A stretch of 64,000 nt of DNA, from the NCBI GenBank assembly GCA_963761865.1, contig CAVXIE010000002.1, positions 274,595-338,594 on the forward strand, in the 5' to 3' direction. Position 1 is the stretch's first letter; each line of letters starts with the position of its first letter. Under the pieces are notes generated by a model. That model was not told the origin of the DNA. It searched no databases and was given only the letters and a program-made list of their open reading frames with translations. This stretch comes from Candidatus Staskawiczbacteria bacterium. GTDB lineage: Bacteria; Patescibacteriota; Minisyncoccia; Minisyncoccales; Staskawiczbacteraceae. A program made the position numbers and the translations under genes. Positions 1 to 64,000 of this stretch are shown one piece after another.

Positions 1-1
1 C

Positions 2-356
2 GTTTTATACTTTATCTTGGTCATTATCTTTACTTATTTTTATACCGCCGTTACTTTTGACCCAAAAACGGTTTCAGAAAATTTGCAAAAAATGGGAGGA
101 TTTCATTCCGGGAGTAAGACCTGGCGAATCAACAACAAAATTTTTAGCCCATATTTTAAATAGGGTATTGTTCACCGGAGCTATTTTCTTGGGATTAATT
201 GCAGTGTTGCCAAGCATTATCGCCGCTGCCACGGGAATTACCGGTTTCACCTTTTTGATTGGAGGTACTTCACTTTTAATTATCGTCAGCGTGGTATTGG
301 ATACCATGCGTCAGGTAAATTCTCAATTGGAAATGAGAGAGTACGATACGTTCTAG
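2..356 (+). pseudogene. secY: SecY translocase subunit, C-terminal part (gene starts upstream of window); apparent 1-nt insertion near 104
   Basis: Frame 2 reads ..LYFILVIIFTYFYTAVTFDPKTVSENLQKMGGF, then the track ORF frame continues IPGVRPGESTTKFLAHILNRV..; together a typical SecY C-terminus; followed by adk-map as in spc operons. Confidence 0.85.
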
Positions 357-391
357 CTTTTAAGTGTTAGCTTATAGGTTTTAGTCAAAAA

Positions 392-414
392 ATCTGCCTT
401 CTGGCAGATTTTTT
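392..414 (+). terminator. intrinsic terminator after secY
   Basis: hairpin atctgcc/ggcagat followed by T-run. Confidence 0.6.
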
Positions 415-427
415 GATGAATTAAAAA

Positions 428-460
428 TAAAAAAATAGCCCCGAACGCGTTGCGTCGGGG
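428..460 (-). terminator. intrinsic terminator for the minus-strand gene 509..808
   Basis: GC hairpin ccccgaacgc/gcgtcgggg followed (minus strand) by T-run. Confidence 0.55.
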
Positions 461-508
461 ACCTGAAGTCGGTTGATTATTTAAACCTACGTTCTTTGAT
501 ATTTGCTT

Positions 509-808
509 TTACTTCTTCTTTTTGCGTTTAGCGCGGATTTTCCTTTTTAAATTGATTTTTTTCCATACTTTCCTGTGTTCTCTCAGTTCTTCTCGGATCT
601 CCTCGTCAATTTCTAAACCAGTTTCGATAAGGAACTCTTTGAGTTCAGCTGGCTCAACCCCGATTATATCTGCCTGTTCCTCAAAATAATCAGGATCAGT
701 TTCCCAAGTACCTTGAAGCCCCTCATTTTTGGGAGACAGATACCACTCGTCTATGAGTTCTTGAATTTCACTCTTACGTTCGGGAGTTAACATGATAAAT
801 CCTTTCAA
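509..808 (-). CDS. hypothetical acidic protein with K/R-rich C-terminal tail
   Basis: 99-aa ORF with its own terminator; no family recognised. Confidence 0.5.
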   Translation of the reverse strand: MKGFIMLTPERKSEIQELIDEWYLSPKNEGLQGTWETDPDYFEEQADIIGVEPAELKEFLIETGLEIDEEIREELREHRKVWKKINLKRKIRAKRKKKK

Positions 809-949
809 TCTAGTGACGTTTTTGTTGTTTTGAAGGGCAATGCACCCCTATGTTCTAATATTACATAATTTATATATAATGTCAACGGTTGCCGAAATTT
901 AAAATTCTGATACAATAAAAACGTAAATCTAAATATTAAATTAAATTTA

Positions 950-1660
950 ATGCCAAAACAAGTTGTAATTTTGTTCGGACCGCCGGGAGCTGGGAAGGGG
1001 ACTCAATCAGAGCTCTTATCTGAAAAGATGGGGCTGTATTTATTTGAAACGAGCAAAATGCTTGAGAAGGAATTCAAAAGAGCCGAAGCTATGCCGGAAA
1101 ATTCGCCGGAAAGATTTGTTGAAGTTGAAGGTGAAAAATTTGATGTTTTAAACGAAAAAGAAATTTGGAAAAAAGGAGAATTATGCAGTCCGCCGTGGGT
1201 AACTTATCTTACAATGAAAGAATTTAAACGATTGGCAGATAATGGAGATAGTTTAATTATTGCCGGTTCTCCAAGAACCGTTTACGAAGCCGAAAGAGAA
1301 ATGCCGATGCTGGCGGAGCTTTATGGTAAAGAAAACATTCATATTGCCATGATTGAAATTTCTGCAGAAGTCACAGTTTTTAGAAATACTCACAGAAAAA
1401 TTTGCGAGCTAATCAGGCATTCAATTTTGTTTAATGATGAAACTAAAGATTTAAAACTTTGTCCGCTTGACGGCTCAAATCTCATGAAAAGAAAAGATTT
1501 GGATGATCCCGAAACCATCAAGACAAGGCTTGATCAGTATAAAGAAAGAACTTTGCCTTTGTTTAATTACTTTAAAAAAAGCGGCTATAACGTGGCAAAA
1601 ATAAACGGGGAAAAATATGTGGCTCAGGTTCACGATCAGATTTTAAAAGCAATAAGTTAA
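950..1660 (+). CDS. adk: adenylate kinase
   Basis: P-loop ILFGPPGAGKGTQ, position between secY and map. Confidence 0.9.
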   Translation: MPKQVVILFGPPGAGKGTQSELLSEKMGLYLFETSKMLEKEFKRAEAMPENSPERFVEVEGEKFDVLNEKEIWKKGELCSPPWVTYLTMKEFKRLADNGDSLIIAGSPRTVYEAEREMPMLAELYGKENIHIAMIEISAEVTVFRNTHRKICELIRHSILFNDETKDLKLCPLDGSNLMKRKDLDDPETIKTRLDQYKERTLPLFNYFKKSGYNVAKINGEKYVAQVHDQILKAIS

Positions 1661-2406
1661 TGAATTTAATTAAAACTCCGGAAGAAATTAAAATTATGGC
1701 TGAGGGAGGTAAAATCCTGGCTGAGGTTTTAAAAGAGGTTGAAAAAATGGTAAAGCCAGGGATTACCACCTTGGAGTTAGACAGAGCCGCTGAGGCTCTG
1801 ATTTTGAAACGCGGAGCAAAACCGGCGTTTAAGGGCTATGAAGGATTTCCTTTTACACTATGCGCCTCTGTAAACGAAGTTGTCGTTCATGGATTTCCGT
1901 CAAATTACATTCTGAAAGAAGGTGATATCATTGGGCTGGATTTGGGAGTTTTGTATAAAGGTTTTAACACAGATATGGCTTCAACATTGGCGGTTGGTGA
2001 AATTTCATTTGAAGCGCGAAGATTAATTCAGGCGACAAAAAAATCGTTGCGGCTGGGAATTAAAAAAGCGCGAGCCGGAGTTACAACTGGAGATATTGGC
2101 AATACTATTCAAAGATTTTTGGAAGGCCAAGGATATGGTGTTATAAAAGATTTATGCGGACACGGAATTGGCAGGGAAGTGCACGAAGATCCGTTGGTCC
2201 CAAATTATGGCGAACGGCACAAGGGATTTGAATTAAAAGAGGGAATGGTAATTTGCATAGAGCCGATGGTTTCAATTGGAAGCTGGCAGATTAAAAAAGC
2301 TAAGGACGGGTATGGTTTTGCCACCAAAGATAATTCGCTGGCGGCTCATTTTGAACACACCCTGGCAATAACAAAAGATGGGTGTAAAGTTCTTACGGAG
2401 TTATAA
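1660..2406 (+). CDS. map: type I methionine aminopeptidase
   Basis: motifs VVHGFP, DIIGLDLG, CGHGIGREVHE, FEHT; overlapping TAATG junction with adk. Confidence 0.95.
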   Translation: MNLIKTPEEIKIMAEGGKILAEVLKEVEKMVKPGITTLELDRAAEALILKRGAKPAFKGYEGFPFTLCASVNEVVVHGFPSNYILKEGDIIGLDLGVLYKGFNTDMASTLAVGEISFEARRLIQATKKSLRLGIKKARAGVTTGDIGNTIQRFLEGQGYGVIKDLCGHGIGREVHEDPLVPNYGERHKGFELKEGMVICIEPMVSIGSWQIKKAKDGYGFATKDNSLAAHFEHTLAITKDGCKVLTEL

Positions 2407-2473
2407 TCCATAAGATGTTGTTTGGCTCCTCTTGGGGCTTTTTTGTTTGTAAAAAATATATTACAATTAATAC

Positions 2474-3274
2474 ATGAAACAAATAATTATTGCCAATTGG
2501 AAAATGAATCCAGCTACCCAAAAAGAGGCTAAGCAACTTTTTGATGGTGTAAAAAAGGGCATTAAGAACACTAAAATAGATGTTGTTATTTGTCCGCCGT
2601 TTGTTTATCTTGAAGAAATATCCGGTCTGACACTTGGCGCACAGGACGTTTTTTATAAAGAAAAAGGCGCGTTTACCGGAGAAATTTCACCGCAGATGTT
2701 AAAAGACTTAAGGGTTGAATATGTAATAGTTGGCCATTCGGAAAGAAGAAGATATTTTGGCGAAACGGATGAAACGATAAATAAAAAGATAAAAGCCGTG
2801 CTTGATTCCAAACTAAAGCCTATTTTTTGTGTTGGCGAAAATGAGGGAGAAGATAAGCAAACGGTTGTTGAAAGGCAGATTGCAGAAGGCTTGAAAGATA
2901 TTTCGCGCGATAGCTTAAAAAATATTATTGTAGCTTATGAGCCGGTGTGGGCGATTAGCTCGTCCCCCACTAACTTTGAATCAAGACAGGGGAGGGGCGA
3001 CATGAGTTCAAAACTAAATTCAAAGTTAGTGGGGGATAAAGTAAAAAATTGCTCTATTGATGAGACTATGAAATCCATTCTGCTGATAAGAAAGACTCTT
3101 TCAAATTTATTTAGCAGGCAATTGGCCGACAAAATGCCAATTCTTTATGGTGGAAGTGTTACCTCCAAAAATTCGGCGCAATACTTAAAAGATGCTGGCG
3201 TAGATGGTTTGTTAGTTGGCGGAGCGTCGCTGGACGCCGTAGAATTCTCAGAAATAGTAAAATCCGCTGATTAG
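2474..3274 (+). CDS. tpiA: triosephosphate isomerase with a 24-25 aa in-frame insertion in the AIGTG lid region
   Basis: NWKMN, VGHSERR, AYEPVWAI, LYGGSV motifs; insertion SSSPTNFESRQGRGDMSSKLNSKLV between WAI and GDK. Confidence 0.85.
   Translation: MKQIIIANWKMNPATQKEAKQLFDGVKKGIKNTKIDVVICPPFVYLEEISGLTLGAQDVFYKEKGAFTGEISPQMLKDLRVEYVIVGHSERRRYFGETDETINKKIKAVLDSKLKPIFCVGENEGEDKQTVVERQIAEGLKDISRDSLKNIIVAYEPVWAISSSPTNFESRQGRGDMSSKLNSKLVGDKVKNCSIDETMKSILLIRKTLSNLFSRQLADKMPILYGGSVTSKNSAQYLKDAGVDGLLVGGASLDAVEFSEIVKSAD
2964..3035. repeat. 72-nt palindromic element inside tpiA (perfect 18-bp arms, 36-nt loop), in frame
   Basis: cccccactaactttgaat (2964-2981) is the exact reverse complement of attcaaagttagtggggg (3018-3035). 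Confidence 0.9.
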
Positions 3275-3308
3275 TTTGACTTTTTTTTGGGTTGACGTAT
3301 ATTGAAGA

Positions 3309-3842
3309 ATGGAAAGCGAAATGCAAAATGGGGAATTTTTTAGCCCGACCAAGGGTAATTTGGAGTTTAAACAAGTAATAAGAGAAATTTTTGATTATAT
3401 TTCGGAGCAGCCGGAATTTTTTTATGATATTATTGTCGGGTGCGATTCGCCGTCATCGGAAAAACCGTTTTTTCCAATTGCTATTGTTGTTTTAAGAACC
3501 GGCTCGGGTGGCAGGTTTTTCCTTAAGAAAATGCATTATCCTGACAATTTTTTAAAGAAATTTGCAAATGTCACCACTAATTGGAAAAACAGAATTTTGC
3601 AGGAAGTCTATTTGTCTTGCGAGTTGGCGTTAACTTTGCGCGAGACTCTAGAAAAAGAATTTGGCAAAGCAACGCCAACTTTTAATTATCAATTTCAGTA
3701 TATCCACGCCGACGTGGGGGAGAAAGGCAAAACCAGGGAAATGGTAAAAGAAGTGACCGGCTTGATTCGCGCCAACGGATTTGAACCGATGATAAAACCA
3801 TATTCTTTTGCGGCGTCAGTAGTGGCGGATCGATATACATAA
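3309..3842 (+). CDS. YkuK/DUF458-like (RNase H-like fold) protein
   Basis: size about 177 aa, IIVGCDS.. and C-terminal AASVVADRYT resemble the YkuK family; recollection only. Confidence 0.45.
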   Translation: MESEMQNGEFFSPTKGNLEFKQVIREIFDYISEQPEFFYDIIVGCDSPSSEKPFFPIAIVVLRTGSGGRFFLKKMHYPDNFLKKFANVTTNWKNRILQEVYLSCELALTLRETLEKEFGKATPTFNYQFQYIHADVGEKGKTREMVKEVTGLIRANGFEPMIKPYSFAASVVADRYT

Positions 3843-3882
3843 AAAGCGTCTCAAATGGTGGAAATGAGCCGCTTTTTAGTTA

Positions 3883-3911
3883 TTGCGTATAAAGTCTTTG
3901 TGTTATATAAT
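3883..3911 (+). promoter_or_regulatory. sigma70-like promoter upstream of alaS
   Basis: TTGCGT - 17 nt - TATAAT. Confidence 0.4.
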
Positions 3912-3933
3912 GGAGCAATGAAATCGTCAAGAA

Positions 3934-5622
3934 TTGCGGCAAAAGTTTCTCAGTTTTTTTGAAAAGCATGGGCACATGATAATTCCCAGCGCTTCTTTAA
4001 TTCCGAAAGATTCCACTGTATTATTTGTAACCGCCGGAATGCAGCCGCTGGTGCCTTTTTTGTTAGGAGAGACGCATCCTAAAGGGGAAAGGCTGGTTAA
4101 TTATCAAAAATGTATTCGAACAAACGATATCGCGGAAGTTGGCGACGATACTCATTTAACTTTTTTTGAAATGCTTGGCAACTGGTCGCTGGGCGATTAC
4201 TGGAAAAATGAATCAATTAAATGGAGCTTTGAATTTTTAACCAAGGAACTAGAAATTCCAATTGAAAGACTGGCGGTGTCATGTTTTATTGGAGACGAAA
4301 ATGCGCCAAAAGATCGGGAATCAGCAGATATTTGGGAAAACCTGGGAATAAAAAAAGAGCGGATTGCGTTTTTGCCAAAGGAGGATAATTGGTGGGGTCC
4401 GGTTTCAGATTCGGGTCCGTGCGGTCCTGACACAGAAATTTTCTATTGGAAATCAAATGATATTCTGGCGCCGGTTGCATTTGATCCAACCGACAAAAAT
4501 TGGGTTGAAATTTGGAATAATGTTTTCATGCAATACGTAAAAACTCAGGATGGAACATATGCGTTGGCCGAGCAAAAAAATGTTGATACCGGCATGGGGT
4601 TTGAACGGATTGTTGCGATGTTGAACAATAAAAAAAGCGTGTATGAAATTGATGTGTTTGAACCGATAATGAACCTTTTTCCCGGCGAGTTTGATGAACG
4701 GAAAAAACGAATTATTGCTGACCATGCCAAAGCCTCAATGTTTTTAATCTCTGATGGAGTAATCCCCTCAAATAAAGATCAAGGATATGTGCTAAGACGA
4801 TTATTAAGAAGAATGATAGTTCATCTAAGAGGAGTGAGCGGAGTTGAATTATTGGAGCCAGTAAAAAAATGCATAGAAATTTATAAAGATCTGTATGAAT
4901 TAGATGAAAATAAAATTCTATCGGTGATAAAAGAAGAAGCGGATAAATTTGAAAAAACTCTTACATCCGGATTAAAAACCATAGAAAAAATTGATGTGAT
5001 TAATGGCAAAGAAGCTTTTTTGCTGTATGAAACGTATGGATTTCCGCTGGAAGTGCTGGAAGAAATGCGCGAGGTTGATAATCGGGAACAATTTTTTGAA
5101 GAATTAAAAAAACATCAGGAGCTTTCAAGAACCGCTTCGGCCGGAATGTTTAAGGGTGGATTGGCAGATCATGAACCAAAAACTATAAAATTACATACGG
5201 CTCATCATTTACTTTTGGCTGCTCTGCAAGAAATGTTTGGGAAGCAAGTAAAGCAAAAAGGAAGCAATATAAATTCTGAAAGACTAAGATTGGATTTTTC
5301 TTTTGACAGAAAATTAACCGATGAGGAAAAAAAGAAAATTGAAAATATGGTACAATCAAAGATAGACGAAGCCTTGGATGTGGTAAAAAAAGAAATGCCA
5401 AAAGAGGAAGCCGAAAAAATTGGCGCAGAAATGGAATTTGGTGTAAAATACGGTAATACGGTGTTCGTTTATTTTGTTGAAGATAAAAAGGGAAATGTTT
5501 TCAGCAAAGAATTTTGCGGAGGTCCGCATGTAAAAAATACCTCAGAGCTGGGTAAGTTTTATATTATAAAGGAAGAGGCCGTAAGTTCTGGGGTGCGAAG
5601 AATAAAAGCAGGGTTAAAGTGA
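3934..5622 (+). CDS. alaS: alanine--tRNA ligase, short form lacking the C-terminal (C-Ala) domain
   Basis: RQKFLSFFEKHGH, TNDIAEVGDDTHLTFFEMLGNWS, HTAHHLL, CGGPHV; TTG start at 3934 (an out-of-frame ATG lies at 3918, start uncertain). Confidence 0.85.
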   Translation: MRQKFLSFFEKHGHMIIPSASLIPKDSTVLFVTAGMQPLVPFLLGETHPKGERLVNYQKCIRTNDIAEVGDDTHLTFFEMLGNWSLGDYWKNESIKWSFEFLTKELEIPIERLAVSCFIGDENAPKDRESADIWENLGIKKERIAFLPKEDNWWGPVSDSGPCGPDTEIFYWKSNDILAPVAFDPTDKNWVEIWNNVFMQYVKTQDGTYALAEQKNVDTGMGFERIVAMLNNKKSVYEIDVFEPIMNLFPGEFDERKKRIIADHAKASMFLISDGVIPSNKDQGYVLRRLLRRMIVHLRGVSGVELLEPVKKCIEIYKDLYELDENKILSVIKEEADKFEKTLTSGLKTIEKIDVINGKEAFLLYETYGFPLEVLEEMREVDNREQFFEELKKHQELSRTASAGMFKGGLADHEPKTIKLHTAHHLLLAALQEMFGKQVKQKGSNINSERLRLDFSFDRKLTDEEKKKIENMVQSKIDEALDVVKKEMPKEEAEKIGAEMEFGVKYGNTVFVYFVEDKKGNVFSKEFCGGPHVKNTSELGKFYIIKEEAVSSGVRRIKAGLK

Positions 5623-5688
5623 TTAGCTTTTAGCTTATAGGTGTTAGCTTATAGTCAAAACTAAAAGCCAAAACCTAGAAGCTAAAAA
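5623..5688. repeat. TAG/CTA-word palindromic element (family C)
   Basis: ttttagcttataggtgttagcttatagt / actaaaagccaaaacctagaagctaaaa, about 24 of 28 complementary. Confidence 0.7.
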
Positions 5689-5698
5689 TTTAAAATCG

Positions 5699-6979
5699 AT
5701 GAAGAAAAAAATCTACGATATTTTACCGCCAAAGTTGGCAAAAAAAATAGAAAAAGATTCCAAGTTGGCAGGTGGTATCACGATAAGCAAACGTAAACCG
5801 CAGAAAGCAATTTCTCATAGAAAGACAGAAAGAAAGTTTCCGATTTGGCAGGTCGTTGCCGGCGTTTTGGTTATTATTATCGTAATTGGTGTTTATTTAT
5901 ATAACACTTTGCCGTATGTTAAAATACAGGTTTCGCCTAAATTCAGTGACGTAAATATTCAGGACAGTTTGACAGCTGATAAATCTTTTCAAAATGTAGA
6001 TTTAACTCAAAAAACTATTCCTGCACAATATATAGAAATTGAAAAAGACGGCGCCCAGGATTTTTTGGCAACCGGAAGCGCGACAAATGGCGGAAATGCT
6101 TCAGGGACTATCACTGTATATAACAAAGTAACTCCGGCAACTCCCATTATACTAAAAGCCGGTACTCACTTTTTATCAGATTCCGGTAAATATTTTAAAT
6201 CTGTAAGCAAAATTACAATTCCGCCAATGAAAGGCAAGACACCCGGTTCTGTAAGTGTTGCGGTTCAGGCAGAACAAACAGGGGCAGATTTTAATATCGG
6301 CGCATCTAATTTTTCTGTACCGGGACTTTCCGGTACTTCATATTATTATGGGGTTTGGGCAGTATCAACATCTGCAATGTCCGGAGGTTTTTCAGGAAAC
6401 GTAAAAAAGGTTACTGCTGATGACATACAAACTGCTCAGGGCATTTTGACTAAAAAACTATCAGACGATGCCATTTCTTCAATAAAAAGCTCTCTTACTC
6501 AAGACGAAATTTTGCTTGATGGCGCAGTGTCAACAAATATGTTAAGCGCGAATTCTGATACTGATGCAAACTCAATCAAAGACAGTTTTAACGAAAGCGT
6601 AAAAGTGCAAGCTTCGGCGCTGGTATTTAAAAAATCTGATTTACAACAATTTGTTAAAAACGATATTTCAGCTCAATTAACCGATGGGCAAAGTCTGCTG
6701 GAGAAAAGTTTGAGTGTAAATTACAGTGCAGACTCAGTTGATTTGCAGGGCGGAACCGAAAAAATAAATCTGCAAATTTTGGCAAAAAGTTATTATAATT
6801 TAGATCTGCAAAGCCTGGTCGGTTCATTAAGCGGAAAATCGTCTTCCGATATAAAAGCAATCATCAGTTCAAAATACAGTGGGGAAGTCGCCAGCACCAA
6901 AGTAAACTTCTGGCCATTATGGGTAAATTCCGCCCCAACAAATCAAAAGCGAATAAATATCAGCTTGAATTTACAATAA
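5699..6979 (+). CDS. hypothetical membrane-anchored protein
   Basis: 426-aa ORF, one N-terminal TM segment (IWQVVAGVLVIIIVIGVYLY), Ser/Thr-rich extracytoplasmic part. Confidence 0.6.
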   Translation: MKKKIYDILPPKLAKKIEKDSKLAGGITISKRKPQKAISHRKTERKFPIWQVVAGVLVIIIVIGVYLYNTLPYVKIQVSPKFSDVNIQDSLTADKSFQNVDLTQKTIPAQYIEIEKDGAQDFLATGSATNGGNASGTITVYNKVTPATPIILKAGTHFLSDSGKYFKSVSKITIPPMKGKTPGSVSVAVQAEQTGADFNIGASNFSVPGLSGTSYYYGVWAVSTSAMSGGFSGNVKKVTADDIQTAQGILTKKLSDDAISSIKSSLTQDEILLDGAVSTNMLSANSDTDANSIKDSFNESVKVQASALVFKKSDLQQFVKNDISAQLTDGQSLLEKSLSVNYSADSVDLQGGTEKINLQILAKSYYNLDLQSLVGSLSGKSSSDIKAIISSKYSGEVASTKVNFWPLWVNSAPTNQKRINISLNLQ

Positions 6980-6996
6980 CAATGAACGCAAGTAAA

Positions 6997-7023
6997 AATC
7001 GCCGATAAAAACGGCGATTTTTA
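6997..7023 (+). terminator. intrinsic terminator
   Basis: aatcgccg/cggcgatt hairpin plus T-run. Confidence 0.65.
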
Positions 7024-7061
7024 CTTGCAGAACATTTTCATCGCTTCTGGACCTCCTTTGT

Positions 7062-7286
7062 TATGGAGAGGGAAAGGAGCAGAACAGGCGTATCGTCTAC
7101 ATCGAAGCGCGTACGGTGGCTATGCGGGGTGTTTGGGACGAAGCCAAGCAGAAGATCGTGCCGTCCAAGGATACGGACGATGGCCTGATCAAGAATTGGC
7201 TTGCGGCCATGGTCTTCTCGAAACTGTTCCCTGCGTTACAAGTAAGCCGGGAAGATAGAGTTTCGTCGTTCGACCCGCCGGCATGA
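7062..7286 (+). pseudogene. GC-richer fragment resembling the 3' end of a foreign gene
   Basis: frame 3 reads ..EQNRRIVYIEARTVAMRGVWDEAKQKIVPSKDTDDGLIKNWLAAMVFSKLFPALQVSREDRVSSFDPPA*; no plausible start; composition unlike flanks. Confidence 0.3.
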
Positions 7287-7415
7287 GGAAAACCTTCAGC
7301 CGCAGTTCACAAACCACACTGCGAAATCAAAAGTGGATGATATATTTTAAAGGCCCAAGGATGGTTATCCAAGGGCTTTTACATTGTACAAAAATCCGCT
7401 AATACAACGCCCCGA

Positions 7416-7447
7416 TACTCTATTTTAAAAGCTTTTAAAATAGAGTA
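7416..7447. repeat. perfect 32-nt palindrome centred on AAGCTT, nested in an outer stem (7409-7418 / 7493-7501) plus T-run
   Basis: tactctattttaaaagcttttaaaatagagta equals its own reverse complement. Confidence 0.85.
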
Positions 7448-7590
7448 TAAAATTCCAAATTCTTGATACTTACTTCTTAATACTTAATTCTCGTATCGGG
7501 CTTTTATTTCGTACAATTATCTGTTATAGTTACCAATAATCACCAGAGATATTGACTATTATATATATTTTTGTTAGTATCTATTCATTG

Positions 7591-7833
7591 ATGCAAGAAG
7601 CTATAAACAGCGAACAAAATTCTAAAAAGATATTCAAACTGGAAGGCAGAGTTATGGAGGCTTTACCAAACGCCTCTTTTAAAGTATTGTTGCCCGACGG
7701 CAGAGAAATTCTGGGATTTTTATCCGGAAAAATGAGATTGAATAAAATCAAAATTTTGGCCGGTGATAAAGTAACTTTAGAAATGACTCCCTATGATGTA
7801 AATAAAGGGAGAATAGTATATAGACTAAAGTAG
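7591..7833 (+). CDS. infA: translation initiation factor IF-1
   Basis: KLEGRVMEALPNASFKVLLPDGREILGFLSGKMRLNKIKILAGDKVTLEMTPYDVNKGRIVYR; ATG at 7591 preferred over track start. Confidence 0.9.
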   Translation: MQEAINSEQNSKKIFKLEGRVMEALPNASFKVLLPDGREILGFLSGKMRLNKIKILAGDKVTLEMTPYDVNKGRIVYRLK

Positions 7834-7952
7834 CTAATTAACCTAATTATTCTAATTGACCTAATCAAATCCCAGTACACATGTCAAAATTGGAAATTAG
7901 GATTTAGGCATTATTTAGAATAATTAGAGCAATTAGTATAATTAGAATAATT
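7834..7952. repeat. CTAATTAG-word inverted-repeat element, ORF-less copy (family B)
   Basis: collinear with both arms of the element at 54629-55103; fills the infA stop to rpmJ start gap. Confidence 0.75.
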
Positions 7953-7955
7953 CAC

Positions 7956-8072
7956 ATGAAAGTACGACCATCGGTAAAAAAAATTTGTAATGACTGCAAA
8001 ATCGTCAAACGAGAGGGTTGTATTTATGTTATTTGCAAAAAGAATCCAAAACATAAACAAAGACAGGGCTAA
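7956..8072 (+). CDS. rpmJ: 50S ribosomal protein L36
   Basis: [38 protein letters not shown] (38 aa, below the ORF-track cut-off). Confidence 0.9.
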
Positions 8073-8118
8073 TTCTAAGTTATATTTAAGATATTATTTA
8101 AATTAAACATCATTTAAC

Positions 8119-8508
8119 ATGCCAAGAATTGCGGGAGTAAGTATCCCAGAAAATAAAAGAATAGAAATTGCTTTAACCTATATTTATGGAATAGGCAATA
8201 CTTTGTCTAAGAAAATTTTAAAAGAAACTCAGATTGATTTCAATAAGAAAGCAAAAGACTTAACCCCAAAAGAAGTTAACGACTTAAAAGATCTTATTGA
8301 AAAGAATTACAAAATTGAAGGAGATTTAAGGAGACAGGTTATGATCCAAATCAAAAGATTGAAAGACATAGGAACCTGGAGAGGATCAAGACATTCTAAA
8401 AAATTACCGGTAAGAGGACAAAGAACAAAAACAAATACAAGAACTGTCAGGGGAAATGTAAGAAAGACCATGGGTTCTGGTAGAAAGCCATCGGCAAGCC
8501 CAACATAA
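8119..8508 (+). CDS. rpsM: 30S ribosomal protein S13
   Basis: [43 protein letters not shown]. Confidence 0.95.
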
Positions 8509-8510
8509 AC

Positions 8511-8579
8511 GAGCCGCAGCGAAGACTTACCCCGCCCTCTATGCTAGATGAGAAATTCAAAAGCTTAGAGGGCGGGGTA
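8511..8579. repeat. GC-stem palindromic element (family A)
   Basis: gagccgcagcgaagactt + taccccgccctcta (8528-8541) ... tagagggcggggta (8566-8579). Confidence 0.85.
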
Positions 8580-8609
8580 ATAATTAATTCACTACGTTCA
8601 TAAATTATT

Positions 8610-9050
8610 ATGGCAAAAAAAATAGAAGAAAAAAAACAAGAAGATAAAAAAGAAACTGCCGCCACCGAAGTAAAAAAAGAAGTTAAAACCGCAAAAGCTG
8701 ATAAGGTTTCTGAAGGAAAAATTTACGTATCTTCTTCGTATAATAACACCATTATCACTCTTACCAATGCTAAGGGACAAGTTTTGTCTTCTAAATCAGC
8801 AGGCGCGGTAGGATTTAAAGGAACGAAAAAATCAACATCGTTTGCAGCTTCAAAAGTTGCGGAAGTAATTGCCGGTATCTGCAAGAAATTAATGGTTGAA
8901 AAAGTTGAAGTTATGATAAAAGGGATTGGAGCCGGAAGAGAATCAGCCGTAAGAACGTTGGTTAACCAAGGATTGAATGTTGTTTCGATAAAAGATATTA
9001 CGCCAATTCCACATAACGGAATTACGCCAAGAAAAATAAGAAGAGTATAA
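8610..9050 (+). CDS. rpsK: 30S ribosomal protein S11 with short K/E-rich N-terminal extension
   Basis: YVSSSYNNTIITLTN, GFKGTKKSTSFAA, ITPIPHNG. Confidence 0.95.
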   Translation: MAKKIEEKKQEDKKETAATEVKKEVKTAKADKVSEGKIYVSSSYNNTIITLTNAKGQVLSSKSAGAVGFKGTKKSTSFAASKVAEVIAGICKKLMVEKVEVMIKGIGAGRESAVRTLVNQGLNVVSIKDITPIPHNGITPRKIRRV

Positions 9051-9068
9051 TCCAATATATTTAAAACA

Positions 9069-9668
9069 ATGGAAACAAAAGATACACAAGTCAAAGTAAA
9101 TACTCAGCCTGGCAAACCAACCGTTCCGGGAGGCGCACCGGCTCCTGATTTTGGTAAACGGAGAAAATCAAGAGGAACCGTTTCTGAATACAAAAAGTCT
9201 TTACAGGAAAAACAGACGCTTAAAAGGCTTTATGGACTTTCTGAAAGGCAATTTAAAAGATATGTATTGGAAACTCTTGATAAAATGCAAAGAGTTGAAA
9301 ACGTTTCCGATGAGCTCATAAAACGGCTTGAAAAAAGGCTTGATAATGTAGTTTTCAGATTGGGATTTGCAAAATCCAGAAGCCACGCAAGGCAATTGGT
9401 AAACCACGCATACTTTTTAATCAACGGAAAGCCGGTAAATATTCCGTCGTTTCAGGTTAAAAAAGGAGATGTTGTTGCAATAAAAGAAACCAAAAAGAAA
9501 AAGATGGTTTTTGAAAATTTGGTTGCAATATTAAAAAAGACAGAAGCCCCGGTTTGGTTGAAGTTAAATAAAGAAAAGTTTTCCGCTGAAACGGTTGGTG
9601 ATCCAAGTCTTGCAGAAGTAAATCCACCGGTAGAAATTTCATTGATATTTGAGTTTTATTCAAGGTAA
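9069..9668 (+). CDS. rpsD: 30S ribosomal protein S4
   Basis: LYGLSERQFKRY, RLDNVVFRLGFAKSRSHARQLVNHAYFLING. Confidence 0.95.
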   Translation: METKDTQVKVNTQPGKPTVPGGAPAPDFGKRRKSRGTVSEYKKSLQEKQTLKRLYGLSERQFKRYVLETLDKMQRVENVSDELIKRLEKRLDNVVFRLGFAKSRSHARQLVNHAYFLINGKPVNIPSFQVKKGDVVAIKETKKKKMVFENLVAILKKTEAPVWLKLNKEKFSAETVGDPSLAEVNPPVEISLIFEFYSR

Positions 9669-9695
9669 AATAATAAAGGTAAAAAAATTATTAAC

Positions 9696-9770
9696 TTGGT
9701 GTTCGATGTTAGGTGTTCGGTAATCGTCTTTCGACGTACCTAGCACCTAAAACCTAATACCTAAAAACTA
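9696..9770. repeat. TAG/CTA-word palindromic element (family C)
   Basis: ggtgttcgatgttaggtgttcggta ... tacctagcacctaaaacctaatacc, tip hairpin cgtc/gacg. Confidence 0.6.
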
Positions 9771-9773
9771 ATT

Positions 9774-10712
9774 ATGATTCCATTACCATTGCCCCCAAAA
9801 GTTATTGAAAAAGGCAAAAACAAGGCAATCTTTGAAGTCCAGGGGCTTTATCCCGGATACGGAGTAACTATTGGAAATGCACTAAGAAGAGTGTTACTTA
9901 CCTCGCTTGAAGGAGTTGCAGTAACCGAAGCAAAAATAAAAGGAGCAAGTCACGAATTTTCAACAATTCCCGGAATTTTGGAAGACGCGATAATGATTGT
10001 TTTAAATCTTAAGAATTTAAGGTTTAAAATACATGAAGGCACATCTCAAAAGGTTACATTAAAAGTTAAAGGAGAAAAAGAAGTCCACGGCTCAGATTTT
10101 AAACTATTTCCGCAGATTGCGCTCGCAAACCCTGAATTAAAAATTGCAACAATAACCGATGCCAAGACTGAACTGGAAATAGAAATTACCATTGAAAAAG
10201 GAATCGGATATGAACCAAGAGAACAAAGAAAAGTTGCCAAGCCGGAAATTGGCTCAATTCTATTTGATGCCATTTACACTCCAATTAAAAACGTAAGCTT
10301 TAATGTTGAAAATATGCGAGTGGGCGATAGGACAGACTTTGATAAATTATCTTTAGAAATAGAAACTGATGGGACAATCACCCCGGAAGAAGCATTTTAT
10401 CAGTCTTGTGAAATTTTAATAAGACATTTCAATATTATATTTGAAGGAAAAGTTCCTGAAAAAGCTTCAGAAAAAGAAGTGGAAAAAGCGGAAGTATCAG
10501 ATCCAAAAGAAGTCAGCGTTGAAGATTTAAAGCTTTCAGCGAGGACGCTTAATGCTTTAGTGGCAAATAAAATAAAAACAGTCGGCGATATTGTTAAAAA
10601 ATCAGAAAAGCAAATTGAAGATTTGGACGGAATGGGAGAAAAGGCAATGTCGGAAATAAAAAGGAAAGTAAAAAAATTAGGTTTAGAAATGAAAAATGAG
10701 GAAGCTAAATAA
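9774..10712 (+). CDS. rpoA: DNA-directed RNA polymerase subunit alpha
   Basis: YGVTIGNALRRVLLTSLEG, C-terminal LSARTLNAL helix-hairpin-helix region; operon position. Confidence 0.95.
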   Translation: MIPLPLPPKVIEKGKNKAIFEVQGLYPGYGVTIGNALRRVLLTSLEGVAVTEAKIKGASHEFSTIPGILEDAIMIVLNLKNLRFKIHEGTSQKVTLKVKGEKEVHGSDFKLFPQIALANPELKIATITDAKTELEIEITIEKGIGYEPREQRKVAKPEIGSILFDAIYTPIKNVSFNVENMRVGDRTDFDKLSLEIETDGTITPEEAFYQSCEILIRHFNIIFEGKVPEKASEKEVEKAEVSDPKEVSVEDLKLSARTLNALVANKIKTVGDIVKKSEKQIEDLDGMGEKAMSEIKRKVKKLGLEMKNEEAK

Positions 10713-11049
10713 TAAAGGTAAAATATTTTCAAGGCCAAAAAACCAAAGAGTAGCGCTTTTTAAAGCGTTAGCCACCGGTCTTTTTTTGAACGGTAAAATT
10801 AAAACTACAGAAGCCAAGGCAAAAGAGTTAAGGTCCTATGCCGAAAAATGCATTACAAGAGCCAGGGAAAATACTTTGGCTAACAGGAGAGTTTTGGCTA
10901 AAACTTTTGCTCCGCAGGTTATTAAAAGGTTATTTGATGAAATTGCTCCTAAATATGTGGCAAGAAAAGGCGGCTATACAAGAATTATCAATATGGGTCC
11001 GAGAAAATCAGACAGCGCAAGAATGTCTATTATTGAACTTATAAAATAA
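10696..11049 (+). CDS. rplQ: 50S ribosomal protein L17
   Basis: operon position after rpoA; RRVLAKTF.., GGYTRIINMGPRKSDSA. Confidence 0.9.
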   Translation: MRKLNNKGKIFSRPKNQRVALFKALATGLFLNGKIKTTEAKAKELRSYAEKCITRARENTLANRRVLAKTFAPQVIKRLFDEIAPKYVARKGGYTRIINMGPRKSDSARMSIIELIK

Positions 11050-11056
11050 CACGAAA

Positions 11057-11419
11057 ATGGAAATTATCAAAAGAGAAAATCATATTATTGATGCAAAAGA
11101 CAAAGTGCTGGGAAAACTGGCAACCGAGATTGCTGTTTTGCTGCGAGGAAAAAACAAAGTTGGTTTTGCTCCATATAAAGATATCGGCGACTTTGTGACG
11201 ATAAAAAATGTTGACCTGATGAAATTTACCGGTAATAAATTTAAAAATAAAATATATTACCACCACACGTTATATCTTGGAGGTTTGAAAAAGGCGACAA
11301 TGAAAGAAGTAACAATCAAAAAAGGTTATCCTGAGGTGCTAAGAATGGCAGTTATGGGTATGTTGACCAAAAACAAATTAAGAGCCAAACAAATTAAACG
11401 ATTAAAGTTTGAGCGATAG
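11057..11419 (+). CDS. rplM: 50S ribosomal protein L13
   Basis: IIDAKDKVLGKLATEIAVLLRGKNK, YYHHTLYLGGLK. Confidence 0.9.
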   Translation: MEIIKRENHIIDAKDKVLGKLATEIAVLLRGKNKVGFAPYKDIGDFVTIKNVDLMKFTGNKFKNKIYYHHTLYLGGLKKATMKEVTIKKGYPEVLRMAVMGMLTKNKLRAKQIKRLKFER

Positions 11420-11543
11420 CGAAAACCCAGCCTTCTATGCAGTCGTATGGAAGCTGGAAAAATATATTAATTGAAAAAAATACAATAAAGCACGCCGCGC
11501 TTCAATAATAGCTTAGAAGGCTGGGTGCTCACATTATTCGCAT
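11411..11543. repeat. GC-stem palindromic element (family A), variant stem CCCAGCCTTCTA
   Basis: gagcgatagcgaaaa + cccagccttcta (11426-11437) ... tagaaggctggg (11514-11525) + tgctcacattattcgcat. Confidence 0.85.
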
Positions 11544-11546
11544 AAA

Positions 11547-12122
11547 ATGGCTGAAGCAAAAATAAAAAAACCAAAAGTTAAAGAAACCAAAGAGATTGAA
11601 AAACCGAAAGAAGTTGTGGCGCCGGTAAAGGAGATGACAAAAGAAACGGTAAAAGAAATTCTTTCTGAAAACCAGCTTGATAATTTGGCTTTGGAGGATT
11701 TTCCTATAGAAAAAGAATTGGCGGCAAAGCCGGACAGGTATTTTGAGGCAATTGGAAGGAGAAAAACCGCCGTGGCTCGTGTCAGGCTTTTCACTCGCGG
11801 AGATAAGCAATTTTTGGTGAATAAAAAAACCTATCAAGAATATTTCCCATTACAAGAAGATCAACTCACTGCTACCGCTTCAATGAGAAAAATGAAATGC
11901 CTTGATAAATTCAAAATCATGGTGATTGTCAGGGGTGGAGGCAGGAGCGCTCAGGCAGAAGCCGTAAGACACGGAACTGCAAGAGTATTAGTTGATTTTA
12001 ACAATAACTTCAAAAAGAGATTAAGAAAAGTAGGATATCTAACCAGAGACCCAAGAATGAGAGAAAGAAAGAAGTTCGGATTAAAGCGAGCAAGAAAAGC
12101 ACCTCAGTGGGCTAAACGATAA
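11547..12122 (+). CDS. rpsI: 30S ribosomal protein S9 with about 60-aa K/E-rich N-terminal extension
   Basis: GRRKTAVARVRLF, GGGRSAQAEAVRHGTARVL, RKKFGLKRARKAPQWAKR. Confidence 0.95.
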   Translation: MAEAKIKKPKVKETKEIEKPKEVVAPVKEMTKETVKEILSENQLDNLALEDFPIEKELAAKPDRYFEAIGRRKTAVARVRLFTRGDKQFLVNKKTYQEYFPLQEDQLTATASMRKMKCLDKFKIMVIVRGGGRSAQAEAVRHGTARVLVDFNNNFKKRLRKVGYLTRDPRMRERKKFGLKRARKAPQWAKR

Positions 12123-12147
12123 CACGACCCGTCCGAATTGTCAACAA

Positions 12148-12172
12148 ACCACCTCATCTCGGGGTGGTTTTT
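12148..12172 (+). terminator. intrinsic terminator after rpsI
   Basis: accacctc/ggggtggt hairpin plus T-run. Confidence 0.6.
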
Positions 12173-12181
12173 GCTTTAGTC

Positions 12182-12210
12182 TTGACTTATAAAATAACAT
12201 AGACTAATAT
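12182..12210 (+). promoter_or_regulatory. sigma70-like promoter
   Basis: TTGACT - 17 nt - TAATAT. Confidence 0.4.
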
Positions 12211-12246
12211 ACTAACTACAAACAAAGTTATCCACAGTATGTGTTG

Positions 12247-12276
12247 TTGACAGGTGTTTTCATGAAAAGGTAATAT
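12247..12276 (+). promoter_or_regulatory. sigma70-like promoter
   Basis: TTGACA - 18 nt - TAATAT. Confidence 0.4.
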
Positions 12277-12336
12277 TAAGTTGCGATATCATTTTTATTA
12301 TAAAGGTAAAATTGAAATAACAACTTAATTATTGGT

Positions 12337-12443
12337 AACTCGTTTTTATGAGGTGCGACGTCAGAAATGATGTCGCAATCAGTACTAAAGGATATTTCAA
12401 ATATTTTCTTTATAACTGACGTCGTACCTTATGGAAGCGAGTT
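12337..12443 (+). promoter_or_regulatory. long plus-strand RNA hairpin (28-bp stem with G-U pairs) with alternative local hairpin, followed by U-tract: candidate leader/attenuator
   Basis: aactcgtttttatgaggtgcgacgtcag (12337-12364) pairs with ctgacgtcgtaccttatggaagcgagtt (12416-12443); all non-Watson-Crick positions are G-U only on the plus strand. Confidence 0.5.
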
Positions 12444-12502
12444 TTTATTTACTTGCTCTGGCCGATCTTAGGGGCACAAATAGTCACAATAACTAAATAA
12501 TT

Positions 12503-12712
12503 ATGGCAGAACCAAATAAAGTTTTCATTGAGCAACGAGATGAGGGAGATTACGCAGTCCGTAAACCGGATTCCGATAGAGCCTCAACGGTAACGCCGAC
12601 TCAGAAAGAGGCTATCGAAGAAGCCAAGGAAATGTTTCCGAATTCAACTATTCTAGTTGAACGTGTTCGGGATACAGACATCGGCGGACGCGACAAATGG
12701 CGCAAACCTTAG
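12503..12712 (+). CDS. small DUF2188-like protein
   Basis: 69 aa, ..GDYAVRKPDSDRASTVTPTQKEAIEEAKE.. pattern recalled from DUF2188. Confidence 0.5.
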   Translation: MAEPNKVFIEQRDEGDYAVRKPDSDRASTVTPTQKEAIEEAKEMFPNSTILVERVRDTDIGGRDKWRKP

Positions 12713-12828
12713 CTCTCTGACAAATAACGATAGATTAAAAAGTCGAGCATGTACTCGGCTTTTTAATCGGGTTGAAATTTTATCAAAAAAGTAGCAAAAT
12801 AAAATAAGCAAACTATAAAATTTACCAC

Positions 12829-13611
12829 ATGCCGATTTTTAATGACTTAAACTTAGATAATTGGAAAGAATCTGAAATTTGGACTGACAGTCTTTGGATT
12901 ATTCCCGAAAGGGATAATACGGGAAAGCACAGCGGATTTTACCACGGGAATTTTATTCCACAGATTCCGCGACAGTTGATACTGAGGTACACAAAAGAAA
13001 ACGAAACTGTATTTGATCCATTTCTCGGCAGTGGTACTACTGCCTTCGAAGCCGAAAGTTTAAATCGAAATTTTATTGGCGTTGATATTCAAAAAAGTTT
13101 AATTGATTATGTCGGAAAAAACATCGAGCCGAAAAATAACTTTTCTGAATTAATCGCAGCAGACAGCACAAAGATTGAATCGATAGAAAAAATTAAAGAA
13201 ATCTTAAAAGATCAGAAAAAAGAGAACGTCCAGTTAGCAGTCCTGCATCCGCCCTACGCAAATATAATTAAGTTCAGTAATATGGAGGGAGACTTATCAA
13301 ATACTAATTCTCTTAAAGAATTTTTAGATAAATTTTCCGCTGTTTTAAAAAATACTCTCGAGATATTAGAAAAGGGGAGATATATGGCAATTGTGATAGG
13401 CGACAAATACACCGCCGGAGAATGGATACCTTTAAGTTTTTATTGTATGTACGAAGCACAGAAGTTGGGTTTAAAGTTAAAAAGCATTATAATCAAGAAC
13501 ATGGCAGGTAATCGGGCGAAGCAAAATAAAGAAGCCATTTGGCGCTATAGAGCGCTTACAAGCGATTATTATATTTTTAAGCATGAATATATTTTAATTT
13601 TTAAGAAATAA
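12829..13611 (+). CDS. DNA methyltransferase (N6-A/N4-C type, permuted motif order)
   Basis: motif I VFDPFLGSGTTAFEAESLNRNFIGVDI precedes motif IV-like LHPPY. Confidence 0.75.
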   Translation: MPIFNDLNLDNWKESEIWTDSLWIIPERDNTGKHSGFYHGNFIPQIPRQLILRYTKENETVFDPFLGSGTTAFEAESLNRNFIGVDIQKSLIDYVGKNIEPKNNFSELIAADSTKIESIEKIKEILKDQKKENVQLAVLHPPYANIIKFSNMEGDLSNTNSLKEFLDKFSAVLKNTLEILEKGRYMAIVIGDKYTAGEWIPLSFYCMYEAQKLGLKLKSIIIKNMAGNRAKQNKEAIWRYRALTSDYYIFKHEYILIFKK

Positions 13612-13613
13612 CT

Positions 13614-14513
13614 ATGGAATACATCAAGTCGAAACTATCAGAAGATTTAGCGAAAAAGATACTTGGTAGCAAAGATAATGCTTTAAAGTATTTGTTGCAC
13701 ATTAATAAACATAAACAGGTTGTAGGGTTGGATTTTAAAATTTGTAGTCGTGGTAAAAACAAAGGCCAAAATAAACCCTGTGTCGACCCTAAAGATATTT
13801 GGAAAATTGTGGTTAATAACTGGGATTACGAATTAAGCAAAAACACGATACGTGAATTGTTTAAGGAAACGGAAAAATACAAAAGCGGAAAAGATGCTAA
13901 CAATGTTATGGATTTATTGGTTAAAGAATGGGAATCATTGAAGTTAGGAAATATCGAATGGCCTTTTTCACAAGGTGATTTCGACGGTTTCGTTCAAAGG
14001 ATAAACTCGGAAAACAATAACGGGATTGTTAAGGATGAAAAAGTAAAAGTAGCTGCGGTTAAATATAGAAGAATTAAGGAAATTAACACTGTTAGAAATG
14101 ATTTTATTGAAACTTTAATTTTTGAAAAGAATGAGAATATTTTACCTACGCTAAACCATCGTAGGGGAGTCGACTTTTTTATCGACGGCATTTCCTTTGA
14201 TCAAAAAGTTGCGAAAAGTCCAACTAATCAGTTTAAGGCAAAATTCAAAGATGGCTGGAAAGAAGAAGCAATTAAAAATCCTGGGATCGTTGCCGAATAT
14301 TTGTACAGATACCAAGATGAGGGAAGATTCGGAGCAGACCCAAGATTGTTGGTGGTTTATTTGGATGAAGATATTTCGATTCAAAAGATTCGAGAAATAA
14401 TAAAAAATACTGATCTGAGTAAACCAATTGAAATTAATTTCAGTTTTAAGCACAAAGTTCAGGGAGATAAAAGTTATAAGGTGCCATGTTTCGTAATCTT
14501 GTTGCATAAATAA
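13614..14513 (+). CDS. putative type II restriction endonuclease (PD-(D/E)xK-like)
   Basis: sandwiched between two methyltransferase genes with 2-8 nt gaps; candidate catalytic GVDFFIDGISFDQKV. Confidence 0.55.
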   Translation: MEYIKSKLSEDLAKKILGSKDNALKYLLHINKHKQVVGLDFKICSRGKNKGQNKPCVDPKDIWKIVVNNWDYELSKNTIRELFKETEKYKSGKDANNVMDLLVKEWESLKLGNIEWPFSQGDFDGFVQRINSENNNGIVKDEKVKVAAVKYRRIKEINTVRNDFIETLIFEKNENILPTLNHRRGVDFFIDGISFDQKVAKSPTNQFKAKFKDGWKEEAIKNPGIVAEYLYRYQDEGRFGADPRLLVVYLDEDISIQKIREIIKNTDLSKPIEINFSFKHKVQGDKSYKVPCFVILLHK

Positions 14514-14521
14514 TTAAAATT

Positions 14522-15589
14522 ATGAATTATATCGGCAGTAAGTTGTCATTATTGGAATTTCTGGAAGATTCGATAAATAAAGTGGTTGATAAAAACTGCC
14601 GAACTTTTTGTGACCTATTTGCAGGAACAGGAATTGTCGGAAGCTATTTTAAAAGGAAAGGCTATAAAATAATTGCAAATGATATACAATATTATAGCTA
14701 TGTTTTGAATAGGCATTATATCGGGAATCATAAGGAGTTGAAGTTTGATAAATTAACAAAAGAAATTGTTGAGTTAAAAAATATAAAGGAAAATGATCGG
14801 AAAAATTTTGTCTGTAGTCACCTGGAAAACCTGAATGGTGTAAAAGGATTTATTTATAAAAATTATTGCCTCGGTGGAACAAAAAATAAAAAAGAGCCAC
14901 GCCAATATTTCTCTGATGAGAACGGAATGCGTTGCGATGCTATTCGCCAAAAAATTGAAAACTGGAAAGAGAGAAAGTTGATTTCTGATGATGAATATTA
15001 TTTTTTAATTACGAGCTTGCTTGAATCAATAGATAAACATGCAAACACGGCTTCCGTTTATGGTGCTTTTTTAAAACAACTCAAGAAAACTGCCCAAAAG
15101 AGTTTGGTTTTTAAGCCAGCCGAATTAATTATAAACGAACAAGATCACGAAGTTTTTAATGCCGACATAAACGAAATGGCAACTAAGGTGAGTGGCGATA
15201 TTTTATATTTAGATCCGCCATATAATCAACGTCAGTACGCTACGAACTATCACCTTTTGGAAACAATCGCAAAATATGATAATCCGAAAATCTTCGGGAA
15301 AACAGGGTTGCGTAATTATGAAAAAGAAAAATCCCTTTATTGTTCAAGAACGCAGGTAAAAAAAGCATTTAAGGATTTAATTTTGAAAGCCCAAGCAAAA
15401 TATATTTTTCTTAGCTATAATAATGAGGGATTGATGACAATAGATGATATTAAGGAAATAATGAGCCTACGTGGCAAATACGGCCACTTTACGAGGGGAT
15501 ACAATAGATTTAAGGCCGATAAATCGAAAAATAGGAACTATACAGCAGATAAAACCACAGAATATCTGCATTATGTAATTTGCAATTAA
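14522..15589 (+). CDS. D12-class (Dam-like) N6-adenine DNA methyltransferase
   Basis: N-terminal NYIGSK, DLFAGTGIVG, catalytic LDPPY. Confidence 0.8.
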   Translation: MNYIGSKLSLLEFLEDSINKVVDKNCRTFCDLFAGTGIVGSYFKRKGYKIIANDIQYYSYVLNRHYIGNHKELKFDKLTKEIVELKNIKENDRKNFVCSHLENLNGVKGFIYKNYCLGGTKNKKEPRQYFSDENGMRCDAIRQKIENWKERKLISDDEYYFLITSLLESIDKHANTASVYGAFLKQLKKTAQKSLVFKPAELIINEQDHEVFNADINEMATKVSGDILYLDPPYNQRQYATNYHLLETIAKYDNPKIFGKTGLRNYEKEKSLYCSRTQVKKAFKDLILKAQAKYIFLSYNNEGLMTIDDIKEIMSLRGKYGHFTRGYNRFKADKSKNRNYTADKTTEYLHYVICN

Positions 15590-15592
15590 ATT

Positions 15593-15889
15593 ATGCCTAT
15601 ACAAGTTGAGGGGTATCAATTTTCGGGACCATACTATCACACAAAAAAATTTAATCAGAATTTTGGTTGTGTTTATATAATTTTAAATAATAACAATCAA
15701 GTTGTCGACGTTGGAGAAACGAATGACATAAATTCTCGTATTATTAATCATGAACGAAAAATGTGTTGGTATAAAAACGGAGTTGGTGAAACCGGATTGT
15801 ACATTTACATAAGTAACGACCAGAATTTTCGTTTGCTGCTCGAAAAATTAATTAGAAATAAGTACCACCCTTTTTGTGGTGACAGATAA
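15593..15889 (+). CDS. small GIY-YIG-like domain protein
   Basis: GCVYIIL..NQVVDVGETNDINSRIINHE fits GIY..YIG..R..H spacing; 98 aa. Confidence 0.4.
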   Translation: MPIQVEGYQFSGPYYHTKKFNQNFGCVYIILNNNNQVVDVGETNDINSRIINHERKMCWYKNGVGETGLYIYISNDQNFRLLLEKLIRNKYHPFCGDR

Positions 15890-15891
15890 TT

Positions 15892-16572
15892 ATGGATAAC
15901 AGAGGATATTTTATTATAGACGGATCTCATCTGTTTTCGAGCATTCACGAATTGCAAAGGACGAAAATAGAATATGCCGGGAAAAAACTGAATATCTCTC
16001 TTCTAACAGAAGCCTTAATGAGAAAGTGGTCTTTATGGGTTGGGGCGACAATTCGTGTAGTATATTATTTTAAGAAGAATGATAATCGCTTGAGAACAAT
16101 GCTTGATATTCCAGCGGAAGACGAGCCCGGCAAGAAAAATCATTGGCAAATTAAAGAATGCGGAGAGCCGGTTGACGCGGTGCCCGATGAACAATTGCAA
16201 AAATTAGATGCTCAATATAGAGATCATTTTGTTCGTCAAGAAAAAGGGTTGGACGGCAAACTTATTTGTGATGTTCTCATGTCGGTATCTAGCGGAAATG
16301 CATCGAATATAGTATTTTTAGTTAACGATAGAGACTATATCCCGCTTTTTGAATCCGTGCAAGCATTAGGTGGAAATACTTATTTAACCGCATTAGATGG
16401 ATCTCAAAATATTCAAAAAAAGTTAGCAAAACTTGCTGACAAATATCTTACTCTAGATTCGGAATTAGATGCAATTTTCGGAGTTGTTCGCCAGCCGCCT
16501 CAACCAGAACCACAAGTTCTGCAACAGGATCCGATGCCGGAGGCTTCAGCTGAAACGCCAACACAACAATAG
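15892..16572 (+). CDS. NYN/LabA-like (PIN-like nuclease fold) domain protein with P/Q-rich tail
   Basis: YFIIDGSHLF, GLDGKLICDVL, IVFLVNDRDYIPLFESVQALGGNTYL. Confidence 0.6.
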   Translation: MDNRGYFIIDGSHLFSSIHELQRTKIEYAGKKLNISLLTEALMRKWSLWVGATIRVVYYFKKNDNRLRTMLDIPAEDEPGKKNHWQIKECGEPVDAVPDEQLQKLDAQYRDHFVRQEKGLDGKLICDVLMSVSSGNASNIVFLVNDRDYIPLFESVQALGGNTYLTALDGSQNIQKKLAKLADKYLTLDSELDAIFGVVRQPPQPEPQVLQQDPMPEASAETPTQQ

Positions 16573-16590
16573 CCTTGTGCAAAATTGGCC

Positions 16591-16618
16591 TTGACTGGGT
16601 AAACCATCGCGGTATAAT
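16591..16618 (+). promoter_or_regulatory. near-consensus sigma70 promoter with no ORF downstream
   Basis: TTGACT - 16 nt - TATAAT. Confidence 0.6.
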
Positions 16619-16624
16619 GGACTT

Positions 16625-16811
16625 GAAGCTGATAGCTTCCTTGGGAGACTGCTGGGTTATAACTGGTTATTGATTATTGGATATTGTTCTCTGGTTTTGT
16701 GGAAATAATCTGAGGTAATCACGATTCTCGCCCGCGTTTGTGGTGAGAAAGCGGAGCACCTCAGTGGGCAAAGAGATAAAAAAATCTTCCGCATCTCGCG
16801 GAGGTTTTTTT
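16625..16811 (+). ncRNA. unidentified structured RNA (promoter to intrinsic terminator)
   Basis: nested stems ctgaggt/acctcag and ttctcgcc/ggtgagaa, terminator cttccgc/gcggagg plus T7; no convincing ORF. Confidence 0.4.
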
Positions 16812-16816
16812 ATCGT

Positions 16817-16959
16817 TGCCCACTGTGGCACAAAGGGGGTTGGGGAAATTGGGTATTTCCCCGTGAAGGAAAACAGTGCCGCGAATAGCGGACACGTTAG
16901 AAACTGTGAGTTTCTAAGGAGCGAGCTTGCGAGCGACGCCATAGTGGGCAAAGAGATAA
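16817..16959 (+). repeat. conserved hairpin-rich core element, copy 1 (family H), flanked by 17-nt direct repeats
   Basis: core 16828-16938 nearly identical to 41974-42091; agtgggcaaagagataa at 16763-16779 and 16943-16959; tgcccactgtggc / gccatagtgggca closing stem. Confidence 0.8.
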
Positions 16960-16962
16960 TCG

Positions 16963-16996
16963 AAAAAAAAGAACCTCGCACTCGAGGTTCTTTTTT
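16963..16996. terminator. bidirectional intrinsic terminator
   Basis: A8 - gaacctcg/cgaggttc - T6. Confidence 0.75.
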
Positions 16997-17005
16997 AATG
17001 CTGAG

Positions 17006-18355
17006 TTAAGGAATAATCGGCTCAGAAACAAGCAGGTTATTTTGGGTTAACATATATAATTTTTTATCTTGTTGATTGAAAAAGATATTAGGTTTTTCAA
17101 TTGAAAAGCTTTTACCGCTTAATGATATTGTTGATGGCAAGGTGATTTTGTTTATTGCACCCCTGGTATCAAGCTCTGATATGATAATAGAGTCTCCTGA
17201 TGTGAAAACAATATAATCGCTATTAAGCCACAGACAATTACCAATTTGATTCATATTTGAGGCCAAGATGCCATTTTTTTGATCAACCGAAGTCGGATAA
17301 TAAAGCATAATGCCACTATCATTATAATAAATAAATTTTTGCCCGTCGGGCGAACCCTTTATATCAATAATGGGCTGGTAGAAAGGTTCAAATTTACCGG
17401 TTGCTTCATTTAAAATAAACAAAGAACCGCCTTCTTCTAAAAATGTTTTTCCACCGATAATTTTTAGCTGGTAAATATCATTCTTATTAACAGAAAATGC
17501 CAGTTCCGTTATTTTAGCGGTTGAATTGTCGCTATTGCTGAAATTATACAAAAACCCATCCTGGGCAAAATATATAATATTTTGGTTTTGTATTTGATAC
17601 GAGATAATATTTTTTATGATTGCTGAGGTTTGTAAAGTTGAATAAAGGTTTTTATTTTTTATATAAAATATTTCGTTTAAGTCTTGAGGGTTAAAGCGCA
17701 GTTCTTTGGCGCCAACCAGGGATGGTATTGCAGAAATTACAGGCTTTCCCGAAGATAAGTCCAAAAGATAATAAGTATTGTTAATAGCAAGTATCGCTTT
17801 ATTTGAATTATCAGACCACTGAGTGTTTACTATTGCTCCATTCTTGAACACCAGTAAAAAAGGTTGCGCTTGGTTGGTGTTTAAATCTATTATTTGAAAG
17901 TTAATGTTTTTAGCATTAAACTCTGCTGTTAGCAAGGAAGTGTTGTTTGGCGCAGTGGAAAAGTAGTCAACATTTTCCGCCAAAGGAGTAAAGTTTATAT
18001 TCTTTTTGAATAAAACAACATTCTCAAGTTTAGTAACGGTATTTTCTTTAACCGGAAGGTTTTTTTGGTAATCATAATAGCCATCTTTTTGGATTAAGAC
18101 GTTATGCTGTGTTGGCAAAAGATTTTGCACGAAAATAGAATTTGAGAATATGCCGGTGGTATTTTTTATCTTTGAATCAATAGTGATATAAGCTCCCGTA
18201 GGAACTTCTCTGACGTATATTCCGCCGGTTGCTATAACCCTTAGGTTGATAAGGTCAATTCTATATCCCAAAGAGTAAAGAATGATAAGCGGTACCACTA
18301 TTACAAACAGCAGAATACATACGGCAAGCATTATTAGTTTGGTTTTTAGTTTCAT
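17006..18355 (-). CDS. membrane-anchored PEGA-domain / beta-propeller-like protein
   Basis: N-terminal TM, VLIQKDGYYDYQKNLPVKENTVTKLENVVLF (PEGA-like), long repetitive beta-rich region. Confidence 0.6.
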   Translation of the reverse strand: MKLKTKLIMLAVCILLFVIVVPLIILYSLGYRIDLINLRVIATGGIYVREVPTGAYITIDSKIKNTTGIFSNSIFVQNLLPTQHNVLIQKDGYYDYQKNLPVKENTVTKLENVVLFKKNINFTPLAENVDYFSTAPNNTSLLTAEFNAKNINFQIIDLNTNQAQPFLLVFKNGAIVNTQWSDNSNKAILAINNTYYLLDLSSGKPVISAIPSLVGAKELRFNPQDLNEIFYIKNKNLYSTLQTSAIIKNIISYQIQNQNIIYFAQDGFLYNFSNSDNSTAKITELAFSVNKNDIYQLKIIGGKTFLEEGGSLFILNEATGKFEPFYQPIIDIKGSPDGQKFIYYNDSGIMLYYPTSVDQKNGILASNMNQIGNCLWLNSDYIVFTSGDSIIISELDTRGAINKITLPSTISLSGKSFSIEKPNIFFNQQDKKLYMLTQNNLLVSEPIIP

Positions 18356-18515
18356 TTTGATTAATTGGCAATTCAGTATATGATACCCGATTTTTAGCTC
18401 AAAATCAAGCTTGCCTTCCGTGACTCAAAATTGAAGTTTGATTTTATCTATTCTTTGATATAGCATTATCGTAATCGTTTGTTCCTGTACAACTTAACAA
18501 GAAAGGCAGGTTTTT

Positions 18516-19424
18516 ATGATTACGCTTTCTAATGGCCATAGTTTTGAATATATGGTCTCAAGCGGGGCGCTGGCATTTGACGGTAAGGGTTGGCCGTGGG
18601 AACGGCTCCTCGTTCGGCTTGGGCTGATAATGCCGGAGCTTTTTACGGTTGTTCTTAAAACATTGACCTTAAAACCACGCAAAGGAAATTTACGATGGTG
18701 GAAGCCCTGGGAATGTGTTCGTTTGATTCCCGGCGGTTCGGACAACAAAGTCGGCCTCACCAACAAGGGAAATGACTGGTGGTGCGATAAGGTTGCGCCA
18801 CACATCAATTTCAAAAAGTATTCTATCGTGGGGTCAATCTACGGCTCCAGAACCGAATTGGTTCAAATGGCAGAGACATTTAACAGATTTGAAGTAAAGT
18901 CCCTTGAGGTCAATGCTTCCTGCCCTAATACCGGTCACCCCATGGAAGATGTAGGGATTGTTGTCGAAGATGTTAAAGCAGTCAAAAACGTTTCAGGGCA
19001 TCCGATTATCGTAAAAGTGTCGGTCGCTCAAGATTATTTGGCTATTGCCCAGGGTTTGAAAGGAATTGCAGAAGCAATATCTTTAAACAGCGTTCCGTGG
19101 GAAATAGTTTTTCCGGGCAAAAGAAGTCCGCTTTGGCGGCTTGAAAAGAAAGTTGGCGGCGGCGGAGGCGGAGTTTCAGGCAAGCCGGCCCAAAAATATA
19201 ATTGGGCGGCGGTTGAAGCTCTTGCTAAGCAGGGAGGGCTTCAGGTTATCGCTCCAAGTATCATGGAATTTGAAGACATTGACCATGTCAGAGACTTGGG
19301 CGCCGGCGCCGTAAGTTTTGGCACAATACACCTTCCCAGCCATCCGGTTTGGCTAAAACCTTGGACGATTTTCACCAACCCCTGCAAACCAACCCGTTTT
19401 GTTATGAGGGAAATTTTCGGATAA
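18516..19424 (+). CDS. dihydroorotate dehydrogenase-like TIM-barrel flavoprotein
   Basis: LEVNASCPNTGHP, IIVKVS, GGGGGGVSGKP, GAGAVSFGT; visibly GC-richer than flanks. Confidence 0.6.
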   Translation: MITLSNGHSFEYMVSSGALAFDGKGWPWERLLVRLGLIMPELFTVVLKTLTLKPRKGNLRWWKPWECVRLIPGGSDNKVGLTNKGNDWWCDKVAPHINFKKYSIVGSIYGSRTELVQMAETFNRFEVKSLEVNASCPNTGHPMEDVGIVVEDVKAVKNVSGHPIIVKVSVAQDYLAIAQGLKGIAEAISLNSVPWEIVFPGKRSPLWRLEKKVGGGGGGVSGKPAQKYNWAAVEALAKQGGLQVIAPSIMEFEDIDHVRDLGAGAVSFGTIHLPSHPVWLKPWTIFTNPCKPTRFVMREIFG

Positions 19425-19546
19425 TATCCGGATTTTTTCAAAGCTTTGTCGTTATCTTTTCGACAGAGCTTTTTATTTTTATGCTTACAGTCGGGTTGAT
19501 TTTGGGGGGAGTATGCGATATAATCAAAATATAATAAGTAAATCAA

Positions 19547-20692
19547 ATGAGGAAAAATATTGTAATAAATGACCCTAATGAGGCCGTTTTAATTAACGAA
19601 TTGAAAAAAAAGGCTGATGTTAAGTCAGAAAGAATTAAGCGACTGCTAGAATTTCAAGATTTAACAAAAAAAGAGCGCTCTCCGGTTAAAATTTTAATTG
19701 ACCGGATAACAAGTTTGCCAAGATTTAACAATTTTGACTTAGTTGATTTACCAAGAATTGTAACGGTTGAACAAAATTTTAACTTGTTAAACGCGCCGCA
19801 AGACCATCCAAGCCGAAGTGAATCTGATACCTATTATCTTGACGATTCTCATATTTTACGAACCCAAATGACCGTAATGTGGCCATTTTATTTAAAAGAT
19901 AAGAAAGTTTTGGAAACCTTACAAAAAGACGGCGAGGTAATGGCATTGGCTTCGGGAATTGTATTCAGAAAAGATGAGATAGACAGAAAGCATTTTCCGG
20001 CATTTCACCAAATAGACGGATTGCTCATTTGCAAAAAAGAAAAAAAAGTCATAACTTTGGATGACTTAAAAGAGGTTGAAACTGAAATGACGAAAAGCAT
20101 CTTTGGAGATGATGTTGAATACAGATTTTTGGTTGATGCTTTTCCATTTACGGATCCTTCTGTGCAGATTGAAATTAAATTTAACAACGATTGGATGGAG
20201 GTGGTTGGATCGGGTTTGGTTCATTCTCAAGTTCTCAAGAACTTAGGAATAAACCCGGAGGAATATAACGGCTGGGCATTTGGTTTTGGGATTGAAAGAT
20301 TAGCTATGGTGAAAATGCAAATTCCGGATATTAGAATTTTTTGGTCAGATGATCCAAGAATTATCAGTCAGTTTAAAGATATAAACAGCAAATATAAAGA
20401 AATCAGCAAATATCCGCCAATCTTAAGAGACATTTCTTTTATAATCAGCAAAGATGTAAATTTGAATAATTATTATGAATTGGTTCGTGACGAAGCAGGA
20501 GATTTAATTGAAGAAGTTAAGTTGACCGACGAATATGAAAACGACGAAAAATTCGGTAAAGATAAAAAAAGCTATACGTTTCATATAGTTTATAGATCCC
20601 TGGAAAAAACTTTGACCGACGGGGAAGTGGGTAAGATTCACGATAAAATTACGGAAAAAACAAAAAAGGAATTAGGCGCGTTAATCAGATAA
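19547..20692 (+). CDS. pheS: phenylalanine--tRNA ligase alpha subunit
   Basis: HPSRSESDTYYL, FRKDEIDRKHFPAFHQIDG, GWAFGFGIERLAM. Confidence 0.9.
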   Translation: MRKNIVINDPNEAVLINELKKKADVKSERIKRLLEFQDLTKKERSPVKILIDRITSLPRFNNFDLVDLPRIVTVEQNFNLLNAPQDHPSRSESDTYYLDDSHILRTQMTVMWPFYLKDKKVLETLQKDGEVMALASGIVFRKDEIDRKHFPAFHQIDGLLICKKEKKVITLDDLKEVETEMTKSIFGDDVEYRFLVDAFPFTDPSVQIEIKFNNDWMEVVGSGLVHSQVLKNLGINPEEYNGWAFGFGIERLAMVKMQIPDIRIFWSDDPRIISQFKDINSKYKEISKYPPILRDISFIISKDVNLNNYYELVRDEAGDLIEEVKLTDEYENDEKFGKDKKSYTFHIVYRSLEKTLTDGEVGKIHDKITEKTKKELGALIR

Positions 20693-20761
20693 TTTTTAAA
20701 TAAAAACCCAATAACATATTAGCTATTGGGTGTGGCGTATCACCTGAACGGAAAAACCATT

Positions 20762-20932
20762 TTAGTCTGTTTCTGGAAGTTTTTCGGTTTTTATGATTCT
20801 GGCGACTTGAACGTGATGGCGCATTTTATGTTGTGCATCTTCAGCGCTTTTAGCAGTAATCCATTCAGTTTTTTTTACTAGACCAAGAAGATGGATAGAT
20901 ACTTCAGCGGTTACAGCGTAGCAATGCTCCAT
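20762..20932 (-). CDS. small hypothetical protein (56 aa)
   Basis: AGGAG 7 nt upstream of ATG; followed by hairpin plus T-run (20701-20730, minus strand); MEHCYAVTAEVSIHLLGLVKK.. Confidence 0.4.
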   Translation of the reverse strand: MEHCYAVTAEVSIHLLGLVKKTEWITAKSAEDAQHKMRHHVQVARIIKTEKLPETD

Positions 20933-21020
20933 GGCGTTACTCCTTAAAGAACAAAATAGGGAATATTTTCAAAATTGTAAACAATTAGATTATTAAACTA
21001 TTTGAAACCTTTGTCAATGA

Positions 21021-21049
21021 TTGCCTGAGGATTAAGAATTTGGTAAAAT
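21021..21049 (+). promoter_or_regulatory. sigma70-like promoter with extended -10, upstream of gyrB
   Basis: TTGCCT - 17 nt (ending TGg) - TAAAAT. Confidence 0.5.
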
Positions 21050-21060
21050 GTACGTAATTG

Positions 21061-23350
<2,290 letters not shown>

Positions 23351-23354
23351 TAAA

Positions 23355-23663
23355 ATGGATTTTAAGGAAATAGAGGGAAAGGTTGTAAAAACTGCGGTTG
23401 ATTACGGTAAAAAATATAATATAAAGATTGATGAAGATTTTGCTTTGTTAAAATTATATGAAGAGGTTGGTGAGTTTTCGCAAGCAGTTTTGATACATAG
23501 AAAAAAGAGCAGACCGGAAAAATATATTAATCAGGAAAAATCTAAAGAGGAATTATCAAAAGAATTGGCAGATGTTTTGGGTTTAGTGATTATTAATGCA
23601 TATTTATTGGATATTGATTTAGAAAAGGCTTTAGATAGGAAATGGTTTAACCGTAAAAATTAG
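23355..23663 (+). CDS. MazG-like nucleotide pyrophosphohydrolase domain protein
   Basis: LKLYEEVGEFSQA and ELADVLGLVI motifs. Confidence 0.6.
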   Translation: MDFKEIEGKVVKTAVDYGKKYNIKIDEDFALLKLYEEVGEFSQAVLIHRKKSRPEKYINQEKSKEELSKELADVLGLVIINAYLLDIDLEKALDRKWFNRKN

Positions 23664-23680
23664 AAATTTAATTTAAATAA

Positions 23681-23703
23681 AAAACCGTCCTTAGGCGGTT
23701 TTT
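23681..23703 (+). terminator. intrinsic terminator
   Basis: ccgtcc/ggcgg hairpin plus T-run. Confidence 0.6.
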
Positions 23704-23759
23704 GATTGGTTGAAAAATATATTTAAAAGAGTAAGATGAAGAAGATAAAATACTAAAAC

Positions 23760-24371
23760 ATGAAAGTAATTATTGTAAGACACGCGCAAACCTATGAAAA
23801 TGTCAAAACAAATGATGTTGGTTATGATTTACAAACAAAATTAAATGAAGAAGGAATCAAGCAAGCCCAAAAAATATCCAAAAGATTAAAAAGCGAAGAT
23901 ATAAGTTATGCTTACACGAGTCCGCAAATAAGAACAGTTCATACTGCAAAGGAAATTTTAAAATATCATCCAAAAGCTAAGTTAATAAAAACAGAATATT
24001 TAAAAGAGCATAATCTGGGGATTTACGAAACAGTGCCAAAGAATATTTGGAAAGAAGTAAGAGCAAAATCAAAGAAACCATTTCATCTTTTTAAACCTAA
24101 AAACGGAGAATCTTATGCAGATTTACAAAAAAGAGTGAAAACATTTTTCAGTAATTTATTAGATAAACACGAGAACGATACCATACTAATTGTCAGCCAT
24201 GGAGTAACGATCGGAATGTTGCTGCTTAGTATATTTAATAAGCCGATTACCGAAGAAAACTATAGAGCTTTTAAGCCGGATAATACTGCGTTAACTGTGT
24301 TAGAAATTTTTAAAGATAAACCTGCAAAAATTCATTATTTCAATAACCTTGACCATCTTAATGAAACATAG
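23760..24371 (+). CDS. histidine phosphatase family protein
   Basis: IVRHAQT (RHG motif), SPQIRTVHTA, VSHG. Confidence 0.8.
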   Translation: MKVIIVRHAQTYENVKTNDVGYDLQTKLNEEGIKQAQKISKRLKSEDISYAYTSPQIRTVHTAKEILKYHPKAKLIKTEYLKEHNLGIYETVPKNIWKEVRAKSKKPFHLFKPKNGESYADLQKRVKTFFSNLLDKHENDTILIVSHGVTIGMLLLSIFNKPITEENYRAFKPDNTALTVLEIFKDKPAKIHYFNNLDHLNET

Positions 24372-24771
24372 AACCGGCCATTTCAGAATATTTAAAAGAG
24401 TAATAAAAATATATCGTCGCAGTCTTAAAGGCAAACGAAGTGATTATCTAAAATATAAAGAAACTGCAAGAATATTGGTGAAAAACAGAATTGATTATTT
24501 TAACAAGATATATAATTTTAAGGTAAATCGTGTTACTATAAAAAATCAGCGGAGTCGGTGGGGAAGCTGCAGTAAAAAAGGAAATTTAAATTTTAATTAT
24601 AAAATTGCTTTGCTTCCGAGCAGCTTAGCGGATTACGTGATTGTACACGAATTGTGCCATTTGAAGGAATTTAACCACTCAAAAAACTTCTGGGATTTGG
24701 TGAAAATATCCGTTCCGAATTATAAAGAAATAAGGAGAAAATTCAGACAACCCAACACCAATTTCAATTAA
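24361..24771 (+). CDS. YgjP-like (DUF45/M48-type) metal-dependent hydrolase
   Basis: RSRWGSCS and HELCHLKEFNHSKNFW zinc motif. Confidence 0.75.
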   Translation: MKHRTGHFRIFKRVIKIYRRSLKGKRSDYLKYKETARILVKNRIDYFNKIYNFKVNRVTIKNQRSRWGSCSKKGNLNFNYKIALLPSSLADYVIVHELCHLKEFNHSKNFWDLVKISVPNYKEIRRKFRQPNTNFN

Positions 24772-24928
24772 TTTTAGTGGTATGTCGTGTTAATTAGGCG
24801 AAGCGCCTCCGGCTGTCAATATAGTAATATAGGGTTTGTTGGTAAAATTGGTGAATGGGTTTCGCGGTGGCAAGGTAATTATATTCCGCCGCTCAAGAAA
24901 GAATTTAAAAAAATAATACTATAAACAT

Positions 24929-25183
24929 ATGTTCGACAACCTTAAAAAATTGCACGAGTTAAAGAAAATGCAGGATTCGTTTAAAAAAGAAAGGCTAACC
25001 GTTGAAAAAAAGGGAGTGTCGGTTACACTTAACGGAAATTTTGAAGTTGAAGACATCAAATTGAATTCGGAACTTGGTGTTGAAGATCAGCAAAATACGC
25101 TGAAAAGCGCGTTAAATGAAGCAAGGGAAAGTATTCAAAAAACCTTGGCGCAAAAAATGATGGCCTCTGGCATCGGGTTTTAA
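24929..25183 (+). CDS. ybaB: YbaB/EbfC family nucleoid-associated protein
   Basis: size 84 aa, LKKMQDSFKKERLTVEKKGVSVTLNGNFEVEDIKL pattern. Confidence 0.7.
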   Translation: MFDNLKKLHELKKMQDSFKKERLTVEKKGVSVTLNGNFEVEDIKLNSELGVEDQQNTLKSALNEARESIQKTLAQKMMASGIGF

Positions 25184-25193
25184 TTTTAAAAAT

Positions 25194-25946
25194 ATGTCAA
25201 AATATTATAATGCACATAGAGTAAGGGGATTATATGATCCAAAGTCATCGGAGCCATTTCGATTAAGTAGAAGTAGAATTGATTTATTCTTAAATTGTCC
25301 TCGTTGTTTTTATATTGATCGAAGACTTGGCACCGACCGGCCGCCGGGATTTCCATTTAGTTTAAACTCCGCAGTAGACAAACTTTTGAAAAAAGAATTT
25401 GATATACATAGAGCCGCGGGTACAGTCCATCCTTTAATGAAAGAGTACGGAATTGATGCAGTGCCTTTGGCGCACGAAAAAATGGATGAATGGCGTGATG
25501 CGCTCAGGCGAGGCATAACCTATTATGATAAGGCCACAAACTTTATGATAACCGGAGGAGTGGACGATGTATGGGTAAATCCAAAAGGAGAATTGATTAT
25601 TGTGGATTATAAAGCAACATCAAAAGATGACGAAGTAAGTTTGGATGCCGATTGGCAAATTGGATATAAACGTCAGATGGAAATATATCAATGGTTATTC
25701 AGAAAAAATGGGTTTAAAGTTTATAAAACGGGATATTTTGTATATTGCAATGGTGACAGCGACAAAGAGGCGTTTGATGCAAAATTGGAGTTTGATATAA
25801 AAGTTCTTCCATATACCGGCGATGATTCGTGGGTTGAAAAAACTATTGTTGATGCGTATAACTGCTTGAATGGCGATAAAATCCCGCCAGCAGGCGCTGA
25901 TTGCGATTATTGTCGTTACGTTAAGGCATTGGCAGCTTATACTTAA
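25194..25946 (+). CDS. PD-(D/E)xK nuclease superfamily protein, Cas4/RecB-like with four Cys
   Basis: N-terminal CPRC, DDVWV...IVDYKAT core, C-terminal CDYC. Confidence 0.65.
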   Translation: MSKYYNAHRVRGLYDPKSSEPFRLSRSRIDLFLNCPRCFYIDRRLGTDRPPGFPFSLNSAVDKLLKKEFDIHRAAGTVHPLMKEYGIDAVPLAHEKMDEWRDALRRGITYYDKATNFMITGGVDDVWVNPKGELIIVDYKATSKDDEVSLDADWQIGYKRQMEIYQWLFRKNGFKVYKTGYFVYCNGDSDKEAFDAKLEFDIKVLPYTGDDSWVEKTIVDAYNCLNGDKIPPAGADCDYCRYVKALAAYT

Positions 25947-25993
25947 CAGATATTGAGTCTTCACCCAAATTGCGCAATAATTTGAGTGAAGAC

Positions 25994-26022
25994 TTGACTT
26001 ACTGGTTTATTTCGGCTATATT
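25994..26022 (+). promoter_or_regulatory. sigma70-like promoter upstream of secE
   Basis: TTGACT - 17 nt - TATATT. Confidence 0.45.
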
Positions 26023-26040
26023 ATGTATATAAACAAATAT

Positions 26041-26058
26041 GGCCTTCGGGCCTTTTTT
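26041..26058 (+). terminator. UUCG-tetraloop hairpin plus T6 inside the secE leader (possible attenuator)
   Basis: ggccttcgggcc tttttt, 22 nt before the secE ATG. Confidence 0.5.
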
Positions 26059-26080
26059 AAAGCATTAAAACTGAATTTAT

Positions 26081-26278
26081 ATGGTAAATATAATAGAAAA
26101 AACAAAGTATTTTTTTAAGGAAGTATATGTTGAATTGAAAAAAGTCAGCTGGCTTTCCCGCAATGAAGTAATTCGCTATACCGTTATTGTGTTGGCAGTT
26201 ACTATCGTGGTGGCAGCATTTTTGGGCGGACTTGATTATTTCTTTTCGTCAGCAGTACAATCATTTGTATTAAAATAA
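26081..26278 (+). CDS. secE: preprotein translocase subunit SecE
   Basis: 65 aa, one C-terminal TM, ELKKVSWLSRNEV, directly upstream of nusG. Confidence 0.85.
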   Translation: MVNIIEKTKYFFKEVYVELKKVSWLSRNEVIRYTVIVLAVTIVVAAFLGGLDYFFSSAVQSFVLK

Positions 26279-26280
26279 AA

Positions 26281-26353
26281 ACTAGCTTCTAGGTTATAGC
26301 TTTTAGGTTATAGTCAGCAACTAACACCTAACACCTAAAACCTAAAACCTAAT
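26281..26353. repeat. TAG/CTA-word palindromic element (family C) with 7-nt periodic right arm
   Basis: actagcttctaggttatagcttttaggttatagtc ... actaacacctaacacctaaaacctaaaacctaat. Confidence 0.65.
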
Positions 26354-26356
26354 CAA

Positions 26357-26906
26357 GTGCCAAAACAAGTTATAGAACAAGAAAAAAATTGGTACGTTAT
26401 TCATACCTATTCCGGATATGAGGACGCAGTAGCAAAAAACCTTAAGCAAAGGATTGAGAGTTTAGGTATGGAAGGAAAAATTTTCAACGTGATTGTGCCT
26501 AAAGAAAAGAAAATAAAAATTAAAAACGGAAAAAGAAAAACCGTTGAAGAAAAAATTTATCCCGGGCTATGTATTGGTGGAAATGGTGGTTGATGATGAA
26601 TCCTGGTATGTGGTCAGAAACACGCCAAGAGTTACCGGATTTTTAGGAGCGGGGACTACGCCAATTCCTGTTTCAAAGGCAGATATGGATGATTTGATGA
26701 AACGAATGAATGTCGGCGAACCTGAATTTCAAATTGACTTTGAGATTGGCGCGAATGTTAAAATTGTTGACGGGCCATTTAAGGGATTTGAAGGAAAGGT
26801 TTCAGAAATTGATCAGGCAAGAGGAAAAATTAAAGTGTTGGTCAATATGTTTGGCAGAGATACACCGGTAGAGTTAGATTCATTGCAAATTCAGCTTATT
26901 AAATAA
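26357..26906 (+). pseudogene. nusG: transcription antiterminator NusG, one frameshift in a G-run near 26565
   Basis: NWYVIHTYSGYE ... IYPG | YVLVEMVVDDESWYVVRNTPRVTGFLG ... KVLVNMFGRDTPVEL in two frames; GTG start. Confidence 0.9.
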
Positions 26907-27046
26907 GCGAGCGTAGCGAAGACTTACCCCGCCCTCTATAAAATATGGAGCGCGGATAATTTAAAAATTAATTTAATGATAATGTAGCGTATTCGTTCAA
27001 CTAAGTTCCAAAAGCTTAGAGGGCGGGGTGCTCATTACATTAGTAA
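26907..27046. repeat. GC-stem palindromic element (family A)
   Basis: gcgagcgtagcgaagactta + ccccgccctcta (26927-26938) ... tagagggcgggg (27017-27028) + tgctcattacat. Confidence 0.85.
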
Positions 27047-27048
27047 AT

Positions 27049-27471
27049 ATGGCAAAAGAAGTTAAGGCAATAGTAAAAATTCAAATCGCAGCCGGGAAAG
27101 CAAATCCTGCGCCGCCAATCGGTCCAGCTTTAGCTCAGCATGGTTTAAATATTGCGGAATTTTGTCAAAAATTTAACGAGGCAACAAAGGATAAGATGGG
27201 TTATGTGATTCCGGCCGAAGTTACTATTTATAAAGACAGAAGCTATGTATTTAAACTGAAAACTCCATTAACTTCGGGTTTATTAAAAAAAGCCGCCGGA
27301 GTTGAAAAGGGATCAGGTGAACCAAACAAAAAAATGGTTGGAAAAATTACCAAAGCCCAATTAAAAGAAATTGCCGAAATGAAAATGGCAGACTTGAATA
27401 CAACCGACATTGAGCAGGCAATGAAAGTAGTAGGGGGAACAGCAAAGAATATGGGAATAGAAATTAAATAA
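27049..27471 (+). CDS. rplK: 50S ribosomal protein L11
   Basis: [33 protein letters not shown]. Confidence 0.95.
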
Positions 27472-27477
27472 AAAATA

Positions 27478-27504
27478 AAAGCCGCCTAATATGGGTGGTT
27501 TTTA
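27478..27504 (+). terminator. intrinsic terminator after rplK
   Basis: ccgcc/ggtgg hairpin plus T-run. Confidence 0.6.
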
Positions 27505-27596
27505 TTTGCGATGCGCCTTATTGACAAAATACTATAAATAGTGTTATTATTAGCAAAACAGAAACGAACTGAAACTCTTATCTCTAGGAGGTTACG

Positions 27597-28136
27597 ATGA
27601 ACGCGATTAAGTTCTTTGAAAGGGCCATTGGCATAGTGTCGGGCGCTATGTCTTACATTCTTGCCTTGGCAGCAATCGGGCTATTGCTGTGGATTTACCA
27701 GCGCGAGGGATTTGGCGGCTTACTGGAAGCTGTAACAATTCAGATAAAAAATGTCGCGATAAAATATGCATGGATTGTGTTTATGTTTATCGTGATTGCA
27801 GGGGCAATTGACCATCTTGCTAAGAAGAATCCCGAAGACGTAAAGGACTTGATTTCCGGGAAGCGAGGCGAGGCGCCAATGATCATTGTTTCAACGATCC
27901 TCCCCGGTCCAGCTGGTGCAAATCAGCTAAGGGAAGAATGGGAAAGCGGCGAGAACCGAGGAAACGTCATTGTCTGTTTGACCGCCATGATGGCGCTGAG
28001 CATTACAATGTTCATTTTTCGAGCAAGGTTCTTGGGTGGCCAGCTCACACTTATATGGGTTGGCATCGCGGGAGTGATGTTATTTCAGGTTTGGTTTGTT
28101 TGTAAACTCAAACCATGGGAGTGGTTTAAAACTTGA
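27597..28136 (+). CDS. hypothetical polytopic membrane protein (GC-richer, strong SD)
   Basis: TAGGAGG 5 nt before ATG; four hydrophobic segments; sits where rplA is normally found. Confidence 0.6.
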   Translation: MNAIKFFERAIGIVSGAMSYILALAAIGLLLWIYQREGFGGLLEAVTIQIKNVAIKYAWIVFMFIVIAGAIDHLAKKNPEDVKDLISGKRGEAPMIIVSTILPGPAGANQLREEWESGENRGNVIVCLTAMMALSITMFIFRARFLGGQLTLIWVGIAGVMLFQVWFVCKLKPWEWFKT

Positions 28137-28149
28137 AACCGGCTCAACA

Positions 28150-28181
28150 GAGGTCTTTCGTCAGATGCGGAAGACCTTTTC
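28150..28181 (+). terminator. intrinsic terminator
   Basis: aggtctttc/ggaagacct hairpin plus T-run. Confidence 0.6.
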
Positions 28182-28374
28182 ATTTTAAAAATTTCGTAAA
28201 ATAACTTTAGCTATACCCTAATTTAAAAGCTTTTAATTTAGGGCATAGATGGTTTAGGATTAAGGTTAATTTTGAATTTTAAATTGTGATTTTGAGATTT
28301 GATTTTTTAATTTTGATTTAGGTTTTCTATTTGACTTTACGGGGGAAATCACATAGTATAATAGCATTGCGTTA

Positions 28375-28445
28375 CAGGTTTTAGGCGCTAGGTTTTGGGC
28401 TCTAGTCGGCAACTAAAAGCTACAACCTATAAGCTAAAAGCTAAA
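28375..28445. repeat. TAG/CTA-word palindromic element (family C)
   Basis: caggttttaggcgctaggttttgggctctagtc ... aactaaaagctacaacctataagctaaaagctaaa. Confidence 0.6.
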
Positions 28446-28451
28446 CGAAAA

Positions 28452-29714
28452 ATGGATAAATTCGTCATAAATGGAGGTAGGGAATTGTCCGGAGAAATTG
28501 AAGTGAGAGGATCAAAAAATGCGGCAGGACCATGTCTTGCGGCGGTTTTGCTTACCAAAGAAGAATGCGTGATTGATAATTTACCAATGATTTCTGATAT
28601 TAAAAGCATGTTGGATATTTTAAAAAGTTTGGGGGTGAGTGTTGAATTTATTTCAGAACGAAAAGTAAAATTACGGGCTGAAAATATCAATGCGGAAAAA
28701 ATGGATTTGGAAAAGTTTTCAAAAACCAGAATGTCGGTGGTATTGGTCGGGTCGCTGTTAACACGATTTCATTATTTCCAATTTTCGTCGCCCGGTGGAG
28801 ATAAAATTGGGCTGCGTCCGATAAATATTCAGTTGAAAGCCTTAGAAAAACTGGGAGCTAAAATTAAAAAAGAAGGAGATTTTTATAATGTGTATAGAGA
28901 AGAACTTATCGGTTCAGAAATTATTTTAACTGAATTTAGCCCAACTGCCACTGAGGCATTGATGCTGGCCGCGGTTTTAGCAAAAGGAAAAACAATTATT
29001 AAGGGTGCGGCATCTGAATCTTCTGTGCAGGATTTAGGCAGAATGCTTTTAAAAATGGGAGCCAGGATAAAAGGCAACGGAACTCATACCCTGGAAATTG
29101 AAGGAGTTGAAAAATTGTTCGGATGCCAGCACGCCGTTGTTTCTGATCATTTGGAAGCGGGAACGTTTATTGTTGCCGGCGCCTTAACTCAAGGGCAGGT
29201 CACCGTAAAGAATGTTGATTTTGAATATTTAGATTTATTTTTAGAAAAATTAAAAGAAATTGGAGTTGTTTTTGAAAAAGGCGAAAATAGTGTGACAATT
29301 TTTAACTCGCCAAGTCTGGGCGCGGCAAAAGTTCAGGCGCTTCCGCATCCGGGATTTCCAACAGATTTGTTGCCGATGGTGGTAACATTACTAACACGGG
29401 CAAGCGGGAAAAGTTTAATTCACGACCCGTTATACGAAGGAAGGTTTGGTTATATGCATGAACTGAAAAAAATGGGAGCTGATATTGAAGTGGTTGACCC
29501 GCACCGGGCGTTTGTGTTTGGTCCGAAAGAAATCAAAGGAGTGAATGTTGATTCGCTTGATGTGCGAGCCGGAGCTGTTATGATTTTAGCCGGATTAATG
29601 GCAGAAGGAAAAACAGTAATTGACAATGTCTTTCAAATTGACCGAGGATATGAGAGAATAGAAGAGCGACTTCAAAGGCTGGGAGCGGATATTAAGCGAG
29701 TGCAAGGAGCTTAA
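28452..29714 (+). CDS. murA: UDP-N-acetylglucosamine 1-carboxyvinyltransferase
   Basis: MDKFVINGG.ELSGEIEVRGSKNAAG, HPGFPTDL, IDRGYERIEERL; ATG 28452 preferred. Confidence 0.9.
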   Translation: MDKFVINGGRELSGEIEVRGSKNAAGPCLAAVLLTKEECVIDNLPMISDIKSMLDILKSLGVSVEFISERKVKLRAENINAEKMDLEKFSKTRMSVVLVGSLLTRFHYFQFSSPGGDKIGLRPINIQLKALEKLGAKIKKEGDFYNVYREELIGSEIILTEFSPTATEALMLAAVLAKGKTIIKGAASESSVQDLGRMLLKMGARIKGNGTHTLEIEGVEKLFGCQHAVVSDHLEAGTFIVAGALTQGQVTVKNVDFEYLDLFLEKLKEIGVVFEKGENSVTIFNSPSLGAAKVQALPHPGFPTDLLPMVVTLLTRASGKSLIHDPLYEGRFGYMHELKKMGADIEVVDPHRAFVFGPKEIKGVNVDSLDVRAGAVMILAGLMAEGKTVIDNVFQIDRGYERIEERLQRLGADIKRVQGA

Positions 29715-29827
29715 CCCCGCCCTCTATGCTGTCATAAATTTTAGCGTAGGCTTAGTTTGTAAATAATATAATAAAGCATTTTGCCTTCTTTTATTAGCTT
29801 AGAGGGCGGGGTGCTCACATTATTCGC
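29715..29827. repeat. GC-stem palindromic element (family A)
   Basis: ccccgccctcta (29715-29726) ... tagagggcgggg (29800-29811) + tgctcacattattcgc directly abutting the mreB ATG. Confidence 0.85.
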
Positions 29828-30835
29828 ATGTTTAATAATAAAATAGCAATTGATTTTGGAACTTGCAATTCTCTTGTGTATGTTCAGGGAAAAGGGATTG
29901 TTTTAACTGAGCCTTCGGTGGTTGCGGTTTCTTTGTCTGATAACAGAATTTTGGCAGTAGGTGAGGAGGCGAAAGAAATGATTGGCAGAACGCCTTCTGA
30001 TATTAGAGTTTATCGGCCATTAAAAGATGGAGTTATTGCTGATTATAAAGTTACTCAGGCAATGATGCGTTATTTTATTACGACAGCGATGCCAAGATTC
30101 AGGTTTTTAAAACCGGAATTAGTCATTTCTGTTCCTGCCGGAATTACCAGTACCGAAAGAAGGGCAGTCATTGAAGCTGCATTATCGGCTGGAGCCAAAC
30201 AAGCTTTTGTTGCCAAAGAGCCAATTTTGGCGGCAATTGGAGCCGGAATTCCTATAAATTCTTGTTCCGGGCATATGATTATTGATATTGGCGGAGGAAC
30301 TTCAGAAGTTGCCGTAATTTCGCTGGGCGGAATTGTAACTACTCATTCAGTCAGAGTTGCCGGAGACAAAATAGACACTGCTATTGCCGAATACATAAAG
30401 AAAAAATATAATTTGGCGATTGGAACACAATCTGCCGAAGAAATAAAAATAAAAGTTGGTACAGCCTTGCCTCAAAAAGAGTTAAGATTTATGGAAATTC
30501 AGGGCAGGGATTTAATTTTAGGTTTGCCAAGAAACATTAAAATTTCAAACAATGAAGTTTGCGAAGCTATTTCCGATGTGCTTGCCGAAATTATTCAGGC
30601 GGCAAAACATGTGTTATCGGAAACTCCGCCGGAACTGTCAGCCGATATTATGAACAAAGGAATTATTATGTCGGGTGGGGGAGCGTTGCTTCCAAAAATT
30701 AACGAATTGGTTGCGCAAAGCACCGGAGTACCATGTTTTGTCGCCGAAGAGCCATTATTTTGCGTTATCAAAGGCACAGGAATTGTTTTGGAACATTTGG
30801 AGGAATATAAGAAAGTAGTGATGAGTAAGAAGTAA
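29828..30835 (+). CDS. mreB: rod shape-determining protein MreB (intact paralogue)
   Basis: [47 protein letters not shown]. Confidence 0.9.
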   Translation: MFNNKIAIDFGTCNSLVYVQGKGIVLTEPSVVAVSLSDNRILAVGEEAKEMIGRTPSDIRVYRPLKDGVIADYKVTQAMMRYFITTAMPRFRFLKPELVISVPAGITSTERRAVIEAALSAGAKQAFVAKEPILAAIGAGIPINSCSGHMIIDIGGGTSEVAVISLGGIVTTHSVRVAGDKIDTAIAEYIKKKYNLAIGTQSAEEIKIKVGTALPQKELRFMEIQGRDLILGLPRNIKISNNEVCEAISDVLAEIIQAAKHVLSETPPELSADIMNKGIIMSGGGALLPKINELVAQSTGVPCFVAEEPLFCVIKGTGIVLEHLEEYKKVVMSKK

Positions 30836-31062
30836 GGACGCTCGGGCATTTTCCCAAAAGAGCCCGGGGGCGCTAGGCGAGGCACTTTTGGCGAAAATGC
30901 CCTCGCTATAGGTTTTAAGCCAGTTGTAGAACCCAGCCCTCTATGCTATATGAAAAAGTTCAAATGCTTAGAGGGCTGGGTTGCCTGCGGGCTCTGCAAC
31001 TGGAAATGTTGTGGATTTATATAAAAAATTAAACCCACGAGCGTGATGCTCGTGGGTTTTTA
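30836..31062 (+). ncRNA. conserved structured element downstream of mreB, copy 1 (family G), ends in its own terminator
   Basis: first 70 nt differ at about 1 position from 36490-36560; long hairpin, ccagttgtag/ctgcaactgg stem, terminator acccacgagc/gctcgtgggt plus T-run. Confidence 0.55.
30932..30980. repeat. GC-stem palindromic element (family A) nested inside the family G element
   Basis: cccagccctcta ... tagagggctggg; the paralogous copy at 36583-36602 has an unrelated small hairpin here. Confidence 0.8.
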
Positions 31063-31069
31063 TTTCGGT

Positions 31070-31249
31070 TCAAGCCAACTTTCTGATTCGTTCTTTCATC
31101 TCTTGGTCGGCAAGAACTAAACGTTCGTGCAAATCTTCTGTAAAATTAGGCCGAGGATTTGTTGTGTATAGGAGATCAAAAATCACACTTCGCCATTTTC
31201 TCAGTTGATTTCTGTCGATACTAATGCGAACAGTTTTCTCTTTTTTCAC
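31070..31249 (-). CDS. small hypothetical protein (59 aa, GTG start)
   Basis: GGAGG 5 nt upstream of GTG; VKKEKTVRISIDRNQLRKW.. ; below ORF-track cut-off. Confidence 0.35.
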   Translation of the reverse strand: MKKEKTVRISIDRNQLRKWRSVIFDLLYTTNPRPNFTEDLHERLVLADQEMKERIRKLA

Positions 31250-31379
31250 GACATCCTCCTTTAAAGGTATTTTTCATATACGGAGCCCATCTCACAACCA
31301 AAGTTTATCATTATAAATATAAATTGTCAAGTCTTTCGCTGGGTTGATAATTCTGTTAAGATGAACTCAAGAAATTTGT

Positions 31380-32222
31380 ATGGAATATCAAAAACAGTGG
31401 AATTTTTTAAAGGATAAATTTGAATCGGGAAAGCTGTCGCATGCCTATTTATTTTCCGGGAAAGACGAAGAGGCTATCAAATATTTTGCCAAAAATTTTG
31501 CTAAGGTTATTAATTGTTTGGGCAAGGAAAAGCCGTGCAATGAGTGTCAAAATTGTAAAATGATTGAGAAGGTAATCTTCGCTGACCTATTAATAATAAA
31601 ATCTGCCGACAGTCCAAGTTCTATAAAGAATGGGAAAGATATGATGGAAATTTCCATTGAACAGATTCGCGATGCGCAGGATTTTTTATCGCTCAAGTCC
31701 TATTATAGAAGCTATAAAACTGTTATAATATACGATGCCGAGAGAATGAATCTTGAAGCGCAGGATTGTTTTTTAAAAAACCTTGAAGAACCAAAGGGAA
31801 ATACCTTAATTATGCTTATTTCTTCAAAGCCCGATTTGCTCTTGCCGACAATTTTCTCAAGATGCCAGCAGATTAAATTTTTTTCAAATAGCACACACGA
31901 TTATTCAAAAGAAGAAACGGCAATTTTGCAAAGTTTATTGAAAATTATTAATTCTAATTTAGCTGAAAAATTTAAATTTGCAAAAAGTTTCAACGTAGAG
32001 GGGGAAAATCTAAACAGAGTTTTGGTGTTATTACAAAATTATTTCAGAAACCTAATGCTTGCCAAGATTGGCGCGATAGAAAAACAGCAGTATCCGATTG
32101 AACAATATTCAGTGTCAAAAATAAAAAGTATATTAGCTTTAATTGAAAATATTAATCATCAGTTAAGTATTTCTAATGTCAATCCAAAATTAGCGTTGGA
32201 AATAGTTTTAATGGAAATATAA
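31380..32222 (+). CDS. holB: DNA polymerase III subunit delta prime
   Basis: LSHAYLFSG, CNECQNC zinc module, FLKNLEEP, SRCQ. Confidence 0.8.
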   Translation: MEYQKQWNFLKDKFESGKLSHAYLFSGKDEEAIKYFAKNFAKVINCLGKEKPCNECQNCKMIEKVIFADLLIIKSADSPSSIKNGKDMMEISIEQIRDAQDFLSLKSYYRSYKTVIIYDAERMNLEAQDCFLKNLEEPKGNTLIMLISSKPDLLLPTIFSRCQQIKFFSNSTHDYSKEETAILQSLLKIINSNLAEKFKFAKSFNVEGENLNRVLVLLQNYFRNLMLAKIGAIEKQQYPIEQYSVSKIKSILALIENINHQLSISNVNPKLALEIVLMEI

Positions 32223-32224
32223 TT

Positions 32225-32782
32225 ATGGCCACATACAAAGAATTTATAGATAGCGTAAAGCCGGAATTTGAAAAAGCGTTCAAATTTTTGGAGGGTGAAA
32301 TTGCAAAAATCAGAACATCCAGGTCTTCACCGGCGTTGGTTGAAGATATTGAGGTAGTCTGTTTTGATAATAAATTTTCGTTAAAGCAGTTGGCGGCTAT
32401 ATCTTGCCCTCAACTAAACCAAATTTTAATTCAGCCGTGGGATACTTCATATATTGAACCGATTGAAAAAGCTATTTTGAAATCAGGATTGGGAATGTCT
32501 TCTGCTGTTGATAAAAATACCATCAGATTGAGTTTGCCTTTATTGACAGAAGAATACAGACACAGTTTGGTAAAGGTGTTAAACGAAAAATCTGAGCAAT
32601 GCAGACAAACAATTAGACATTGGAGAGAAGATGCTTGGAACAAAATTCAGACAGCTCAAAAAGACAAGAAACTTTCTGAAGACGATAAATTTAAGGGAAG
32701 AGACGGATTACAGAAGTTAATTGATGAATATTCAGAGAAAATAAAGGCACTGGTTGAGAAAAAGAGCGGGGAAGTGATTTAG
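32225..32782 (+). CDS. frr: ribosome recycling factor
   Basis: IAKIRTSRSSPALVEDI, LTEEYRHSLVK, DDKFKG..LQKLIDEY. Confidence 0.9.
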   Translation: MATYKEFIDSVKPEFEKAFKFLEGEIAKIRTSRSSPALVEDIEVVCFDNKFSLKQLAAISCPQLNQILIQPWDTSYIEPIEKAILKSGLGMSSAVDKNTIRLSLPLLTEEYRHSLVKVLNEKSEQCRQTIRHWREDAWNKIQTAQKDKKLSEDDKFKGRDGLQKLIDEYSEKIKALVEKKSGEVI

Positions 32783-32786
32783 AATT

Positions 32787-32908
32787 TCTAATTAATCTAA
32801 TTATACTAATTGATCTAAATAAATCCTAAATCCCAATGTTCAAAAGTTTAGGAGTTAGCTTTTAGGATTTGATTAGAGTAATTAGAAATTAGAATAATTA
32901 GAATAATT
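32787..32908. repeat. CTAATTAG-word inverted-repeat element, ORF-less copy (family B)
   Basis: collinear with both arms of 54629-55103; loop begins cccaATGTTCAAAAG. Confidence 0.75.
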
Positions 32909-32912
32909 GTTT

Positions 32913-34043
32913 ATGCTATTAACTTTGCTTATTGCTTTCTTTAGTCTTATTGCCTTGATGATTATCCATGAATTTGGACATTTTTTAGTTGCCAAAAAGT
33001 TTGGCGTTAAGGTTGAGGAGTTTGGCATAGGATATCCGCCAAGAATTTTTGGAAAGCAAATCGGCGAAACAGTATATTCTGTAAACTTGATTCCTCTTGG
33101 CGCGTTTGTTAGAATTTATGGGGAAGAAGGCGGACTGGATGATTACAGAAGTTTTTCAAATTTTAAATTTTGGAAAGAATTTTAATTGTATTAGGTGGCG
33201 TGGTCGGCGTTTTGGGTGGCGGCCATTATTATTTTTTCTGTGGTATTTTGCAATGGGAGCGAGTGTGCCGATAGGAGATCAGGATATTGTATGGAGCAGG
33301 GAATCCGCATCAGTTGTAGTAATAGAAACTGTCGCCAATTCCCGGCGCCAATTGCCGGATTAGAACCGGGAGATAAAATTACAGATGTTAAAGTTATAAC
33401 TAGAAACAAAATGTTGCTGTAAATAAAGTTGCAGATTTTCAAAAATTTGTATGCGATGCAATAAAGGGAATCAAATAGCTCTAAATATTATGAGAGACGC
33501 AAGCAAATTTCGATGTTAATTTAACTCCCAGGGCTTATTACCCTTCAGGTCAAGGATCGTTCGGTGTTGGTACTAGAAAGAATGGCGAACTTTGATTAAA
33601 AAATATCCATGGTATAGGCTCCATTTCAGGGAGTTATTATTTACCTGGCAGACAACAGTAAGCGGAATCGCTTTGGGCTATATTTACATGTTATTGCAAA
33701 TTTAGTCAGCGGAAAGGGTGTGCCAAAAGGCGCTGAGCTTGCCGGGCCGTTGGCATTACTGTATTTTTATCACAAGCAGCAAGCTTTGGGCACGGATTTT
33801 TTCTATATTTTATAGGGTTGATTTCAGTTTTTTGCAATATTTAATTTATTTCCAATTCCTGCGCTTGACGGCGGAAAATTGTTATTTTTAATCATTGAAG
33901 CAATAAGGAAAAAGCCAATATCCGAGGCAGTAGAACAAAATTTAACCGTTACGTTTTTTATTATTATTATTTCATTATCACTTTTTATAACAATAAAATT
34001 TGATATTCCAAGAGTGATGGACTTTTGGAAGGCTGGACTTTAA
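32913..34043 (+). pseudogene. rseP: RseP-like M50 site-2 protease, several frameshifts
   Basis: HEFGHFLVAKKFGVKVEEFGIG at start, ..[24 protein letters not shown] near end, PDZ-like middle in other frames. Confidence 0.8.
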
Positions 34044-34062
34044 TATAAAATAATCATTAAAT

Positions 34063-34140
34063 AGTGGAGCGTCGTAATTTTGGCCACAAAGACTATTATA
34101 TATTTGGCCAAAATTACGACGTGAATTTATTCGTTCCACT
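34063..34140. repeat. palindromic element (family D) with perfect 17-bp arms
   Basis: cgtcgtaattttggcca (34070-34086) / tggccaaaattacgacg (34105-34121); collinear with 52535-52615. Confidence 0.8.
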
Positions 34141-34152
34141 CTATAAATTCAA

Positions 34153-35394
<1,242 letters not shown>

Positions 35395-35404
35395 AATAAG
35401 AGAT

Positions 35405-36477
35405 ATGAAAAATCCAATAAGAAAACTGTTTTCTTTTTTGTCGCTTGATATGGCAATTGATTTGGGCACTGCCAATTCTTTGGTTTATGTAAAGGATAGA
35501 GGAATAATTATCAATGAACCTTCAGTTGTTGCGGTAAATAATAAAACCGGCCAGATTTTAGCTATTGGAGAAGAGGCAAAAAAAATGGTTGGTAGAACCC
35601 CCGCATACATTTCTGCAACAAGGCCATTGGTTAATGGAGTTATTTCTGATTTTGAAGTTACCGAGCAAATGCTAAAATATTTTATTGAAAAGGCGGTGGC
35701 AGGTTCAAGAAAAATGTTTGGTTTGGGATATACTCCACGAGTTATTATCGGAATTCCCTGCGGAGTTACAGAAGTTGAAAGAAAAGCAGTCAGAGACGCG
35801 GCAAAAAATGCCGGGGCCAGAACAGTATTTTTAATTGAAGAACCATTAGCTTCGGCAATTGGAGCAAAACTTGCCAATTCAAGAAGCCGGCGGAAATTTT
35901 ATTGTTGATATTGGCGGAGGAACAACAGAAGTGGCGGTAATTTCTTTGGGCGGAATTGTGACTTTCAGAAGCTTGCGAGTCGCCGGAGATAAATTAAATG
36001 ATGACATTGTTCAATTTGCGCAAAAAGAATACAAACTTTTAATTGGAGAAAGAACTGCAGAATTAATTAAAATAAATATTGGTTCGGCGCATGCCTCTAA
36101 AAGAGAAAAAAGAAATGCCAATGCGCGGCAGAAATTTGGTTACAGGTTTGCCTGAAGAGGTGGTGATTTTTAATGACGATATTCAAAGAGCGTTGGAAAG
36201 GTCTGTAAAACACATTATTGCGGCTATTAAAACAACAATTGAAGAAACTCCGCCGGAACTTTTGGCTGATGTTATGACTAACGGAATTTATTTGGCCGGA
36301 GGAGGATCATTACTGAGAGGACTTGACGTTTTAATTTCGCAGGAAACAAAAATGCCTTGCAAAATAATTGATGATCCGTTAACTTCGGTTGTCCGAGGCT
36401 GCGGAATTGCTTTGGAAAATATTGATACGCTTGCCGGTTTGGTGCAAAAAGACGAAGAATGGGGAGCACCGGTGTAA
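35405..36477 (+). pseudogene. mreB: MreB paralogue with two frameshifts
   Basis: IDLGTANSLVYV, EPSVVAV | [21 protein letters not shown] | LAGGGSLLRGLD in three track ORFs. Confidence 0.85.
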
Positions 36478-36489
36478 TACTCAGGCATT

Positions 36490-36693
36490 GACGCTCGGGC
36501 ATTTTCCCAAAAGAGCCCGGGGGCGCTAGGCGAGGCACTTTTGGCGAAAACGCCCTCGCTATTTTTTTAAAACCAGTTGCAGGATTTTTCCGCTGAAAAA
36601 TCGCCGTATTCTCGGCTCTGCAACTGGAAATGTTGCGGATTTTATACAAAAAAAATAAGCCCACATTGCGCCGATGCGCGTCGTGGGCTTTTG
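36490..36693 (+). ncRNA. conserved structured element downstream of mreB, copy 2 (family G)
   Basis: same order of blocks as 30836-31062; ccagttgcag/ctgcaactgg stem; terminator gcccacg.../...cgtgggc plus T-run. Confidence 0.55.
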
Positions 36694-36714
36694 CTTGATT
36701 CTAGTTCTTATCTC

Positions 36715-36924
36715 TTAGTGCTGCTTTGGCTTATCTTTGCTTTCAGTTGAGATGAAGGCGGCTAAGAAAAAGAAGGTTACCATAGCAAAGAGTGACGGAA
36801 TCATCCATTCACCCCACGCTTTTCCCGACATTACTCCTGCGATGTATAATACGGTAATGGCGCACATGATAATAACGGCAACTATGCCGATTAAACAAAA
36901 GGCAACCGACAGATTTTTCCCCAT
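36715..36924 (-). CDS. small two-TM membrane protein
   Basis: 69 aa, two hydrophobic helices. Confidence 0.45.
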   Translation of the reverse strand: MGKNLSVAFCLIGIVAVIIMCAITVLYIAGVMSGKAWGEWMIPSLFAMVTFFFLAAFISTESKDKPKQH

Positions 36925-37063
36925 GATTATAACCTTTCGAAATAGAGTAATGTTTCGTTCCCGGATTAATTCTACTATAAGTAGCTAAATTGTCAAGTCT
37001 TTTATTGGGTTCTCAATTCTGCTAAAATAAACAAATAATTTCGCGTTACATGTTACAAGGTTT

Positions 37064-37342
37064 ATGATTTCAAAAGAGGAGGTAGCTCATATCGCTAAAC
37101 TTGCCCGTCTGGAACTGACTGAACAAGAAATTGAAAAAATGCAGAAAGATCTGTCGGCGGTTTTGGATTACTTTGTTATTCTCAAAAATGCGCCGGAAAT
37201 TAAGATTCAAAATCCAAAATCCAAAATCCAACATTTACGAAAAGATGAAGCGGCGGAAAAGCCGGCAAGTTTGGCAAATAATTTGTTGGCGGCGGCACCC
37301 GATAGAAAAGAAGATTATATTAAAGTAAAGCAAATTTTATAA
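37064..37342 (+). CDS. gatC: Asp/Glu-tRNA amidotransferase subunit C
   Basis: [36 protein letters not shown]; TAATG junction with gatA. Confidence 0.9.
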
Positions 37343-38760
37343 TGGATTTGACTGAATTAACAATTAAACAAGCTCACGAAGGACTTAAAAAAGGAGATTT
37401 TACTTCTGTTGATTTAACAAAAGCTTATTTGGAAAAAATCAAGAACGCGGATAAAGAAATAAATGCATTCTTATCCGTTGATGAAGATTTTGCGATACAT
37501 CAGGCAGAAGAGGCTGACAAAAAAATTGCCCAAGCCAAGGGAGATTTTGGAATTTTAATGGGAATTCCTTGTGCTATCAAAGACGCCATTATGGTTGAGG
37601 GACAAAAATGCACTGCGGCTTCAAAAATTTTAGAAAACTATGTTGCTCCATATAGCGCGACTGTTGTTCAAAAACTATGGCATCAAGGATCGGTCATTCT
37701 AGGAAAAACAAATTTGGATGAGTTTGCAATGGGCGGTTCCGGAGAGAATTCCGCATTTGGAGCAACAAAAAATCCGCACGATAAAACTCGGGTTGCCGGA
37801 GGAAGTTCATCGGGTTCGGCTGCCTCTGTGGCTGCGAATATGGCCTGCTTTTCATTGGGCTCTGATACTGGTGGCTCAATCAGGTTGCCGGCATCTTTTT
37901 GCGGGGTTGTAGGGCTAAAACCGACCTATGGGGCTGTTTCACGATATGGTTTGATTGCCTTTGCTTCGTCGTTGGATCAAATTGGTCCGATTACTAAAAC
38001 AGTTGAGGACGCAGGTATTGTGTTCGATGCAATTAGCGGAAAAGATAAAATGGATGCGACCAGTGTTGACTATAAGCTAGAAGCTAAAAGTTATAAGCTA
38101 GACGGCTTACGGATTGGTGTTCCGAAGGAATATTTTGTAAAAGGAATTGACCCTGAGGTTGAGAAAATCATCCGCGGCGCAATTAAAAAAGCAGAAGATG
38201 CCGGAGCTAAAATTGTTGAAATAAGTTTGCCGAGCGTTGAGTTTGCTTTGGCCTGTTATTACATTATTGCGCCGTCTGAAGCTTCGGCAAACCTGGCGCG
38301 ATTTGATGGAATACGATATGGTTTGTCAGAGCCTGCTGAAAATTTATTGGATGTATATTTAAAATCAAAAGGGTATGGGTTCGGCGCTGAAGTAAAACGC
38401 AGGATTATGCTTGGGACTTACGCCTTGTCGTCGGGATATTATGATGCCTATTACAAAAAAGCGCAGCAAGTTAGAGAATTTATTAAAGAAGATTTTGCTA
38501 AAGCGTTTGCAAAAGTAGATTTGATTTTTTGTCCGGTTTCGCCGGTTCCGGCAATTAAAATAGGGGAGCGAACCGGAGACCCGCTTTCAATGTATTTGAT
38601 GGATATTTATACGGTGTCAGTCAACTTGGCCGGTTTGCCGGCAATTTCGATACCGGCCGGAAAAAGCGGAGACTTGCCGGTTGGTTTGCAAATAATTGGA
38701 AACCATTTTGAGGAAGCTAAGATTTTGTCGATTGCTCAAGAAATAGAAAAAATGCTATAA
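37342..38760 (+). CDS. gatA: Asp/Glu-tRNA amidotransferase subunit A
   Basis: amidase signature [30 protein letters not shown]. Confidence 0.95.
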
Positions 38761-38772
38761 TGGCATTAGTTA

Positions 38773-38834
38773 AAAGTTATCAAGTTATAAAGTTATCAAG
38801 TACAATAAACTTTGTAACTTTAAAACTTTAAACT
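38773..38834. repeat. AAGTTAT-word imperfect palindrome (family E)
   Basis: aaagttatcaagttataaagttatcaagt ... aaactttgtaactttaaaactttaaact. Confidence 0.55.
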
Positions 38835-38837
38835 GCG

Positions 38838-39389
38838 ATGGCAACAGTTACTTGGGATCAAGTTTATCAATTACTTGGAATAAAAGATTTTATTTACTTC
38901 ATTGATTCTCCCAGCATACAAGATGCGCTTTTTCCTATAAAATTAGTTTTTATTGCTTTTACGTTATTTTTTCTTTGCGCAGTAATTTATTTTTATTATA
39001 ACAGCACTTATCTTAAATATAAATTTTTACAGGACACTTCAGAATTCCTTTCGTGGCGCGCCTATGGTTTGGGCGACGTAAGTAAACGATGGGAAGCTAT
39101 AATGAAGAAGACCCAGTCGGGGTTAGAGAGCGAATATAAGTTGGCGATTATTGATGCTGATGATTTTTTGTATCAAACTCTTGAGGAAAAAGGTTTTAAT
39201 GGAGAAAATTTTGAGGAATTACTGAATGATGCTAAAAAGAGAATAAGTATTGATGCGGATACAATTATGGAAGACCATAGAATAAGAAACACTATAGTAT
39301 ATGAACCGGATTATAAATTAGATTCAAAACTGGCTGAAAAAATGTTATCCGAATATGAAACCGTTATAAAAAACACCGCAATATCATAA
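38838..39389 (+). CDS. hypothetical membrane-anchored protein
   Basis: 183-aa ORF, one TM (LVFIAFTLFFLCAVIYFYY). Confidence 0.55.
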   Translation: MATVTWDQVYQLLGIKDFIYFIDSPSIQDALFPIKLVFIAFTLFFLCAVIYFYYNSTYLKYKFLQDTSEFLSWRAYGLGDVSKRWEAIMKKTQSGLESEYKLAIIDADDFLYQTLEEKGFNGENFEELLNDAKKRISIDADTIMEDHRIRNTIVYEPDYKLDSKLAEKMLSEYETVIKNTAIS

Positions 39390-39396
39390 ATAAAAA

Positions 39397-39425
39397 GCCA
39401 GCTTAATGATAGACTGGCCTTTTTC
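39397..39425 (+). terminator. intrinsic terminator
   Basis: gccag/ctggc hairpin plus T-run. Confidence 0.5.
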
Positions 39426-39600
39426 TTTCTTATGGAAGAAGGGGTTAGTGCTGAAAGCCTATGCTGACAGTCCAAAGGATAGTACTGAGAGCTACTAAAA
39501 TTATTATAACCGTCCAGAAAATTTTAAAAAGTTTTTTAGATTTCATATTTAATGTATATTTTTGTTATCTTGCGCTGCAAATAATAATGTATTAGTACTA

Positions 39601-40011
39601 ATGGTAACACATTTTAAGAAAAATAAAAGCGTATCGCGTCAGATTATATTTAAACTCGGAGCTTTTTTTGTTATCTTAGTGGTAGTGATATTAATTATTG
39701 CGGACATCAGGTTATATGACAGAAAAAAATTGGTAGATGCGCAAACGCAGGCTCTGCAGGGTAAGATACAATCCATGCAAGATCAAAACGACGCCTTGAA
39801 GGAAAAAATTTCAAATACTGATAACAGCCAATATATTGATAAAGTGGCGAGAGAAGATTTTGATTTGCAAAAACCGGGCGAAAAAGTAGTTTCTTTTATA
39901 GTGCCGCAAAGTCAGCCGCAAGAAGTTAATAGTGCCCCAAAGAGCGGTTTTCAAATTTGGCTGGGCTGGGTTTCGGGCAGTTGGAATTGGGTGAAAGGTT
40001 TATTCCATTAG
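39601..40011 (+). CDS. FtsB/DivIC-like septum formation initiator
   Basis: TM then coiled coil, YIDKVAREDFDLQKPGEKVV; start uncertain (track 39562). Confidence 0.6.
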   Translation: MVTHFKKNKSVSRQIIFKLGAFFVILVVVILIIADIRLYDRKKLVDAQTQALQGKIQSMQDQNDALKEKISNTDNSQYIDKVAREDFDLQKPGEKVVSFIVPQSQPQEVNSAPKSGFQIWLGWVSGSWNWVKGLFH

Positions 40012-40027
40012 CTTCATGCTAAAATTC

Positions 40028-40098
40028 GCGAGGTTGGTATAGTGGCATTATGTAACCTTCCCAAGGTTAAGACGCGGGTTCGATTCCCGTACCTCGCT
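40028..40098 (+). tRNA. tRNA-Gly (CCC)
   Basis: acceptor gcgaggt/acctcgc, anticodon arm taacc-ttCCCaa-ggtta, T-arm gcggg-ttcgatt-cccgt. Confidence 0.8.
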
Positions 40099-40225
40099 TA
40101 TCAAATTTCGGTGTGGGGGCAAGAGGTAGAAGTATGAGTCCGACTCTCATTGTCCGCTCAGATATTTTTTGTGGGGGACAAGAGGTTAAGGCACGGGTTC
40201 GATTTCTGTTACCCGCTCATATTAA

Positions 40226-40250
40226 AGACCGCCTTAGTGGGCGGTTTTTG
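40226..40250 (+). terminator. intrinsic terminator
   Basis: accgcc/ggcggt hairpin plus T-run. Confidence 0.65.
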
Positions 40251-40305
40251 ACATTCTGCAAAATTTTAGTTAACATATCGGTGTCAATCGGGCGGTTCGG
40301 TTGGC

Positions 40306-41010
40306 TTGCACTTTTTACCTCGAGGTGAAACACTGAAATCGTCTGACGCGGAAAACTTCATTAATTATGCGCTTTGCATCAGAGCAATAGAATTCGGGCT
40401 CTGGAAGTTAAAGGGCGATCGTGATTCGCCATATTTTTTCAATGCCGGTGTTTTTAATACCGGAAGACATTTGAATTACCTTGCCGAACATTATGCAAGA
40501 ATACTTTCCCTGATTTTGGAAAGTCATCCTTTCGACGTCGTGCTCGGTCCGGCATACAGAGGCATTCCACTTGCCTTAACGGTTGTTGAAGCTTTGTATA
40601 ACGAGGGCCATGATATTGGTTATGCCTATGGCCGAAAAGAGAAAAATACTTACGGTGATAGGGGTGTTATTTCAGGCTATCCCATAAAGGGAAAAAAAGT
40701 CCTGGTTGCCGATGACGTTATGGGCAGGGGCGAGGTTGCTAATCATTGGATTAAGAATGTCAAGGAAGCCGGCGGCGAAGTCGTTGTCTATATTGTTATT
40801 TTCGACAGGCAGGAACGTTGTATTAATTGTGACAACTTGACTGCATCTGACTCGATTAGCCGCGAGCACAATTTCCCTGTCATTTCTATCGCAGGGGCTT
40901 CAGATCTTGTCGCCGTCCTTCAAGACCAGGAGCTTCCGGAGGCAAAGCAAATGTTGCCTCGTATTAGAGAATATCTTGAAAAGTTTGGGCCAAGCTCAAA
41001 AGCGGCGTAA
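40306..41010 (+). CDS. pyrE: orotate phosphoribosyltransferase
   Basis: SPYFFNAG, GPAYRGIPLA, VLVADDVMGRG PRPP motif; TTG start uncertain; GC-richer than flanks. Confidence 0.75.
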   Translation: MHFLPRGETLKSSDAENFINYALCIRAIEFGLWKLKGDRDSPYFFNAGVFNTGRHLNYLAEHYARILSLILESHPFDVVLGPAYRGIPLALTVVEALYNEGHDIGYAYGRKEKNTYGDRGVISGYPIKGKKVLVADDVMGRGEVANHWIKNVKEAGGEVVVYIVIFDRQERCINCDNLTASDSISREHNFPVISIAGASDLVAVLQDQELPEAKQMLPRIREYLEKFGPSSKAA

Positions 41011-41020
41011 CCCAAACAAA

Positions 41021-41049
41021 GGTTGCTATCTCGGTAGCAATCTTTTTTT
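41021..41049 (+). terminator. intrinsic terminator
   Basis: ttgcta/tagcaa hairpin plus T7. Confidence 0.6.
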
Positions 41050-41168
41050 ATTTGATTTTTGCTGTTTCTAATGATAAACCTGGAAGAAAGAAGCGGTCAG
41101 TTGTAGTTTGCCAATAGGTGCTAACTTCGTCAACTATCCCGCTACAATATTATTAAAATAATAAAATT

Positions 41169-41750
41169 ATGAACGAAGAATATCGAAGTAGCTTAGAAGA
41201 TGAATCTGGAAAAGAGATTCCAACGGAAACTAGTGAATCAAACAAGCTGAAAAAGAGAAAACCAAAATTATCCGGACTTAGAAAACTTGCAGCATCAGCG
41301 GTATTAGGGGTTTCTGCTTTGGGTGTTGTAAATACGCCGGAAGCAAGTGGCCAACAAAAACCAATAGCAAGAAAAGTAGAACAGAAAGAATCTTTGGCGG
41401 AAAAAAAAAGGGAATCGATTAATCTTTTTGATAAAATTTATAATTTACCAGAACAAGATTCTGAAAATAAAGACAATGACAGGCTGAAAAAAATACAAAC
41501 TGCAAATATTCTTATTCAAAGATTCGCGTTGCAAAGAAAACTTGGATACCCAGAACCCAAGGATGGGTTATTAAAGATATCTGGGACAGTGACTCCCGAA
41601 GATTTATATGATGGTCTCAGGGCTTTAGAAAGACATTTGGATTATTTTCCTAGTTTTCGGGAAGTAGCGCCCTCAAATCCCGGAATGACTGCGTTAAAAT
41701 CATTGATGGATACCTACTTTGCCGATCCTCGTTTTCAAAATAGAAAATAG
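41169..41750 (+). CDS. hypothetical protein with one TM/signal-anchor
   Basis: 193-aa ORF, LAASAVLGVSALGVV. Confidence 0.5.
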   Translation: MNEEYRSSLEDESGKEIPTETSESNKLKKRKPKLSGLRKLAASAVLGVSALGVVNTPEASGQQKPIARKVEQKESLAEKKRESINLFDKIYNLPEQDSENKDNDRLKKIQTANILIQRFALQRKLGYPEPKDGLLKISGTVTPEDLYDGLRALERHLDYFPSFREVAPSNPGMTALKSLMDTYFADPRFQNRK

Positions 41751-41886
41751 CCATCTGAAAATGGCTATTGCTGAAGCTATTTATTCTAATTTAAACACCT
41801 CAAGCGGCGGAAATGAGGTGTTTATTTCGTTTGCGGAAATTGATTTTTGGCGTTTTCGGTGATAAACTTGGCTTAGATAAATATTT

Positions 41887-41958
41887 GCCACCTTAGCTCA
41901 GCGGCAGAGCATTGGTATCGTAAACCAAGGGTCCCGGGTTCAAATCCCGGAGGTGGCT
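41887..41958 (+). tRNA. tRNA-Thr (CGT)
   Basis: acceptor gccacct/aggtggc, D gctc..gagc, anticodon arm ttggt-atCGTaa-accaa, T-arm ccggg-ttcaaat-cccgg. Confidence 0.85.
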
Positions 41959-41959
41959 C

Positions 41960-42114
41960 CGAGATTTGAACCCGCACAAAGGGGGTTCGGGGAAATTGGG
42001 TATTTCCCCGTGAAGGAAAACAGTGCCGCGAGCTTTGCGAGCGGACACGTTAGAAACTGTGAGTTTCTAAGGAGCTAGCTTGCGAACGACGGGGTCTAAT
42101 CCCGGAGGTGGCTC
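41960..42114 (+). repeat. conserved hairpin-rich core element, copy 2 (family H), followed by a duplicate of the tRNA-Thr 3' end
   Basis: core 41974-42091 matches 16828-16938; atcccggaggtggctc at 41944-41959 and 42099-42114. Confidence 0.8.
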
Positions 42115-42230
42115 AAATAGCCGAATAAATTGGAGTTTAGTATTTCATTTTTATATAGGTATGGTAGAAAGGAATCAGCCCTTTCAATTTTGTGTTCATT
42201 TCGTTTCTCCACTTCAAAAGGAGTTTGCAA

Positions 42231-42890
42231 ATGTTTAGGCACATCATTTCGGTTGTATTTTTGTTGTTTGTCTTCAATATATCGGCAAGTGTAGCTCAAG
42301 AACTGGCGCTTGAGAAGACAAAAAAAATTGTCAAAGACTTTGGTGATAGCTATTGGCCAATACGGGAAAAAGCCAGCGACGAGCTTGATAAGATTATCAC
42401 GTTTGATATTTGTAAATGGCTGATTTCCAGAAAAACAAATGACTCTGAAGTCCAGCTTCGCATAGAGCAGGGCATTACTGTATATTCCCGCAGATTGCGT
42501 TTAAAATATAGCGCTAATCTGAAGGGTTATCCCAAGTGGCCGTGGATTGATGAGCTAGTTTCGTGTTGCTATTACGACATTCCATATAAAGGATTGCATT
42601 ACTCAGGTGTAGCTAGCGGATATGTAGACCTTGCAGTGTCGCGTGGCGCGGCAAGGGATGGTTCTCCTAATTGGGAAAACTATCGGGAAGCAACTCGAAT
42701 CTGGACAGAAGAAAGAGTTGATTTTCAATTTGGAAAAGCGTTTTGGGAATCCAAAGATGCAAAGGAATTTAATAGCCGGATATCAGAAAACATGGATTGT
42801 ATAGATAGGGATATCGCGCGTCTCGTTGAAAGAGAAAACAAGTTTTGGAAAGACAAAGGAATGAAAAATCCATTACTTGAAAAAAAGTAA
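42231..42890 (+). CDS. hypothetical secreted protein
   Basis: AAAGGAG 8 nt before ATG 42231; signal-like MFRHIISVVFLLFVFNISASVAQE. Confidence 0.55.
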   Translation: MFRHIISVVFLLFVFNISASVAQELALEKTKKIVKDFGDSYWPIREKASDELDKIITFDICKWLISRKTNDSEVQLRIEQGITVYSRRLRLKYSANLKGYPKWPWIDELVSCCYYDIPYKGLHYSGVASGYVDLAVSRGAARDGSPNWENYREATRIWTEERVDFQFGKAFWESKDAKEFNSRISENMDCIDRDIARLVERENKFWKDKGMKNPLLEKK

Positions 42891-42917
42891 TCGTCGGACG
42901 GCGAACAAACAGTAATA

Positions 42918-42944
42918 AGGAGAGACGTTAACGTCTCTCCTTTA
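42918..42944 (+). terminator. perfect palindromic hairpin after 42231..42890
   Basis: aggagagacgt ta acgtctctcct then ttt. Confidence 0.5.
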
Positions 42945-43004
42945 ATGTATTTAATTTTTTTTGAAAATATGGTAAGTTTAATTATATAAATTAAGCCCAT
43001 TATT

Positions 43005-44114
43005 ATGGCTGACGAATCTAAAGATACTCAAAAGCTGGAAGAGCAAGTCCAATATATGATGGACCGTTTTTGATTTAGAAACCAAAGAAAAAGAACTTGC
43101 AGGTTTGGAAAAAGATTCGGAGCAGCCGGATTTTTGGAAAGATCAAAAGAACGCGGCGGAAATAAGCCAAAAAATTTCTGAACTGAAAGAAGAAATTGGG
43201 GTGATGGAATTGCTGAAAAAGGAATTGGCCGAAGTAAAAGAATTAGAGTCTATGTCCGTTGAAGATGAAGCCTTGTCTAAAGAATTTATCGTAACATATA
43301 ATAAGCTTGCACAGGATATCAAACAACAGGAATTTAGGATTTATTTGTCTGATACATATGATAAAGACAATGCAATTATGGAAATATTTTCCGGAGCCGG
43401 TGGACAGGACAGTCAAGATTGGGCGACGATATTGCTACGGATGTATGAAAAATATTTTGCCAAAAAGGGTTTTAAAGTAAATGTATTGCACCAGTCATTT
43501 GGCGATGGTGGCGGACCTGATGGAAGAATTGGAACAAAATCGGTAACAATGGAAGTGAAGGGAAATTATGCATACGGTTTTTTAAAAAGAGAAACTGGAG
43601 TGCATCGGTTAGTAAGAATTTCACCGTTTAACGCGCAAAAATTACGGCATACATCGTTTGCGTTGGTTGAAGTATTGCCGGAGATAAAAGAAGATAACGC
43701 TGAAATTTTGATAAAGCCGGAAGAGTTAAAAGTTGATACGTTCAGGTCTTCAGGTCCGGGCGGACAATATGTAAATAAAACAGAATCAGCAATAAGAATA
43801 ACGCATTTGCCGACAGGAATCGTAGTTGCTTCTCAGACGGAAAGATTGCAGGGGAAGAATAAAGAAAACGCAATGAAAATTTTGCATGGCAAAACTTGTA
43901 TCAGCAAAAAAAGAAAGAACACAAAGAAGAACTGAAAGAAATAAAAGGGGATTCAATTTCGGCAAGCTGGGGAAACCAAATAAGGTCTTATGTTTTGCAT
44001 CCCTATAAAATGGTAAAAGATTTAAGAACGCAATATGAAACCTCAGACACCGAAGGAGTACTAGACGGAGATTTGGAAGATTTTATTGAAGCGGAACTTA
44101 AATTAACAGATTAA
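43005..44114 (+). pseudogene. prfB: peptide chain release factor 2: programmed +1 frameshift site at 43068-43073 plus one extra shift in an A-run near 43891
   Basis: MADESKDTQKLEEQVQYMMDRF-TGA then +1 DLETKEKELAGLEKDSEQPDFWKD; SGAGGQ, SPF, GPGGQYVNKTESAIRITH (GGQ), [13 protein letters not shown]. Confidence 0.85.
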
Positions 44115-44116
44115 AA

Positions 44117-44794
44117 ATGATAAAATTTAATAAAGTAACAAAAATTTATCAGCCGGACTCAATCGTTTTGCAAGATGTTTCTTTTGAAATAAAAAAGGAG
44201 AATTTGTTTCTATTGTTGGAAGATCAGGAGCCGGTAAAACAACAATTGTAAAATTAATTCTGGGGCTGGAGAATCCAACTTACGGAGATGTTTTTTTTAA
44301 GGGTGAAAGTGTAGTAATATGGATAATAATTCGCTTCAGGATATAAGAAGAAAAATCGGAGGTATTTATCAGGACTATAAATTGTTGCCGAAGAAAACCG
44401 TCTATGAAAATGTGGCTTATATTATGGAAATTGAGGGCAAAAAAAATAATGAAATTGAAACAGAAGTGCCGAAAGTTTTGGAGCTTATCGGACTTCAAGA
44501 AAAAATGGACAATTTCCCAAGCCAACTTTCCGGCGGAGAACAGCAAAGGTTAGTTATTGCGAGAGCCATAGTAAATCATCCTGAAGTTATAATTGCCGAC
44601 GAGCCAACAGGGAATCTTGATCCGTATAATACTTATGAGGTGATTTCTTTTTGGAAAAAATAAATCAGGCCGGCAAAACAATTATTTTATCAACTCATGA
44701 CAAAGAAATGATAAACAAACTCGGAAAAAGAGTTATAACTATAGAAAATGGAAAAATTATAAGAGACGAAGAAAAAGGGCGATTTTTAATTTAG
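44117..44794 (+). pseudogene. ftsE: cell division ATP-binding protein FtsE, frameshifted
   Basis: MIKFNKVTKIY.., GRSGAGKTT (Walker A), LSGGEQQR, IIADEPTGNLD across frames. Confidence 0.85.
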
Positions 44795-44862
44795 CTTATA
44801 GATTATAGCTTCTAGCTTTTAGTCCGTGACTAAAACCTAAAACCTAGCACCTAAAACCTAAT
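44792..44862. repeat. TAG/CTA-word palindromic element (family C)
   Basis: tagcttatagattatagcttctagcttttagtc cgtg actaaaacctaaaacctagcacctaaaacctaat. Confidence 0.6.
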
Positions 44863-44868
44863 ATCAAA

Positions 44869-45798
44869 ATGCTGACAAATTTAAAAAGAGTTTTTCGCCT
44901 TGCGTTCGTTGATTTTTACCGGAACAAAGGAATGTCCGTTGCAGCGATTTTTGTTTTAACAATAACAATTATGCTTGTCACCGGGCTTTTCTTTTTTCAT
45001 GGAGTTAGCAATTTTTTAATTTTACAGATTCAAAACAAAATTGATATTACAGCCTATTTTAAATCAGATGCGCAAGAACAGGATATTTTTACCGTAAGAG
45101 ATTCGCTTAAAAGTAAATTTCCTTCAATAAAAGATATTGAGTATGTTTCCAAAGATCATGCGTTGAACTCTTTCACGCAAAAAAACCAGGATAGTACAGT
45201 TTTTTCAAAAGCTCTTTCGGAAGTGGGGGATAACCCGTTTTTGCCATCTTTAAACATTATGACCGATGGCAATGTTCAGCAGTACCAGCAAATTGCCAAC
45301 CTGCTTAACCAAGACAGATTATAGCAGTATTATTGATAAGGTTGATTTTTCCCAGAAAAAAGATACAATTGAAAAGGTTTATTCAATAACTTCAGAGATA
45401 TAAACACGGGGGGTTAATCCTTAGCGAATATTTTGATTATCATTGCAATGCTGGTTGTTTTTAATACAATAAAACTTGCCATAGAAAATTCAAAAGACGA
45501 AATTGCAACAATGAAAATAGTCGGCGCCTCAAATTGGTTTATCAGCGCGCCGTTCGTGATTCAAGGGGGCATTTTATGGGTTTGTGTCTTTTGATTTGAT
45601 TTTGTTTTCTGATAACATTGGCGGCTTACTTATGTGTCGTCTATTTGGAGTTTCGTCGGTTATACTGGGATTTAATTTGTTCGGTTATTTCAATTGCCAA
45701 ATTGGTGGATTTTTTGTTAGTCAATTAGTTTTGCCGTTGGGTTGGGCGTATTTATCAAGCTTGATTGTTGTCAAAAAATATTTAGAAAGTTTAAATTT
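44869..45798 (+). pseudogene. ftsX: cell division permease FtsX, frameshifted; 3' end uncertain
   Basis: FRLAFVDFYRNKGMSVAAIFVLTI, periplasmic domain, MKIVGASNWFISAPFVIQGG in other frame. Confidence 0.75.
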
Positions 45799-45872
45799 TG
45801 CGGGATCGTCTAATGGTAGGACACATCCCTCTGGAGGATGGTATCTTGGTTCGAGTCCAAGTCCCGCAGCCA
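45799..45872 (+). tRNA. tRNA-Gln (CTG), CCA encoded
   Basis: U1-A72 acceptor tgcggga/tcccgca, anticodon arm catcc-ctCTGga-ggatg, T-arm cttgg-ttcgagt-ccaag, gcca tail. Confidence 0.85.
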
Positions 45873-45897
45873 TCACATGCTAAGTCAGGCGACTTAG

Positions 45898-46929
45898 ATG
45901 CGTGCGATTATTAAAAATAAATTTATGAAAAATTATTACAAATTTTTTATATTATTAATAGTTGTTTTTTTTATTATCCCCTCAATAGTTTCGGCTGACA
46001 TTCTTACGCCGGTAGTTACTGGGGTTACTCCGGTTGGGAATGTAGTCCCTGGTATTACCAAAATCTGTGTAAACGGAAAAAACTTTGGGACAAGCGCCGA
46101 AGGATGGACAACTAATAGTAGTATAACCGTGGGAGCCATTAAGATAACAAAAGCTTTGTGGACCGACAACTCCATTTGTTTTATAGCCCCAAACGGTCTT
46201 CCATATGGAGGTATTATGATGAGCGTTCTTCTGCACATTAACAACGGTTCTACTAGTATTGATGGTGGTGGTAACATAATAACGCTTGGCGGTGTATTTG
46301 ATAATAGTTTAATCCTTAATGATACTTACATAAAGAAACAATATTATTTATATAATATCCATGCGTTTGACGGTTGGTCAATTCAACCCAACGGTAATAA
46401 TGTTGTAGTTGCAGTTATAGACTAAGGTATATACTTGAATCATCCAGATTTACGCGATGACATTTGGACAAATCAAAAAGAAATTGGTGGCAATGGAAAA
46501 GATGATGATAATAATGGATATATAGATGACACATATGGTTGGAATTTTATTTCTGATACAAAAGATATGACTCCAACTGGGAGCCATGGAACTATGGTAG
46601 CTGGGATCATCGGTGCAGTAAAAAATAATTCAACTGGAATTTCTGGAATAGCATCTGGAGTGAAATTAATGTCTTTAATTGCTTACGATAGCAGCGGTGG
46701 TTGCCAGGTAGATGCTGTCACAAAAGCTATAAAATATGCTGCCGATAATGGCGCCAATATAATAAATTTAAGCCTTGGTACATCGGGAGCAACAAATTAT
46801 ACAGATAAATATAACGATGTAATTTGTTATGCCTATAACAAAGGAGTGGTTGTTGTGGCCTCGGCGGGTAAGGTAGCACACCGGCTTATCGGCGTAAAGA
46901 GCATTGACAATAATATGTATGTATGCTAA
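45898..46929 (+). pseudogene. secreted S8 subtilase-like protease: in-frame TAA at 46423-46425 inside the catalytic D-T/S-G motif and 3' truncation (no catalytic Ser region)
   Basis: signal/TM, VVVAVID*GIYLNHPDL, GSHGTMVAGIIGA, VVVASAG then sequence changes character near 46868. Confidence 0.7.
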
Positions 46930-47071
46930 TATTTAGAGTATTAGTTTGGGTATGTATATATGCCTGAACTACGTTCGTTGAAAGAGAGCAAATGGAGTCA
47001 GGGAGTATTTGCGGCACGATGTGTGCTTCAGGCTTCTTGGTTTCAACATTTCTGTTAAAGGAGTTTCTGTA

Positions 47072-48622
47072 ATGCTTAGTTCCACCAAGCGTTCCGTAGG
47101 TTTCCGTCCCCTCGTTGAGCAGTTGGAAGACCGTTGTTTGTTGGCCGGGGGATTGTCTCCCGTCCCGACGTCATCTTTCGCGATACCGGAGCCATTTATT
47201 AAGGTTATTGAATCGCCGGTTCAGGGGCCGTCCATTCAGCCGAATTCTTCAGATCAAACGATTGCCCAGGTGACAATTGCTTCCGCGAATTCGCGGAGCT
47301 TTGAAAATCTGGGCGAAATGATTTTCGTTCCGAGTGGCAACGCGTTCGTTTCCAATGCGATTAACTTCAAGTTGGAAGCCGATTTGACCGGCAATCCAAA
47401 AATAATGTCGGTCATTGCCAATGCCACTCCTGACCCCACTACCGGTCTGCTTGATTTCATTGACTATCAGCCGGTATGGATTCGGCCCGGTCAAAACTTG
47501 CTTGTGCAGGTTGATGCGAACATTAGTTTTTCGCCTGCCAGCGGACCCATTGGGGCTGATCTGGCTGTGGCGGGTTTTTACGACCTGCACAACAATCAGG
47601 TTCCTGATGGTAATGTGACGTACCTCGGGAATTCGTCGGTCAGGAATGTCCTGCCGATGGAACTGGAGGTTTCAGAGAATTGGATGCCAGCGCGTGCGAC
47701 GACAATCATTGCCGGAGCCAAGAACGTGGAAGTCTTTGACTCCTACATTTGGTCCAATGGAGCGACAGTCGGTACCGAGACGTTTGTTGCTACCCAAGGA
47801 AGTCTTTTGAATGCGACTAACTATTCGCTCCAGATTGACTCCAATTACGATGGCGTGGCGGACATCACTGTCCGTGGCGTAGTGTCGGGCGGCAAACTGA
47901 CTTTCATTTTGCCCAAGGGGAGTCAAGGGACGGAAAAGGTGTTTGCTGACGTGGCAGTCAATCCTGTCGCCGGCAATCCCTACCTGCAACTGGGCTTCAG
48001 TACGACTACGCCTGTCACTGGCAAGGACGCTGCGACGGGCAGGCCGTTGCAGGGGTCAATCATCACCAATGGAATCGGTGTCGGTCAGATGGCAGTTTTT
48101 TCGTATCCGACGTCGGCGACCATCTTTACGGTTTGCAAAAACCCTGAGGTGATCGTCAATGAAATTGCCATGGATGGCATTTCTACTCCACCCAAGGCCG
48201 GGGACGCTGTCGTGTTGGACAAGTTTGACGTCGCTGCTGCTATCAGCAGCGACGTTATCTCTCATGCTTCAATCAATGCGCTTTACGGCGACTTTGGCAG
48301 TATGGGAAATATCACACTTTGGGCCGGGACTGACTCCAGCTCAATGGCGCAAGTTGCCATTGGTCAGCTTATCAACGTTGGTTCTATGGCCAGGGTTTCT
48401 TTTGACAGTTTTTACTTGACGCTACCGGTTGGAACTGCCCTTCACTTTGAAGTGCGGGCCATGGTCGCCAACAATCCCGTCGGGATTTTGGAGGCAGAAC
48501 TGGATGGCATCGGCGCTATCGGATTTAAGCACAGCGACGGTTCGTCGCTTGACCCGAGCGCGATTTGGACGAACTTCGTTGGCGGACCGCTTTATAATTT
48601 CAGCGGCTCTGCTCTTGGATGA
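47072..48622 (+). CDS. GC-rich foreign hypothetical extracellular protein with planctomycete-style N-terminal LEDRCLLA motif
   Basis: AGGAG before ATG 47072; MLSSTKRSVGFRPLVEQLEDRCLLAGG; composition unlike the rest of the window; shadow ORFs in all frames. Confidence 0.7.
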   Translation: MLSSTKRSVGFRPLVEQLEDRCLLAGGLSPVPTSSFAIPEPFIKVIESPVQGPSIQPNSSDQTIAQVTIASANSRSFENLGEMIFVPSGNAFVSNAINFKLEADLTGNPKIMSVIANATPDPTTGLLDFIDYQPVWIRPGQNLLVQVDANISFSPASGPIGADLAVAGFYDLHNNQVPDGNVTYLGNSSVRNVLPMELEVSENWMPARATTIIAGAKNVEVFDSYIWSNGATVGTETFVATQGSLLNATNYSLQIDSNYDGVADITVRGVVSGGKLTFILPKGSQGTEKVFADVAVNPVAGNPYLQLGFSTTTPVTGKDAATGRPLQGSIITNGIGVGQMAVFSYPTSATIFTVCKNPEVIVNEIAMDGISTPPKAGDAVVLDKFDVAAAISSDVISHASINALYGDFGSMGNITLWAGTDSSSMAQVAIGQLINVGSMARVSFDSFYLTLPVGTALHFEVRAMVANNPVGILEAELDGIGAIGFKHSDGSSLDPSAIWTNFVGGPLYNFSGSALG

Positions 48623-48665
48623 AATAGTTTAACCACTCATCAATAATGGTGATTGGTTTACGAAA

Positions 48666-48705
48666 ATGCCCCGACAAGAAGGATTCTTGTCGGGGCATAT
48701 TTATT
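48666..48705 (+). terminator. intrinsic terminator
   Basis: atgccccgacaaga/tcttgtcggggcat hairpin plus T-rich tail. Confidence 0.65.
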
Positions 48706-48766
48706 TGCAGATTTGTAAATTTTTTTACTTCATATTACAATATTTTAATATAATTAATATAAAAAC

Positions 48767-49450
48767 ATGAGTAAATCAAAAATATTAATCATAATTATTA
48801 TTGTGTTAGTAATCTTGGGAGCAGGGGTAGCGTATTATTTTTTAAAGCAGAATCAACAAACGCCGCAAAATGGAAATGCAAATACCGCCTTGAATCAATC
48901 CATAAATAATAGTACAGGTAATCAGTCGGTGAATAATACAAATAATTCAACTGTAAAAAATATGAGTCACGTTATAACAATAAAAACAAATATGGGAGAT
49001 ATCAGTTTTACTACCTATGATGCAGATGCTCCAAACACAGTTAAGAATTTTATCACTCTTGCAGAGAAGGGATTTTATGACGGATTGATTTTTCATAGAG
49101 TAATTCCGGGATTTATGATTCAAGGCGGAGATCCAACCGGAACTGGAATGGGTGGGCCTGGCTACAAGTTTGATGATGAATTAAATCCTGATACTCAGTC
49201 ATATAAAGCGGGTTATCAAACGGGCGTGGTCGCTATGGCTAACTCGGGACCAAATACCAACGGCAGTCAGTTTTTCATTATGGTGGCGGATTATCCTTTG
49301 CCAAATAATTATTCTATTTTTGGGAAAGTTATTTTGGGGCAAGATGTGGCAGATGCAATTTCTAAAGTTCAAAGGGATTCAAGTGATAAACCGTTAACTA
49401 ATGTTGTAATGAAAAAGGTAACCGTGGCGGACAGTCAACCAACTCAATAG
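48767..49450 (+). CDS. cyclophilin-type peptidyl-prolyl isomerase with N-terminal TM anchor and N-rich linker
   Basis: FHRVIPGFMIQGGDPTGTGMGGPGY, NTNGSQFFI. Confidence 0.9.
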   Translation: MSKSKILIIIIIVLVILGAGVAYYFLKQNQQTPQNGNANTALNQSINNSTGNQSVNNTNNSTVKNMSHVITIKTNMGDISFTTYDADAPNTVKNFITLAEKGFYDGLIFHRVIPGFMIQGGDPTGTGMGGPGYKFDDELNPDTQSYKAGYQTGVVAMANSGPNTNGSQFFIMVADYPLPNNYSIFGKVILGQDVADAISKVQRDSSDKPLTNVVMKKVTVADSQPTQ

Positions 49451-49471
49451 TTAACCTTAAAATATTTATAA

Positions 49472-49511
49472 ATAAACACCTCGTTTCTATTATTTGAGGT
49501 GTTTATTTTTT
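49472..49511 (+). terminator. intrinsic terminator
   Basis: aaacacctc/gaggtgttt hairpin plus T-run. Confidence 0.65.
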
Positions 49512-49561
49512 GACTAAATACATTTTTTTTGCTATATTTTAATTGAATTCAATCTGCAAAT

Positions 49562-49594
49562 TGGCTCATAGTTCAGTGGTAGAACGCTATCCTG
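49562..49594 (+). pseudogene. tRNA-Ile 5' fragment (positions 1 to about 34)
   Basis: tggctcatagttcagtggtagaacgctatcctg versus gggcccgtagttcagtggtagaacgctgtcctg of the intact gene. Confidence 0.7.
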
Positions 49595-49609
49595 TTCTTG
49601 AAAATTGGT

Positions 49610-49684
49610 GGGCCCGTAGTTCAGTGGTAGAACGCTGTCCTGATAAGACAGAGGTCAAAGGTCCGATTCCTTTCGGGCCCACCA
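49610..49684 (+). tRNA. tRNA-Ile (GAT), CCA encoded; unusual T-loop TCCGATT
   Basis: acceptor gggcccg/cgggccc, D gttc..gaac, anticodon arm ctgtc-ctGATaa-gacag, T-arm aaagg-tccgatt-ccttt. Confidence 0.8.
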
Positions 49685-49725
49685 ATTCTCAAGGAACAGA
49701 TTCAAATAAAAAATAAATGAAAGAT

Positions 49726-49768
49726 GCTCCTAAGACAGAGGTCAAAGGTCATATTCCTTTCGGGCTTA
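49726..49768 (+). pseudogene. tRNA-Ile 3' fragment (anticodon stem to acceptor)
   Basis: gctcctaagacagaggtcaaaggtcatattcctttcgggctta versus the intact gene. Confidence 0.7.
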
Positions 49769-49812
49769 CAATATTGTTATAGAATATTTGCCCGGAGATT
49801 TTGCTAAAATTT

Positions 49813-50556
49813 ATGGCAAAAGTTAAAGTATTAGTTGATGGTTATTTGTCCGATGATAGAAATGATAAGGCTGCGGCCACGATAAGTTTGGTTGTGCATG
49901 ATAATATCAAGATGGTGGTGGACCCTGGATTTTTGGAAGATAAGCAAATTCTGATTGATGCTCTGAAAGCAGAAGGGCTTTCAACGGACGATATTAATTT
50001 TATCTTTATTACGCATTCGCATTTGGATCACTATAGAAGTATTGGAATGTTCCCTAATGCCAGCATCATAGAATATTTTGGTCAAACCGACAAAAATGGT
50101 ATGAAGCAAGATTGGAAAGAAAGGCTTAGCGACCATATTCAAATTATGAAAACCTTAGGACACGACCATACTTCCATAACTCTTTTTGTAAAAACTGACG
50201 ATGGCGTTGTGGCAATCTGTGGAGATGTTTTCTGGAAAGAAAACTATCCGGAAGTTGACCCATATGCGGTTGATTTAAAACAGCTGGACCACAGTAGGCA
50301 ATTAGTCCAGGAAATGTCCCATTATATTATTCCGGGACACGCGGGAATGTATAAAACAAAAAACGGCCATCGTTTGGAAAAAGTAAAAAATGGCTCCAAA
50401 ACGGGCATTGATGTCATAGGAAAATGCAGAAAATGTCATAAGCTTTTTACAAAAATAACTGATAAATGTTTTTGTCAGGAATGGCTTTGCTATCGTTGCT
50501 GCGAGTGTGCGGCTGATTGCAAGGTATGTAATTGCAAAGAAAGAGCTAGAAATTGA
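49813..50556 (+). CDS. MBL-fold metallo-hydrolase with C-terminal Cys-rich tail
   Basis: ITHSHLDHY motif, GHD, tail CRKCHKLFTKITDKCFCQEWLCYRCCECAADCKVCNC. Confidence 0.75.
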   Translation: MAKVKVLVDGYLSDDRNDKAAATISLVVHDNIKMVVDPGFLEDKQILIDALKAEGLSTDDINFIFITHSHLDHYRSIGMFPNASIIEYFGQTDKNGMKQDWKERLSDHIQIMKTLGHDHTSITLFVKTDDGVVAICGDVFWKENYPEVDPYAVDLKQLDHSRQLVQEMSHYIIPGHAGMYKTKNGHRLEKVKNGSKTGIDVIGKCRKCHKLFTKITDKCFCQEWLCYRCCECAADCKVCNCKERARN

Positions 50557-50566
50557 AAATAGGAAT

Positions 50567-50788
50567 ATGAAAATTATTGTAAAGGCAAAACCAAACAGCA
50601 GAGAAAATAAAATCGAAAAAGTTGACGAGTATAATTTTATCGTTCACGTAAAAGCTCCTCCAATCGCAGGCAAAGCAAATGCTGAAATTATAAAATCATT
50701 GGCAAAGTACTTTGATATCAGCCAATCACTTATAGAGATTATCTCGGGTCATATGTCAAAGAATAAAGTTATTGAAATTAATAATTAA
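50567..50788 (+). CDS. DUF167 (YggU) family protein
   Basis: IVKAKPNSRENKIEKV...VHVKAPPIAGKANAEIIKSLAKYF. Confidence 0.7.
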   Translation: MKIIVKAKPNSRENKIEKVDEYNFIVHVKAPPIAGKANAEIIKSLAKYFDISQSLIEIISGHMSKNKVIEINN

Positions 50789-50872
50789 AAATCGCCCGTT
50801 AGGGTTGATTTTTTTTAAGCAAAAGGTAGACTATAGTATACACAATATCTTGGAGTTTATTATCGTAAAATA

Positions 50873-52432
50873 ATGGTAAAAAGAGGTAATAAAAAATTAG
50901 ACAATAAAAAATCGGTGGTTTTAGGAAAGAAAAAAACGGCGTTAAAAAAAACCAAGAAAGTTTTGCCTGTTAAAAATATAAAAAAAACCGTTAAACGGAT
51001 TATAAAAAAAATTCAACCGCAAAGGAAAGACAGAATTGTAAAAAAAGAAAAACCATCATTTAGAAAACCAAAATTAATCGGAAAGAAGCCGGCGGTAAGA
51101 AAATCAAAAAATGTCAAGGAAGAAAATATGGAGCCGAATTTTTCTGCGAAAACTTTTTTTAAAGCAAAAATAAAAGTTATCGGGATTGGCGGCGGGGGAG
51201 GGTCTATTGTTTCTGAAATCGGCAGGTCATTGCATAAAGCTACTTTTGTTATAGCAGATACGGATTCAAGGGCATTTAAAAAGAGAGCCGGAATCAAATA
51301 TCTTTTATTCGGTCAGGAATTGACTCACGGGCTTGGCACCGGCCTGGACACTGATTTGGCAAAACGCGCGGCACAGAAAGAAACAGAAAAAATAAAAAAA
51401 CTTTTTGACGAACAAGATATTGTTATTTTTATCGCCTCATTGGGCGGGGGATTGGGGTCAGGAGCGACACAGATTTTTGCAGAAGCCACTAGAGATTTCA
51501 ACGGGATAACGTTTGGAATTTTTACTCTGCCATTTAAATTTGAAGGAAAAAATAAGTTCAGGATTGCCACAAAGGCGCTTGGAGAACTAAGGAAATTGCT
51601 TAATGTTTCTATAACTATCCCCAATGAAAGAATTTTCAAGATAATCGGTGAAGATACGGCAATTGTAAAAGCCTTTTCAATGGTGAACAAAAGCCTTATT
51701 GAATCCTTGGAAAGCCTGATAGATTTAATTTACAGTCCCGGTATCATAAATATAGACTTCGCCGATTTAAGGGCGATACTCCAAGGCAAAGGGAATTTGG
51801 CTTATTTAAATACAACTGAGGCGTCAGGGAAGAATAAAGCGGATAAAATTACCGGAGAAATTTTAAATAATCCTCTGTATCAAAATAATAATTTTATTGC
51901 CGAGAAAATCCTTTTTAATGTTTCCGGCGGTGACAGTTTGACGATGTTTGAGGTTGATAAAATAAGCCGCGTAATTTCTGAAAAAAATCCTAAGGCAAAA
52001 ATAATTTTTGGTATTTCCAAAAATCAAAAGCAAAAAGACAAAATAAAAACCACGCTTTTAATGACCGGTCCGTCAACTGCGGCTGAAAAACAACCAACTC
52101 CGATAAAAGACATTGTTAAAAAGATTAAAACTGCGGTAAAATTAAGTAAACCTAAGAAAAAACCGGAAAAGAAGGAACCGAAAGATAAATTTGCCGAGAA
52201 ACTGGCAGATCTAAATTTACTGCCGCCGGTATTCAGCAACACGCCGATTGTTCAGGAAGCTGCTAAGAAGATAAGTATTACGTCTAACGAGAATTTGAAT
52301 AACAAAAAAACTATCAGAAGAAACGCGCTGGAAATTAAAAAGGCTGAAGAGATTGAAGAAAACAAAAGGTCCAAACAGGAAGAAGAGTGGGAAATTCCCG
52401 CATTTTTAAGAAAAATTCATAGGGTTAAATAA
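50873..52432 (+). CDS. ftsZ: cell division GTPase FtsZ with about 95-aa K-rich N-terminal extension and long C-terminal linker
   Basis: IKVIGIGGGGGSIV, GLGTGLD, ASLGGGLGSGA, C-terminal EIPAFLRK. Confidence 0.9.
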   Translation: MVKRGNKKLDNKKSVVLGKKKTALKKTKKVLPVKNIKKTVKRIIKKIQPQRKDRIVKKEKPSFRKPKLIGKKPAVRKSKNVKEENMEPNFSAKTFFKAKIKVIGIGGGGGSIVSEIGRSLHKATFVIADTDSRAFKKRAGIKYLLFGQELTHGLGTGLDTDLAKRAAQKETEKIKKLFDEQDIVIFIASLGGGLGSGATQIFAEATRDFNGITFGIFTLPFKFEGKNKFRIATKALGELRKLLNVSITIPNERIFKIIGEDTAIVKAFSMVNKSLIESLESLIDLIYSPGIINIDFADLRAILQGKGNLAYLNTTEASGKNKADKITGEILNNPLYQNNNFIAEKILFNVSGGDSLTMFEVDKISRVISEKNPKAKIIFGISKNQKQKDKIKTTLLMTGPSTAAEKQPTPIKDIVKKIKTAVKLSKPKKKPEKKEPKDKFAEKLADLNLLPPVFSNTPIVQEAAKKISITSNENLNNKKTIRRNALEIKKAEEIEENKRSKQEEEWEIPAFLRKIHRVK

Positions 52433-52534
52433 CTAATGCAATAAGGTTCTTCGCAATTTCAAGCTCCAAAATATTTTATCGGGCTTTCGTTGGGAAGTTA
52501 TTTTATTCGCTTTACTAAATAGCAGGTTAATAAA

Positions 52535-52615
52535 GGTTCGTCGCTTACGTTGGTCGCAAGAAATATTATATATCTGGCCAACGCCGCGACGTGATTTTAT
52601 CCGCTTCGCTACATA
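52535..52615. repeat. palindromic element (family D), degenerate copy
   Basis: ggttcgtcgcttacgttggtcgcaagaaatattatatatctggccaacgccgcgacgtga.. collinear with 34063-34140. Confidence 0.65.
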
Positions 52616-52622
52616 AAATCAA

Positions 52623-53519
52623 ATGATTGAAGAATTCTCTGATGGAATAAAAAAAGCAATAATTCCGGTGGCCGGCTTGGGAACAAGATTCTTGCCTCTT
52701 TCTCTGGCAGTTTCAAAGGAGTTTTTTCCTTTAGTGGATAAGCCTATTTTACAGTATATTATTGAAGAGGCAAAAGCTTCCGGCATCACGGAAATTGTTT
52801 TTGTGGTGAGCCCAAAGCAGAAGATGATTATAAGCTATCTGCAAAAATCTCCGGAACTTGAAAAATTATTAATTAAAAGAAAAAAAGAAAAGGCGCTGGC
52901 TGATCTAAAGAATTTTGAAAGCGTGTTAGATGGAATTTCCTTTTCATTTGTCACTCAAAAAAATCCGCTAGGCGACGGAAACGCGATTTTGCAGGCGGCA
53001 AAAATGGTAGGAAATCAACCGGTGGCGGTCTCATTTGGGGATGATGTCATTGACTCAAAAGATCCTGCGTTGGCACAATTGATTCATATTTTTAAAACCT
53101 GTAATGCGCCTGTGATTGCATTAAAATCAATGCAAAGAGAGAAAATTCCGGCATATGGTTCAGTTGCCGTTGAAAAAATTGCCAGTAATCTTTATAAAAT
53201 CAGGAAAATAATTGAAAAGCCGGACCCGTCAAAAATTCAGTCAAATTTAGTGATTGTCGGTAAATATATTTTGACCCCGCAAGTTTTTGAATATTTGAAA
53301 AAAGCCAAAGCTTCGGAAAAAGGAGAAGTAATTTTAGGAGAAGTGTTTGACGCAATGCTCAGCGACGGCTTGCCGATTTACGGATACGAAATAAAAGGAG
53401 AGTGGCTTGAATGTGGAGATAAGCTAAAATGGTTAAAATCTTTTATATACCTGGCCTTGAAAGATTCTGTTTATGGGAAAGAGCTGAAAGATTATATAAA
53501 AAATATAAAGTACCAATAA
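52623..53519 (+). CDS. galU: UTP--glucose-1-phosphate uridylyltransferase
   Basis: KAIIPVAGLGTRFLPLSLAVSKE, GDG, VEKP motif region. Confidence 0.9.
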   Translation: MIEEFSDGIKKAIIPVAGLGTRFLPLSLAVSKEFFPLVDKPILQYIIEEAKASGITEIVFVVSPKQKMIISYLQKSPELEKLLIKRKKEKALADLKNFESVLDGISFSFVTQKNPLGDGNAILQAAKMVGNQPVAVSFGDDVIDSKDPALAQLIHIFKTCNAPVIALKSMQREKIPAYGSVAVEKIASNLYKIRKIIEKPDPSKIQSNLVIVGKYILTPQVFEYLKKAKASEKGEVILGEVFDAMLSDGLPIYGYEIKGEWLECGDKLKWLKSFIYLALKDSVYGKELKDYIKNIKYQ

Positions 53520-53525
53520 TCCAGA

Positions 53526-53560
53526 ACCAAAAATCGCCGGGAAACGGCGATTTTTGGTTG
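53526..53560 (+). terminator. intrinsic terminator
   Basis: aaccaaaaatcgccg g gaaa cggcgatttttggtt. Confidence 0.65.
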
Positions 53561-53628
53561 CAAAAGTGGAAGGTTTTTTAAAAATATAGTAAAATAGGAC
53601 AATAGTAAAAGTTATCAATCTTACGAAT

Positions 53629-54633
53629 ATGAAAATTGCTTTCTTCGAAATAGAAAATTGGGAGACAGAATATCTAAAAAACCAGTATAAAAATGATGAA
53701 GCCGTTTTTTTCCCTGAAAAACTTTCTTTGGAAAATATCGGTCTGGTTAAAGATTGTGAAATAATTTCTGTGTTTACGGACTCGCGCGTAGATGAAAAAA
53801 TAATTTCCCAACTGCCAAATGTAAAAATGATTGCAACGCGCTCAACGGGTTTTGATCATATAGATTTAGTTCAGGCAAACAAACAAAAAATCACGGTGTG
53901 CAATGTACCAATCTACGGTGAAAATACCGTTGCCGAACATACTTTTGCATTATTGCTCGATTTATCCAGAAATATTTATAAATCAATTCAAAGTGTCAAA
54001 GAAAAAGGTTTTTCGGTGCACGGGTTGCGAGGATTTGATTTAAAGGGTAAGACATTGGGAATCATCGGTACCGGTCACATTGGAAAGCACATCGCCAGAA
54101 TTGCAAAAGGTTTTGAAATGAATGTTATTGCTTTTGATCCGTTTCCGGATAAAAAAGCGGCAAAACAGCTTGATTTCAAATATGTTTCAATGGAAGAATT
54201 GTTGAAAAATGCCGATGTGATTACTTTGCATGTTCCCGATAACGAAAAAACTCACCATTTGATAAACTCAGGGAATATAAACTTAATTAAAAAAGGTGCG
54301 TATTTAATCAATACTTCGCGTGGTGGCATTATTGAAACTGCGACTTTGGTCAGCGCGCTGGATTGCGGAATTCTAGCCGGCGCAGGACTGGATGTGTTGG
54401 AGGGCGAATGCGATATAAAAGAAGAAAGCCAGCTTTTATCAAAAGAACTGCCGGCAACCTGTGATATACGAACAATGTTACAAGATCATATGTTAATGGA
54501 ACGTGATAATGTGATAATCACTCCGCATAACGCATTTAACTCAAAAGAAGCCCTGGAAAGAATTTTGGAAACCACGGTAGAAAACATTAAGGCGTTCGAA
54601 AAAAATAAACCAATCAACACTGTAAATTTCTAA
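53629..54633 (+). CDS. D-isomer specific 2-hydroxyacid dehydrogenase (D-lactate dehydrogenase-like)
   Basis: GIIGTGHIGKHIA NAD motif, NTSRGGII, ITPHNAF. Confidence 0.85.
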   Translation: MKIAFFEIENWETEYLKNQYKNDEAVFFPEKLSLENIGLVKDCEIISVFTDSRVDEKIISQLPNVKMIATRSTGFDHIDLVQANKQKITVCNVPIYGENTVAEHTFALLLDLSRNIYKSIQSVKEKGFSVHGLRGFDLKGKTLGIIGTGHIGKHIARIAKGFEMNVIAFDPFPDKKAAKQLDFKYVSMEELLKNADVITLHVPDNEKTHHLINSGNINLIKKGAYLINTSRGGIIETATLVSALDCGILAGAGLDVLEGECDIKEESQLLSKELPATCDIRTMLQDHMLMERDNVIITPHNAFNSKEALERILETTVENIKAFEKNKPINTVNF

Positions 54634-55103
54634 TTAACCTAATTGTTCTAATTATTCTAATCAAATCCCAATGTCTAATGACAAAAAAGAAAATAAATAT
54701 GATTTAGAAGAGCGAACAGCCAAATTTGGAGAAAATATCATAAATTTTGCAAAAAGTATTCCAGTAAATTCGGTTACCCAAAGAATTATTCCGCAGTTGG
54801 TGGCATCTGGAACATCGATGGGTTCAAACTACTGTGAGGCAGATGACGCAGAATCCGGCAGAGACTTCAAGCATAAGATTGGAATATGCAAAAAAGAGGG
54901 CAGAGAAACAAAATATTGGTTAAGGATGGTTGCGACAGCAGCTCCAGAGTTGAAAAATGAAGCAAAGATTTTTTGGCAGGAAGCAAAAGAATTACACTTA
55001 ATATTTAATGCTATCTATAAAAAAGTCGGTAAAAAATAATTTAGGGTTTAGTAATTAGTCATTATTTAGGTTAATTAGTATAATTAGATTAATTAGAATA
55101 ATT
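54629..55103 (+). mobile_element. CTAATTAG-word inverted-repeat cassette carrying a four-helix-bundle ORF (family B, full-length copy)
   Basis: left arm 54629-54670, ORF 54671-55039, right arm 55040-55103; ORF-less relatives at 7834-7952 and 32787-32908. Confidence 0.6.
54671..55039 (+). CDS. four-helix-bundle protein (23S rRNA intervening-sequence protein family)
   Basis: PQLVASGTSMGSNYCEADDAESGRDFKHKIGICKKEGRETKYWLRMV matches the family core recalled as QLxRSxxSIxANxxEg...S..DF..K..I..KE..ET.YWL. Confidence 0.85.
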   Translation: MSNDKKENKYDLEERTAKFGENIINFAKSIPVNSVTQRIIPQLVASGTSMGSNYCEADDAESGRDFKHKIGICKKEGRETKYWLRMVATAAPELKNEAKIFWQEAKELHLIFNAIYKKVGKK

Positions 55104-55107
55104 CGTT

Positions 55108-56028
55108 ATGATATACGATTTAATAATTATTGGCGCGGGGCCGGCAGGAGTTTCTGCCGGAATATATGCGGCTCGCCAGCAGCTCAAAATTTTGATTATT
55201 TCAAAAGATATCGGTGGCCAGGTTGCCAAAAAAGCGGTTGATATTGAGAATTATCCGGGATTTGAAAAAATTTCAGGTCCGGATTTGGTTGAGCTTTACC
55301 AAAAGCAAATTAAAGTCAATAATTTGGAAGTTGTTTTTGACGAAGTAACCGATATTAATAAAACTGATAAGTTTTCAACAAAAACAAGTTCCGGTAAAGA
55401 ATATCAGGCAATTTCAGTGGTTATTGCTTCCGGCGCAAAATCAAAAATGCTGAACGTTGAAGGCGAAGAAGCATTTGCCGGAAAGGGAGTAAGCTATTGT
55501 TCATTGTGCGACGGACCGGTATTCAAAGATAAAACCGTGGCGGTTATCGGCGGAGGCAATAATGGGTTTGAATCGGCGGTGTTTCTTTCCAATTACGTCA
55601 AAAAGATTTATATTTTAGAATTTAGCGACAAAATTGGTGCTGATAAAGAAAATCAGGATTTGGTTGCCAAACACAAAAATATAGAAGTTATCACAAATGC
55701 CAAAGTGTTAAAAATTGAGGGAAAAATATTTGTAAATTCAATTACATATCAGGATTTAAAAACAAACAAAGAAATAAAGCTTGATATTAACGGAGTTTTT
55801 GTTGAAATTGGATATCTGCCGGCAACTTCGTTTGCTAAAAATCTGGTTGATTTAAACGAAAAAAATGAAATTATGTTTGACGCCAAAACCCTAGAAACAA
55901 AGACTCAGGGATTATTTTCAGCAGGGGATTGCAACGTTTCAAAATACAAGCAAATCATTATGGCATCCGGCGACGGCGCAAAAGCAGCTCTGAGTGCATA
56001 TGAATATATCAAACGAAACAAGAACTAA
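55108..56028 (+). CDS. trxB: thioredoxin-disulfide reductase
   Basis: IIIGAGPAGVSAGIYAAR, CSLCDG redox pair, VIGGGNNGFE, GDC. Confidence 0.9.
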   Translation: MIYDLIIIGAGPAGVSAGIYAARQQLKILIISKDIGGQVAKKAVDIENYPGFEKISGPDLVELYQKQIKVNNLEVVFDEVTDINKTDKFSTKTSSGKEYQAISVVIASGAKSKMLNVEGEEAFAGKGVSYCSLCDGPVFKDKTVAVIGGGNNGFESAVFLSNYVKKIYILEFSDKIGADKENQDLVAKHKNIEVITNAKVLKIEGKIFVNSITYQDLKTNKEIKLDINGVFVEIGYLPATSFAKNLVDLNEKNEIMFDAKTLETKTQGLFSAGDCNVSKYKQIIMASGDGAKAALSAYEYIKRNKN

Positions 56029-56065
56029 GTACTAAAATTTTTGTAAAAAAACAACCCGATTATCG

Positions 56066-56335
56066 TTAATCGGGTTTTGCGTTATCATAATAGGCTATGA
56101 ACTTTTTAATTTCTTTAGACATTAGATCCATGCCGGACCTTTTCAATTTTTTCATATTGGGATAGGGGCCGTGCAGTTCTTTGTCAAGATAATAGTCGTT
56201 TTTGTTATATAGCCTCTCAAACTGGTTCTTTATATCTTCGCGTGCCTCTTTTTTGCTCTCAGCCTCAGCATACATAACGCCTTTAATACAATCAATGGCG
56301 TCAACCTGCTGTTTACGAAATTGAAGCCAGAACAT
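56066..56335 (-). CDS. hypothetical protein
   Basis: 89-aa ORF, stop inside a bidirectional hairpin (56055-56074). Confidence 0.45.
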   Translation of the reverse strand: MFWLQFRKQQVDAIDCIKGVMYAEAESKKEAREDIKNQFERLYNKNDYYLDKELHGPYPNMKKLKRSGMDLMSKEIKKFIAYYDNAKPD

Positions 56336-56481
56336 ACCAGTTCTCCCTTTGCTTTAGGTTAATGGAAAGGACAGGTTTAATAACTATACAAATAGTATAA
56401 CAATTAAAAATATTAGTCAATGGTTGTCTCATTATATTTTTTTTGCTACAATTTGGCTATAAAAGTAAAATAACAAAAAGT

Positions 56482-57708
56482 ATGTCAAAGATTAAAGAAA
56501 TTATTGCAAGAGAAATTAAAGATTCTAGAGGAAAGCCGACTGTGGAAGTGGAATTAACTACTGAAAAGGGTAGTTTTATTGCCTCTTGTCCTTCCGGCGC
56601 GTCAACGGGCAAAAATGAGGCTTTGGAGTTACGTGATGCGGACGGCAGGGGAGTTACCACCGCAATAGAAAACGTAAACAAAATTATTGCGCCAAAATTA
56701 AAAGGAAAAGATCCGGTCAACCAAAAAGAGTTAGATGATTTAATGATCCAATTAGATGGAACTGAAAATAAATCAAAATTGGGAGCCAATGCAATTTTAC
56801 CTGTTTCTATGGCAATTTGTCGAGCCGGAGCCGCTGCCAAAAAAGTGTCGTTGTATTCTCATATCGCCGAACTTGCGGGCTATAACCTAAAAGCTATAAG
56901 CTATAAGCTTCCGCGTCCTAGCTTCAATATTTTAAACGGCGGAGCTCATGCTAAAAACGAACTGGAAATTCAGGAATTTATGATTGTTCCGCAAAAGAAA
57001 TTATTCGCCGAAAATTTGGTGTTGGGAAGCAAAATTTTTAATACACTAACGGAGCTTTTGAAAACCCAGTTCGGGTCGGTTCCTGAAATGGGAGACGAAG
57101 GCGGATACGCGCCGTTAATTTCAAAACCGGAACAAGCGCTATATTTAATAAAAAGTTCAATTGGGGATAATAAAGATGTTGGCATTGCGCTTGATTGCGC
57201 CGCTTCAGAATTTTACCGCGACGGAAAATATGAACCGGAAGACGGAAAACAGCTTTCCAGAAGCGAAATGGTTGAATTTTATAAAGATTTGGTTGCCAGA
57301 TTCCCGATTATTTCCATTGAAGATCCGTTTTCAGAGGAAGATTGGGTTGGATTTGAAGAAATTCACCGCGAAATGGCAAACATCACTATTATTGGCGACG
57401 ATTTAACTACAACCAACATTAAAAAAATAAAAGAAGCGGAAAGCAAAAAAGCCTGCAATGGAATTATTATAAAATTAAACCAAATCGGGACAGTTTCAGA
57501 AACGATTGAAGCGGTAAATTTGGCAAAATCTTATGGTTGGAAAATTATGGTAAGCCACCGAAGCGGCGAAACAATGGATAATTTTATTGCTGATTTATCG
57601 GTTGGTGTCGGCGCAGACTTCATAAAATCCGGAGCTTATACCAAAGACGTAAGAAAAGTAAAATACGACCGGTTATTAGAAATTGAGCAAGAATTAAACA
57701 AAAAATAG
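56482..57708 (+). CDS. eno: enolase
   Basis: IIAREIKDSRGKPTVEVE, SGASTG.NEALELRD, NILNGGAHA, SHRSGETMDNFIADL; ATG 56482 preferred. Confidence 0.95.
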   Translation: MSKIKEIIAREIKDSRGKPTVEVELTTEKGSFIASCPSGASTGKNEALELRDADGRGVTTAIENVNKIIAPKLKGKDPVNQKELDDLMIQLDGTENKSKLGANAILPVSMAICRAGAAAKKVSLYSHIAELAGYNLKAISYKLPRPSFNILNGGAHAKNELEIQEFMIVPQKKLFAENLVLGSKIFNTLTELLKTQFGSVPEMGDEGGYAPLISKPEQALYLIKSSIGDNKDVGIALDCAASEFYRDGKYEPEDGKQLSRSEMVEFYKDLVARFPIISIEDPFSEEDWVGFEEIHREMANITIIGDDLTTTNIKKIKEAESKKACNGIIIKLNQIGTVSETIEAVNLAKSYGWKIMVSHRSGETMDNFIADLSVGVGADFIKSGAYTKDVRKVKYDRLLEIEQELNKK

Positions 57709-57713
57709 TTTTT

Positions 57714-58241
57714 ATGCCAGAAAATGAGAAAGGACAATCTGCACAAGAAAAATTTGTTGCTGGGAAAGAAATTTCACCAGAAGAAATTGAGGGTATAAGC
57801 TTGAGACGTGCTACTGTTGAAGATGTAGACGATATCTTGGCGGTTGAAAAAAGTTTGGAAGGGATAAAAACATACTCTCCATTAACCGACAGAGAAGAAG
57901 CGGTAAAAGAAATTACAGATAGCTTTGTTTATCTGATTGAGCAAAATTCTAGGGTTGTGGGAGATATATCCTACGAAATTCGAGACAAAAATCATGCATA
58001 TATAAGCGGTTTGGCGATTATGCCGGATTTTCAAAGACAGGGTATCGGCAGAAAAGCACTTGAAATGGTATTGGAAGATTTAAAAGACTTCGAGGTTATT
58101 GATCTTGTTACTCATCCTGATAATAAATCTATTGGTTTGTACAAATCATTTGGCTTTAAAGAAGCAGGAGAGAAAATAGAGAATTATTTTGGTGACGGAG
58201 AGTCAAGAATTAGGATGGTTTTAGAGAAAGAAAAGCAATAA
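57714..58241 (+). CDS. GNAT family N-acetyltransferase
   Basis: LAIMPDFQRQGIGRKAL acetyl-CoA motif. Confidence 0.8.
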   Translation: MPENEKGQSAQEKFVAGKEISPEEIEGISLRRATVEDVDDILAVEKSLEGIKTYSPLTDREEAVKEITDSFVYLIEQNSRVVGDISYEIRDKNHAYISGLAIMPDFQRQGIGRKALEMVLEDLKDFEVIDLVTHPDNKSIGLYKSFGFKEAGEKIENYFGDGESRIRMVLEKEKQ

Positions 58242-58308
58242 GCTAAAAAAGCGTATCAAATTGTGGAATTGATACGCTTTAAATAAAAAAAGTAAAAACA
58301 GTAAAAAT

Positions 58309-58980
58309 ATGAGCAAATTATATTTACAAAGGCATTTAAAATCACAGTGGAACTTAGATGACCGTTTTGCGGGGTGGACCGATGGTCCGTTAACCAAAGA
58401 TGGCGATTTGACCGCGAAAGAATTTTCAAAGCAATTTATAGGAGTTAATATTGATAAAGCATATTGTTCGGCGCAATTTAGAAGTATGGATACCCTGGCC
58501 AGTATTTATTATAATATTCCGGATAAATATCCTATGTTTATTCATATCGACGGCGGCAAAATGGAAAAGTGGGGCAAATATGGCAACCAAAACGATAGAG
58601 AATTGCCGGTGTTTACCACAGAGATATTAAATGAAAGATGTTATGGTAATCTTCAGGGGCTAAATAAAAAAGAAACTGCCGAAAAATTTGGGGAAGAGCA
58701 AGCTAAGCTATGGAGAAGAAGCTATGATGTTGCTCCGCCAAACGGCGAATCGCTGAAAGATGTATGCAAAAGAGTGGATCCGTTTTTCAAAAAGAACATT
58801 CAAAAAGATTTAGCCGATGGAAAAAATATATTGGTTGTTGCCAGTCATAATAGTTTAAGGGCAATCGTAAAACACATCGAAAATATTTCTGATACAGATA
58901 TTGTTAACCTGGAGTTGCCTTTTGGGTCGCTAGTTTCGTATAACTATAGTGAAGATGGAAGGTTTGAGAAATTGCAATAA
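58309..58980 (+). CDS. gpmA: 2,3-bisphosphoglycerate-dependent phosphoglycerate mutase-like histidine phosphatase
   Basis: LQRHLKSQWNLDDRFAGWTDGPLT, LWRRSYDVAPP, SHNSLRA. Confidence 0.8.
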   Translation: MSKLYLQRHLKSQWNLDDRFAGWTDGPLTKDGDLTAKEFSKQFIGVNIDKAYCSAQFRSMDTLASIYYNIPDKYPMFIHIDGGKMEKWGKYGNQNDRELPVFTTEILNERCYGNLQGLNKKETAEKFGEEQAKLWRRSYDVAPPNGESLKDVCKRVDPFFKKNIQKDLADGKNILVVASHNSLRAIVKHIENISDTDIVNLELPFGSLVSYNYSEDGRFEKLQ

Positions 58981-59033
58981 AATTTACATATGATACAATA
59001 CATAATTAATATTAAATTAAAAAAGTAAAAAAT

Positions 59034-59990
59034 ATGCAGATGAATAAAAATTCGATTCTTATTATTGTGGCAATCCTGGCGGTAGTTGTTACCGGTGTGT
59101 TGATTTATTTTAATTCTAACCCTGCTACAGATAATGTGCTTTCATTTTTGCAATTTAATTCTAAATCGGCAGATAGTGCAATTGCCAAAAAAGCGATAGA
59201 TTATATAAATCAAAACGGATTGGCCGGTCAAGGACAAACAGTTACTTTGGTAAGCGTTTCAGAACAAAGCGGTCTAGTTAAAATGAGCGTGAAAGTTGGA
59301 ACCAACAGTTTTGACAGTTACGTGACAAAAGACGGAAGCCTTTTGTTCCCGACATCAATTCCATTAACCGGGACAACCGCACAGGCAAATGCCAATTCGC
59401 AAACTCCTCCAGCTGGTTCGCAAACTGTAGACATCAGCAAAGTAAATATTACAGGAGAGCCATACACTGGTAACGTAAATGCTCCGGTAGTTATGGCATT
59501 TTGGTCTGATTACCAGTGTCCGTTCTGCAAAAAAGTTGAACAAGAAATTATTCCTCAACTAGTTAAAGATTACGTTGATACCGGAAAGTTAAAGATCGTT
59601 TTTAAAGATTATCCTTTCTTGGGTGTGGACTCACAGACGCTTGCTAAATTCAGCCGAGCCGTTTGGCAAGTAGCTCCGGCAAAGTTTTATGCTTGGAATA
59701 AAAATATGTATGACAACCAGGGCACAGAAAATACCGGATGGGCAACTCAGAGTGAAATTATGAAATTAACTACCAGTGTGCTTGGGGCTGGCGACGCGGC
59801 AAAAGTATTGGCGCTTGAACAGAGCAATTCAGATCAATATCAAAAATTATTGGATGCGGACAAAGCAGAAGGCGTAAGTTTTGGAATTCAAGGAACTCCT
59901 GGTACAATTATTGGCAAAAAGCTTATTTCAGGAGCTGATGTATATTCTTCATTCAGCGGCGCAATAGACGCAGTGCTTAACGGTAAATAA
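59034..59990 (+). CDS. DsbA-family thiol:disulfide oxidoreductase, membrane anchored
   Basis: N-terminal TM, WSDYQCPFCKK. Confidence 0.8.
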   Translation: MQMNKNSILIIVAILAVVVTGVLIYFNSNPATDNVLSFLQFNSKSADSAIAKKAIDYINQNGLAGQGQTVTLVSVSEQSGLVKMSVKVGTNSFDSYVTKDGSLLFPTSIPLTGTTAQANANSQTPPAGSQTVDISKVNITGEPYTGNVNAPVVMAFWSDYQCPFCKKVEQEIIPQLVKDYVDTGKLKIVFKDYPFLGVDSQTLAKFSRAVWQVAPAKFYAWNKNMYDNQGTENTGWATQSEIMKLTTSVLGAGDAAKVLALEQSNSDQYQKLLDADKAEGVSFGIQGTPGTIIGKKLISGADVYSSFSGAIDAVLNGK

Positions 59991-60132
59991 GAAATCGTAA
60001 ATCTAAAATTACAAATCACAAATAAATCCAAATAACCAAAATCCAAATAACCAAAACACGTTTTGAATTTTAAAAAATTAGAATTTAGATATTGTTTGTA
60101 ATTTGGTGCTTGTAATTTGGGATTTCACAATT

Positions 60133-60363
60133 ATGGTTACAATTTATTCAACGCCTACGTGTGTTTATTGTAAAACATTAAAAGAATATTTGACTGAAAA
60201 GAATATCAAATACCAAGATATTGATGTTTCCAAGGATGAAAAGGAACTGGAAAAAATGGTAAAAATCTCAGGGCAGATGGGTGTTCCGGTTATTGTTATT
60301 GAGGGAGAGGTTATAGTCGGCTTTGACAGGAGAAAAGTTGACGAATTACTAAAAATTAAATAG
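60133..60363 (+). CDS. glutaredoxin-like protein
   Basis: VTIYSTPTCVYCKTLKEYL, GVPVIVIEGEVIVGFD; ATG 60133 preferred. Confidence 0.85.
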   Translation: MVTIYSTPTCVYCKTLKEYLTEKNIKYQDIDVSKDEKELEKMVKISGQMGVPVIVIEGEVIVGFDRRKVDELLKIK

Positions 60364-60369
60364 AAACTT

Positions 60370-61374
60370 ATGGCTAATATAGCGATAAATGGTTTCGGCC
60401 GTATCGGAAGGCAGACATTTAAAAGGATATTGGAAAAATACCCGGATTTAAATGTCGTTGCTATCAATGACTTAACGGACACTAAAACCTTGGCTCATTT
60501 ATTGAAGTACGATTCTAATTATGGAATCTTTGGTAAAGAAATAAAAGAAGGAAAAGACTCTATAATAGTTGACGACAAGGAATATAAAGTTTTAGCCGAA
60601 AAAGATCCATTAAAATTGCCTTGGAAAAAGCTGGGCGTTGATATAGTTTTAGAATGTACCGGTTTTTTTGTTGATAAAGAGTCGGCAGATATGCATATAA
60701 AAGCCGGAGCAAAAAAAGTGATTATTTCGGCTCCGTGCAAGTCAAAAGAAATTCCAAGCTTTGTGTTGGGCGTAAATGAAAAAGATTATACTGATAAAGT
60801 TGATGTAATGGATATGGGTTCCTGCACAACTAATTGTTTGGCAACGGTTGCTAAGGTATTGCATGATAATTTTGGGATTGAAAAAGGTTTTATGACAACC
60901 GTGCATAGCTACACAAATGACCAGAAAATTTTAGATTTGCCACATAGAGATTTAAGAAGAGCCAGAGCGGCGGCATTAAATATTATTCCGACAAGCACAG
61001 GAGCGGCAATTGCCATCGGTAAAGTGATTTCTGAGCTGCAGGGTAAATTAGACGGTATCGCCATCAGAGTACCAACGCCGGTTGTTTCTATCTTAGATTT
61101 AATTGTGAACGTAAAAAAGCCAACAACTGTTGATGAAGTTAATGGCGCATTTAAAAAAGCGGCCACGCAAGATGGTTTCAAGGGAATTTTAGGAGTTGAT
61201 GACCAGCAATTGGTTTCTATGGATTTTAAAGGCGATTCCAGGTCTTCTGTTGTTGATTTACCCGAAACGATGGTAAACGGAAATTTGGTAAAAGTGGTTG
61301 CCTGGTATGACAACGAGTGGGGGTATAGTTGTAGACTCGCAGAGTTTGCTGATTACGTTGCCAAGAAAATGTAA
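60370..61374 (+). CDS. gap: type I glyceraldehyde-3-phosphate dehydrogenase
   Basis: INGFGRIGR, SCTTNCLA, WYDNEWGYS. Confidence 0.95.
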   Translation: MANIAINGFGRIGRQTFKRILEKYPDLNVVAINDLTDTKTLAHLLKYDSNYGIFGKEIKEGKDSIIVDDKEYKVLAEKDPLKLPWKKLGVDIVLECTGFFVDKESADMHIKAGAKKVIISAPCKSKEIPSFVLGVNEKDYTDKVDVMDMGSCTTNCLATVAKVLHDNFGIEKGFMTTVHSYTNDQKILDLPHRDLRRARAAALNIIPTSTGAAIAIGKVISELQGKLDGIAIRVPTPVVSILDLIVNVKKPTTVDEVNGAFKKAATQDGFKGILGVDDQQLVSMDFKGDSRSSVVDLPETMVNGNLVKVVAWYDNEWGYSCRLAEFADYVAKKM

Positions 61375-61520
61375 AATGTGGTCGAAATAATCAAAACTTT
61401 AAAATTATAAAAATATGACATTAAAAATGGGAGATGGCGCAGAAGAAACACCAACGGAGGAAGAAGAAGAGGACGACGATGATGATGAAACAGCCGATGA
61501 TATTGAAAAGGAATAATATA

Positions 61521-61546
61521 AAAGCCCTGATTTTGGGGCTTTTTTG
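61521..61546 (+). terminator. intrinsic terminator
   Basis: gccct/ggggc hairpin plus T-run. Confidence 0.6.
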
Positions 61547-61648
61547 TTGAAATTGAGATAATATAATAAAAATTTGGTAAACATTTATCAACTCTTGTTG
61601 CAGAATTTTTAGTGTAGTATAATTATTGAATATATTAAATTCTAAACT

Positions 61649-64000
61649 ATGGAAGAAAACGCAAAGATTGCTGCAAATCAAATTTTGCCCAAAAGCAAAA
61701 ATGTTTTGTGGTTTAGGGAGGTTGGCATTAAAGATGTCGGCTCTGTCGGCGGGAAAAACGCTTCGTTGGGCGAATTACGCAATAATCTGGTTGCAAAAGG
61801 AATAAATGTCCCGGATGGTTTTGCAACCACAGCCAATGCCTATTTTTATTTTATGGAAAAAAGCGGTCTGAGGAAGCAAATGGATGAAATCCTAAAAGAT
61901 GTTGATATTCATAATTTAAAAACACTTCACGAAAAGGGTCAAAAAGTACGGGAATTAATTTTGGCAGCCAGTTTGCCCGATGATTTAAACCAAGATATTC
62001 TTACCGCTTACCAGGAATTGTCAAAGCTTTATGGTGTAGAAAAAGTGGATGTTGCTGTAAGGTCTTCGGCTACCGCCGAGGATTTACCCGGGGCCAGTTT
62101 TGCCGGCCAGCAGGAAACTTATTTGAATATTAGCGGTGAAAAAAGTGTTTAACTGCGGTAAAAAAATGTTTTGCTTCGCTTTTTACCGATCGGGCAATCG
62201 TTTATAGGCAAGAAATGGGTTTTTCGCATTCAAAGGTTGGATTATCTGCCGGAATTCAAAAAATGGTAAGATCGGATTTGGGAGCTTCAGGAGTGATGTT
62301 TTCGTGCGATACAGAATCAGGGTTTGGCGACGTTGTTTTAATAAATGCCAGCTATGGACTGGGCGAAAACGTGGTGCATGGTAGAGTTGAGCCTGACCAA
62401 TATTATGTGTTTGAAACAACTCTTAAAAAAGGATTTAAGCCGGTGATAGAAAAAAAGATTGGTTCAAAAAATATCAGAATGGTTTATGACAAAAATCCGG
62501 AAAAACCGACGTAAAAATATTAAATCATCAAAAAAAGAACGGGAGACATTTGTGTTGCCAAACGAAGATATTTTAACATTGGCAAAGTGGTCGTTATTAG
62601 TTGAAGAACATTACGCAAAATCAATGGATATGGAATGGGCAAAAGACGGAAGAGACGGAAAGCTATATATTGTGCAGGCAAGACCCGAAACAGTGCAAAG
62701 CAAAAAGAATTTAAAGATTCTGGAAGAATATAAAATTGATACAAAAAAAGTTGGCAAGATATTGAGCCAGGGATTAAGCGTTGGAAGTAAAATAGGTTCA
62801 GGAAAGGCAAATGAAATAATGAGCCCCAAAGATATCGGCAAATTTAAAAAAGGAGAAGTTTTAGTAACAGGAATGACCGACCCTGATTGGGTTCCGGCAA
62901 TGAAACTGGCTTCGGCAATTGTCACTGATTCCGGCGGAAGAACTGCCATGCGGCAATTGTTTCACGAGAGCTTGGAATTCCGTGCGTAGTTGGAGCTACT
63001 GATGCAACCAAAGTTATAAAATCCGGAGATGAGGTTACAGTAGATTGCTCAAGCGGAGAAAATGGGTTTGTTTATCAGGGAATAATTCCGTTTGAAATTG
63101 TAAAAACCGATGTTTCTAGAATCCAAAAAACAAAAACAAAAATCGTGATGAATATCGCTGATCCGTCTAAGGTTTTAAATTTAAGCTTTATTCCAAACGA
63201 CGGCGTTGGTCTTGCCAGAGAAGAATTTATCATAGCCAATACGATAAAAATTCATCCTAATGCTCTGATAGATTATAAAAAGCTGAAAACTCCTCTGCGC
63301 AAAAAAATTGATGCGCTGACGTTAGGATATGAAAATAAGGTAGATTTTTACGTTGATAAATTAGCCGAAGGCATTGGAAAAATTGGAGCCGCATTTTATC
63401 CAAAACAGGTGATTGTCCGATTTTCCGATTTTAAAACCAATGAATATCGCCAGCTTTTGGGCGGAGATTTATACGAAATGCACGAAGACAACCCAATGAT
63501 TGGGTTTCGAGGAGCGGCCCGATATTATGACGTCCAGTTTAAGCAGGCGTTTTTGCTGGAGTGCAAAGCAATTAAAAAAGTTAGGGAAGAGTTTGGTATT
63601 GATAATATACAGGTGATGGTTCCGTTTTGCAGAACAGTTGATGAAGGCAGAAAAGTTGTAAAAGTTATTGAAGAGGCGGGATTAAAAAGCGGAGAAAACG
63701 GCTTAAAGATTTTTGTAATGTGCGAAATTCCGGCCAATGTTATTTTAGCTGAGCAATTTTTACAGGTTTTTGACGGATTTTCAATAGGTTCTAATGACCT
63801 AACCCAGTTGACCTTAGGACTTGATAGGGACAATTCAGTAATTGCCGGCATCGGAAATGAAAAAAATGAAGCAATTAAAGAGCTGATAGAAGAAGCGGTA
63901 AGAGTTTGCAAGTTAAACAATAAATACTCCGGAATTTGCGGGCAGGCGCCGTCAGATTTTCCTGATTTTGCAGAATTTTTAGTGGAGCTGGGAATTGAAT
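61649..64000 (+). pseudogene. ppsA: phosphoenolpyruvate synthase (pyruvate, water dikinase), at least three frameshifts; 3' end beyond window
   Basis: VGGKNASLGEL, SSATAEDLPGASFAGQQETYLN, GGRT(C)HAAIVSRELGIP needs a missing base near 62940, C-terminal PEP-utilising barrel open to 64000. Confidence 0.85.

Follow-up and report, generated by a model that had tools for sequence, protein, structure and literature searches.

An in-frame palindrome in the triosephosphate isomerase gene of a Candidatus Staskawiczbacteria genome, probably a miniature of a nuclease-related hairpin element family

The palindrome that interrupts the catalytic lid of triosephosphate isomerase (TIM) in the tpiA gene of a Candidatus Staskawiczbacteria genome is genuine: a small, selfish hairpin of DNA has inserted there. 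We consider it probable (about 0.8) that this copy is a non-autonomous miniature of a family of hairpin-shaped mobile elements of these bacteria (CPR/Patescibacteria), which is related to nuclease-bearing cassettes and is read through in frame by its host genes. The arms that lie in frame in some 40 housekeeping genes are found, too, on either side of a very small gene for a GIY-YIG nuclease, of the same kind as Ssn by architecture. Since the arms are shared with an 88-residue nuclease gene, the spread of such elements is directly testable with one protein and a few oligonucleotides. The family further illustrates how a minimal genome gains protein loops, a hairpin open in one frame only being filtered by selection into permissive surface sites; after insertion the loop is free to evolve while the stem stays paired.

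The insertion in tpiA

The initial annotation of the window (the whole 64-kb stretch of DNA that was analysed) described a palindrome with a 36-nt spacer lying in frame within the TIM open reading frame, and our analysis agrees (Table 1). Its two arms, TCCCCCACTAACTTTGAAT and ATTCAAAGTTAGTGGGGGA, are 100% complementary, so that the perfection claimed for them stands, and each is one base longer than the 18 bp given, i.e. 19 nt. RNA of the 101-nt palindrome region folds with an energy of -36.1 kcal/mol (z = -5.5), which was equalled by 0 out of 200 shuffles. The arm sequence is found in the window only in this one pair (0.06 chance matches expected), in line with the earlier remark that no other copy is visible there.

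Alignment with the TIMs of relatives confirmed that the segment is an insertion. The site is empty in 20 TIMs of the same genus (AYEPVWAIGTG-KNCS) and in the 44 closest TIMs of a 5.8-billion-protein database, none of them carrying a homologous loop. The same alignments revised the extent of the insertion, which had been put at 24 codons (72 nt): against the 20 same-genus proteins the net gain is 78 nt, or 26 codons, and in place of the lid tip AIGTG the protein reads AISS, then a 26-residue insert and V. The tip residues G-T-G are thus replaced by S, S, V or by S, K, V, depending on where the borders are placed, at either 2960-3037 (4 nt, core and 2 nt, like the RecJ filled/empty pair) or 2963-3040; a symmetric model with 3 nt on both sides was rejected, as the native gene would then have to contain a TAR stop codon there. 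The GDK that follows the palindrome, previously taken for a remnant of the native GTGK, has to be reassigned: its G and K belong to the flank consensus of the element, SKLVG-(D/G)-(K/E), and the native K is that of the downstream KNCS. Empty element sites were also found in LigA and SpoU of genus relatives and, in a comparison at the nucleotide level, in RecJ of the genome G041. A direct repeat flanking the insert, indicative of target-site duplication, was found in none of LigA, TIM and RecJ, and the net gain is the core plus 6 nt.

Table 1. Features of the tpiA locus, in coordinates of the window
Feature	Position	Strand	Description
tpiA ORF, 266 aa with insert (relatives 239-253 aa)	2474..3274	+	ORF list; Pfam PF00121 5.5e-77; TIGR00419
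Changed 5' lid-tip codons	2956..2962	+	AGC TCG = S S, versus G T in relatives
Range with net 78-nt (26-codon) insertion	2960..3040	+	TIM alignments (20 genus relatives, 44 database homologues) and RecJ, LigA, SpoU empty sites
Left arm of hairpin element, T+CCCCCACTAACTTTGAAT	2963..2981	.	In-frame reading (S)PTNFE; arm recurs in about 50 copies, 8 genomes
Copy-specific 36-nt loop	2982..3017	.	Reading SRQGRGDMSSKL(N)
Right arm of hairpin element, ATTCAAAGTTAGTGGGGG+A	3018..3036	.	In-frame reading (N)SKLVG(D)

Copies of the element and nuclease cassettes

About 50 copies with arms CCCCCACTAAYTTTG... were recovered from 8 of 79 Candidatus Staskawiczbacteria genomes belonging to three genera, 4 of the 26 genomes within the genus being carriers; a control pattern had 0 matches in the element-carrying genomes, and single-arm matches in G043 and G044 were discarded as chance resemblances within ordinary genes. 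Searching the source genome (G000) for the arm, as had been suggested, yielded two further full copies and one cargo-bearing copy, i.e. three full copies in all besides the one whose cargo is a tRNA-Leu gene. G061 harbours around 16 mini copies, metagenome contigs carry further ones, and in relatives the arms also form helix P3 of the RNase P RNA. The inverted arms of 18-19 nt, (Y)CCCCCACTAAYTTTGRR ... YYCAAARTTAGTGGGGG(R), enclose a free loop of 30-57 nt, giving mini elements of 66-93 nt whose net gain exceeds the core by 6 nt. The sole regularity of the flanks is a T-Y-R / R-A-R preference; nothing that would count as a transposition intermediate, a target duplication or a defined target motif came to light in the family. 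Readings as an integron attC site, a CRISPR-like repeat or a DGR were dropped by inference, the arms being perfectly symmetric and inside ORFs, with apparently no integrase, cas or RT genes nearby.

The genes that host in-frame copies are functionally unrelated and include those for LigA, a SpoU/TrmH-like methyltransferase, RecJ, IscS, IleRS and PpsA, among others. The loops of different copies are mostly unrelated as well, even in LigA of G000 and G061, where the insertions are 2 residues apart. Among copies at different sites no common loop was found, related loops being confined to copies at the same site (SpoU, PpsA and one other gene), in part across genera (SpoU in G000 and G007; PpsA in G010, G061 and G068). 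This absence of loop sharing between sites is odd for simple copy-and-paste and would call for either fast loop divergence or a mechanism that does not copy the loop. The idea that loops are decayed inner copies of the arms was abandoned as a general explanation, with arm-like fragments (p < 0.05) in only 5 of 12 loops, suggestive for PpsA and LigA.

The coding properties of the family are strongly constrained. All but 2 of the 43 short copies (41; binomial p = 1e-17) are divisible by 3 in length, and 40 of the 46 paired copies (~90%) are in frame within ORFs of at least 140 aa, always in a single stop-free frame. In copies of such length the arms are free of stops in one of the three registers only, on either strand, and therefore copies persist in coding DNA only in that frame, with the encoded consensus (S/P)PTNF(E/G/D)-loop x11-14-(S/P)KLVG(D/G). 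None of the 40 loops contains a stop when read in the sense direction, although shuffled loops are open only 41% of the time, and their translations are hydrophilic (rich in K, S, G, E and N; mean hydropathy -1.5). The peptide contributed by the element is thus probably a disordered, hydrophilic excursion from the protein surface. Judged from these family-wide constraints, the tpiA insert is most likely translated as 26 extra amino acids and not removed. For genome annotation, such inserts account for split domain matches and "long" orthologues in CPR genomes.

Besides the reading frame, the stem appears to be maintained. At pair 4-53, 25 copies have UA and 23 have CG; at pair 15-42, where the change is synonymous on both arms, 35 copies have CG and 16 have UA. 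The inner stem pairs alternate among GAA/TTC, GGG/CCC, GAG/CTC, GAT/ATC and AAA/TTT, which keeps the pairing and changes the encoded residues. None of 500 shuffles attained the covariation score. The covariation indicates that the hairpin is under constraint, though it could partly stem from subfamily founder effects, or from arm-to-arm repair inside the palindrome, and not from selection. The search pattern itself fixed the central 13 nt of each arm, except for pair 15-42, where Y was allowed, and the conservation of these positions is ascertainment-biased.

Longer versions of the element, of ~300 nt, have the same arms around a gene for an 88-aa single-domain GIY-YIG nuclease in G035, G040 and G041. 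At these loci (L083, L099 and L103) the arms CCCCCCACTAATTTTG are present on both sides, and the ORFs match PF01541 over residues 2-71 with E = 1e-17 to 1e-19 (1.8e-17, 6.5e-19) and contain no other domain; their nearest solved chains are the UPF0213 proteins 1ywl and 1zg2, and Slx1. The cassette of G040 is pseudogenised. G068 has a GIY-YIG paralogue, 58% identical, that is bracketed by ATCCCTCACTAACTTTGCTCT, one base off the family arm, and most of the other GIY-YIG paralogues examined have an inverted-repeat pair of their own, one further arm type being accompanied by mini copies in G000. In the source genome itself (87% complete) no GIY-YIG gene bracketed by the family arms was found, the 4 paralogues found there having other arms and one of them an internal stop; without a cognate nuclease gene, its copies are therefore probably stranded. 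No cognate cassette was found either in G061, the genome with around 16 mini copies. As in a MITE, the terminal inverted repeats are common to a longer coding element; the target-site duplication of a MITE is missing.

Alternative explanations and the state of the enzyme

Chimeric reads can produce palindromes during assembly. A Logan contig of run ERR11593882, which is a second assembler's result and not a second sample (the window assembly may derive from the same run), has exactly this palindrome and, over 2373 bases, a single mismatch to the window; moreover, the same arms occur in assemblies of other projects and in metagenome contigs. Given also that none of the related TIMs compared has a homologous loop, an artefact of assembly is hardly credible, and neither is a native, non-mobile loop common to these enzymes. 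If the palindrome is an insertion, the long perfect stem (-36 kcal/mol) and the presence of the arms in contexts where RNA is processed, namely around the tRNA gene in G000 and in RNase P RNA helix P3 of relatives, could suggest that the hairpin is cut from the mRNA at the stem, like an intron, or skipped by the ribosome, leaving a normal TIM. Excision, however, needs neither lengths that are multiples of 3 nor stop-free hydrophilic loops, and it is because of these features that translation is favoured. Besides, GGN ACN GGN is not regained by joining the flanks at any point, as the tip codons themselves are altered, and no Rfam family was found at the tpiA locus at E <= 0.01. A group I/II intron or a bulge-helix-bulge intervening sequence does not fit either, since its removal does not bring back G-T-G and the lengths are frame-constrained. 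Removal at the RNA level is thus very improbable. A different question is who benefits from the arms. They are conserved and covary while the loops drift, same-site copies with related loops persist across genera (SpoU; PpsA), and in Neisseria the Ssn/NTS system modulates transformation (PMC11893778), all of which would suit a signal beneficial to the host and kept by host selection, either a protein-binding or RNase III site co-regulating housekeeping genes or an NTS-like recombination or transformation signal. On the other hand, the element is patchily distributed, with carriers making up 8 of 79 genomes and, within the genus, 4 of 26, the host genes have nothing in common functionally, the sites differ between genomes, and the cassettes carry a nuclease gene, of which the G040 copy is pseudogenised and a G000 paralogue has an internal stop. 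We therefore regard a host signal as decidedly unlikely and retain the mobile hairpin read through in frame.

Three fates had originally been envisaged for the insert: a tolerated surface loop, removal at the RNA level or inactivation of tpiA. The translated loop is the best supported of them (41 of 43 lengths multiples of 3; 0 of 40 loops with a stop), the same data disfavouring excision, whereas inactivation keeps a small but appreciable share of the probability and has to be weighed against the state of the protein. It would mean that tpiA is functionally dead, with its lid destroyed and the tip drifting thereafter, and that its ORF is open only through recency or some other role of the protein. 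All three tip residues are indeed replaced and a disordered segment of 26 residues lies in the lid, and 2 of 22 high-quality genomes of the genus gave no match to TIM, which means that the lineage may be able to do without the enzyme. Deletion of the loop-6 tip is also known to be damaging, reportedly lowering kcat by about 1e5 in the hands of Pompliano, Peyman and Knowles in 1990. Against this, the ORF is intact and, outside the lid tip, every motif for catalysis and phosphate binding is present (the initial annotation had noted NWKMN, GHSERR and YGGS), the invariant columns N8, K10, H88, E156, Y225-S228 (YGGS) and G249-G250 (GGAS loop) being kept. The tip residues G, T and G, conserved at 90% or more in the 44 homologues, make up three of the five conserved columns from which the protein departs; the 2 departures outside the tip fall within the homologue range of 0-8, and its overall divergence is average (rank 21 of 45). 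In another homologue (P0009) 4 residues are inserted at this very tip, which also varies in three genus relatives (STG, GNG and GTD); therefore the tip seems less rigid in this clade.

As a whole protein the tpiA product is still recognised as a TIM, the sole match in the source genome, with 145.7 bits on TIGR00419 against a cut-off of 130.6, while its loop-6 tip no longer conforms to AIGTG and the PF00121 match is broken into two stretches around the insert. In structure prediction, which had been proposed as a way to see whether the extra residues can be accommodated, AlphaFold keeps the barrel (pLDDT > 90) and leaves insert residues 163-188 disordered (< 50). Together with the motifs that are kept and the average divergence, this makes tpiA look like a gene that still works. 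Loss of the G-T-G tip has probably impaired catalysis, perhaps without abolishing it. The tpiA copy thus amounts to an experiment by nature on a catalytic lid that is among the most studied in enzymology, in an otherwise well-conserved enzyme that is the only TIM of the organism.

Comparison with known systems

Chenal et al. (Nat Commun 2025; PMC11893778) described single-domain GIY-YIG enzymes, Ssn, that bind and cut single-stranded DNA beside the hairpin repeats flanking their own genes; the system is defined by site-specific cleavage beside the hairpin, with double-stranded DNA and RNA left uncut. These NTS/SRM repeats are hairpins of 20-50 nt whose loops are short and whose non-palindromic flank gives them an orientation, and the authors, who make no mention of CPR/Patescibacteria, remark on the IS-like architecture. 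The CPR system resembles it in having a ~90-aa GIY-YIG protein with no other domain, a gene bracketed on both sides by a hairpin-forming inverted repeat, gene-less copies dispersed in the genome and a repeat sequence of its own for each paralogue. It differs in the stem of 18-19 bp with a free loop of 30-57 nt, where NTS/SRM loops are short, in the capacity of that loop to hold a nuclease or tRNA gene as cargo, and in that 40 of the 46 paired copies lie in frame inside long ORFs, compared with 2% of the NTS in genes, a property of the described examples and not a strict definition. The likeness of the nucleases is one of architecture, the nearest solved relatives of the predicted CPR proteins, which may or may not belong to the Ssn clade (cd10448), being UPF0213 and Slx1.

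By analogy with Ssn, the arms would fold into a hairpin in single-stranded DNA, and a cognate small GIY-YIG nuclease would recognise it, as Ssn nucleases do with the flanking SRM hairpins; nicking at the foot of the hairpin could then lead to its excision and re-insertion, or to its copying. The mini copy in tpiA, which sits between the loop-6 tip codons without target duplication and with a net gain of 78 nt, would have entered in this way. It is tempting to speculate, with more doubt than confidence, that arm-nuclease-arm units and gene-less hairpins constitute an active, undescribed class of transposable elements driven by a bare GIY-YIG (Ssn/Slx1-like) nuclease and not by a DDE, HUH or serine/tyrosine enzyme, moving as single-stranded DNA without target duplication, carrying a nuclease gene or a replacement tRNA-Leu as cargo, and that the TIM with its 26-residue lid insert is still active. 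Were this true, the elements would settle wherever a hairpin or loop is tolerated, i.e. in surface loops of proteins, in helix P3 of the RNase P RNA or in a tRNA anticodon loop, the last offset by their own tRNA cargo, and CPR genomes would gain a steady stream of new peptide loops.

Other hairpin-ended elements offer a second comparison. REP/BIME-RAYT systems and the IS200/IS605 "peel and paste" transposons, with their PATE/MITE derivatives, also have hairpin ends that are acted on as single-stranded DNA without target-site duplication, and their non-autonomous hairpin copies outnumber the coding parent. They rely, however, on an HUH/Y1 transposase, whereas the only gene here is that of a GIY-YIG nuclease, for which we know of no strand-transfer chemistry; REPs are, in addition, extragenic.

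The closest parallel in protein genes is that drawn in the initial annotation with the Rickettsia palindromic elements (RPEs), reportedly described by Ogata et al. in 2000 as in-frame palindromic repeats in protein genes. RPEs measure 100-150 bp, are conserved over their whole length, reside in alpha-proteobacterial endosymbionts and are translated as an extra peptide at permissive, surface-exposed sites. The parallel holds wherever we tested it: the CPR element is a dispersed, multi-copy family of hairpin-forming palindromes, patchy among relatives, with in-frame copies in the open reading frames of housekeeping genes whose sites are empty in relatives, and its copies would likewise add a translated stretch of peptide where the protein surface permits it. 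It differs in its size of 66-93 nt, in that conservation is limited to the arms, with a loop particular to each copy, in its CPR host and in the existence of a coding parent form. In the literature searched no paper turned up that connects CPR with in-frame palindromes or GIY-YIG nucleases with RPEs, and to our knowledge no enzyme that moves the Rickettsia palindromes has been identified in the 25 years since they became known. Given its Candidatus Staskawiczbacteria host, the CPR element is regarded as an analogue of RPEs and not counted as a member; should the nuclease-driven movement proposed above prove true, it would provide a candidate mechanism for the in-frame palindromes of Rickettsia-type genomes.

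A palindrome in the lid of triosephosphate isomerase

The palindrome in tpiA, the only triosephosphate isomerase (TIM) gene of the genome holding the window (G000), was found to be perfect, as proposed in the initial annotation, with a loop of 36 nt and arms of 19 nt, one more than the 18 given there, and its region is predicted to fold as RNA at -36.1 kcal/mol (z = -5.5 against shuffled controls). The same palindrome is present in a Logan contig that differs from the window in 1 of 2373 bases and comes from run ERR11593882, possibly also the source of the window's assembly. As anticipated, the arm is absent elsewhere in the 64 kb, where 0.06 chance matches are expected. Alignment with relatives established the insertion: 20 same-genus TIMs read AYEPVWAIGTG-KNCS, the G000 protein reads AYEPVWAI-SSSPTNFESRQGRGDMSSKLNSKLVGDKV-KNCS, and the insert is also missing from the 44 closest TIMs among 5.8 billion proteins. 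The proposed size of 24 codons has to be corrected to a net gain of 26 codons (78 nt), i.e. a 72-nt core plus 6 nt, with respect to the 20 same-genus TIMs. Similarly, the GDK motif is no leftover of GTGK, since the tip residues G-T-G, conserved in at least 90% of homologues, are all three substituted and the flank consensus SKLVG-(D/G)-(K/E), which supplies the motif, belongs to the element itself. Four extra residues were noticed at this loop-6 tip in another CPR TIM, P0009 from a Logan assembly, which reads AISLGDGRG there.

Coordinates of the tpiA palindrome, related hairpins, nuclease genes and insertions in RNA genes
Feature	Location	Remarks
Left arm of tpiA palindrome, 19 nt	window 2963-2981	perfect inverted repeat
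Right arm of tpiA palindrome, 19 nt	window 3018-3036	perfect inverted repeat
TIM ORF	window 2474-3274	holds the palindrome in frame; single TIM gene of the genome
Second hairpin family	window 8527-8580	
Second hairpin family	window 30930-30982	
Second hairpin family	G000:C2:271020-271072	
Second hairpin family	G000:C3:59837-60046	
GIY-YIG gene	G000:C1:21998-22237	within own inverted repeats
GIY-YIG gene	G000:C2:537333-537572	within own inverted repeats
Cargo copy	G000:C2:16949-17087 = L007:1381-1519	T-type arms of 14 bp, 111-nt 'loop'; outside the window
Cassette in RNase P RNA gene	L083:1501-1796 (G041)	RNA's strand
Cassette in RNase P RNA gene	L099:1081-1376 (G040)	RNA's strand
Cassette in RNase P RNA gene	L103:558-850 (G035)	RNA's strand

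The hairpin family and its stem

A search of the 0.996-Mb G000 genome revealed the arms at three further loci, two of them 72-nt copies lying in frame in the genes for NAD-dependent DNA ligase (LigA) and a SpoU/TrmH-like methyltransferase, with a common reading phase, (S/P)PTNF...SKLVG(D/G). Scanning 79 species genomes of Candidatus Staskawiczbacteria (CPR) with a single-arm pattern established a family whose roughly 50 copies are spread over 8 genomes in 3 genera, with about 16 apiece in G061 and G068, a control pattern giving zero matches in the element-carrying genomes; additional copies occur in metagenome contigs. Other host genes include those for RecJ, IscS, IleRS, PpsA, a nucleotide kinase and a solute-binding protein. 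Empty sites were found in relatives for LigA, SpoU and RecJ, and comparison of the filled and empty RecJ sites gave 4 nt + core + 2 nt as the inserted stretch; the target is not duplicated at this pair. Copies sharing a site across genera (SpoU in G000 and G007; PpsA in G010, G061 and G068) have loops 69-73% identical and inner stems that are different yet compensated. The remaining pairs of copies in one gene seem independent of each other; in LigA, two residues separate the G000 and G061 copies, whose loops are unrelated.

The loops of the G000 LigA copy (G000:C2:117196-117267) and of three PpsA copies (L079, L086, L124) start with a second right arm in degenerate form (CAAAATTAGTGG... / TCGAAGTTGGGATGGGG), a layout L-R'-spacer-R which hints at the derivation of some loops from duplicated arms. 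Besides its hairpin copy, the PEP synthase gene (PpsA) of G061 (L071, JBDRST010000001.1) contains an apparent intein-like insertion extending from C-F-D-G-N-T-K to H-N-C, with an endonuclease-like middle. The SpoU-like proteins of G000 (C2:239910-240494) and G040 (L045) have in common an extra 15-25 residues (PPVGESQAAFFEGK... / PPIGENKSTFLKRKVLGRAPNLLG), missing from 10 other genus members, which may represent a decayed older element. The match to LigA in G040 (C3:20175-20773) falls into two pieces separated by about 100 nt, each in an open frame of its own (422 and 304 aa); a frameshift, an additional insertion or misassembly could explain this.

By design, the search pattern fixes the central 13 nt of each arm, except for pair 15-42, which is the pattern's single degenerate position; this pair covaries, as do several stem positions outside the pattern. 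At the foot of the stem, 25 copies pair T..A and 23 pair C..G, which puts S..D or P..G into the protein; the C/T variant of one arm is matched by a compensating change in the other, silent in both (AAC/AAG to AAT/AAA); and the three inner pairs alternate among GAA/TTC, GGG/CCC, GAG/CTC, GAT/ATC and AAA/TTT, switches that keep pairing and alter residues (E/S, G/P and so on). The covariation score was reached in 0 of 500 shuffles. This pattern argues that the hairpin itself is under constraint; a signal like that of selection could also arise from founder effects or from repair of one arm by the other.

Reading frame and consequences for the enzyme

It follows from the sequence that, in copies of multiple-of-3 length, the arms leave exactly one of three registers stop-free, on either strand by symmetry. 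A filter on length and frame is evident among the short copies, which consist of arms and loop only: 41 of 43 measure 66, 69, 72, 75 or 93 nt (p = 1e-17 against the one-third expectation), and 40 lie in the open register inside ORFs of at least 140 aa. None of these 40 loops contains a stop in the sense frame, whereas shuffled loops are open only 41% of the time, and their composition is enriched in K, S, G, E and N, with a mean hydropathy of -1.5. If the hairpin were instead cut from the tpiA mRNA, multiple-of-3 lengths, an open register and stop-free or hydrophilic loops would all be needless, and therefore these traits favour translation; besides, no junction in the tpiA flanks recreates G-T-G and an Rfam search at the locus gave no match. 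We thus regard removal at the RNA level as highly improbable.

Loss of catalysis in a still open tpiA ORF appears unlikely to us, but less so than excision. The AlphaFold2 model (45 sequences) keeps the TIM barrel at pLDDT >90, with residues 163-188, the insert, below 50. All catalytic and phosphate-binding residues are present, the tip excepted, which accounts for 3 of the 5 departures from conserved columns; overall divergence is average (rank 21st of 45). The tip seems somewhat plastic in the clade, reading STG, GNG and GTD in three genus relatives and carrying the four extra residues in P0009. TIM itself has no match in 2 of 22 high-quality genus genomes. Because the barrel is kept, the catalytic residues are present, divergence is average and the tip is plastic, we rate as likeliest, among the options raised initially, that the insert is translated and tolerated, probably at the cost of reduced TIM activity.

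Nuclease cassettes, proposed mobilization and known systems

The family's arms, CCCCCCACTAATTTTG...CAAAATTAGTGGGGGG, are common to nuclease cassettes of G035, G040 and G041, in which they enclose a 265-nt centre encoding an 88-aa single-domain GIY-YIG protein (nearest solved relatives, UPF0213 and Slx1) whose stop codon is a TAG within the right arm; the G040 gene has an internal stop. In G068 a paralogue 58% identical lies between 21-nt inverted repeats one base off the tpiA-type arm, and for most of the other GIY-YIG paralogues that we examined, whether from G000 or from relatives, each gene comes with a pair of inverted repeats of its own. One such arm type, ACCCCGCCCTCTA, also occurs in G000 as gene-less mini copies, two of them in the window. 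A second hairpin family, with arms (A)ACCC(C/A)GCCCTCTA and a conserved 24-25-nt loop, was noticed in G000, its arms also flanking another GIY-YIG gene on contig C3. Concerning the two further GIY-YIG genes tabulated, the one on C1 has a 21-nt perfect repeat, GCCCCCACACCAAACAAGTTT, and the one on C2 an internal stop; by eye only, a tRNA-like sequence apparently follows each directly.

Cassettes within the RNase P RNA gene sit exactly at helix P3, flanked by the 5' strands of P2 and P4, and their arms would form the P3 stem; the corresponding place in G000 rnpB (minus strand of C3, near position 236497) is taken by a short hairpin, the native P3, CTCTTAAC-GCAA-GTTAAGAG. The 'loop' of the cargo copy carries an intact tRNA-Leu(TAG). 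Once this copy is removed in silico, the sequences on either side join into a type II tRNA gene, which ARAGORN recognizes only in this form and calls Leu for several border choices; the element therefore lies inside the anticodon loop of a tRNA gene already in place and brings its own tRNA-Leu along.

We propose that the arms fold within single-stranded DNA, that a cognate GIY-YIG nuclease recognizes this structure and introduces a nick at its foot, and that nicking would mobilize the hairpin. G000 contains no cognate GIY-YIG gene for tpiA-type arms, and its copies are therefore probably stranded. Given this absence, that we know of no strand-joining chemistry for GIY-YIG enzymes, and that no loops common to different sites were found, several modes of spread remain candidates: cut-and-ligate by host repair, template-switch copying or homologous replacement after DNA uptake.

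The single-domain Ssn nucleases, GIY-YIG enzymes of about 94 aa, bind hairpin repeats beside their own genes and cut adjoining single-stranded DNA, in a layout called IS-like by its authors (PMC11893778). The cassettes have this same Ssn/SRM architecture, a small GIY-YIG gene between hairpin repeats. In its working, as an in-frame palindromic insert, the element resembles the Rickettsia palindromic elements (RPEs), a parallel drawn initially and upheld by the hairpin repeat family, the in-frame copies in protein genes and the empty sites in relatives. The literature searched contained no description of such in-frame hairpin elements in CPR. Unlike both systems, the element has a long stem and a free loop of 30-57 nt, lies almost exclusively in frame within genes, has cargo-bearing forms and resides in CPR hosts. 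It is RPE-like in behaviour and Ssn/SRM-like in build, with its nuclease a putative Ssn analogue.

Follow-up and report, generated by a model that had tools for sequence, protein, structure and literature searches.

Short intervening sequences (IVSs) lacking an open reading frame (ORF) are known from the rRNA of Salmonella, Yersinia, Campylobacter, and others. They are gene-less, A+T-rich hairpins of about 100-150 nt, are distributed sporadically among relatives, and are tolerated because the RNA can be cut harmlessly. The Correia elements of Neisseria are RNase III-processed MITEs, which are small, have terminal inverted repeats, and occur as dozens of intergenic, co-transcribed hairpins, possibly with outward promoters. 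They duplicate a TA target and have no periodic-unit arms, and we know of no partner gene of the PF05635 family for them. REP and REPIN sequences are dispersed intergenic palindromes with strand polarity and without target duplication, REPs being short, G+C-rich palindromes that flank a Y1 gene. Considering the PF05635/TIGR02436 family, its members are four-helix-bundle (4HB) proteins that were first found in 23S rRNA IVSs and are homologous to the DGR accessory protein Avd. To our knowledge, the arrival of IVSs in rRNA and the role of the PF05635 ("S23p"/Avd-like) protein have lacked an explanation for over 30 years.

The IVS in helix 45 of the Coxiella burnetii 23S rRNA contains tandem heptamers in a 28-bp stem, within which RNase III cleaves it (PMC4990558). 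The ORF-bearing 23S IVSs of Coxiella and Leptospira have a long terminal stem made partly of short tandem units, carry a PF05635 gene in the sense orientation without a promoter of its own, and show neither a target duplication nor a known mobility enzyme (PMC4990558). Inverted arrays of the heptamer GGGAATC were described between aligned ORFs of Xanthomonas and Nostoc, where they are abundant and transcribed (Rehm et al. 2015; PMC4692102). These are paired convergent arrays just after a stop and just before the next start, with no gene inside; they are G-rich and were interpreted as forming G-quadruplexes, and the study contains no link to PF05635 cassettes and no analysis of filled and empty orthologous sites (PMC4692102).

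Here, a stretch of 64,000 nt (the window; assembly GCA_963761865.1, contig CAVXIE010000002.1, positions 274,595 to 338,594) from Candidatus Staskawiczbacteria bacterium, an ultra-small CPR bacterium, was analyzed. Its genome of ~1 Mb is called G000 (contigs C1, C2, and C3), and its relatives are called G003-G024 and so on; all genomes are metagenome assemblies. We found that the infA-rpmJ spacer in the window consists of one non-autonomous copy, devoid of a gene, of a palindromic insertion element that occurs genus-wide; this element, named family A, is scattered through the host and its relatives. Family A shares with the ORF-bearing IVSs the stem partly of short tandem units, the promoterless sense PF05635 gene of its full-length copy, and the lack of a target duplication and of a known mobility enzyme. 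The infA-rpmJ copy differs from them in lying in a protein-gene spacer instead of an rRNA helix, in having no gene, and in having 9-nt instead of 7-nt units, and its excision by RNase III is putative. With the short ORF-less IVSs it shares its size, composition, hairpin form, and sporadic occurrence, whereas family A resides in mRNA spacers, is multi-copy and dispersed, and has defined terminal repeats. Small size, terminal inverted repeats, dozens of copies, intergenic position, and hairpin formation are common to family A and the Correia elements, as would be co-transcription and, possibly, outward promoters. The placement of gene-free paired arrays from stop to start resembles that of the GGGAATC arrays, and dispersal, polarity, and the missing target duplication resemble REP/REPIN, although the gene flanked by the arms of family A encodes a 4HB protein.

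The infA-rpmJ locus thus presents an IVS-kind element in an ordinary operon spacer, where the setting is simpler. Within the genus, gene-less copies number in the dozens and have a single-gene partner whose ends are identical; filled and empty sites occur naturally, and conservation between species is well above that of ribosomal-protein genes. In the literature on periodic-arm cassettes or gene-less derivatives in CPR bacteria, we found no publication linking gene-less arms, 4HB cassettes, and rRNA IVSs.

Architecture and Predicted Fold of the Element

The earlier note on this DNA was right that the block exactly fills the gap between infA and rpmJ (table 1). It is A+T-rich and contains no ORF. 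The note had named the cassette after the octamer CTAATTAG, a misnomer, since the window contains no exact match to it; the unit has nine bases, the left arm being built of CTAATTNNN and the right arm of NNNAATTAG. Family-A ends are AATTATTCTAATT...AATTAGAATAATT, enclosing arms that are inverted arrays of 9-nt CTAATTNNN units. The termini of the infA-rpmJ copy fit AATT(A/T)TTCTAATT...AATTAGAATAATT, and in the alignments the last infA codons replace the usual terminal unit AATT(A/T)TT of the left arm.

Table 1. Features of the infA-rpmJ element and of related family-A copies (window coordinates)
Feature	Position	Strand	Remarks
infA	7591..7833	+	Open frame from 7552; likely ATG 7591; stop TAG 7831-7833 adjoins element
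Gene-less family-A hairpin element	7834..7952	+	119 nt; occupies whole infA-rpmJ spacer
Element left arm	7834..7874	+	Period-9 units CTAATTAAC, CTAATTATT, CTAATTGAC, then CTAATCAAATCCCA
Element loop/center	7875..7898	+	24 nt, gtacacatgtcaaaattggaaatt; by alignment, shortened form of the gene-less-subfamily loop
Element right arm	7899..7952	+	AGGATTTAGGCATTATTTAG, then inverted period-9 units; terminus AATTAGAATAATT
Promoter-like TTTAGA-17-TATAAT	7914..7942	+	In right arm, 13 nt 5' of rpmJ ATG; 10/12 match
rpmJ (L36, 38 aa)	7956..8072	+	ATG 7956, 3 nt ('cac') past element end
Second gene-less family-A copy	32788..32908	+	Between frr and rseP; fold z = -5.5; 78% identical to infA-rpmJ copy
ORF-bearing family-A cassette	54630..55105	+	Between ldh-like dehydrogenase gene and trxB
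4HB gene, 122 aa	54671..55039	+	PF05635 / TIGR02436 (E 2.6e-10, E 1.1e-17); PDB 2RLD (E 1e-11)

The RNA fold of the spacer, which the note had proposed to predict, was one long imperfect hairpin with an MFE of -26.5 kcal/mol (z = -3.7). Its stem comprised ~30 pairs with internal loops, and the ~21 nt preceding the rpmJ ATG were unpaired in the MFE fold. None of the Rfam covariance models matched 7834-7952 at E <= 0.1. The promoter-like sequence in the right arm might, as a possibility only, serve rpmJ: in this AT-rich region 7 such matches were counted where 4.5 were expected, so that promoter-like matches around the element were near the shuffle expectation.

The center of the element had been read as the first codons of the ORF joined to the sequence just after it. 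As worded, this was not supported. Only 'ATGTC' of the central piece matches the ORF start. The loop motif ..CCCAATAAGTGAATGTCAAAATTAGAAATTAGG.. is common to gene-less copies at other loci in five other species and is a few bases shorter in the infA-rpmJ copy, which therefore descends from a lineage that was already gene-less. Reading the ATG as a relic of the ORF was also weakened: it lies in the inner stem, in which AAATCCCAATG is paired to CATTGGGATTT, and belongs to a GAATGTC motif that the gene-less copies have in common.

Several other observations were made around the operon. A promoter-like TTGACT-17-TAGTAT (with TG) is located at 7552-7591 and ends 10 nt 5' of the likely infA ATG. Shine-Dalgarno motifs are absent from rpsM, rpsK, rpoA, and rpmJ, which suggests that translation in this organism may start in a leaderless-type manner or on leaders that are very short. 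A stretch of ~370 nt with about 50% G+C (7030-7400) follows a terminator hairpin (6988-7028) and precedes the infA promoter region; neither a long ORF nor an Rfam match at E <= 0.1 was found in it, and it could represent what is left of a gene or else an RNA not yet described.

Copies in the Genome and the ORF-Bearing Cassette

Three copies had been reported from the window, whereas family A occupies ~12 loci in the whole genome. The claimed collinearity with both arms of the ORF-bearing cassette was borne out (37 of 41 nt identical on the left, 42 of 52 on the right), and the arms are also collinear with the copy between frr and rseP. This similarity exceeded the low-complexity background, against which the note had set its claim: a 15-nt arm pattern (with at most 3 mismatches) matched 19 times in the window and 5.7 +/- 2.1 times in shuffled sequences, none of which reached 19, and the matches were concentrated at the three loci starting at 7834, 32788, and 54630. 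In the cassette, the stop codon TAA of the ldh-like gene (54631-54633) lies inside the first CTAATT unit. The loop of the frr-rseP copy (32839-32865) contains TTAGCTTTTAG units of another, period-7 family, which suggests nesting or chimerism between hairpin families.

The best match to the infA-rpmJ copy within G000 was only 79% identical; thus, no recent movement is seen in this genome itself. Complementarity between different copies was as high as that inside a single copy, and so there is no copy-specific co-evolution of the arms.

Distribution and Conservation across the Genus

The CTAATT array pattern was present in 19 of 26 genus genomes. Pattern CTAATTNNNCTAATTNNNCTAAT had 7-138 matches in 14 genomes, with the maximum in G013, while the reversed control had 0-1; the number of family-A copies per genome reached ~45, also in G013. 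In 7 other species, the same arms enclose a gene whose protein is 69-86% identical to that of the window, and these cassettes are located at different junctions. In total, 8 genomes encoded a protein at least 69% identical to that of the window, in G019 broken by stop codons. All 8 genomes with the family-A 4HB protein also held arrays, and the seven array-less genomes had no such protein, while six genomes with 10-39 array matches lacked a cognate 4HB gene. Overall, gene-less copies outnumbered genes by about 10-45 to 1.

Full-length gene-less matches to the infA-rpmJ copy were found in G024, where the copy precedes a response-regulator gene (93% identical), in G007 at rpsQ-rplN (92%), and in G014 (89%). 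Further gene-less matches at 85% were located in G019 (rplD-rplW) and in G010 and G006 (rpsL-rpsG). The best matches in other species thus sit at junctions that are non-orthologous to infA-rpmJ. Between the matched species, fourfold-degenerate sites were 31-56% identical, that is, saturated, and flanking coding DNA was 65-86% identical. For a non-coding element at non-orthologous sites to be conserved above ribosomal-protein genes, it has to be under strong constraint or to have passed between species recently. This conservation speaks for an active or constrained element and not for a decaying one.

The copies were also polar. Among those in relatives whose strand could be called, 19 were sense and 3 antisense (binomial p about 0.001), and the orientable copies in G000 were all sense. 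Sense copies had their ..AATTAGAATAATT end 1-28 nt 5' of a same-strand start codon. This polarity would be expected if the copies descend from cassettes in sense orientation, if insertion is strand-specific, or if the element has a role at the RNA level. All 19 predicted pairs of family A were invariant, so that there was no covariation. In a G:U test of selection at the RNA level, the sense fold was weaker than the antisense fold in 34 of 47 gene-less hairpins (23 of 33 in G000 and 11 of 14 at infA-rpmJ of relatives), while ORF cassettes had no strand bias in fold stability (16 of 28). This weaker folding on the sense side gives no hint that selection acts on the sense RNA.

Insertion History of the Junction

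The infA-rpmJ junction had been described as normally only a few nucleotides long. This is true for 9 of 29 relatives, whose spacers measure 0-12 nt; in most of the others the spacer is 51-204 nt long and holds hairpins of different units (CATTGACA, TAGGTGT, GGAACAT, TAGAAAA, CGCAGAT, and others). Family A was found at this junction in none of the 29 relatives, so a spacer conserved in all of them, which would have spoken against a repeat, was not observed; a 4HB gene was not found there either. The rpmJ-rpsM and rpsM-rpsK junctions behave alike, all three being filled in some genomes and empty in others. Together with ldh-trxB, they hold hairpins of some family in roughly two thirds of the species. 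At ldh-trxB, G000 has the ORF cassette and G003 a gene-less family-A copy, ~eight species have an empty site, and ~15 other hairpins fill the site in other genomes. Because the junctions are filled or empty among relatives, they have been colonized repeatedly and no junction needs an element.

At infA-rpmJ, the element is a secondary insertion or took the place of an earlier occupant. To judge from the alignments, it came from a lineage that was already gene-less and is nearly unchanged across species. Its exact fit into the gap might be taken for targeted insertion. We did not accept this reading, because G000 is 87% coding and in such a genome only insertions confined to the tiny spacers survive. 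For annotators, these results call for caution, as much of what is labeled "leaders" and "spacers" in the ribosomal operons of CPR bacteria consists of insertions and not of regulatory RNAs. In this ribosomal operon, 3 of 5 junctions carry inserted hairpins. The rpsM-rpsK spacer (8509-8609) holds a palindrome with a G+C stem, ACCCCGCCCTCTATGC...GCTTAGAGGGCGGGGT (z = -6.5), and the rpsD-rpoA spacer (9669-9773) is a hairpin of TAGGTG/CACCTA units (z = -5.1).

Relation to MITEs, IVSs, and REPINs

The infA-rpmJ copy had been regarded as a classical MITE produced by internal deletion. Part of this description stands, as the element is a gene-less member of its family, is non-coding and smaller than ~500 bp, and has terminal inverted repeats, dispersed copies, and filled and empty orthologous sites. 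On the other hand, this copy is no private deletion product, the element sharing family-A ends encodes only the PF05635 4HB protein, and no transposase gene with matching ends was found. No target-site duplication was seen at the copies in G000 or at 30 copies in relatives, where flanks are A+T-rich and a duplication of 1-2 nt could hide. With a partner ORF that is not a transposase and without target duplication, the classical definition of a MITE does not apply. As in IVSs, the termini pair into a long predicted stem and some family members carry a sense PF05635 (S23p) ORF, but the element sits between the protein genes infA and rpmJ and not at the tip of an rRNA helix. The repeats do not match the ends of a Y1 transposase, as those of a REP/REPIN-RAYT system do.

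Reverse transcriptases were also considered as mobility enzymes and rejected: the three in G000 are of the DGR type with their own Avd, and none adjoins a cassette. One belongs to a complete DGR at C3:1851-4700, which comprises a target gene whose variable region is C-terminal, a gene for an Avd-like protein of 118 aa, a template repeat, and a reverse transcriptase of 389 aa. The two other DGR-type genes are located at C1:73383-74381 and C3:116265-117038.

Origin and Persistence of the Element

Taken as a whole, we consider it probable that the spacer is a selfish, IVS-type palindromic element from a gene-less lineage, which was inserted secondarily, has a stem that is probably cut by RNase III, and is tolerated in the operon. 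The element would be co-transcribed with infA-rpmJ-rpsM. Its arms would fold into an imperfect stem of ~30 bp that brings the infA stop near the rpmJ start, and the final ~20 A/U-rich nt would be left free for initiation at rpmJ. By analogy with rRNA IVSs, the RNase III of this genome, whose rnc gene is present, probably cuts the stem. Being either harmless or cut, the stem would cost the operon little; this is probably why the element is tolerated in the spacer, where it would persist as selfish or near-neutral DNA. A 4HB protein acting in trans would be the obvious candidate for its mover. The rnc gene (C1:27718-28365, minus strand) is itself bracketed by periodic-unit hairpins of two different families (C1:27607-27694 and C1:28383-28470). 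These may recall the autoregulation of rnc through a cleavable leader hairpin; given the hairpin density, chance is possible.

There are other potential explanations of the spacer. The hairpin might serve the host, as a stabilizer or processing site of the mRNA, as a device that uncouples or recouples translation of infA and rpmJ, or as an outward promoter of rpmJ, its membership in a repeat family being incidental. The frequent occupation of infA-rpmJ, rpmJ-rpsM, rpsM-rpsK, and ldh-trxB by some hairpin in so many species would agree with such a role, as would the 19:3 orientation relative to transcription, a sequence conservation far above neutral, the promoter-like sequence in the right arm, and the position of the 3' end 1-20 nt 5' of a start codon in nearly every copy. 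We nevertheless regard a host function as unlikely, because G010, G011, G009, and G006 have all these junctions empty, the same sequence lies upstream of unrelated genes, the antisense strand folds better than the sense strand, and promoter-like matches hardly exceed those in shuffled sequence. It is also conceivable that an ORF cassette at infA-rpmJ lost its gene by internal deletion and that the gene-less form never moved. Loss of the ORF at a fixed site is plausible from the two forms at ldh-trxB, broken and fragmentary 4HB genes occur in the genus, and the orientation bias could be inherited from sense-oriented cassettes. Yet the whole element, including the loop, shares 89-93% identity with gene-less copies that other species have at different junctions, which means that the gene-less form predates the insertion at infA-rpmJ. 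Together with the absence of a 4HB gene from this junction in every relative and the great excess of gene-less copies over genes, this makes decay in place very improbable.

A mover other than the 4HB protein was sought in the single IS200-type Y1 transposase gene of this genome (C2:521649-522083), in which case the element would be REPIN-like, mobilized by a Y1/HUH enzyme acting on single-stranded DNA, and the 4HB gene would be cargo. Such enzymes act on hairpins in a strand-specific manner and leave no target duplication, as the polarity and the missing duplication would require. However, the Y1 gene is single-copy and is bounded by end hairpins of its own, which are G+C-rich and bear no relation to the CTAATT arms, and in the loci examined the arms always travel with 4HB genes and never with a Y1 gene. 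We therefore rejected this transposase as the mover and give the REPIN-like reading hardly any credit. A broader proposal concerns all gene-less hairpins and 4HB cassettes, which might form one active, strand-specific mobile system that jumps between co-existing CPR species without a classical transposase, lands preferentially in transcribed stop-start junctions or existing hairpins, and uses the Avd-like 4HB protein as a trans-acting mobility factor. It might even follow an RNA route, with release by RNase III and copying back by a DGR-type reverse transcriptase. Such a route would explain the sense polarity, the enrichment in rRNA and ribosomal-protein operons, the absence of target duplications, and the turnover of families at the same junctions. 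We offer this proposal as speculation with a small chance of being correct, separate from the selfish IVS-type element favored above for the spacer itself.

Periodic-Arm Hairpins and 4HB Cassettes as a Wider Class

Family A belongs to a larger set of sequences. When inverted array pairs with units of 7-10 nt were scanned for under strict settings, the 1-Mb genome yielded 25 and shuffled sequence 0; by eye, ~40 such pairs of at least eight unit families were recognized in G000. The second 4HB gene of G000 (C3:72689-73050) is flanked by period-7 TAGCTT/TAGGTT arms of a different repeat family, gene-less hairpins of which also occur in the window, for example, at 5624, 26283, and 44792 and in the rpsD-rpoA spacer. 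Across the genus, 25 of 26 genomes contained 1-9 4HB genes each. In most of the 28 + 20 loci examined, the gene was in sense orientation, extended from stop to ATG, and was bracketed by inverted arrays, with units of 7-9 nt in the set of 28. The array unit varies by lineage yet tracks the subfamily of the 4HB protein across species, and G019 contains two identical cassettes separated by 3 kb. The full-length members of the class are promoterless cassettes, with one PF05635 gene between periodic arms, that occupy stop-to-start positions in operons and also rRNA helices.

The 23S rRNA gene of G000 measures 4871 nt against a model of 2925 positions and has a ~500-nt insert in helix 25 (C2:367962-368462), a classical IVS site. 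The arms of this insert are period-7 arrays (AAATTC/AAAATAC...) built like those of the cassettes. No 4HB gene was found in its interior, which holds only a G+C-richer stretch with broken minus-strand frames. Further large inserts must exist farther along this gene.

Two junctions elsewhere in the genus look like hot spots with lineage turnover. Upstream of one conserved gene (start M..TQDFLEIKDIREG), 4HB cassettes of four lineages occur across eight species, including G013, G018, G007, G019, G024, G010, and G003, and the junction after fpg (mutM) holds two cassette lineages in five species.

Follow-up and report, generated by a model that had tools for sequence, protein, structure and literature searches.

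Positions 16591 to 16996 of a 64,000-nt stretch of a Candidatus Staskawiczbacteria genome (GCA_963761865.1 CAVXIE010000002.1:274595-338594, hereafter the window) hold a near-consensus promoter with no credible open reading frame behind it and a 17-nt sequence that recurs beyond a terminator, which raises the question of what is transcribed here and why part of it is duplicated. A sequence-only reading had proposed an orphan promoter driving a structured RNA gene, the 3' end of which was duplicated around a hairpin-rich module by a mechanism that copies its target. Here we find that the 17-mer does not mark the 3' end of an RNA gene: it belongs to the coding end of rpsI, of which the window has three direct copies and one inverted copy. 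In the account that we consider probable, 16591-16996 is the junction of two insertions stacked at the last rpsI codons, first a restriction-modification island and then a hairpin module (Table 1).

Table 1. Features of the rpsI locus and of the second module locus in the window.
Feature	Position	Strand	Description
rpsI (ribosomal protein S9)	11547-12122	+	Translation ends ...RARKAPQWAKR*; Pfam Ribosomal_S9 on the identical protein
rpsI end now in use	12099-12122	+	gca cct cag tgg gct aaa cga taa
Conserved left end of island	12123-12175	+	CACGAC..GAATTGTCAA..AAACCAC; aligns with L054 and L065, not with L060
rpsI terminator 1 (intrinsic)	hairpin about 12145-12172	+	Fold -15.2 kcal/mol, z = -3.95
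Island cargo	12503-16572	+	Pfam, PADLOC, gene table of L052
Outward-facing promoter, right end of island	16591-16618	+	TTGACT-16-TATAAT
Transcribed leader, island right end	16625-16755	+	No ORF; poor conservation
Displaced rpsI end, copy 2	16756-16779	+	gca cct cag tgg gca aag aga taa = APQWAKR*
Terminator 2	16780-16812	+	Tip of palindrome; hairpin 16786-16804 with T-run
Inverted copy of rpsI end	16808-16829	-	16817-16829 is the 5' strand of closing stem P1
Module core, copy A	16830-16937	+	Covariance model 99.4 bits; family alignment and covariation
Copy A, 5' half	P2 16842-16849/16855-16862; P3 about 16877-16895	+	ACAAAGGGGGUU; P2; GUGAAGGAAAACAG; P3
Copy A, 3' half	P4 16897-16905/16909-16917; P5 16922-16937	+	P4; GGAG; P5
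Displaced native rpsI end, copy 3	16938-16959	+	cca tag tgg gca aag aga taa (tag originally cag); 16938-16950 is the 3' strand of P1
Native bidirectional terminator of rpsI and the PEGA-domain gene	16963-16996	+	-17.7 kcal/mol, z = -5.9
PEGA-domain gene, convergent with rpsI	17006-18355	-	
tRNA-Thr(CGT), host of module copy B	41887-41960	+	
Inverted copy of tRNA T-arm	41960-41974	-	cgagatttgaacccg
Module core, copy B	41975-42089	+	Covariance model 94 bits
Second copy of tRNA-Thr 3' part (T-arm and acceptor strand)	42090-42114	+	92% identical to the tRNA

Copies of the rpsI end and the adjoining transcription signals

The rpsI gene is a 191-codon ORF with the L13 gene upstream. As the sequence-only reading had noted, a 17-mer recurs exactly at 16763-16779 and 16943-16959; with up to three mismatches allowed, it is also found at 12106-12122 and, with three mismatches, on the minus strand at 16808-16824. 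These four matches in the window compare with 0.31 expected, and none of 100 shuffles reached four. In the S9 frame, 16939-16959 translates to P-stop-WAKR-stop. The inverted copy, of which 16817-16829 does pair with 16938-16950 as had been described, is the exact complement of gccaCagtgggca, and a C-to-T change in copy 3 leaves a G.U pair. Copy 2, terminator 2 and the inverted copy together form a long imperfect palindrome at 16759-16829 (fold of 16757-16830: -41.7 kcal/mol, z = -9.25), so that the inverted copy is able to pair either upstream or downstream. An apparent rpsI tail at L020 was discarded as a coincidence of frame, the upstream gene there being a histidine kinase and only a 13-mer being triplicated.

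The promoter matches 11 of the 12 consensus positions and heads a short ORF-less unit that ends at a terminator, as had been claimed. Taken alone it is at chance level, with one promoter-like site found in the window and 1.2 expected in shuffles; CTTGACT, AACCAT and TATAAT show no change at the corresponding position in two relatives, L054 and L070. Both proposed intrinsic terminators are present, the second having been missed by a simple scan and recovered by fold statistics. By contrast, the nested stems claimed for the approximately 185 nt after the promoter were not borne out: this stretch folds at -54.9 kcal/mol (z = -1.2), a value equalled or bettered by 23 of 200 shuffles. Compared with relatives, it is conserved only in the promoter, in a short GATATTGTT block (L070 only) and in the rpsI tail. 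Its leader holds a 7-nt inverted copy, ctgaggt (16710-16716), of acctcag from the rpsI tail downstream. The suggested Rfam check assigned no family to the region at the gathering threshold and gave nothing credible at E<10.

A restriction-modification island and its relatives

The true rpsI end (12122) is separated from displaced copy 2 by 4.6 kb, in which the cargo genes encode a small DUF2188/PDC-S16 protein, an N6_N4 methyltransferase, a 299-aa protein, a D12 methyltransferase, a GIY-YIG protein and an NYN protein. Searches with Pfam and PADLOC found no integrase, transposase or other recombinase domain in the island, gave no match for the 299-aa ORF and recognised no restriction enzyme in the cargo.

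We compared the locus with those of three more distant Parcubacteria lineages (L060, L054 and L065/L070), the best S9 match to this genome being 81% identical. L060 is an empty site, in which a single rpsI end is followed by 20 nt, a similar terminator and then the convergent PEGA gene. L054 and L065/L070 have restriction-modification islands at the same place with different cargo. All three islands, that of the window included, have CACGAC..TTGTCAA..AAACCAC and a terminator right after the rpsI stop, which L060 does not, and all three end alike: the same promoter is separated by 60-160 nt from a displaced rpsI tail, which a terminator follows, a native-looking one in L054 and L070. At the right ends of the islands, an inverted target copy stands with a small hairpin where the module core would be. 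This inverted copy co-varies with the synonymous rpsI variant, cggt/accg in L054 (within the inverted/direct pair actgtcggt/accgcagt) and aggt/acct in the window. The direct repeat of the island is clear over 24 nt and extends to 35 nt at 80% identity (21 nt in L054), and all repeat copies of the rpsI islands have a common 8-nt block, CAGTGGGC.

Both ends of this island family are conserved and its cargo is exchangeable. The "orphan" promoter is the conserved outward-reading right end of the family, which targets the rpsI end, and what had been taken for a structured RNA gene with a duplicated 3' end is really this right end running into the displaced rpsI coding end. By comparison with L060, the most downstream rpsI tail and terminator in the window match the native arrangement, and everything upstream of that tail is inserted sequence. 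The rpsI end now in use was probably brought in by the island. The order in the window is the rpsI body, end 1 with terminator 1, the restriction-modification genes, promoter and leader, end 2 with terminator 2, the inverted copy, the core, native end 3 and the native terminator. Each of the two insertions has its own rpsI end and terminator on the left and a folded arm with an inverted target copy on the right, with the previous end pushed downstream; copy 2 thereby has two roles, closing the island as its right-hand repeat and opening the hairpin module as its left-hand, imported one. A duplicated rpsI tail in relatives that do not have the core had been named beforehand as speaking against the sequence-only reading, and this is the arrangement in L054 and L070. 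The duplication is thus a property of the insertion site and not of the core.

Furuta, Abe and Kobayashi (2010; PMC2853133) described restriction-modification units inserted "with long target duplication", using a cut-off of 30 bp for the repeat; such insertions were found mostly in naturally competent bacteria (PMC2853133). The island resembles these units in being a putative restriction-modification island without a mobility gene, flanked by direct repeats that overlap the 3' end of a gene and are single-copy in the empty site of L060. The units were defined as shorter than 20 kb with R and M genes but no further mobility gene (PMC2853133); the island has 4.6 kb, two methyltransferases and no mobility domain. 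It differs from them in its repeat of 21-35 nt, which lies partly below the 30-bp cut-off, in its occurrence at the same site in several lineages and in its conserved ends (terminator and outward promoter) with an inverted target copy.

A family of hairpin modules at gene ends

The core of the module is shared with a second locus in the window, as had been noted: cores A and B are 94-96% identical with one 6-nt indel. A 20-mer from the core was found at five loci in CPR genomes, and a gapped pattern gave 46 metagenome loci, of which 42 are genuine and four (L021, L028, L039 and L049) are chance matches; with the genome loci, this amounts to about 40 distinct copies. A covariance model added three further diverged copies and found exactly two in the window.

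The family core has the consensus GGGGUCGGG, P2, CC-GUGAAGGAAAACAG, P3, P4, RGAG and a P5 ending in GAGCGAC. P4 is a perfect 9-bp inverted repeat with the consensus UUAGAAAC-CGUGG-GUUUCUAA; it is constant among the copies selected by the search pattern and co-varies (UUCAAAAC/GUUUUGAA) in a copy found only by the covariance model. In the family alignment, six of the eight pairs of P2 are changed on both sides with 99.5% of cells paired, and pairing overall is 95.7%, compared with 34-62% when the partners are slid. Folded with its closing stem P1, copy A has z = -6.05. Hairpin length is variable, with insertions of up to 50 nt (L005, L009, L041), and circular permutations of the same fold are found at L001 and in one copy in L032.

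No match to the two window copies or to 10 other loci was found in Rfam 15, which includes 6S, tmRNA, RNase P, SRP, ribozymes and omega RNAs, even at permissive E-values. The core had no copy in viral contigs, phage records or plasmid records; among the papers searched in full text, core motifs gave chance primer matches only, and searches on CPR ribozymes and structured RNAs turned up nothing relevant. The hairpin module belongs to a CPR-wide family of approximately 110-nt multi-helix elements, absent from Rfam and from the papers searched. Few mobile elements are recognised in CPR bacteria, whose genomes are tiny; the family described here, conserved, folded and present in many copies, adjoins the ends of tRNA and ribosomal protein genes and of gyrB and gap.

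At approximately 25 loci the host gene comes first, with one copy of its end that includes the stop codon or the tRNA 3' end; then follow, in many cases after a terminator, an inverted copy, the core and a second direct end copy. The inverted target copy has 6-25 nt, and pairs with the first bases of the second direct copy to form P1, which closes the core. Direct repeats flanking the module are gene-derived and range from 12 to approximately 115 nt; the inverted repeats are locus-specific and derived from the target. The module is always on the strand of its host. Hosts are tRNA-Thr, Gly, Gln, Glu and Tyr, gyrB (three loci with flanking repeats), gap, rpsI and other protein genes. Compared with the layout of the islands, the hairpin module is the cargo-free form.

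The claim that the layout is the same at both window loci with unrelated targets, a direct and an inverted target copy flanking each module, held up, and the unrelated target sequences argue against one fixed att sequence. A comparison of fifteen closing stems gave no common motif, and the lack of a motif common to the targets rules out one sequence-specific recombinase. At tRNA loci the inverted copy is closer to the working tRNA than to the displaced end, and the displaced copy starts variably, in the T-stem, the T-loop or the acceptor strand, which led us to reject a single crossover point in the T-loop. An analogy with tRNA primer-binding sites was rejected because the inverted copy corresponds to the T-arm and not to the 3' terminus, and because protein-gene targets do not fit it. 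The 3' end of the core was also compared, across loci, with the sequence that precedes the upstream repeat, and microhomology between the two is not general.

Site-specific integration of the classical kind, by tyrosine integrases encoded elsewhere and with the core as a double-stranded arm carrying protein-binding sites, could account for the 8-nt block present in all rpsI-island repeat copies, for the start in the T-loop, at several tRNA loci, of the block shared by both repeats, and for the perfect inverted repeat of P4. We nevertheless consider it quite unlikely. Near-identical cores at unrelated targets are beyond one integrase, compensatory changes and strand asymmetry are unexpected for double-stranded binding sites, no integrase recurs within 4.5 kb of the copies, and the start of the displaced copy varies within tRNAs.

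The direct-inverted-direct triplication could in principle be the product of a template switch, at a replication fork stalled at the hairpin-rich core after an ordinary insertion, given that the layout is that of a duplication, inverted triplication and duplication and that the tip of the palindrome is a terminator hairpin. This is highly improbable in our estimation, since the same layout is found at island ends without a core, is too regular over approximately 25 loci, includes a closing stem under selection for pairing and has direct copies that are different alleles.

Origin of the gene ends, and a proposed entry and folded single strand

Based on ten pairs of protein-gene ends, 59-60 codons differ synonymously and 22-23 non-synonymously, compared with approximately 12.5 and 63, respectively, in a neutral simulation, of which none of 2000 runs had so few non-synonymous changes. 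For example, the two ends at the gap locus share the peptide FSCRLAEFT while the codon differs at eight of nine positions, including AGC and TCT for serine, and at another locus (AGGKVTLK-stop) six of nine codons differ without an amino-acid change. The direct copies also each have a different terminator downstream. Differences that are mainly synonymous indicate two functional alleles from different lineages, and not an end that was copied in place and then decayed. One direct copy thus came from outside with the element, and the other is the displaced native end. The target-copying mechanism of the sequence-only reading therefore fails for the direct copies; only the short inverted copy still looks as if it was templated by the target. 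A diversity-generating retroelement was rejected as a source of the differences, which are synonymous, at third positions, and involve all bases rather than adenine specifically; tRNA targets do not fit such an element, and no reverse transcriptase recurs among the neighbours of module loci.

Near-identical direct repeats are found at four loci, L037 (64 nt, 97% identity), L010, L042 and L054, and duplication in place is possible at these young-looking loci. The repeats at L037, L010 and L042 could be cited, together with the real and conserved promoter and terminator and the presence of an inverted target copy, for the proposal that the promoter drives a new structured sRNA gene and that a mobile module copies 17-25 nt of its target in place. 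This proposal is unlikely and is largely refuted here: what looked like the 3' end of an RNA codes for the last residues of S9, the leader lacks both unusual structure and conservation, the duplication is seen in relatives that have no core, and the repeats differ mainly synonymously with a different terminator after each copy.

We propose that the unit would enter by recombination of its own gene-end copy with the chromosomal gene end, either through a single crossover of a circular or looped form or, once DNA has been taken up, through an exchange in which the conserved gene serves as left arm and the displaced end as right arm. The target gene would be kept intact by such entry, and the element would be movable between genomes that share that gene alone. 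With the conserved gene and the displaced end as homology arms, the unit could cross between genomes that have nothing else in common. At the rpsI locus of the window, the 5' part of copy 3 is identical to the inverted copy of the element, save for the later C-to-T change, and the 3' part with its terminator is native, a pattern compatible with a crossover within the shared 17 nt. Counting against this account, the shared blocks have 12-25 nt, a short length for recombination of the RecA type. Such entry suits bacteria that take up DNA.

In this mechanism, the core and its closing stem would be the part needed in cis, acting as a folded single strand, and catalysis would fall to a candidate enzyme acting in trans. 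As single-stranded DNA, the core could be a hairpin attachment or priming site; as RNA, the transcript would begin in the element and continue into the displaced gene end. No mobility enzyme recurred within 3.5-4.5 kb of the copies in an all-against-all clustering of ORFs and a Pfam scan of 114 neighbours; among these neighbours integrases, transposases and reverse transcriptases are not recurrent, and only housekeeping families recur (gyrB, pheT, elongation factors, nusG). Overall, our preferred reading, which we hold with some confidence though well short of certainty, is that of a non-autonomous element that replaces gene ends, the core of which works as a folded single strand served by a candidate enzyme in trans.

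The plus strand folds better than its complement in 31 of 40 copies (p = 4e-4), and mismatches in closing stems comprise seven G.U and one A.C. C-GNA-G mini-hairpins number 40 on the plus strand, where 9.3 are expected, and three on the other strand; triloops of the GCGAAGC type number 23, and GNRA tetraloops 14, with 5.8 expected. The asymmetries in folding and in G.U pairs are compatible with both single-stranded DNA and RNA. Mini-hairpins of the GCGAAGC type are exceptionally stable as DNA and much less so as RNA, and have been found at single-stranded DNA priming sites (PMC13037366). The direct-inverted-loop-direct order and the one-strand, four-fold enrichment of GCGAAGC/CCGAAGG mini-hairpins point to DNA, whereas promoters that read into the structure, the enrichment of GNRA, highly conserved junctions and permuted forms point to RNA.

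About a quarter of the copies (about 12) lie behind a -10-like box, immediately ahead of a start codon or of the 5' end of a tRNA and without a gene-end repeat, which is a better fit to an RNA leader than to an attachment site. It is possible, although we doubt it, that the core is a functional structured RNA (a small ribozyme, an element for processing or stability, or a 5' leader) in the transcripts of its neighbours, and that it spread passively by homologous recombination of flanking conserved genes, with the gene-end repeats as by-products. In favour of a structured RNA, unpaired stretches are strongly conserved, helices co-vary, hairpin tips vary and circularly permuted forms exist, all features usual in RNA folds; the constant strand, the copies before start codons or tRNAs, the excess of GNRA tetraloops and the tolerance of G.U pairs also speak for it. 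Self-cleaving ribozymes would be compatible in predicted shape, with conserved junctions and permuted forms, but no known ribozyme model matches and there is no such family in Rfam. Further evidence against it is that the downstream gene is not consistent, that copy A in the window lies between two terminators and faces a convergent gene, that at most 3'-end loci the closing stem is made of target sequence, needless for a passive RNA gene, and that the GCGAAGC-type triloops are a hallmark of DNA mini-hairpins, far less stable as RNA (PMC13037366).

DNA mini-hairpins with GCGNAGC and CCGAAGG have been described at single-strand initiation signals, namely the priming sites of phage G4 and of RSF1010 ssiA (PMC13037366). 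The module has the same mini-hairpins, enriched strand-specifically in a hairpin-rich element of approximately 100 nt; it differs in being chromosomal and adjoining genes.

The attP(+) site of the CTX phage, used with XerCD, and the attC site of integrons are hairpin attachment sites used as single-stranded DNA, and integration of a folded single strand leaves a direct site, cargo, an inverted site, a loop and a direct site in this order. The same order is found at both window loci, at the island ends and at approximately 25 further loci, and the module likewise has a strand-specific fold in which structure is conserved above the sequence of the stems. In contrast to these systems, its stems copy the individual target, the fifteen closing stems have no fixed dif-like or GTTRRRY box, and its loop is a conserved multi-helix core.

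Integrative elements and prophages in the 3' ends of tRNA or protein genes bring a replacement 3' end. Similarly, the gene here stays intact through an end borne by the element, and the native end is a partial copy displaced downstream. Unlike integrative elements, the island has no tyrosine or serine recombinase and none recurs among the 114 module neighbours, the module can be as small as approximately 150 nt, and one core serves many unrelated targets. We class the module and the island as a case of gene-end replacement by integration, with an undescribed structured element as carrier; they belong fully to none of the known groups compared here.

Omega RNAs of TnpB and IscB have their scaffold at the end of the element and are transcribed into the flanking target, and in synthetic "home-and-rescue" drives a recoded end of an essential gene travels with the element. 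The module resembles both, as its scaffold reads into the target and a recoded essential-gene end is carried. Homing guided by RNA, with the core as scaffold, the displaced end as guide and a nuclease encoded elsewhere that cuts ends without the element, would leave the imported, synonymously recoded end immune; an element-borne promoter or core that reads into the flanking target, several loci at which the imported and displaced ends differ mainly synonymously and the essential nature of the targets are in line with it. It is still very unlikely, with no linked nuclease gene, no omega RNA family matched in Rfam, recoding that is not universal, identical repeats at several loci that would mean self-targeting, and an inverted copy that would pair with the supposed guide.

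Returning to the replacement of gene ends by a folded element, the module suggests a possible transposase-free route for DNA between distant genomes, in which a conserved essential-gene end is carried along, repairs the target and may double as a portable homology arm. The inverted copy, matched to the target, suggests an unfamiliar way of choosing or recording targets. We tentatively suggest, as a possibility that we would not call probable, that the stem, which mimics its target, points to a new kind of mobility. The module would then be a new class of gene-less mobile unit of approximately 110 nt, consisting of a replacement essential-gene end, often with synonymous differences, and this stem, and programmable to any gene end, and it might serve as a single-stranded DNA hairpin attachment site or as a guide-like RNA for an enzyme acting in trans. 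If true, such a programmable module would be the equivalent in nature of "home-and-rescue" designs. With the covariance model and the layout, annotators can spot such insertions and the hotspot for defence islands at the rpsI end.

The module shares with MITEs and Rickettsia palindromic elements its small size, non-coding nature, multiple copies and ability to form hairpins. Unlike MITEs, it lacks terminal inverted repeats of constant sequence and a short target duplication of constant length, its flanking repeats spanning the range given above. One copy, at L003, lies in frame within an rsmA-like gene, a further likeness to the palindromic elements.

Islands at the 3' end of rpsI

By sequence comparison, the 3' end of rpsI, the gene for ribosomal protein S9, is a hotspot for defence islands in Parcubacteria. 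Comparison of the loci showed three different restriction-modification cargos at this position in three lineages, and all three islands have in common a terminator block at the left end and a promoter at the right end while differing in cargo. In a fourth lineage the site is empty.

Features located in the window or in other genomes and metagenomes (loci with L-numbers, numbered by locus)
Feature	Location	Position	Remark
rpsI-end island	L054	3534-5700	
rpsI-end island	L065/L070	8565-11900	
Empty rpsI site	L060	3540-3610	
38-nt motif	window	11506-11543, 27009-27046, 29792-29829	three copies
Permuted core	L001	3551-3757	minus strand
Permuted core	L032	374-477	minus strand
In-frame core	L003	104-300	within rsmA/ksgA-like gene
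Core at tRNA 5' end	L017	830-1032	minus strand
Core at tRNA 5' end	L018	2447-2704	minus strand
PD-(D/E)XK/Cas4-like nuclease gene	L020	1204-1971	
Mini-hairpin	L016	551-580	displaced tRNA end
Mini-hairpin	L025	~1960-2000	displaced tRNA end, minus strand
Mini-hairpin	L043	1843-1877	displaced tRNA end
tRNA 5'-half fragment	window	49566-49597	precedes tRNA-Ile(GAT)
tRNA-Ile(GAT)	window	49610-49684	
Copy of its 3' part	window	49731-49765	35 nt, 94% identical
GC-rich hairpin block	window	30837-30929, 36490-36582	two copies, 92% identical
AT-rich intergenic arrays	window	5624-5694, 9735-9772, 26283-26353, 28375-28445, 44792-44876	
Further AT-rich intergenic arrays	window	7829-7953, 32783-32845, 54625-54687, 55048-55104	

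Gene starts in the window

Three genes of the window, rpsI among them, have a 38-nt motif (..AGCTTAGArGGCkGGGTGCTCACATTATTCGCAT) that ends 0-4 nt ahead of the start codon; it could be a leader or promoter element common to them. Among the gene starts listed for the window, no upstream Shine-Dalgarno sequence was found, and many start codons are preceded at 6-9 nt by a TATAAT-like box; together, these features of the sequence suggest leaderless mRNAs.

Variant cores and displaced tRNA ends

The hairpin core occurs in several unusual arrangements. Two copies are circularly permuted (L001 and L032), with the fold opened within the P2 loop and a short linker in place of P1/P5. Another copy, flanked by its own inverted repeats of 16-20 nt, contains no stop codons and adds ~63 codons to an rsmA/ksgA-like gene. 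At two loci (L017 and L018), the core adjoins a full-length tRNA gene on its 5' side, in the leader position rather than 3' of the tRNA. A nuclease gene, whose product has a C-terminal four-cysteine cluster, begins 25 nt past one module copy (L020); this is a single occurrence and not a recurrent association.

Three of the displaced tRNA ends, two from tRNA-Gly and one from tRNA-Glu, are interrupted at mid T-loop by a mini-hairpin of the GCGAAGC type, and the T-arm halves on either side are otherwise intact. The tRNA-Ile(GAT) locus of the window has a working end and a displaced end like the module loci, yet the hairpin core is absent; the displaced copy starts 46 nt downstream of the gene and covers the anticodon loop onward.

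Other repeats in the window

A second GC-rich hairpin block, unrelated to the module core, follows each of two paralogous genes immediately after the stop codon, within a diverged ~1.1-kb duplication. The AT-rich intergenic arrays are built of the short repeats TAGCTTyTAGsTT ... AAsCTAAAACCTAAT and CTAATTAAyCTAATTAT.

Follow-up and report, generated by a model that had tools for sequence, protein, structure and literature searches.

The tRNA-Thr locus

The 64-kb stretch of genomic DNA analysed here (hereafter referred to as the window) carries a tRNA-Thr(CGT) gene whose 3' end occurs twice, with a short structured insert between the two occurrences. We designate the duplicated segment in use by the gene as T, its displaced second occurrence as T', the conserved insert as the core, and, as a', the locus-specific segment directly 5' of the core that repeats the first bases of T in inverted orientation. 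The features of this locus (copy A) are the following.

41887-41958, + strand: tRNA-Thr(CGT), host gene of copy A, CCA not encoded (Rfam tRNA, 66.5 bits)
41935-41959, + strand: T, in-use duplicated segment (tRNA T-arm and 3' acceptor strand)
41935-41950, + strand: segment a, first 16 nt of T and 5' strand of the a/a' hairpin
41959-41974, + strand: a', directly 5' of the core
41974-42090, + strand: core, 117 nt (covariance model R1, 129.1 bits, E 7e-33)
41989-42009, + strand: P1 of the core
42010-42022, + strand: single-stranded GUGAAGGAAAACA of the core
42023-42048, + strand: P2 of the core
42050-42070, + strand: P3 of the core
42071-42090, + strand: 3' region of the core with a small P4, ending in GAACGAC
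42090-42114, + strand: T', displaced second tRNA 3' end, directly after the core

The Rfam score bears out the tRNA-Thr(CGT) call at 41887-41958 made in an earlier note on this DNA, and ARAGORN places the end of the gene slightly further downstream (41887-41960). The repeated tRNA 3' end described in the same note is also present, but the exact repeat is 17 nt long rather than 16 (aatcccggaggtggctc; 41943-41959 and 42098-42114) and is nested in an ungapped 25-nt repeat with 23 identical positions (41935-41959 versus 42090-42114). Relative to T, T' carries two T-loop substitutions that make it a poor T-arm. One or two bases separate the tRNA gene from a', of which the 12 nt gatttgaacccg (41963-41974) are fully complementary to the functional T-arm (41935-41946; 12/12). 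Over the extended segment (41959-41974 versus 41935-41950) complementarity reaches 15 of 16 positions, a score attained by none of 200 shuffles, and only 13 of 16 against T'. The anti-target segment noted previously is hence an inverted T-arm copy upstream of the core, as described, but one that complements the upstream functional copy better than the duplicate. The hairpin formed by the T-arm and a' is predicted in RNA and DNA folding alike. The protein encoded upstream of the locus (41169-41750) had no homolog but itself among 5.8 billion proteins, and the downstream neighbour (42231-42890) was an orphan by exact-sequence look-up, with no Pfam domain. With both flanking proteins orphan and the sole other contigs stopping inside the core, no strain-level empty site was found for the window tRNA-Thr.

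A second copy in the window

A match to the core some 25 kb away, with about three differences outside one hairpin tip, had been reported in the earlier note. With the bounds refined to 41974-42090 (copy A) and 16828-16937 (copy B), the two cores differ by two substitutions and one single-base indel outside the tip of hairpin 2, which itself differs in length by 6 nt, and the two 8-bp hairpins and the ccgc/gcgg hairpin listed in that note are all present. Two long core sub-patterns each occur exactly twice in the window, versus none expected in shuffles, and a covariance-model search with filters off returned no third copy in the window. Copies A and B are not a chance match.

Single-base indels between copies should not be over-read in this assembly, given its frameshift-type indels. 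Compared with intact orthologs, gyrB and a PPDK-like gene are split across several frames in the window (21249-23347; 61676-63999), which also holds a partial MreB-like ORF (35405-35908); these indels in essential genes look like assembly errors, or else pseudogenes.

Copy B comprises the following features.

16591-16811, + strand: host transcription unit, with a promoter-like sequence, a gene of about 190 nt and a terminator (no Rfam match)
16591-16618, + strand: near-consensus promoter of the unit, TTGACT-16-TATAAT
16763-16779, + strand: T repeat, 3' end of the unannotated unit of about 190 nt
16786-16804, + strand: intrinsic terminator of the unit, with T-run
16813-16829, + strand: a' tcgttgcccactgtggc, able to pair with the first bases of T as well as T'
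16828-16937, + strand: core (R1, 127.9 bits, E 1.5e-32)
16938-16959, + strand: T' (exact repeat 16943-16959)
16938-16996, + strand: T' and, after it, another terminator-like hairpin with a T-run, unrelated to the first

The 17-nt direct repeat flanking copy B (agtgggcaaagagataa; 16763-16779 and 16943-16959) and its anti-target segment, both absent from the earlier note, were found here. Over 17 positions, a' of copy B forms 15 Watson-Crick pairs and one G-U pair with T', with one mismatch, and closes the core through this pairing; against T it matches at 14 of 16 positions. Copy B repeats the whole layout of copy A around a different target.

The cluster upstream of copy B (12829-16572) encodes two DNA methyltransferases (of N6_N4 type and D12 class), a 299-aa ORF and an NYN-domain protein, and may represent an islet devoted to restriction-modification or defence. 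When 40 ORFs of the window were scanned against Pfam, they proved to be housekeeping genes and this methyltransferase/NYN island next to copy B, with no partner for the element. The earlier statement that the locus has no neighbouring gene for a recombinase, reverse transcriptase or nuclease holds for the 64-kb window as a whole.

A family of related elements in CPR bacteria

Exact-pattern scans of GTDB genomes and JGI/ENA metagenomes, followed by a covariance model, yielded a family whose 21 distinct copies are distributed over the window, three GTDB genomes and metagenome contigs. The scan patterns derive from the most conserved part of the core, so that the diversity of the family is under-sampled and any autonomous relatives would be missed. 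A census of the translated core in a protein catalogue produced only four matches, leading to two further copies. The search of related genomes for the core, which the earlier note had proposed, came back exclusively with CPR or CPR-like hosts: all are Saccharibacteria, Parcubacteria or CPR-like metagenome contigs, the named ones being two Saccharibacteria genomes and one Staskawiczbacteria genome from GTDB. The window organism is a relative of the latter, with a GAPDH 79% identical and syntenic neighbouring genes. No match to the core was found in INPHARED phages, PLSDB plasmids or IMG/VR viral contigs.

Core identity across CPR classes amounts to 85-95%, exceeding the mere 79% identity of GAPDH even between the window genome and its Staskawiczbacteria relative, and core G+C content (53%) departs from that of the genome (37%); together, these observations point to horizontal spread. 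Near-identical cores are located at dinB, dnaX, gyrB and tRNA-Thr, as well as at the two window sites, so the core has recently spread to different targets with almost no divergence. A simple local tandem duplication, the explanation against which the earlier note had set its own, was rejected, since one and the same core occurs at unrelated loci and in unrelated genomes.

The element also has consequences for annotation, where it generates chimeric gene ends, spurious ORFs (the core is open in one frame) and assembly breaks. Catalogue protein P0123 is a GAPDH fused to the core translation, and two short-read contigs from one organism, L032 (ending at position 3084) and L033 (starting at position 1), both break inside the core.

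Structure of the core

The core spans about 115 nt, folds into four helices and has GAGCGAC as the family right end. In an alignment of 19 copies, 97.7% of the helix cells are paired, versus 35-53% when the partners are slid by one to three columns, and both-sided (compensatory) changes affect 12 of the 26 core pairs; the observed values were reached by none of 500 shuffles. Hairpins 1, 2 and 4 vary widely in length, and P3 together with the unpaired AGGAAAACAG, GGACACGUUAGAAAC, CUAAGGAGCGA and GCGAC is nearly invariant, a conservation biased by the search patterns. A protein-coding core was rejected on the grounds that the hairpins covary as RNA or DNA and that the frame shifts with the length of the hairpin 2 tip.

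Scanning against Rfam, the check for a known RNA family named in the earlier note, returned nothing but tRNA, both at the gathering threshold (whole window) and at E-values up to 10 (both loci). Likewise, cmscan at gathering and E-value thresholds gave only tRNA and no match to group I or group II intron or self-cleaving ribozyme models, and introns of group I or group II are longer than the core.

Targets and layout

Sixteen of the 21 copies show a duplicated gene end, belonging to a tRNA or a housekeeping gene and lying at either the 3' or the 5' end. The targets are listed below; several host-gene names at loci outside the window were read from the translated sequence rather than obtained by profile searches.

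tRNA-Thr(CGT) end: window copy A and L029
tRNA-Thr(TGT) end: L019
tRNA-Gly(CCC) end: L029
tRNA-Asp end: L040
gyrB 3' end: L021
gap 3' end: L013/L030
rpsJ 3' end: L028
mraY (likely) 3' end: L002
binding-protein gene 3' end: L011
dinB 5' end, gene oppositely oriented: L018
dnaX 5' end, gene oppositely oriented: L020
lepA 5' end, gene oppositely oriented (twice): L026 and L031
mfd (likely) 5' end, gene oppositely oriented: L025

The expectation that flanks would always be RNA-gene ends therefore fails, as housekeeping protein genes are among the targets, and the flank pattern itself, a duplicated gene end typically with an inverted copy 5' of the core, holds for the 16 copies but not for a few simple intergenic insertions. 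Contig L019 additionally contains, at 5109-5183, between tRNA-Pro and tRNA-Ile, an ARAGORN-predicted tRNA with anticodon TTA, which would read the UAA stop codon; the contig is CPR-like.

At the duplicating copies the order along the strand is gene body, T, spacer (where present), a', core, T' and native flank. T continues the gene without a break and is complete, and GCGAC is in every case followed immediately by T'. Thirteen copies have an a' that repeats the first 12-23 nt of T in inverted orientation, and the duplication starts, on its left side, within 0-3 nt of the foot of the a/a' helix. The similarity of T to T' and the complementarity of a' to T each exceeded 200 of 200 shuffles in most loci. 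Summed over all loci, the a/a' helices comprise 173 Watson-Crick pairs, 7 G-U pairs and 15 mismatches, versus 128, 19 and 20 for a' with T', and in 9 of 11 loci, the youngest-looking copies among them, T is the segment that a' matches best. The spacer may hold an intrinsic terminator (copy B, L029b and L040) or the upstream region of a gene (L020). In some copies a' is missing (L013/L030), nearly missing (L028) or, in the older-looking lepA copies, decayed to 12/15 and 13/18 Watson-Crick pairs with T, from which it follows that a' is not needed for persistence.

The exact repeats at tRNA 3' ends (17 nt in window copy A, 12 nt in L019 and 19 nt in L029b) are what a classical site-specific integration remnant would leave, that is, a miniature att-flanked element of a tyrosine-integrase island at a tRNA gene. 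We regard this explanation as very improbable, because the core is found at numerous targets of unrelated sequence, protein-gene 5' ends among them, each having a repeat of its own, because a single integrase cannot recognise all of these, and because no integrase gene is found near the window copies.

No gene-end duplication accompanies L022, L023, L027, L039 or the composite L005, five copies in all. Classical-looking short duplications are confined to L027 (about 5 nt) and L005 (4 nt). In L005 the core lies inside ksgA, in frame, and the insertion is bounded by two inverted motifs of a second short repeat family and by a 4-bp ATTG duplication. This second family, in which YCGTCATTGCGAGGAG and GACGNNGCAATCT enclose a variable hairpin, is absent from the window and occurs in L026 (e.g., at 6435-6475, plus about five sites), at L039:7203 and at L005:109 with an inverted partner. 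In both L005 and L039 the 115-nt core occupies the position of the variable hairpin. L005 does not count as evidence for guided targeting, as its 16-bp terminal repeats belong to this separate family.

Origin of the duplicated gene ends

Across the nine protein-gene cases T and T' differ at 88 positions, 62 of which are third codon positions, and the amino-acid differences number 18, versus 56 expected for random substitutions (P = 0, 2000 simulations). This indicates that T and T' derive from orthologous gene ends, which accumulated their differences in separate lineages under purifying selection, and it contradicts both a target-site duplication followed by decay, which the codon-position test rejects, and the earlier suggestion that the gene end is regenerated as an identical copy. 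All 12 types of substitution are represented, and adenine is involved in 36 versus 27 of 92 between the copies, with no excess in one of them.

Related genomes provided empty sites at three loci, none of them in a close (strain-level) relative. L022 has an rpsJ end without the element, collinear with T' and the downstream region of L028; L028, in turn, has an uninterrupted rpmC-rpsQ junction at which L027 carries the element; and in the window gap and the gene downstream of it lack the element present at this site in L030. Compared with related genomes, the element is an insertion. The earlier proposal of an element that integrates into gene ends thus stands in that the core is a dispersed insertion with duplicated ends, but its restriction to the 3' ends of stable-RNA genes does not, given the 3' and 5' ends of protein genes among the targets.

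The arrangement X-T-core-T'-Y is formally symmetrical, so collinearity cannot pick the incoming copy. At gap, T' is 72-79% identical to three relatives, similar to the gene body (73-76%), and T only 63-65%, the exception being the window ortholog, which is slightly closer to T (39/57) than to T' (37/57). For rpsJ the similarity is 21/27 for T' versus 19/27 for T, and at gyrB the window ortholog ends in gat att taa, as does T', whereas T ends in gac atc tag. These small counts at three loci weakly suggest that T is foreign and T' native.

The same symmetry fits a reversed polarity, in which the mobile unit would be a' + core + T', inserted just beyond an intact native end, with T' a piece of an earlier host's gene (a homology arm or decoy) and a' made complementary to T secondarily, for instance by template-switch correction of a quasi-palindrome. 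Several copies do lie exactly after a stop codon, tRNA end or terminator, where a neutral insertion would survive, and L005 and L039 share 5' and 3' core extensions at unrelated sites, as if both sides could travel with the core. Those extensions, however, are the separate short repeat family with a nested core; T', not T, is at background similarity to relatives at three loci; and the closeness of a' to T in most loci, the youngest-looking ones included, would demand an extra ad hoc step. We consequently give reversed polarity a low probability.

Spread by natural transformation and homologous recombination alone is a serious alternative. Under it, the element would require no dedicated machinery: it would have originated in a rare template switch and spread by homologous recombination in transformable CPR bacteria, with the gene body and T as left arm and T' as right arm. 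Homing to the same position of orthologous genes, the orthology of T and T' and the failure to find a partner gene all agree with this, as does the comparison of gap T' with its nearest relative, where the core-distal part is identical at 24 of 27 positions and the core-proximal part at 21 of 30, as expected for a crossover inside T'. Against it stand a core with precise constant ends and strongly conserved unpaired nucleotides, at least four different targets reached with almost no core divergence, and simple insertions at non-homologous sites as well (L027 and L039). The precise ends, the many targets and the simple insertions argue for an activity that recognises the core, and we judge recombination alone to be improbable.

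A model for gene-end homing

We favour, at somewhat better than even chance, the interpretation that these sequences constitute a small, non-autonomous, CPR-specific mobile DNA element that homes to gene ends, with T + spacer + a' + core as the inserted unit. The unit would thus include a replacement gene end. At the tRNA-Thr site, positions 41935-42090 would be the incoming DNA and 42090-42114 the old tRNA 3' end. In a single-stranded form of the element the a/a' hairpin would fold, its foot defining the left edge of the unit and GCGAC the right edge, and the unit would enter precisely at the site that corresponds by homology to the beginning of T, through base-pairing or homologous exchange with the resident end. 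The invaded gene would keep its integrity while acquiring a foreign end, and T', its former end, would be pushed downstream. The element would move between lineages by homing to orthologous genes, occasionally reaching new sites without gene-end duplication, and the mobilising activity would act in trans. Its orientation does not follow GC skew (range -0.14 to +0.23), which argues against a simple lagging-strand single-stranded-DNA mechanism. The earlier note had also raised the possibility of a co-occurring protein gene: all-against-all comparison of the ORFs of all loci detected no recurrent protein family near the copies, only housekeeping genes and shared synteny.

A further reading, possible though rather doubtful, is that the core and a' form the cis part of a new base-pair-programmed mobility system in CPR bacteria, in which the 12-23-nt segment of a single-stranded DNA or RNA form would set the left end and pick out the matching position in the gene to be invaded, swapping in a replacement terminus and so sparing the essential genes that it enters, with either a trans-acting protein or the RNA itself as catalytic partner. 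At helix positions where T' differs from T, 12 transitions preserve the pairing with a' as G-U and two disrupt it as A-C (binomial p = 0.006), but 5 of the 12 G-U-keeping changes come from one locus and the same helices contain 21 other (transversion) mismatches; over whole T segments the two transition classes are about equal (22 versus 21). As a guide signal, such wobble-compatible changes are suggestive only.

The wobble bias would also be compatible with a functional RNA, in line with the guide-and-scaffold idea of the earlier note, in which the core would act as guide scaffold for a trans-encoded nuclease or recombinase, or as a self-cleaving or processing RNA, with a' and/or T' as guides and the duplications arising from RNA-guided homing. 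Conserved single-stranded stretches alongside hairpins of variable length, and the placement of a' (12-23 nt) directly 5' and of T' directly 3' of the scaffold, conform to this picture. We nonetheless consider it quite unlikely: besides the mismatches and the single-locus contribution to the wobble count, Rfam gave no match, HEARO and ribozyme models included; no conserved PAM/TAM-type motif is apparent beside the target in the junction sequences, read directly; a' pairs better with the T carried by the element than with the resident end that was displaced; and copy B and L029b, bracketed by terminators, are unlikely to be well transcribed.

CPR bacteria have tiny genomes and little known mobile DNA. 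If the favoured reading of a gene-end-homing mobile element is correct, invasion of the ends of tRNA, gyrB, dnaX, gap and ribosomal protein genes without inactivation would be a new strategy for selfish DNA, and the element would directly mark gene flow between CPR lineages.

Comparison with known systems

Full-text literature searching returned no description of such an element, and each of the families considered below appears to differ from it in at least one testable defining feature, so that it appears to be of a kind not yet described, with a mechanism that we infer. In its workings the element comes closest to phage 21 in icd, treated below, and to free-standing homing-endonuclease elements that carry a replacement gene terminus, of which the insertion in atp6 of Allomyces mitochondria is reportedly one. 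Like the latter, the element sits near a conserved gene end, supplies a diverged, coding-equivalent terminus, leaves the resident terminus downstream and spreads between lineages to the same gene; the coding-competence of both termini is found here too, in the third-position and amino-acid counts given above. Unlike them, it inserts 110-200 nt without an ORF, carries as cargo a structured module of about 115 nt and an inverted start of the terminus, and also targets tRNA genes and 5' gene ends.

In the integration of phage 21 and e14 into icd, the two copies of the gene end differ by synonymous changes. As there and in tRNA islands, the insert has a copy of the gene end on either side and leaves the gene functional, and as in tRNA-gene integrative elements a direct repeat of the tRNA 3' end marks both junctions. 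The present element differs from such integrations in its size (100-200 nt), the absence of an integrase, its many targets with their own repeats and the possession of a', which has no counterpart there; no tyrosine or serine recombinase was found near either window copy, and the targets, being unrelated, have no common attachment sequence.

With MITEs and Rickettsia palindromic elements (RPE) it shares being short, structured, multi-copy and non-coding, as well as a possible in-frame location within genes (ksgA in L005). In contrast to these, it has no conserved terminal inverted repeats, its flanks differ at each locus and derive from the local target, and its duplications are long (12-70 nt) and diverged, not short, identical and of fixed length. 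A diversity-generating retroelement was rejected, the substitutions between T and T' not being adenine-specific and no reverse transcriptase having been found. In relation to retrons, a closing helix between a' and T' can form, the element occurs in multiple copies, and there is no reverse transcriptase gene beside it.

IS200/IS605 elements transpose as single strands, and their ends and target are read by pairing to short internal guides. The element resembles them and their hairpin-only derivatives in lacking terminal inverted repeats, in its hairpin-rich, strand-specific folding and in having an internal segment complementary to the sequence at the left boundary. It departs from them in the length of the putative guide (12-23 nt, compared with 4-5 nt in IS200/IS605), the variable distance of the left boundary, the absence of a conserved tetra- or pentanucleotide target and an orientation unrelated to GC skew. 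Neither a TnpA nor a TnpB gene was found in the 64-kb window, and the left junctions have no common motif.

Finally, a conserved scaffold flanked by target-matching, locus-specific segments recalls the bridge (seek) RNAs of IS110/IS1111 elements and the omega RNAs of TnpB and IscB. These differ from the present element in that no DEDD recombinase or RuvC nuclease gene is adjacent to it and Rfam gives no HEARO match. Unlike in bridge RNAs, a' and T' address one target segment rather than left and right halves, with no internal guide loops, and the duplication greatly exceeds the 2 nt of the IS110 core. If base pairing of the inverted segment proves to determine where insertion occurs, the element would rank with bridge RNAs, omega RNAs and group II introns among naturally programmable insertion systems, and be an unusually small one.
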